NCBI GenBank assembly: GCA_031459535.1
Contig: JAVKIJ010000072.1
Coordinates: forward strand, 1-16,986
Direction: 5' to 3'
Length of the DNA: 16,986 bases
DNA from: Candidatus Fervidifonticultor quintus
GTDB lineage: Bacteria; Sysuimicrobiota; Sysuimicrobiia; Sysuimicrobiales; Humicultoraceae
Below are positions 1 to 16,986 of the stretch, in pieces. A model generated the notes under the pieces. The model was not told where the DNA came from, ran no database searches, and saw only the letters and a program-made list of their open reading frames with translations. Each line of letters opens with the position of its first letter. Positions within the stretch are counted from its first letter, which is position 1. The translations under genes and the position numbers were made by a program.

Positions 1-126
1 CGTACCTGCGGTTCTACAATCGGGAGCGGCCCCATCTGGGCTATCGCCTCAAGGGGCGAACCCCGGCCATGGCATTCAGGACTCGATTGGAGTCTCAAAG
101 TGCAAACACCTAGTCCGAACTTGACA
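1..126 (+). mobile_element. Right end of an IS481-family (integrase-core, DDE) insertion sequence, truncated by the window start
   Basis: The frame from nt 3 reads YLRFYNRERPHLGYRLKGRTPAMAFRTRLESQSANT*. YNxxRPH...GxTP is the C-terminal motif of IS481/IS3-type transposases. It is followed by ...CCTAGTCCGAACTTGACA, ending in ACA-3' at 126 (IS481 ends are TGT...ACA). The left IR is outside the window. Confidence 0.75.
3..113 (+). CDS. IS481-family transposase, C-terminal 36 aa (5'-partial)
   Basis: Hand translation; YNRERPHLGY...GRTP motif; TAG at 111-113. Confidence 0.8.
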   Translation, partial: YLRFYNRERPHLGYRLKGRTPAMAFRTRLESQSANT

Positions 127-128
127 CC

Positions 129-938
129 CTAGCGACCGCCGATCCGGGGCCCCAGGGCCGAGGCCGCCCCAAACAATAGCAGCGCCACCAGCACGATGGC
201 TCCACCGGCCGCCACATCGAGATAGAACGACGCCATCATCCCCACCAGCACCGCGACCAGGGAGCAGGCGGCCGCCAGCACCAGGGTCTCGCGGAAACTG
301 CGGGCCAGCCGAAGGGCCGTGAGCGCAGGGATCACCAGCAGACCGCTGGTCAGCAGAATGCCCACGATGCGCATCACCACCACCACCGTCACCGCCGTCA
401 AGGCGGTGAGCAGCAGATTGATGGCGTCCACCGCAACGCCCTGTACCCGGGCACCCTCCTCATCAAACGTAATGGCGAACAGCTCCTTGTACATGAGGAC
501 CACATGCCCCAGCACCGCCAGCCCCAGGATCAGGATGACCCACAGGTCGCGCGGCTGCACCACCGTGATGGCGCCGAACAGATAGGAGAACAACTCCACG
601 TTGAAGCCGTTGGCCAGACTGATCAGCACCACGGCCACGGCAAACCCGCCGGAGAGGGCCATGGCCAGGACCGCTTCACCGAACAGCCGGCCGGAGACCC
701 GCAGCCGCTCGATGCCCACCGCCCCCACCAGCGCGGCCACCAGGGCCCCCGCCACCGGATAGGTGTTCAGGAGGATGCCGGCAGCGACGCCGGCCAGCGC
801 CACGTGCGACAGGGTGTCGGCGATGAGGCTGAGCCGCCGCAGCACGAGAAAGACGCCGATGAGGGGGGCGATGACACCGATCATCAAGCCGGCCAGCATC
901 GCCCGCTGCATGAACCCGTACTGCAGGATCTCCGGCAT
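129..938 (-). CDS. znuB: Zn/Mn ABC transporter permease (ABC-3 family), 269 aa
   Basis: MPEILQYGFMQRAMLAG...GVFLVLRRLSLIADTLSHVALAGVA...LFSYLFG...FDEEGARVQG; many hydrophobic helices. Start reassigned to ATG 938, preceded by AGGTGG and just after the znuC stop. The track's longer N-terminus is a shadow frame. Confidence 0.93.
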   Translation of the reverse strand: MPEILQYGFMQRAMLAGLMIGVIAPLIGVFLVLRRLSLIADTLSHVALAGVAAGILLNTYPVAGALVAALVGAVGIERLRVSGRLFGEAVLAMALSGGFAVAVVLISLANGFNVELFSYLFGAITVVQPRDLWVILILGLAVLGHVVLMYKELFAITFDEEGARVQGVAVDAINLLLTALTAVTVVVVMRIVGILLTSGLLVIPALTALRLARSFRETLVLAAACSLVAVLVGMMASFYLDVAAGGAIVLVALLLFGAASALGPRIGGR

Positions 939-946
939 CGCGCCAC

Positions 947-1738
947 CTAGTGCCGGTGGGTCACCACCAGGCTCTCCGGGCGGTACATCCGGGCGACGGC
1001 CCCGCACCGGATTGCCTCCTCGGGGTCGCCGTGGAACACCAAGCTCCGGTTCAGGCACGCCAGCCGGTTCACTTCCTGGGCAATCACCGAGATGTCGTGG
1101 GACACCAGGACCAGGGTCGTTCCCATGTCCCGGTTGAGCCGACGCAGCAGGCTGTAGAACTGCTCCTGGGCTTCGACGTCCACGCCGACCGTGGGTTCGT
1201 CCAGCACCAACAGATCGGGGTGGGTCGCCAGCGCCCGGGCGATGAACACGCGCTGCTGCTGCCCGGCTGAGAGCCGGCCGATGAGCCGATCGCGGAACCC
1301 GGCCATCCCCACGGTCTCCAGTACCGCCAGGGCCGCCTCGCGGTCTTCCCTGGTGAAGCGTCGCGCCAGACCCGCGCGGCCGCACCGCCCGGACAGGACC
1401 ACCTCGAAGACGCTGGCCGGGAACCGCGACTCGAACGCCACCGCCTTCTGCGGCACATAGCCGATGCGGTGCCAGTCGCGGAACTCCCTGACGCTGATCC
1501 CGAAGAGCCGCACATGCCCGCACTCGGAACGTGCCAGCCCCAGCATGATCCGCAGCAGGGTGGTCTTGCCGCCGCCGTTGGGGCCAATAACGCCCAGGAA
1601 GTCGCCCCGCTCGATCCGCAGGCTGACCTCGTGCAACACCTGGTCAGCCCCGTAGCTGAAGCAGACGTGCTCCAGCTCCACCAGCGGCGCGGTGCTATGG
1701 GCAGTCCAGCCCTTCGACGAGCTGTTGGAGATTCTCAT
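947..1738 (-). CDS. znuC: Zn/Mn ABC transporter ATP-binding protein
   Basis: Walker A GPNGGGKTT, IGYVPQ, signature LSAGQQQR, Walker B LLVLDEPT, LVSHD, C-terminal HRH. Start uncertain (ATG 1738 inside znuA, or GTG 1681); see findings. Confidence 0.92.
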   Translation of the reverse strand: MRISNSSSKGWTAHSTAPLVELEHVCFSYGADQVLHEVSLRIERGDFLGVIGPNGGGKTTLLRIMLGLARSECGHVRLFGISVREFRDWHRIGYVPQKAVAFESRFPASVFEVVLSGRCGRAGLARRFTREDREAALAVLETVGMAGFRDRLIGRLSAGQQQRVFIARALATHPDLLVLDEPTVGVDVEAQEQFYSLLRRLNRDMGTTLVLVSHDISVIAQEVNRLACLNRSLVFHGDPEEAIRCGAVARMYRPESLVVTHRH

Positions 1739-2639
1739 TCATCACCGTGAAGTAGGTAGCCCCTACCGCCTGCCGATCAAGCGTCAGGCCTTCCACCGGA
1801 TCGAGGACCAGCGTCCTGGCGCCAACCTCGCGGGCGATGGTCTGCGCCACCTTGGGGCTGGCCAGCGTCTCAAAGTAGATCGCGCGCACCCGATACTGCC
1901 GCACCTGGTGCAGGACCTGCCGCAGGCGAATGGGCGACGGCTCGGCCTCCGGGGAGAGACCCGAGATGGCGATCATGCGCAGGCCGTACCGCCGTGCGAA
2001 ATAGGAGAAGGCGGCGTGGGCCGTGACGATGGTCCGCTGACGACACCTCCCCAGCCGTACGGCGATCCGTTCGTGCAGGGCCGCCAGATCGGCCTCCAGC
2101 GATGCGGCATTGGCCCGGTACACCTCCCGCCGACCGGGGTCGACCCTGGCGAGGGCGTCCAGGATGCGGCCGGCCTGGCGCTGGGCCAGCAGCGGATCGA
2201 GCCACACATGCGGGTCTGCCCTGGCGGCCTCGCGCTGCTCCCGCCTGCCGGCCCCGTGAGGCTGGTCGTCGTGCCGCCCCGCGAGGAGCAGGAGGCCCGC
2301 CGTGGTGTCGACGCGCTCCACGGTCTCCGGGAGCGTGGGCAGCACCTTCTCGACCCAGGGCTCGAATCCTGCACCGTTGTAGACCAGCACCCGGGCCCGA
2401 TGGAGGGTGGCCATGTCCTGGGCCGAGGGTTCGAAGTCGTGCGGCGAGACCCCGGGAGGGACCAGGTTGCGCACGTCGACGCCGTCGCCGCCGATGCGCT
2501 TGGTGAACTCGTAGAGGGGATAGAACGAGGCGATCACCGAGATCCTGGCCGGCGCCTGGCCGGGCTGCGGCCTCCCGAGGGGCGACGCGCAGCCGCCGAC
2601 CAGCACCGCAAGCACCACAGAGAGCGCGGGCCACCTCAT
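1695..2639 (-). CDS. znuA: Zn ABC transporter substrate-binding lipoprotein (cluster A-I), 314 aa
   Basis: Signal peptide with lipobox (MRWPALSVVLAVLVGG-C); SFYPLYEF, SPHDFEP, DPHVWLDP, TAHAAFSYF and DPVEG motifs; short His/Asp loop RHDDQPH. ATG 2639 overlaps the zur TGA (ATGA coupling). Confidence 0.93.
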   Translation of the reverse strand: MRWPALSVVLAVLVGGCASPLGRPQPGQAPARISVIASFYPLYEFTKRIGGDGVDVRNLVPPGVSPHDFEPSAQDMATLHRARVLVYNGAGFEPWVEKVLPTLPETVERVDTTAGLLLLAGRHDDQPHGAGRREQREAARADPHVWLDPLLAQRQAGRILDALARVDPGRREVYRANAASLEADLAALHERIAVRLGRCRQRTIVTAHAAFSYFARRYGLRMIAISGLSPEAEPSPIRLRQVLHQVRQYRVRAIYFETLASPKVAQTIAREVGARTLVLDPVEGLTLDRQAVGATYFTVMNENLQQLVEGLDCP

Positions 2640-3094
2640 CGCGCCGGCACCCCGACCTGCCGCGACCGCTGGGCGTCGCGGACGAGGCGACCGCGCCCGA
2701 GAAAGCTGCGGCACCTGGCACAGTAGCCAAACATCTCCAGCTGGTGCCCCGTGATCTCGAACCCCGCCAGGCGGCGGGGGATGGCTGGCACCGGGCAGCC
2801 GTTGATCGATCGCCAGGCCCCGCAGACCAGACACACCACGTGATCGTGGTGCCTGGCCGCTAGCCCGTAGCGCACTCTGCCGTCCCCCACGTGGGCGGGC
2901 TCGACGAGTCCTTCCTGGACGAAGAGACCGAGCGCACGGTACACGGTGGCCAGACCAATGGGTCGCCGGCGACGCCTCAGGCGCCTGTGGAGCTCCTCGG
3001 CGGTGAGATGACATGGCGCGTCGGCCATGGCCTCCAGAATCGCCTGGCGCTGCCAGGTGTCCCGCTGGCGGAGAGGGCGACGAATCCCGGGCAT
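2636..3094 (-). CDS. zur: Fur-family metalloregulator, probably Zur, 152 aa
   Basis: HLTAEELH, IGLATVYRAL, HHDHVVCLVCG and GYCARC (two CxxC); first gene of the znu operon; GAGG 8 nt before ATG 3094. The family is clear; zinc specificity is inferred from context. Confidence 0.88.
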   Translation of the reverse strand: MPGIRRPLRQRDTWQRQAILEAMADAPCHLTAEELHRRLRRRRRPIGLATVYRALGLFVQEGLVEPAHVGDGRVRYGLAARHHDHVVCLVCGAWRSINGCPVPAIPRRLAGFEITGHQLEMFGYCARCRSFLGRGRLVRDAQRSRQVGVPAR

Positions 3095-3106
3095 GCCGGT
3101 CGCCTC

Positions 3107-3131
3107 GTTGTTGAGAATTGTTATCAATAAC
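3107..3131. promoter_or_regulatory. Fur/Zur-type operator (imperfect palindrome)
   Basis: GTTGTTGAGAAT-T-GTTATCAATAAC, 9 of 12 positions symmetric. Core TGAGAAT-N-GTTATCA resembles the 7-1-7 Fur-family box TGATAAT-N-ATTATCA. It is an AT-rich island in GC-rich DNA and overlaps the -10/start region of the zur promoter, implying autoregulation. Confidence 0.8.
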
Positions 3132-3158
3132 CTAGCACGAGCTCAAGACCGTTGTCAA
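3129..3158 (-). promoter_or_regulatory. Sigma70-type promoter of zur-znuACB
   Basis: TTGACA (3158-3153), 18 nt spacer, TAGGTT (3134-3129) with extended -10 TGn. Confidence 0.7.
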
Positions 3159-3202
3159 CCGATCGGTAGCCGCAACCGCTGCACCAGCAGCCAAGGCGGT
3201 AC

Positions 3203-3231
3203 TTGCAATGAGAGTGACCGCCGCGTAGCAT
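3203..3231 (+). promoter_or_regulatory. Sigma70-type promoter of the His-rich ORF-sco-pcuAC unit
   Basis: TTGCAA (3203-3208), 17 nt spacer, TAGCAT (3226-3231). Confidence 0.6.
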
Positions 3232-3265
3232 AATGGCTGCTGCTGTGGTGTCCACCGTCCCTGGT

Positions 3266-3661
3266 ATGCAGGCGCGCCTCATGCTGGCAGCCCTGGCCGG
3301 AAGGCTACTGGTGTCGCTGCTAGGTCCCGCAGCCGTCGAGTGGGATCCCTACCACACCCACGTGACAGTCGGGGGTACGCCGCGGCAGCGGGCGGCAGCG
3401 CTCGCGCACCACCGGCACGATCACACCCGGCATGCCACGACCTGCCACGACCATGACGGCGCCGGAGCCCGGGTCCTGTCCATCACCTCCGGCTCGGCGA
3501 CCGGCGCGCTGGTTGCCAGCCTCACCGGTGCCGCGTCCGCGGTCACTGCCGGGACCGGGGTCCCCGGGCCCGCACCCTCGGGACGCATACCGCCGTCAGT
3601 TCACCCTTGCCACAGTCTGATCGCCCACGGGGTTCCAGAGCCTCCCCCAGAGGTCGCCTGA
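3266..3661 (+). CDS. Hypothetical His-rich exported/membrane protein with C-terminal PEPPP; candidate CutF/CruR-like leader, about 131 aa
   Basis: Hydrophobic N-terminus, DPYHTH, HHRHDHTRHATTCHDH, Ala/Gly/Ser linker, HPCHSLIAH, end GVPEPPPEVA*. Fills the gap between the promoter and sco. ATG 3266 preferred because ATG 3233 abuts the -10 box; no clear SD for either start. Confidence 0.65.
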   Translation: MQARLMLAALAGRLLVSLLGPAAVEWDPYHTHVTVGGTPRQRAAALAHHRHDHTRHATTCHDHDGAGARVLSITSGSATGALVASLTGAASAVTAGTGVPGPAPSGRIPPSVHPCHSLIAHGVPEPPPEVA

Positions 3662-3756
3662 CCCTCATCCAGCCGGCGGACCCACCGTGCGCGCACGGGT
3701 GCGCGTCAGGCCCAAGAGGCAGACACCGTCCGCGGCACGGCATCAGGAGGCAGATC

Positions 3757-4332
3757 ATGCGACGCATGTTGGTGACCATGGTAGCCGTCATGCTGGCCGC
3801 TTCGTGCCAGCGCGCCAGCTTCCGCGGGAAGGTGCTGCCGGACCCGCGACCGGTTCCCGCGCTGACCCTGACAGACCAGCACGAGCGCCCGTTCAACTTC
3901 GCCGAGCAACGGGGAAAGGTGTTGCTGGTCTTCTTCGGCTACACCCGGTGTCCGGATGTGTGCCCGTTGACCCTGGGCACGTTCAAGCAGGTGGCCAAGC
4001 AATTGGGCCGCGACGCCGCTGGCGTGCGGTTCGTGTTCGTCACCGTGGACCCGGAGCAGGACACGCCGGCCTTCCTCGAGCGCTACCTGCGCCTGTTCAA
4101 CCCGGACTTCGTCGGCCTAACAGGCACGGCGGAGCAGCTCAAACCCGTCTATGCGTTCTTCGGGACCTCATTCCGAAAGGTACCGGATCCGAAGAGCGCC
4201 GTCGGCTATCTCATGGCTCACTCAGTCAATACGGCCGTCGTCGATCGGGCGGGCCGGTGGCGTTTGAACATCGGCCACGACACGGCGGCCGGCGACATCG
4301 AGCACGACCTCAGGCTGTTGTTGCGACAGTGA
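3757..4332 (+). CDS. senC: SCO1/SenC copper chaperone (lipoprotein), 191 aa
   Basis: AGGAGG 6 nt before ATG 3757; lipobox LAAS-C; FFGYTRCPDVCP (CxxxC), VTVDPEQDTP, conserved His in YLMAHS. Confidence 0.94.
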   Translation: MRRMLVTMVAVMLAASCQRASFRGKVLPDPRPVPALTLTDQHERPFNFAEQRGKVLLVFFGYTRCPDVCPLTLGTFKQVAKQLGRDAAGVRFVFVTVDPEQDTPAFLERYLRLFNPDFVGLTGTAEQLKPVYAFFGTSFRKVPDPKSAVGYLMAHSVNTAVVDRAGRWRLNIGHDTAAGDIEHDLRLLLRQ

Positions 4333-4359
4333 GATCTCACCCAGAGGAGCGTGGTGTCC

Positions 4360-4821
4360 ATGCACGACTACCGAAAGTTGGGAAGTGCCCTGGTCGGCCT
4401 GATCATGGCAGGCGCGTTGGCTGCCTGGGCGGGATCGGCGTCGGCGCACGAAGCGGCCAAGATTCGCATCGCGAACGCGTGGGCTCGACCGGGCATCGCC
4501 AGCGCCGCGACGCCGCCAGGCCACATGGGCACGAAGATGCCCGGCAACTCGGCGATCTACATGGTGATCTACAACGACGGCACCGCCAGCGACCGTCTGG
4601 TCGGCGCGAGCACCGACGTGGCGAAGACCGTGGAACTCCATCGGACTACGGTGGAGGGCGGCATGGCGCAGATGAGGAGGATCGCCGGTATTGATGTCCC
4701 GGCCAATGGCAAGGTGGAGCTGAAACCGGGCGGCCTGCACGTGATGCTGATCGGGCTGAAGCGTGACCTCAAGGCCGGCGACACGTTCCCAGTTACGCTC
4801 ACGTTCCAGAGGTCTGGCTAG
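4360..4821 (+). CDS. PCu(A)C periplasmic copper chaperone; TAG at 4819-4821 looks premature, and the family-like frame continues to TGA at 4852-4854
   Basis: Signal peptide ending ASA-H; AWAR, SAIYM and DRLVGA motifs; exact H-x10-M-x21-H-x-M copper motif (ELHRTTVEGGMAQM...PGGLHVM). The start could also be GTG 4351 or 4354; SD AGGAG at 4345-4349. Confidence 0.9.
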   Translation: MHDYRKLGSALVGLIMAGALAAWAGSASAHEAAKIRIANAWARPGIASAATPPGHMGTKMPGNSAIYMVIYNDGTASDRLVGASTDVAKTVELHRTTVEGGMAQMRRIAGIDVPANGKVELKPGGLHVMLIGLKRDLKAGDTFPVTLTFQRSG

Positions 4822-5073
4822 GTGCGGCTGACCGTGCAGGTCCGCGCGCCCTGATTCTCGCCAGAGAAACACTGACGCGGCCGGGCCGGGGAAGGCAGAT
4901 GGGGATGCGACGGTGCGCCGCAGTTGCCCGCTGGGCGCTGCGGAAGTCCTTCGTCGCGAGTCACCAGGCGCCGTGCCGGATTCGGCGACTGGCAGGTTTC
5001 TTCCCCGGGTCCCGACCGCGTCATCTTCCAGACGCTGGTCGTCCGCTCGCGCGCTCCGAGGGGCTCCCCGGGG

Positions 5074-5114
5074 AGAAACAAGTAGCGAGCGCGAATGGAA
5101 GCACTCGCCTCGCC
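5074..5114 (-). terminator. Intrinsic terminator of the riboswitch expression platform
   Basis: GGCGAG-GCGAGUG-[CUUC]-CAUUCGC-(G)-CUCGCU gives a 13-bp stem with one bulge and two G-U pairs, followed by ACUUGUUUCU (imperfect U tract). Confidence 0.65.
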
Positions 5115-5121
5115 GGTGCTT

Positions 5122-5204
5122 CCTCTTCGGCAACCCAGCCGGCCACGCCCGGTGGCCCTGTGGCTTTGCGTCCCCGAATCGCTCCGGGTTTGCCCGTTCG
5201 GAGG
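5122..5204 (-). promoter_or_regulatory. c-di-GMP-I (GEMM) riboswitch aptamer
   Basis: Minus strand CCUCCGAAC-GGGCAAA-CCCGGA[GCGA]UUCGGG-GACGCAAAGCC-ACAG-GGCCAC[CGGGC]GUGGCC-GGCUG-GGUUGCCGAAGAGG. It has the hallmark GGCAAAC, GNRA-capped P2, GACGCAAAGC and GGUURCCGA segments, and CCUC/GAGG closes P1. Positions equivalent to Vc2 G20, A47 and C92 are G5194, A5167 and C5130, pointing to c-di-GMP rather than cGAMP. Confidence 0.92.
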
Positions 5205-5233
5205 TCGTCACGTTACGCTATGCGATTGCCTCC

Positions 5234-5262
5234 ACCATACACCAAGACCACCATCCTGGCAA
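5234..5262 (-). promoter_or_regulatory. Sigma70-type promoter driving the riboswitch transcript
   Basis: TTGCCA (5262-5257), 17 nt spacer, TATGGT (5239-5234); predicted start near 5227, about 23 nt before the aptamer. Confidence 0.6.
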
Positions 5263-5347
5263 GGAAGATCACCGAAAGAACCACGACGAAAACTGCCGGG
5301 AATCGTGGCAGGAAGTTCCGCACCACCCTGCGAAGCCGCGTACTGGC

Positions 5348-6115
5348 ATGTCGATCCGCGAGCCTGCGCATGGGGCGGCCGGGTTCGTTCCCGAACGTGT
5401 GGCCGAGCACCTGGTCGCCTGGCTGCGCCAGCGCGCCGACGAAGCCGGCGCGACGGGCGCGGTCGTGGCCATCTCCGGCGGCGTGGACTCGGCCGTGGCT
5501 GCGGCGCTGTGTCGTCGCGCGTTCCCCCAGACCACGCTGGGGCTGGTGCTCCCCTGTCACAGCCATCCCCAGGACACTGCCGATGCCGAGCGCGTCTGCC
5601 TGACATTGGAGATCACGTACACGACCGTGGTCCTCGACGCGGTCTACGACGCGCTGGCCGCGGCCCTGGGCACGAGCCCCCAGTTCTCCCCGCATCCGGT
5701 GGCGCTGGCTAATCTCAAGCCGCGGCTGCGGATGACGACGCTCTACTACTTCGCCAACCGGCTGAACCGGCTCGTGGTCGGCACCGGCAACCGCAGCGAA
5801 GCGTACGTGGGCTACTTCACCAAGTACGGCGACGGCGGCGTGGACGTGCAGCCGCTCGCCAACCTGGTGAAGAGCGAGGTCAGGGCGCTGGCCGAGCACC
5901 TGGGTGTTCCGCCGGACATCATCCACCGCACGCCGACCGCCGGACTGTGGCCCGGGCAGACCGACGAGGACGAGATGGGTCTGACCTACGCAGCCCTCGA
6001 TAGTTATCTGCAAAGCGGCGAGGCGCCGCCGGCGGTCCGTGAGCGCATCGAGCAACTCCATCGGGCCAGCGAGCACAAGCGCCGCACCCCACCCATTGCC
6101 GATATCCCGCGCTGA
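5348..6115 (+). CDS. nadE: NH3-dependent NAD+ synthetase (single domain), about 255 aa
   Basis: VVAISGGVDSAV, ANLKPRLRM, GTGNRSE, GYFTKYGDGG, PTAGLWPGQTDEDEMG, SEHKR. No glutaminase domain. Start ATG 5348 has no clear SD; GTG 5398 is possible. Confidence 0.95.
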   Translation: MSIREPAHGAAGFVPERVAEHLVAWLRQRADEAGATGAVVAISGGVDSAVAAALCRRAFPQTTLGLVLPCHSHPQDTADAERVCLTLEITYTTVVLDAVYDALAAALGTSPQFSPHPVALANLKPRLRMTTLYYFANRLNRLVVGTGNRSEAYVGYFTKYGDGGVDVQPLANLVKSEVRALAEHLGVPPDIIHRTPTAGLWPGQTDEDEMGLTYAALDSYLQSGEAPPAVRERIEQLHRASEHKRRTPPIADIPR

Positions 6116-6162
6116 GGACCTCCGCCCCAGCCGCCGACGTTCTCCGAGGGGCGTTCCCACGG

Positions 6163-6168
6163 TACAAT
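6163..6168 (+). promoter_or_regulatory. Probable -10 element for mfd
   Basis: TACAAT in an AT-rich intergenic patch about 30 nt before the start; weak -35 (TTCTCC at 17 nt). Confidence 0.45.
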
Positions 6169-6196
6169 AAAAGTTACGGCAGTTTTGGAGCGCGCT

Positions 6197-9100
6197 GTGT
6201 TCTGGAGTCTGATGGCGCTTTTGCGAGAGGCGCCGGCCTACGTTGAGGCCAGGGATGCCCTGCGCTCGGCCGGCGAGCCTCCGTCCATCCTCGGGCCTGG
6301 CGACACCGCCGCAGCGTTCGTCCTGGCCACCCTGGCCTCAGACGCTGCACTCGCGGCGCCCGGGGGGTGCCCGCCGACGGTGCTGGCCATCACGCCGGGC
6401 CAGGAGAGCGCCAGGCGCCTGGCCGACGACCTGCGCTCCTTTCTCGCCGGCACGCAGCTCGGCGTGCACCTGTATCCCGAGACGCCTGGCCCCGGCGAGC
6501 GCCAGATGGTGCTCGACGCGCTGGCGGGCCCCGGCACGGTCGTCGTGGCCTCGATTGCGTCGTGTCTCGAACCGTTGCCCCCGCCCGAGGTGCTGGCGGC
6601 GACCACCCGGCAGGTGCGGCCGGGCCAGCGATATCCGCGGGAGCAGCTGGTGGCAGACCTGCAGGCCGGCGGCTACCAGCGCGTGGGCCTCGTGGTCAAT
6701 CCCGGGGAGTTCGCCGTGCGCGGCGGCGTGGTGGACCTGTTCCCCCCCGATGCCACCACCCCCGTTCGCCTCGATCTGTGGGGCGACGATGTTGACTCCA
6801 TCCGTCGGGTCGATCCGGTCTCGCAGCGGAGCCTCGATGCTCTGGCCGAGGTGACGATCCGGCCGGCGGTGCTGGAGGCCGGCCCGAGCGAGGCCGCGCC
6901 TCTCTCCGCGTACCTGCCAGCGGGCGGGCTGCTGGCGCTGATCGAGGCGGCCGAAGCCGAGGGGGTCGCGCGGGGGCTGGTCGAGCGCGCCCGCCGCGCG
7001 GGGGAAGCGGCCGTCCTGGAGTGGGAGGACGTGCTCGGAGCGCCACAGGCCGCCCGCCGGCTGGCCATCTGTGCGGCGCACCCTCCGGGTGGGTCGTGGA
7101 GGGAGGCGCGGCTGGCGGCTATGGGTATCGAGGCCCTCGGCGGCCAGACCCACCTGCTGGCCGCGAGGCTTGGCGCGCTGGCCGCTGAGGGGCTTCGGGT
7201 CGTGATCGCTTCGGCTCAGGCCGCGCGGCTTGCGTCGATCCTGCGGGATGCGGGCGTGGATGTCACGCTGGCCACCTGTATGGACGCGCCGCCGCCCGCA
7301 CGCGTGACGGCAGTGGCCGTGCCGCTGGCGCGCGGATTCCGCTTGGACGCCGCGGAGCTGGCGGTGGTGACCGACGCCGAGATCGTGGGCTGGCGCCGGC
7401 GGCGCCCTCGCATGCGCTTTCTGCGGGACGGTGAGCGGCTGTCGTCGTGGGCAGACCTGACGCCCGGAGACCTCGTCGTGCATCTGCATCACGGGATCGG
7501 CCGGTACCGCGGTCTGGTCACGATGGCGATTGATGGCGGCGAGCGCGAGTACCTGTTGCTCGAGTATGCCGGCGAGGATCGCCTCTACGTGCCCACCGAC
7601 CAGATCCACCTGGTCCAGCGCTACATCGGCACCGAGGGCGAGACGCCCGTCATCCACCGTCTCGGCGGCGCCGAGTGGGAGCGCGAGAAGCGCCGGGTCA
7701 GGGAAGCCACGCGCGAGATGGCCGCGTCGCTGCTCGCGTTGTATGCGGCCCGCGCGTCGGTGCCCGGACATGCCTTCGCGCCCGATACCCCCTGGCAGCG
7801 CGAGATGGAGGCGCTGTTCCCCTATGAGGAGACCCCCCACCAGCGCCAGGCCATCGAGGACGTGAAGCGCGACATGGAGTCGCCCAAGCCCATGGACCGG
7901 CTGGTTGCCGGCGATGTGGGCTACGGCAAGACCGAGGTCGCCCTGCGGGCCGCGTTCAAGGCGGTCATGGACGGCAAGCAGGTTGCCGTGGTGGTGCCGA
8001 CCACGGTGCTGGCGCAACAGCACTTCAACGTGTTCAGCGAGCGCTTCGCCCGGTTCCCCGTCACCGTGGAGATGATCAGTCGCTTCCGGTCCGCGGCCGA
8101 GATCAAAGATGTGCTCCACCGAGTTGCGGCCGGTCAGGTGGACGTGCTGATCGGCACCCACCGCATCCTGAGCCGGGACGTGCGGTTCCGGGACCTGGGC
8201 CTGGTGATCATCGACGAGGAGCAGCGCTTCGGCGTCGCACACAAGGAGCACCTCAAGGCGCTGCGCAAGACCGTGGACGTGCTCACCCTGACCGCGACCC
8301 CGATCCCCCGTACCTTGCACATGTCGCTGGCGGGCCTTCGGGACATGTCGGTCATGGAGACGCCGCCAGAGGCCCGGCTCCCGATCCACACGGAGATCCG
8401 ACCCGACAGCGATGACCTGATCCGAGAAGCCGTCCTGCGCGAGCACCGCCGCGGTGGCCAGACCTATGTGGTGCACAACCGCGTGGAGTCCATCGAGCGG
8501 GCCGCCCGGCGCATCCGCGCGCTGGTGCCCGAGGTACGGGTGGCCGTTGCGCACGGGCAGATGCCCGAGGAGCGACTGGAGCAGGTCATGCTGGACTTCC
8601 TGGGCGGGCGGTACGATGTGCTGGTCTGCACCACCATCGTGGAGATCGGCCTGGACATCCCTTCGGTCAACACCATCATCGTGCAGGACGCGCATCTGAT
8701 GGGCCTGGCGCAGCTCTATCAGCTCCGGGGCCGGGTGGGCCGCGCGGACCGGCAGGCCTACTGCTACCTGCTCTACCCTCCCGCGGCGCCGCTTGGGCCG
8801 GAAGCGGAGCAGCGCCTGCGGGCCATGGCGGAGTTCGTGGAGCTGGGTAGCGGTCTGGGTCTGGCCATGCGCGACCTCGAAATCCGGGGAGCCGGCAACA
8901 TCCTGGGGCCGGAGCAGCACGGCCACGTGGCCGCGGTCGGGTTCGATCTCTACTGCCGGCTGCTGGACGAAGCGATCCGGGAAGCCCGCGGCGAGATCGT
9001 GGCAGAACAGCGGGATCCCACACTGGAGTTGGGCATCAACGCCCTGCTGCCGGCCACGTACGTTCCGGAAGAACGAGACCGCATGGCCTACTACCGCCGG

Positions 9101-9481
9101 CTCGCCGGGGCCCACACCCTCGAAGACCTGGAGACGACGCTGGCCGACCTAGTGGAGCAATACGGGCCGCCGCCAGATGAAGCCCGGGCACTGGCGGACG
9201 CCGTGCGGGTGCGGATCGCGGCGCGCGCGGCCGGCGTCTCGTCGGTAGTGCGCCAGAACGGTCGGTTCGTTGTGCGGCTCGCCGAGGGCACCGGTCTCGA
9301 CGAGCATCTGCAGTTGCAGTTGCGGCTGGCCCTCGGTAGCCGCGCCCAGGTCAGCGCTGCCGGCATCGTCGTACGCCCGGTGGGCAAGAGCTTTGCCGAC
9401 CAGGCCGCCGCGCTGGCCGACCTGCTGGGGCTGATCGGGAGGGTCGCGTCGCGGGCGGCCGGCGCAGCGGCGCAGCGGTAA
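6197..9481 (+). CDS. mfd: Transcription-repair coupling factor
   Basis: UvrB-like GEFAVRGGVVDLF, RID GDLVVHLHHGIGRY, GDVGYGKTEVA, IIDEEQRFG, TATPIPRT, QLRGRVGR, TRG motif DLEIRGAGNILG. GGAG 6 nt before GTG 6197; ATG 6212 is an alternative start. Confidence 0.97.
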   Translation: MFWSLMALLREAPAYVEARDALRSAGEPPSILGPGDTAAAFVLATLASDAALAAPGGCPPTVLAITPGQESARRLADDLRSFLAGTQLGVHLYPETPGPGERQMVLDALAGPGTVVVASIASCLEPLPPPEVLAATTRQVRPGQRYPREQLVADLQAGGYQRVGLVVNPGEFAVRGGVVDLFPPDATTPVRLDLWGDDVDSIRRVDPVSQRSLDALAEVTIRPAVLEAGPSEAAPLSAYLPAGGLLALIEAAEAEGVARGLVERARRAGEAAVLEWEDVLGAPQAARRLAICAAHPPGGSWREARLAAMGIEALGGQTHLLAARLGALAAEGLRVVIASAQAARLASILRDAGVDVTLATCMDAPPPARVTAVAVPLARGFRLDAAELAVVTDAEIVGWRRRRPRMRFLRDGERLSSWADLTPGDLVVHLHHGIGRYRGLVTMAIDGGEREYLLLEYAGEDRLYVPTDQIHLVQRYIGTEGETPVIHRLGGAEWEREKRRVREATREMAASLLALYAARASVPGHAFAPDTPWQREMEALFPYEETPHQRQAIEDVKRDMESPKPMDRLVAGDVGYGKTEVALRAAFKAVMDGKQVAVVVPTTVLAQQHFNVFSERFARFPVTVEMISRFRSAAEIKDVLHRVAAGQVDVLIGTHRILSRDVRFRDLGLVIIDEEQRFGVAHKEHLKALRKTVDVLTLTATPIPRTLHMSLAGLRDMSVMETPPEARLPIHTEIRPDSDDLIREAVLREHRRGGQTYVVHNRVESIERAARRIRALVPEVRVAVAHGQMPEERLEQVMLDFLGGRYDVLVCTTIVEIGLDIPSVNTIIVQDAHLMGLAQLYQLRGRVGRADRQAYCYLLYPPAAPLGPEAEQRLRAMAEFVELGSGLGLAMRDLEIRGAGNILGPEQHGHVAAVGFDLYCRLLDEAIREARGEIVAEQRDPTLELGINALLPATYVPEERDRMAYYRRLAGAHTLEDLETTLADLVEQYGPPPDEARALADAVRVRIAARAAGVSSVVRQNGRFVVRLAEGTGLDEHLQLQLRLALGSRAQVSAAGIVVRPVGKSFADQAAALADLLGLIGRVASRAAGAAAQR

Positions 9482-9568
9482 CCCACCGGTGCCTCGTTAG
9501 CTGGCTCTGGCCCCCACCACCCGGCTACGGTATGCTGAACGCGTCGCGCACACGAGGAGGTAGCTCGC

Positions 9569-10549
9569 ATGAGCATGCGCAATGGCCTGCTGGTCACCGT
9601 GATCGTGGTCGTGGTGGCGGCAGCTGGAGTGGGGGCGTGGGTCCTGCGGAGCACCGCTCGCCGGGCCACCGCCGTGGCCGCGACGGTGAACGGCGAAGCG
9701 ATCCTCTGGTCACAGGTGGACGCCGAAATCGCCCGCGCCGCCGCCCAGTTCGGCATTGACACCAAGAGCCCGGATTTCGAGAAGCAGCGGGCAGAGATCG
9801 GCAAGGCCGTGCTCGACCAGCTCATCGGCTCTCGCCTGATCATGCAGGAGGCCCGGCGGCGCAACCTGGTGGCGAGCGACAGAGAGGTCGAGGAGCAGGT
9901 GGACGCCATCAGGAAGCGGTTCCCCACCGAGGCCGAGTTCGACACGGCGCTGGCGCGCAACGGTTTCACGCTGGCGTCGCTGCGCGACGTCCTGCGGGTG
10001 AACGTGACCCAGCGGCGGCTCGCTGACGTCGTGGCCCCGGGCACGGTGACCGAGGAGGAAGTCCGTAGACACTTCGAGGCCAACCGGACCCGGTACGATC
10101 AGCCGGCGCAGATCAAGGTCAGCCACATCCTGTTCCGCATCGGCGAGAAGGAGCAGGAGCCTCTCGCGCGGGCCAAGGCCAGGATCGTAACGGCAAGACT
10201 GTCCGAGGGCGCCACGTTCGAGGACCTGGCCAGACAGTACTCCGACGACAAGAGCAGCGCCGAGCGCGGAGGCGATCTCGGGTTCGTCCCCAAAGGGACG
10301 CTGGTCAAAGAGTTTGAGGACGCGGCGTGGGCGCTGAAGCCGGGCCAGACCAGCGGTCCGGTCAGGACCCAGTATGGCCTGCACATCATCAAGGTGTATC
10401 AGGTCAAGGACGCGCAGAAGGCGACTTTCGACCAGGTCAAGAATGAGATCCGGGAGCAACTCCTAGCCAGCAAGCGCGAGAAGGCCTTCGAGGCCTGGCT
10501 CAACGAACAGCGGAAGGCCGCCAAGATCGAACGGTTCGAGCGCCAGTAG
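9569..10549 (+). CDS. Membrane-anchored PrsA/SurA-like foldase (SurA N-terminal domain plus parvulin PPIase), 326 aa
   Basis: GAGGAGG SD; N-terminal TM helix without a lipobox Cys; VAATVNGEAI; parvulin motifs VSHILF, FEDLARQYSDD, GGDLGF, SGPVRTQYGLHII. Confidence 0.92.
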   Translation: MSMRNGLLVTVIVVVVAAAGVGAWVLRSTARRATAVAATVNGEAILWSQVDAEIARAAAQFGIDTKSPDFEKQRAEIGKAVLDQLIGSRLIMQEARRRNLVASDREVEEQVDAIRKRFPTEAEFDTALARNGFTLASLRDVLRVNVTQRRLADVVAPGTVTEEEVRRHFEANRTRYDQPAQIKVSHILFRIGEKEQEPLARAKARIVTARLSEGATFEDLARQYSDDKSSAERGGDLGFVPKGTLVKEFEDAAWALKPGQTSGPVRTQYGLHIIKVYQVKDAQKATFDQVKNEIREQLLASKREKAFEAWLNEQRKAAKIERFERQ

Positions 10550-10578
10550 CGCTGGCGCCATGGAGCCAGAGAACCGCC

Positions 10579-11259
10579 ATGCGCTTCACGTTTGAGGACC
10601 TGGTAGCCGTCATGGCGCGTCTGCGCGGAGCCGACGGGTGCCCGTGGGATCGCGAGCAGACCCATGCCACGCTGGCGCCGTACCTGCTCGAAGAGGCCCA
10701 TGAGGTCCTTGAAGCCATTGCCCGGGGCGATGAAGCCGCCCTGCGCGAAGAACTCGGCGACCTGCTGCTCCAGGTAGTGTTCCACGGCCAGATCGCCGCC
10801 GAGGCCGGCGGCTTTTCGGCCGCCGAGATCGTCGACGGCCTGACCCGTAAGTTGATCGACCGGCATCCCCACGTGTTCGGTAGGGCCTCACTGGGGACAC
10901 CGGAGGAAGTCCTGGCCCAGTGGCATGAACTGAAACGCAGGGAGGCGCCTGACCGCGGGCCGTTCGATGGCGTGCCGGAGTCGCTGCCGGCGCTGGCCCG
11001 CGCGCAGAAACTCATCGGGCGCGCCATGGCCAACGGGATGGCCGACCAGGTACCCGGCGAACCGCTCCAGGCCGCCGCAGCAGTGGCCGAACGGCTGCGC
11101 CACATGATGGCAGCCGTAGACCAGGAGACCGGCGGTCCTGAAGCGTTCGGGGACCTGCTGCTGGCGGTGGCGGCGCTGGCGCAGGTCGCCGGGGTCGACG
11201 CCGAGTCGTCTCTGCGCCAGGCCTGCGTGCGGCTCCTGGACCGGGTCCGGCGAGTGTAG
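10579..11259 (+). CDS. mazG: MazG-family nucleoside triphosphate pyrophosphohydrolase, 226 aa
   Basis: LRGADGCPWDREQTH, EEAHEV, EELGDLLLQVVFH, KLIDRHPHVFG, LPALARAQKL; second repeat degenerate. Confidence 0.95.
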   Translation: MRFTFEDLVAVMARLRGADGCPWDREQTHATLAPYLLEEAHEVLEAIARGDEAALREELGDLLLQVVFHGQIAAEAGGFSAAEIVDGLTRKLIDRHPHVFGRASLGTPEEVLAQWHELKRREAPDRGPFDGVPESLPALARAQKLIGRAMANGMADQVPGEPLQAAAAVAERLRHMMAAVDQETGGPEAFGDLLLAVAALAQVAGVDAESSLRQACVRLLDRVRRV

Positions 11260-11266
11260 GCGAGAG

Positions 11267-11539
11267 ATGCGCCTGGACAAGTTCCTTCAGGAGAGCCGGC
11301 TCGTGCGGCGGCGTACGCTGGCCAACCGCCTGTGCGACGCCGGCCGCGTGACGCTCAACGGCCGCCGGGCCAAGCCCGCGGCGGGCGTCGGCGTCGGCGA
11401 TCTGGTCGAGGTGCACATCGGCGTGCGCCGTCTCACGGTGAAGGTGCTGCGCCTGCCCGCGGGCCGGCCGTCGGCGGAGCCCCTCGTGGAGGTCGTCGAG
11501 GACCGACGCGAGCCACAACCCCATGAACCCACATTGTGA
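11267..11539 (+). CDS. yabO: S4 RNA-binding domain protein (YabO/RqcP/Hsp15-like), 90 aa
   Basis: MRLDKFLQESRLVRRRTLANRLCDAGRVTLNGRRAKP...VGDLV; follows mazG as in the Bacillus yabN-yabO order. Confidence 0.9.
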   Translation: MRLDKFLQESRLVRRRTLANRLCDAGRVTLNGRRAKPAAGVGVGDLVEVHIGVRRLTVKVLRLPAGRPSAEPLVEVVEDRREPQPHEPTL

Positions 11540-12880
<1,341 letters not shown>

Positions 12881-12931
12881 GGCCGGCAGGATTCCCGCAC
12901 CCCGCCGCGAATCGCGCGAGAGGGAACAATC

Positions 12932-12940
12932 TGTTATCAT
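12932..12940 (+). promoter_or_regulatory. Extended -10 element upstream of divIC/ftsB
   Basis: TGtTATCAT, 13 nt before ATG 12954. Confidence 0.45.
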
Positions 12941-12953
12941 CGCAGCATTCGTC

Positions 12954-13352
12954 ATGGCAGAGTTCGCCCCCCGCCGCGCGCTGTTGCCGCCTGGCGCCCC
13001 CCGCCGTCTGGTCCCGCGGTGGGTCGGTCCCGCCGCGGCGGTGTGTGTGGTGGCGGCGCTGGCGGTCAGTTTCGGAGGAGCGTACTGGGACGGGTATCAA
13101 CTGCGCCGCGAAGTGTCGGAGTTGATGCGCGAGCGGGATACGCTGCGGCGTCGGAATGCGGAGCTGAGGGAGCGAATCCGTCTGCTGCACACCCCTGAGT
13201 ACATCGAGCGCCTGGCGCGCGAGCAGCTCGGGCTCGTCAAGCCCGGCGAGATCGCGGTGATCCTCGTCCAGCCGACGCCCACCCCCTCGCCCTCGCCGTC
13301 CCGGGCGGGGAACGAGTCCAGGCCCAGGTGGCGTCGGTGGCTCCCACGGTAG
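12954..13352 (+). CDS. divIC: Septum formation initiator (DivIC/FtsB family), 132 aa
   Basis: Basic N-terminus, one TM helix, coiled coil, PEYIERLAREQLGLVKPGE signature; lies directly after eno. Confidence 0.9.
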   Translation: MAEFAPRRALLPPGAPRRLVPRWVGPAAAVCVVAALAVSFGGAYWDGYQLRREVSELMRERDTLRRRNAELRERIRLLHTPEYIERLAREQLGLVKPGEIAVILVQPTPTPSPSPSRAGNESRPRWRRWLPR

Positions 13353-13374
13353 GGGAGAGCGGGCCGTGACCGAA

Positions 13375-13404
13375 TTGACACTGTACGACGGGCACGCGTA
13401 TACT
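13375..13404 (+). promoter_or_regulatory. Near-consensus sigma70 promoter for the S1-domain gene
   Basis: TTGACA (13375-13380), 18 nt spacer, TATACT (13399-13404). Confidence 0.75.
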
Positions 13405-13448
13405 GCGACGTGCCCAGCATCCAGGGAAAGGAGCGTGGCAGTGTACGG

Positions 13449-13823
13449 ATGGACGTAACCCCAGGTGCCATTGTCGAGGGGACCGTTGTCAAGATCACCC
13501 ACTACGGCGCGTTCGTTGAACTCCCCGACGGCAAGAGCGGCCTCGTTCACATCTCGGAGATTGCCGACACCTACGTCAAGGACGTGAAGGACTACCTCAA
13601 AGAGCAGGACAAGGTTCGGGTCAAGATCCTGGGCCTCAACGAGAAGGGCAAGCTGGACCTCTCGGTCAAGCAGGCCCTCTCTCCCGAGGAGCGCCAGGCC
13701 CGGGCCCGGGCGCGCACGTCCTTCGAGGAGAAGCTCAAGGCGTTCATGAAGGAGAGCGAAGAACGACTCCTCGACCTCAAACGCAATACGGAGGCCAAGC
13801 GGGGCGGCCGGCGCCGGAAGTAG
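13449..13823 (+). CDS. yabR: S1 RNA-binding domain protein (YabR/YugI family), 124 aa
   Basis: GAIVEGTVVKITHYGAFVELPDGKSGLVHISEIA...DLSVKQA and the family tail SFEEKLKAFMKESEERLLDLKRNTEAKRGGR; follows divIC as in Bacillus. Confidence 0.92.
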   Translation: MDVTPGAIVEGTVVKITHYGAFVELPDGKSGLVHISEIADTYVKDVKDYLKEQDKVRVKILGLNEKGKLDLSVKQALSPEERQARARARTSFEEKLKAFMKESEERLLDLKRNTEAKRGGRRRK

Positions 13824-13824
13824 C

Positions 13825-14175
13825 CTACTCGATCCCCAGCTTCCAGACCACCTCTTCGAACGCCCGCCAGGTGATGTCGTCGCGCTCGAGCTGGCGCGAG
13901 CGCTCGGGGATCCCTTCTTGTGCCTCCAGCGCCGCAAGCTGATCGTCCATCTGCTCGAGCCGGTTGCGTACCCCGACAATCTCCGCGGTGGTGGCTATGT
14001 GGGGCAGCGCGGCGCGGATCTTCTCGAGGGCCTCCCGCTCGACCTGACGGGCGAGGCGGTCCATCTCCTGGGCGTCCATTCGCGAGTAGACCACCAGCCC
14101 GCGACGCTCCTCCAGCGCCGCGATGGCGATCTCGCGCAACTGCTTCAGCAGCGGATCCTTGACCTCAGGTGCCAC
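13825..14175 (-). CDS. Hypothetical alpha-helical cytoplasmic protein, 116 aa
   Basis: GGAGGT 5 nt before GTG 14175; start overlaps the ABC gene stop by 11 nt; GC3-rich codons; MAPEVKDPLLKQLREIAIAALEERRG...RDDITWRAFEEVVWKLGIE. Confidence 0.8.
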   Translation of the reverse strand: MAPEVKDPLLKQLREIAIAALEERRGLVVYSRMDAQEMDRLARQVEREALEKIRAALPHIATTAEIVGVRNRLEQMDDQLAALEAQEGIPERSRQLERDDITWRAFEEVVWKLGIE

Positions 14176-16036
14176 GCCCCACCTCCCCTCCGGGACCCCC
14201 GCGCCCGGGCGCCCCTGGCCCGGCGGCGACGGACCACGCCTCCTGATCTCGATACTGCAACTCGTAGAGCTTCGTGTAAATCCCACCTCGCGCCAGCAGG
14301 TCGCGGTGCGTGCCCTCCTCGGCGATCCGTCCCCGGTGGATCACGAGAATGCGGTCCACGTGCTGGATGGTCGAGAGTCGGTGCGCGATGATGATGGACG
14401 TCCGGTTCCGCATCACGCGGCGCAGGGCGTCCTGGATGAGGATCTCCGTCTCGGTGTCGACGCTGCTCGTGGCCTCGTCCAGGACCAGCAACACATCGGG
14501 ATTGTGGGCGATCGCCCGAGCGAACGCGATGAGCTGCTTCTGCCCCACCGACAGCGTGGCGCCCCGTTCCTGCACCGCGGCGCGATAGCCGCCCGGCAGC
14601 CGTTCGATGAATGCCGAGGCGTTAACGAACTCGGCGGCGCGGCGCACCTGTTCGTCGGTGACGGTGGCGGTGCCCAGGCGGATGTTGCCCTCGATGGTGC
14701 CCGAGAACAGGAACACATCCTGCAGCACCAACCCCATGTGACGCCGCAGATCGCGCTGCGCCCACTCTCGAACGTCGACCCCGTCCACTAGCACCTGACC
14801 CCGCTGGGGATCGTAGAACCGCATGATCAGATTGATGATGGACGATTTGCCGGCACCGGTGTGGCCCACGAGGGCCACGCGCTCACCGGGCTGGATGCGG
14901 AAGGAGATGCCGCGCAGCACCCAGTCCACGGCGCCGGATGCGGTCGGCTCGTGCTCGTAGGCGAACCACACGTCGCGGAACTCGATCTCGCCGCGCACCC
15001 GGGCCAGGTGCCTCGGCTCCGGCGGATCCTGCACCTCCACGGGCTCGTCCAGCACGCGGAAGATGCGTTCTGAGGACGCCATGGCCGACTGGAGGATGTT
15101 GTACTTCTCGGCCAGGTCTTCGATCGGCTCGAAAAAGCGTTGCGCGTACTGGATGAACGCCACCACCAGGCCCACGCTCACACCCCCGGCCAGGGCCCGT
15201 GTGCCGCCGTAGCCGATGATGATGGCCACCGCCACGGCGCTCATGACGCCCACGGTGGGGAAGAACGACGCAAACGACCGCAGCGCGGCCATGTTGGCGG
15301 CCAGGTGGTCGCGGTTCAACGCGTCGAACCGGGCGAATTCCCGGGTCTCCCGGCCGAAGAGCTGCACGATGGCCATGCCCTGGATGTGCTCGTTGAGAAA
15401 GGCGTTGAGGCGGGCCAGGCGCACGCGCACGGCGCGGTACGACTCGCGCGCCCGGGCCGAGAACCGCCTGGTGAACCAGATGATGCCGGGCATGACCACC
15501 ATGGTGGCTGCTGCCAGCCGCCAGTCCATGTAGGTCATGATGCCGACAATGAGCACCAGGGTGAAGAGATCGCCGAAGATGGCCACCACGCCCTGGGTGA
15601 TCATTTCATTGAGCGCATCGATGTCGTTGGTTACCCGGGTGACCAGGCGGCCCACGGGCTGTCGGGTGTAGAAGGCCACCGAGAGACGCTGCAGGTGGCC
15701 AAACAGCTCCATGCGCAGCGCGTAGGTGGCCTGTTGCCCGACCCACTGCATCAGGTAGGACTGGGCGTAGCGGAACAGGAACGTGGCCGCCAGGGCGGCG
15801 GCGTAGGCCGCGACCACCAGCCCCAGGCCGTCCAGCCGCCGAGGCGCGATGTGCTGGTCGATGGCGATACGCACCAGGTAGGGCCCGGTCAACCCGGACG
15901 CCGATGTCAGCAACAGGAGGACCACGGAGAGCAGGACCTGGGGCCCGTACGGCCGCACGTAGCCCAGCAGCCGGCGCATCAGACGTGGATCGTATGCCTT
16001 CCCGAGGATCTCGTCTTCCTGTAGGACCACGGTCAT
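14165..16036 (-). CDS. Heterodimeric ABC exporter half-transporter (TMD plus NBD), MdlB/YheH(BmrD)-like, 623 aa
   Basis: Multi-helix TMD (GRLVTRVTNDID, FFEPIEDLAEKYNILQSAMASSERIF); Walker A GHTGAGKSS, deviant signature LSVGQKQ, Walker B LVLDEATS, IAHRLST. Confidence 0.95.
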   Translation of the reverse strand: MTVVLQEDEILGKAYDPRLMRRLLGYVRPYGPQVLLSVVLLLLTSASGLTGPYLVRIAIDQHIAPRRLDGLGLVVAAYAAALAATFLFRYAQSYLMQWVGQQATYALRMELFGHLQRLSVAFYTRQPVGRLVTRVTNDIDALNEMITQGVVAIFGDLFTLVLIVGIMTYMDWRLAAATMVVMPGIIWFTRRFSARARESYRAVRVRLARLNAFLNEHIQGMAIVQLFGRETREFARFDALNRDHLAANMAALRSFASFFPTVGVMSAVAVAIIIGYGGTRALAGGVSVGLVVAFIQYAQRFFEPIEDLAEKYNILQSAMASSERIFRVLDEPVEVQDPPEPRHLARVRGEIEFRDVWFAYEHEPTASGAVDWVLRGISFRIQPGERVALVGHTGAGKSSIINLIMRFYDPQRGQVLVDGVDVREWAQRDLRRHMGLVLQDVFLFSGTIEGNIRLGTATVTDEQVRRAAEFVNASAFIERLPGGYRAAVQERGATLSVGQKQLIAFARAIAHNPDVLLVLDEATSSVDTETEILIQDALRRVMRNRTSIIIAHRLSTIQHVDRILVIHRGRIAEEGTHRDLLARGGIYTKLYELQYRDQEAWSVAAGPGAPGRGGPGGEVGRGT

Positions 16037-16986
16037 GGCGGCGCCTGCTCGTCAGCCTCCAGGGCTTCCTGGAGGAGCTGCTTCCGGTACAGGTCGGCGT
16101 ACAGGCCGCCTGCAGCCAGCAGTTCGGTGTGCGTGCCCCGCTCCACGATGCGTCCCTGGTCTAGCACCACGATCAGGTCAGCCCCGCGGACGGTGGAGAT
16201 GCGGTGGGAGATGATCAGGCTCGTGCGACTGCTCACAAATCGCCGGAGACCGTCGAGGATCTCCTCTTCAGTACGGGTGTCCACGCTGCTCAACGCGTCG
16301 TCGAGGATCAGGATGGCCGGGTCGCGCGCCAGCGCCCGCGCGATCGTGGCGCGCTGCTTCTGGCCGCCCGATAGCGTTACACCCCGTTCCCCGACCACGG
16401 TCTGGTATCCGAGGGGAAAACCGCCCACGTCCGGGGCCAGTCGCGCGATCTCGGCCGCGCCCCGCACCGGGGAGGCGTCGCTGTGCTGCACGCCCCAGGC
16501 CAGGTTCTCCTCGAGCGTGTCGGAGAACAGGAAGGGCTCCTGGGGGACCATGCCGATCTGGTCGCGCAGCGCTTCCAGACTGTACTGGCGTACGTCCACG
16601 CCGTCAACCAGGACCGCGCCGCGGCTCACATCGATCAGCCGCGGGATCAATGAGACCAGGGTGGACTTACCAGACCCGGTGGGCCCCACGATGGCCACCG
16701 TGGCGCCCGCGGGCACGACCAAGTTGACGTCCTGCAGCACCGTCTGCCCGTCGTAGGCGCAGGCCACGTTCCGGAATTCGATCTCGCCTCGCAGGCGGCC
16801 GGGGCTCACCGGCTGCGGGGGATCGGCGATCGCCGGGGTCTGGTCCAGGATTTCCTCGATCCGGCCCATGGAGGCCAGACCCTGCTGGAAGAGATTGGCC
16901 GTCCAGCCCAGCGCGATCATCGGCCACGAGAGCATGAGCAGATAGCCAAAGAACTGCACGAGCTGGCCCAGGGTGATGCGCCCTTC
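16033..16986 (-). CDS. Heterodimeric ABC exporter half-transporter, MdlA/YheI(BmrC)-like (5'-partial)
   Basis: Frame open to the window edge (EGRITLGQLVQFFGYLLMLSWPMIALGW); Walker A GPTGSGKST, LSGGQKQR, Walker B ILDDALS (Asp replaces the catalytic Glu), ISHR; TGA overlaps the partner ATG (ATGA). Confidence 0.95.
   Translation of the reverse strand, partial: EGRITLGQLVQFFGYLLMLSWPMIALGWTANLFQQGLASMGRIEEILDQTPAIADPPQPVSPGRLRGEIEFRNVACAYDGQTVLQDVNLVVPAGATVAIVGPTGSGKSTLVSLIPRLIDVSRGAVLVDGVDVRQYSLEALRDQIGMVPQEPFLFSDTLEENLAWGVQHSDASPVRGAAEIARLAPDVGGFPLGYQTVVGERGVTLSGGQKQRATIARALARDPAILILDDALSSVDTRTEEEILDGLRRFVSSRTSLIISHRISTVRGADLIVVLDQGRIVERGTHTELLAAGGLYADLYRKQLLQEALEADEQAPP

Follow-up and report, generated by a model that had tools for sequence, protein, structure and literature searches.

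In SecM, MifM and VemP, a pulling force on the exported nascent chain ends a translational pause, and the pause unmasks a downstream ribosome-binding site. Stalling leaders that sense copper form a young class, reported as CruR in 2022 (PMC9426467) and as CutF in 2023 (PMC9973294) and 2025 (bioRxiv 10.1101/2025.02.05.636593). CruR of Bordetella pertussis (Bp2923; DUF2946, PF11162) is described as carrying the motif RAPP 3 residues before its end, at a CXXC-RAPP spacing of 45 that is conserved to within 1–2 residues, and as acting via Rho-dependent termination independently of EF-P; the same account names Sco, PCuAC, YcnI and CopC among the genes of DUF2946 operons and gives an export signal for >95% of members (PMC9426467). 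CutF of Rhodobacter capsulatus (cutFOG) is a protein of 118 aa with the C-terminus PEPEGPPPRL. Its stall motif GPPPRL-stop is reported as experimentally validated, a change of PPP to PAP abolishing regulation (PMC9973294; bioRxiv 10.1101/2025.02.05.636593). The 2023 report also gives rules for CutF-like proteins (fewer than 150 aa, PP among the final 15 residues, a signal peptide and a same-strand downstream gene) and describes two His-only clusters of these, 14 and 17, that adjoin HupE/UreJ, pointing to nickel or cobalt (PMC9973294). Leaders ending in RAPP/RGPP upstream of metal genes are described as well, for example Streptomyces lividans SLIV_18480, in which three His and one Met are conserved (PMC12992588). 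Stalling copper leaders have so far been defined by Cys motifs, RAPP/RGPP or DUF2946 membership, mostly in Proteobacteria.

The window analyzed here, a stretch of 16,986 nucleotides from Candidatus Fervidifonticultor quintus, contains an ORF that is probably a His-based, PPP-type metal-sensing arrest leader. The ORF (3233–3661, + strand) encodes 142 aa from ATG 3233, in a frame that is open from 3218 to the stop TGA 3659–3661. Two further in-frame starts are GTG 3248 (137 aa), which is called in the 96%-identical homolog P0001, and ATG 3266 (131 aa), the NCBI call and the start chosen in the preliminary description. That description had reported 12 His, 2 Cys and PEPPP three residues before the stop, and these are present as stated, the His and Cys counts being independent of the start codon; the motifs YHTH, HHRHDHTRHATTCHDH and HPCHSLIAH are seen, and after PEPPP come EVA and the stop. 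The ORF fits the CutF-like rules of Ozturk et al. 2023 (131–142 aa, a hydrophobic N-terminus, PPP with 3 residues after it, sco 95 nt downstream). The sco gene (3757–4332, + strand; PF02630, E 2.2e-39) encodes a SCO1/SenC copper chaperone with a lipoprotein-type N-terminus, and is followed by pcuAC (4351–4821, + strand; PF04314, E 1.7e-36), encoding a PCu(A)C copper chaperone. The intergenic region between leader and sco (3662–3756, + strand) contains a GC-rich hairpin and the sco Shine-Dalgarno sequence AGGAGG (3745–3750).

A promoter had been proposed upstream of the leader; a consensus scan of 3000–4900 returned none on the + strand, its sole promoter-like site lying on the − strand at 3254–3227. 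A + strand candidate picked by eye (TTGCAA-17-TAGCAT, 3203–3231) scores 8 of 12, is absent from the scan output and was rejected. No convincing ribosome-binding site for the leader start was found in the window sequence, and this, with three possible starts, counts against the leader reading. A 549-nt RNA-library contig covering 3273–3821, from the leader into sco, is weak evidence for a transcript joining the two; contig and DNA stem from one study, and carry-over of DNA is possible. Other parts of 3000–5000 have no such contig, and no meaning is attached to these gaps. The missing promoter and ribosome-binding site, together with a leader GC3 of 0.76–0.78, somewhat lower than that of the neighboring genes (0.82–0.91), would suit a chance open frame in 69% G+C DNA, in which case there would be no gene and the region would be the 5′ untranslated region of sco. 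The probability of this is close to nil. Against it, amino-acid motifs and frame are kept down to ~20–30% identity in 100 aligned sequences, and one linker holds all of the length variation. On comparative grounds the leader ORF is more than a chance frame, because the frame is kept in 23 of 94 genomes of the window's phylum and in 154 representative clusters (E≤1e-3 among 1.84 billion proteins), and the chance reading is effectively refuted. The family is unannotated, with no Pfam and no NCBIfam match.

Conservation in the family alignments is limited to the N-terminal helix, the His motif and the terminal PPP, the pattern named beforehand as support for a sensor leader; written out, the conserved elements are a hydrophobic helix at the N-terminus, the motif P-x-H-x-H…H, a block with V-x-S and, ~3 residues ahead of the stop, P[D/E]PPPR. 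The N-terminal segment, a putative export/anchor segment (3272–3325, + strand; residues about 14–31), is conserved in hydrophobic character, variable in sequence and present in 16 of 16 rows of the 16-member alignment (A1). The best 15-residue Kyte-Doolittle window before HxH has a family median of 2.4, and AlphaFold2 places a helix over the segment at residues 11–29. Block 1 (3338–3415, + strand; E-W-D-P-Y-H-T-H-V-T-V-G-G…A-L-A-H) carries the candidate metal triad H41 (3353–3355), H43 (3359–3361) and H60 (3410–3412), all on the + strand and invariant in 100 of 100 aligned family sequences, in which P39, G47 and L57 are each kept in at least 90%. It is followed by linker 1 (3416–3469, + strand), which is His/Cys-rich in the window (HDHTRHATTCHDHD…), is 12 to 52 residues long in the family (length sd 6.6) and varies in sequence. 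Of the features pointed out in the preliminary description, the main His cluster (residues 60–75), the HPCH...H stretch and both Cys are variable, and the conserved ligand candidates are instead the three His of block 1; the description's figure of 70–85 residues between His cluster and PPP was close to the measured 62–78. The two Cys of the window's leader ORF lie 58 residues apart, and 6 of 149 family representatives contain C-x(2-3)-C.

Block 2 (3470–3517, + strand; R-V-L-S-I-…G…V, then a weakly hydrophobic Ala/Gly/Ser stretch) contains V81, invariant, and S83 and V94, at least 90% conserved (alignment A1, 16 members). Linker 2 (3518–3628, + strand) is a low-complexity spacer of fixed length and variable sequence (A 15%, P 13%, L 12.5%, G 10%). 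The spacing from V81 to P137 is 55 residues (51–58, sd 1.1; 100 sequences) despite a per-column identity of mostly 10–30% in the stretch between. The fixed spacing thus runs from block 2 to PPP; the distance from the His motif is looser, 96–113 residues from HxH to PP (10th–90th percentiles). The C-terminal stall-type motif (3629–3658, + strand; G-V-P-E-P-P-P-E-V-A) includes the PPP codons CCT CCC CCA (3641–3649). In the 100 aligned sequences P138 and P139 never vary, and P137 is kept in at least 90%; some family members exceed 150 aa. Of 149 representatives, 134 have PPP (144 have PP) among their final 15 residues, and in 105 of the 134 another 3 or 4 residues come after PPP. The commonest forms are PDPPPR (29) and PEPPPR (23), and the top 25 are all x-x-PPP-[RKE]. 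Three consecutive Pro in a D/E-P-P-P context, found at 3641–3649 and family-wide, constitute a strong EF-P-dependent polyproline pause context. EF-P normally relieves such pauses, a point that counts against the leader reading. In line with the proposed Pro-rich arrest motif, P[D/E]PPPR is nearly identical to GPPPRL-stop as reported for CutF.

The model that AlphaFold2 built from 100 sequences is of moderate confidence (pLDDT 73.4, pTM 0.45) and shows a small sheet and helix, with strands at 42–46, 80–85, 94–97 and 100–102, a helix at 50–65 and pLDDT 87 at 131–140. Such a model, with an invariant His triad whose H43-to-H60 spacing of 16 residues (range 15–17) resembles that of a real metal site, would also be expected of an ordinary stable copper protein, membrane-anchored or secreted, that works as a His3 metallochaperone or buffer with Sco, PCuAC or CopC in trans; a folded domain would show fixed spacing too, P[D/E]PPPR would have a role in structure or interaction, and any Shine-Dalgarno complementarity a by-product of Pro codons. 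This explanation is considered unlikely. The 55-residue spacer is of low complexity and poorly conserved, the motif lies 3–4 residues from the stop in most representatives that have it and matches the validated motif of CutF, a Foldseek comparison of the model with PDB structures gave no similar fold (best E-value 3.1), and the single-sequence ESM Atlas model is poor (pLDDT 0.51). A genome of the same genus (G001) has a hydrophobic segment and …PVPDPPPRAT-stop upstream of sco without the His block, so tail and position are retained even in the absence of the putative metal site, which also argues against an ordinary metal-binding protein. Another genome of the genus (G003) has sco without any such leader ORF, and this counts against the leader reading.

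Genomic position bears on the same question. In 25 of 25 analyzed loci a same-strand gene starts 36–274 nt downstream of the leader (≤110 nt in 21 of 25), encoding SCO1/SenC in 7, CopC in 3 and CopD in 2; in the remaining 13 the product is a secreted protein without a name. A Pfam copper family is thus immediately downstream in 12 of 25 loci, and the unnamed protein sits within CopC/CopD-like clusters in two loci read by eye. Counted as copper-type genes, the next genes bear out in 25 of 25 loci the expectation that homologs would lie consistently upstream of metal-handling genes. The partner differs between loci while leader position and gap are kept, which argues against an ordinary copper protein. 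In two genomes (G004 and G002; loci L010 and L022) the leader lies very close behind another same-strand gene and is not first in the operon, as an ordinary copper protein might be. Two metagenome loci from a narrower alignment (A4), both from close relatives, have the same layout. Searches for the context of distant branches gave one weak match for P0117 and none for P0065 and P0141, and the copper neighborhood is therefore a result for the window's phylum alone.

The codons of the C-terminal motif are biased. In the leader ORFs, 22 of 42 PPP codons end in A or T, compared with 21% of their other Pro codons, 16% of Pro codons in flanking genes and 18% of those in the PPP runs of these genes, an enrichment of the rare CCU/CCA specifically at PPP. 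Pairing of the ORF 3′ end with the 13-nt Shine-Dalgarno zone is stronger for native codons than for synonymous recodings (6.3 versus 4.3, mean, n=25; Wilcoxon p=0.0014, the loci being non-independent). Both observations speak against an ordinary copper protein. When a ribosome footprint is modeled on PPP, Shine-Dalgarno accessibility across the family rises from 0.21 to 0.35, against 0.22 for a control footprint 45 nt upstream. In these models, the family-wide codon and pairing statistics point to masking of the Shine-Dalgarno sequence by the leader 3′ end. A swap control (native pairs −17.7, non-native −15.0 kcal/mol) indicates that complementarity between Pro codons and Shine-Dalgarno sequences is largely generic, as the by-product explanation has it, and given the weakness of this control helix covariation is not claimed.

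For the window itself, the modeled RNA support for masking is ambiguous. A candidate anti-Shine-Dalgarno lies in the stall codons (3636–3645, + strand), where GCCUCC (3640–3645) is predicted to pair with GGAGGC (3746–3751) in both the MFE and centroid structures of 3620–3775. Its pair probability sums to 5.7 of 7 when short fragments are folded and to only 0.3–0.6 of 7 in long ones. An alternative predicted partner, GCCACAGUCU (3609–3618, + strand), reaches 4.7–4.9 of 7 in three of four fragments (5′ ends 3238, 3551 and 3600); in the fragment with 5′ end 3400 the main partner is 3444–3448. This shift with fragment length from 3640–3645 to 3609–3618 counts against the leader reading, as does the fold stability of 3620–3775, which is like that of shuffles (z = 0.38). 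Pairing of 3609–3618 persists under an imposed ribosome footprint at 3632–3661, and accessibility of the sco Shine-Dalgarno is 0.17 in the free RNA, 0.13 in the stalled and 0.39 with the control footprint, the modeled stall giving no opening. An RNA unresponsive to the stall would suit an ordinary copper protein. A Shine-Dalgarno still paired in the stalled-ribosome model, together with a 95-nt intergenic region that is C-rich at its 5′ end, would suit a dual-function or differently wired leader, whose PPP pause controls Rho-dependent read-through, as in CruR, or mRNA stability, instead of Shine-Dalgarno unmasking. We regard such wiring as quite improbable, given the family-wide statistics in favor of masking; no intrinsic terminator was found between leader and sco, the lone terminator-like site in 3000–4900 lying inside sco (3905–3926).

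On balance we favor the reading that the ORF is a co-translationally exported sensor leader that controls sco-pcuAC translation in cis. It is favored because only those elements that a switch of this sort requires are conserved, because a stall-type motif is fixed at the C-terminus as are GPPPRL in CutF and RAPP in CruR, because the 55-residue ruler is held through a stretch of such low identity, because the operon position is constant while the partner gene varies, and because Pro-codon bias at PPP and native Shine-Dalgarno pairing exceed their backgrounds. Export, pause, metal binding and action in cis would then combine as follows. The N-terminal hydrophobic segment would target the nascent leader to the Sec translocon, and the P-x-H-x-H…H triad (H41, H43, H60) would reach the outer face of the membrane. 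Elongation would pause at the polyproline P-E-P-P-P (3641–3649), three codons before the stop, when block 2 (V81-x-S83), ~55 residues behind the peptidyl-transferase center, would just be leaving the tunnel and translocon. The length of the pause would be set by metal on the His triad and by folding of block 1 with block 2. A ribosome on the last ~30 nt of the ORF would hold the Shine-Dalgarno-pairing sequence and make sco initiation possible; after a short pause the helix would re-form and sco-pcuAC expression would be low. As for polarity, we guess, with a slight lean, that with copper the pause is shorter and the copper acquisition and insertion genes are expressed less, by analogy with CruR; the opposite, as for CutF, is possible.

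The preliminary description had likened the ORF to DUF2946-type leaders. The likeness in layout stands, and membership does not: PF11162 (cut-off 23.7 bits) matched 0 of the 16 members of A1 at E≤1, 0 of 146 representatives at E≤0.01 and nothing in the window's genome at E≤1. In an hhalign comparison, the family alignment A3 (100 sequences) matched DUF2946 with a probability of 4%, and only along 33 columns in the hydrophobic segment, DUF2946 being represented by a small set (A2) of 10 alphaproteobacterial PF11162 matches from which CutF itself is absent. PF11162 gave no match on plasmid pMOL30, and 401 alphaproteobacterial genomes scanned with a degenerate DNA pattern for the CutF-type ending …EGPPPRL-stop gave no hit. 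By these profile comparisons the leader family is outside DUF2946 and has no detectable homology to the validated leaders, a point against the leader reading. Matches to DUF6153 (E 0.31; 1 of 16 members, absent from the window's genome) and LpqS (E 0.42; 1 of 16 members) were dropped. Separately, the ESM Atlas lists a CzcI cluster at 0.95, on 111 shared features, as a lead only.

It is tempting to speculate that the family is an independent, non-homologous invention of an extracytoplasmic metal-sensing arrest peptide, in which a three-His site folds with block 2 as the latter exits the translocon, the force of metal-dependent co-translational folding ends the polyproline pause, and CCU/CCA double as an anti-Shine-Dalgarno that gates Sco/PCuAC or CopC/CopD. 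We hold this fuller proposal tentatively and think it somewhat doubtful. If it is true, the combination of signal, metal site, ruler and Pro stall has been reached repeatedly by evolution and does not mark one protein family. The leader reading, if true, would widen the principle of copper-sensing arrest, adding a sensor with three histidines and no Cys, a stall motif outside DUF2946 that is purely polyproline (PPPR), and an uncultured thermophilic lineage in which the leader would control the copper-loading chaperones of respiratory oxidases. Clean, testable predictions follow from two features, a ruler of 55 ± 1 residues that runs from a block without ligands and stall codons that look like an anti-Shine-Dalgarno, and both bear on how extracellular metal may set the length of an intracellular ribosomal pause. 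Searches keyed on RAPP/RGPP or PF11162 miss leaders of this kind.

Among known systems, SecM, MifM and VemP share with the proposed leader an exported nascent chain and a pause that unmasks a downstream ribosome-binding site; they monitor the secretion or insertion machinery, no metal being involved, and their arrest sequences are unrelated. The RAPP/RGPP proteins, as described, resemble the family in ending with a Pro motif of arrest type, in lying upstream of YcnI, PCuAC or copper-resistance genes and in a predicted His-based copper site, and are found in many phyla. They differ in being defined by RAPP/RGPP, the family having PPPR, which a search for RAPP/RGPP would miss, and SLIV_18480 has four predicted transmembrane segments. 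The CutF-like clusters 14 and 17 share the rule-based layout and His as the only candidate ligands, but are reported next to HupE/UreJ, whereas the neighbors here are copper genes. The claim that this may be an undescribed His class is therefore too strong, since His-only CutF-like clusters (PMC9973294) and His-based RAPP/RGPP proteins (PMC12992588) are in print, although neither account appears to describe the family itself.

As in CruR, an exported upstream ORF (export being putative here) heads a copper operon, with an arrest-type motif 3 residues from the C-terminus and a spacing from an upstream element to that motif fixed within 1–2 residues. The family motif is P[D/E]PPPR and not RAPP, at a position 3–4 residues before the stop as in DUF2946, and is combined with His where CruR has CXXC. 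The fixed 55 residues run from block 2, with the His triad 96–113 residues away, whereas the 45 residues of CruR run from the sensor motif. CutF, as published, is similar in size (118 aa versus 131–142 aa), in its N-terminal export signal and exported metal motif (both putative here) and low-complexity spacer, in a C-terminus of the form …PPPR plus 1–3 residues plus stop, and in its place directly upstream of a copper gene with an mRNA-masked Shine-Dalgarno (predicted here). Neither the CXXC of CruR nor the CxxxC of CutF is conserved in the family: the candidate ligands are H-x-H…H, in contrast to CxxxC and two more Cys in CutF. The downstream genes encode Sco/PCuAC, CopC or CopD in place of a multicopper oxidase, and the host belongs to an uncultured hot-spring lineage (NCBI label Armatimonadota), CutF being from Pseudomonadota. 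Finally, in contrast to CutF as described, the stall codons themselves are the candidate anti-Shine-Dalgarno.

The leader ORF upstream of the sco and pcuAC genes lies in a frame that is open from 3218 to a TGA stop at 3659–3661 (+ strand). Three starts are available in this frame: ATG 3233 (142-residue product, used for numbering here); GTG 3248, the start called in the close homolog P0001 (96% identity); and ATG 3266 (131-residue product), the form present in NCBI, whose Met is replaced by Leu in P0001 and in a second close homolog, P0002. The composition given in the preliminary description, with 12 His, 2 Cys and PEPPP near the end, was confirmed, and the product terminates in PEPPP-EVA-stop. 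GC3 of the ORF is 0.76–0.78, compared with 0.82–0.91 for the genes around it. Downstream lie the SCO1/SenC gene (3757–4332) and the PCu(A)C gene (4351–4821). Upstream and divergent, on the − strand (129–3127), are genes for a Zur-like Fur-family regulator and znuA, znuC, and znuB, an arrangement seen beside the leader only in the window and in one genome of the same genus (G005; L005/L023). The intergenic region between regulator and leader (3095–3232) contains a perfect 12-nt palindrome, GTTATCAATAAC, at 3120–3131, which may be an operator of the Fur-family regulator. A − strand promoter-like site (3254..3227) extends into the beginning of the leader ORF. The promoter earlier placed ahead of the ORF was not recovered, a consensus scan giving none on the + strand.

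The leader represents a genuine, conserved gene family that lacks annotation. A single-protein search of a 90%-clustered database gave three close relatives, and among 41 related genomes the leader protein as query hit 16 (E ≤ 0.01), some of the weakest matches (e.g., L015) being spurious. A profile built from a curated 16-member alignment (A1) retrieved 154 representative clusters (E ≤ 1e-3), 93 of them also passing E ≤ 1e-10; within the phylum it matched 23 of 94 genomes and 14 of 31 genera, all belonging to one order. No Pfam family scored above any cut-off for the 16 members (E ≤ 1) or for 146 representatives (E ≤ 0.01), nor did any NCBIfam family for the 16 members. Public records name the relatives "hypothetical protein," and the source MAGs are labelled Armatimonadota. 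A 549-nt metatranscriptome contig spanning 3273–3821, from the leader into sco, differs at eight positions and matches the P0001 variant; the run and the window DNA derive from one study. This contig is compatible with co-transcription of leader and sco, without being proof of transcription or of translation.

In a 100-sequence alignment (A3), H41, H43, H60, P138, and P139 are invariant, and P39, G47, L57, and P137 are conserved at 90% or more. Conservation in A1 does not extend to the two Cys residues of the window, to its HPCH…H stretch or to the long His cluster that the preliminary description took as the main one. Among 149 representatives shorter than 260 residues, a C-x(2–3)-C motif occurs in just six, while the last 15 residues contain PPP in 134 and PP in 144. 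PPP is followed by three residues in 73 of the 134 and by four in 32, and the commonest terminal forms are PDPPPR (29) and PEPPPR (23). The spacing of these elements (A3) is uneven. H43 and H60 are separated by a median of 16 residues (range 15–17, sd 0.4), and H60 and V81, the latter in a second block (V81-x-S83), by 30 (range 12–52, sd 6.6). The linker from V81 to P137 has a median of 55 residues (range 51–58, sd 1.1), with identity of 10–30% in most of its columns and abundant Ala, Pro, Leu, and Gly. Regular-expression matching on representatives gives the same picture, with a median distance from the second block to PP of 56 (10th–90th percentile 51–58; n = 93 of 121 scored).

The AlphaFold2 model computed with A3 (pLDDT 73.4, pTM 0.45) contains helices at 11–29 and 50–65, the latter carrying H60, and strands at 42–46 (adjoining H41 and H43), 80–85, 94–97, and 100–102, followed by coil to the C-terminus. 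A Foldseek search with this model found no similar solved structure, and the Atlas single-sequence model is poor.

The search of phylum genomes gave 28 places, of which 25, including the window, were analyzed; L042 (contig end), L049, and L050 were excluded. L049 (genome G074) is a degenerate copy in which the PPP tail is gone and no clear gene follows, and L017/L050 (G026) is a degenerate copy with an in-frame TAG inside the P-x-H-x-H…H block. In all 25 loci a same-strand gene with a Shine-Dalgarno sequence begins 36–274 nt past the leader stop, at 110 nt or less in 21. In line with the preliminary description, which looked for homologs upstream of metal-handling genes, Pfam assigns the next gene to SCO1/SenC in seven loci, CopC in three, and CopD in two. 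The next gene in the other 13 matches no Pfam family at E ≤ 1 (L029:1031-1462, L033:962-1417, L032:2066-2701, L034:761-1405, L040:2072-2713, and eight more loci). These encode secreted proteins of about 140–160 or 180–220 residues whose predicted mature end starts with His (…AHE[T/Q/E][K/R]xVG…), and may constitute an undescribed copper-binding family; in two loci inspected by eye they are followed by CopC-/CopD-like genes. Both the leader-sco-pcuAC and the leader-unnamed-copCD layouts recur in two metagenome loci.

Genome G004 carries three paralogous leaders on a single 117-kb contig (L009, L010), two heading sco(-pcuAC) units and one an unnamed-protein unit; two of the three lie on opposite strands, separated by about 2 kb. 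Within the genus of the window, G001 has an ORF upstream of sco (L148:964-1461, +) that keeps the hydrophobic segment and a …PVPDPPPRAT-stop terminus and lacks the P-x-H-x-H…H block, and G003 (L149) has sco and no leader. In L010 (5674-6378) and L022 (3481-4185), a same-strand gene for a membrane-anchored protein of about 234 residues ends a few bases before the leader, which is thus operon-internal there. L037 (1946-3166) encodes a fusion of CopD with YtkA-like and cytochrome c domains, separated from the leader upstream by an unusually long gap of 274 nt.

In the predicted fold of 3620–3775, GCCUCC (3640–3645, within the stall codons) pairs with GGAGGC (3746–3751), the sco Shine-Dalgarno sequence; stability of this fold shows no excess over shuffles (z = 0.38). 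The summed pair probability between stall codons and Shine-Dalgarno reaches 5 of 7 or more in seven of 14 loci, and in most of the remaining ones adjoining codons take over the pairing. Codons ending in A or T make up 22 of 42 in the PPP motif. The background counts are 46 of 218 for the remaining Pro codons of the leader ORFs and, in the flanking genes, 334 of 2076 for Pro codons and 12 of 66 within PPP runs. With forty synonymous recodings for each of the 25 loci, mean pairing between the ORF 3′ end and the Shine-Dalgarno zone is 6.3 of 13 for native and 4.3 for recoded sequences (Wilcoxon p = 0.0014, overstated, as the loci are interrelated). Exchanging Shine-Dalgarno regions between loci has a modest effect on duplex energy (−17.7 kcal/mol native, −15.0 kcal/mol exchanged), and much of the complementarity is therefore generic to Pro codons. 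With a modeled 28-nt footprint placed over PPP, accessibility of the Shine-Dalgarno sequence increases from 0.21 to 0.35, compared with 0.22 when the same footprint lies 45 nt upstream. In the window, by contrast, the sco Shine-Dalgarno fails to open when a stall is modeled (0.17 free, 0.13 stalled), and with longer 5′ context its preferred partner moves to 3609–3618; these models speak against unmasking by a stall there.

Anatomy, spacing, operon position, codon bias and predicted pairing are the features supported directly. Judged from sequence, each conserved feature of the family is consistent with a metal-sensing ribosome-stalling leader, as the preliminary description proposed, with a His triad in place of its main His cluster. 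The main rival reading, in which the leader is an ordinary copper-binding protein, appears unlikely. As a stalling leader, the nascent chain would be exported co-translationally, driven by its hydrophobic segment, and the His triad would bind metal, likely copper from the gene context, outside the membrane. The tunnel and translocon span roughly 50–60 residues, and pulling force arises from hydrophobic or folding segments at about these distances. A pause at PPP (3641–3649) would fall just after the second block, some 55 residues back, emerges. Folding upon metal binding may then alter the pull on the nascent chain and so the length of the pause, during which the ORF 3′ end, held by the ribosome, could not mask the Shine-Dalgarno of the next gene. 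We lean slightly towards copper shortening the pause and lowering expression, because the downstream genes serve copper acquisition or insertion, as in CruR-type operons.

PMC9426467 defines the CruR/DUF2946 group by a CXXC motif and RAPP three residues before the end, at a spacing of 45 residues constant to within 1–2. It reports an export signal in >95% of members, operons including Sco, PCuAC, YcnI, and CopC, and for CruR an arrest relieved by copper, upon which Rho terminates transcription. [quoted passage not shown] His-only CutF-like clusters beside HupE/UreJ (PMC9973294) and His-based RAPP/RGPP leaders (PMC12992588) have also been described. Literature on "CutF-like," DUF2946 with copper, and arrest peptides, taken without the File S1 catalogue of PMC9973294, yielded no paper on the present family. 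Ten alphaproteobacterial PF11162 members (L133, L135–L143) carry C-x-x-C or similar and RAPP 1–7 residues before the stop (five or fewer in nine), and can serve as reference sequences for DUF2946. Aligning A3 to these with hhalign gave a probability of 4%, and membership in DUF2946 is thus not demonstrable, although the family putatively works in the same way. Whereas CruR/DUF2946 proteins combine CXXC with RAPP, the leaders described here combine a candidate His3 sensor with a PPPR stall-type motif; the kind of regulator is already known, and what is new is this predicted combination outside DUF2946.
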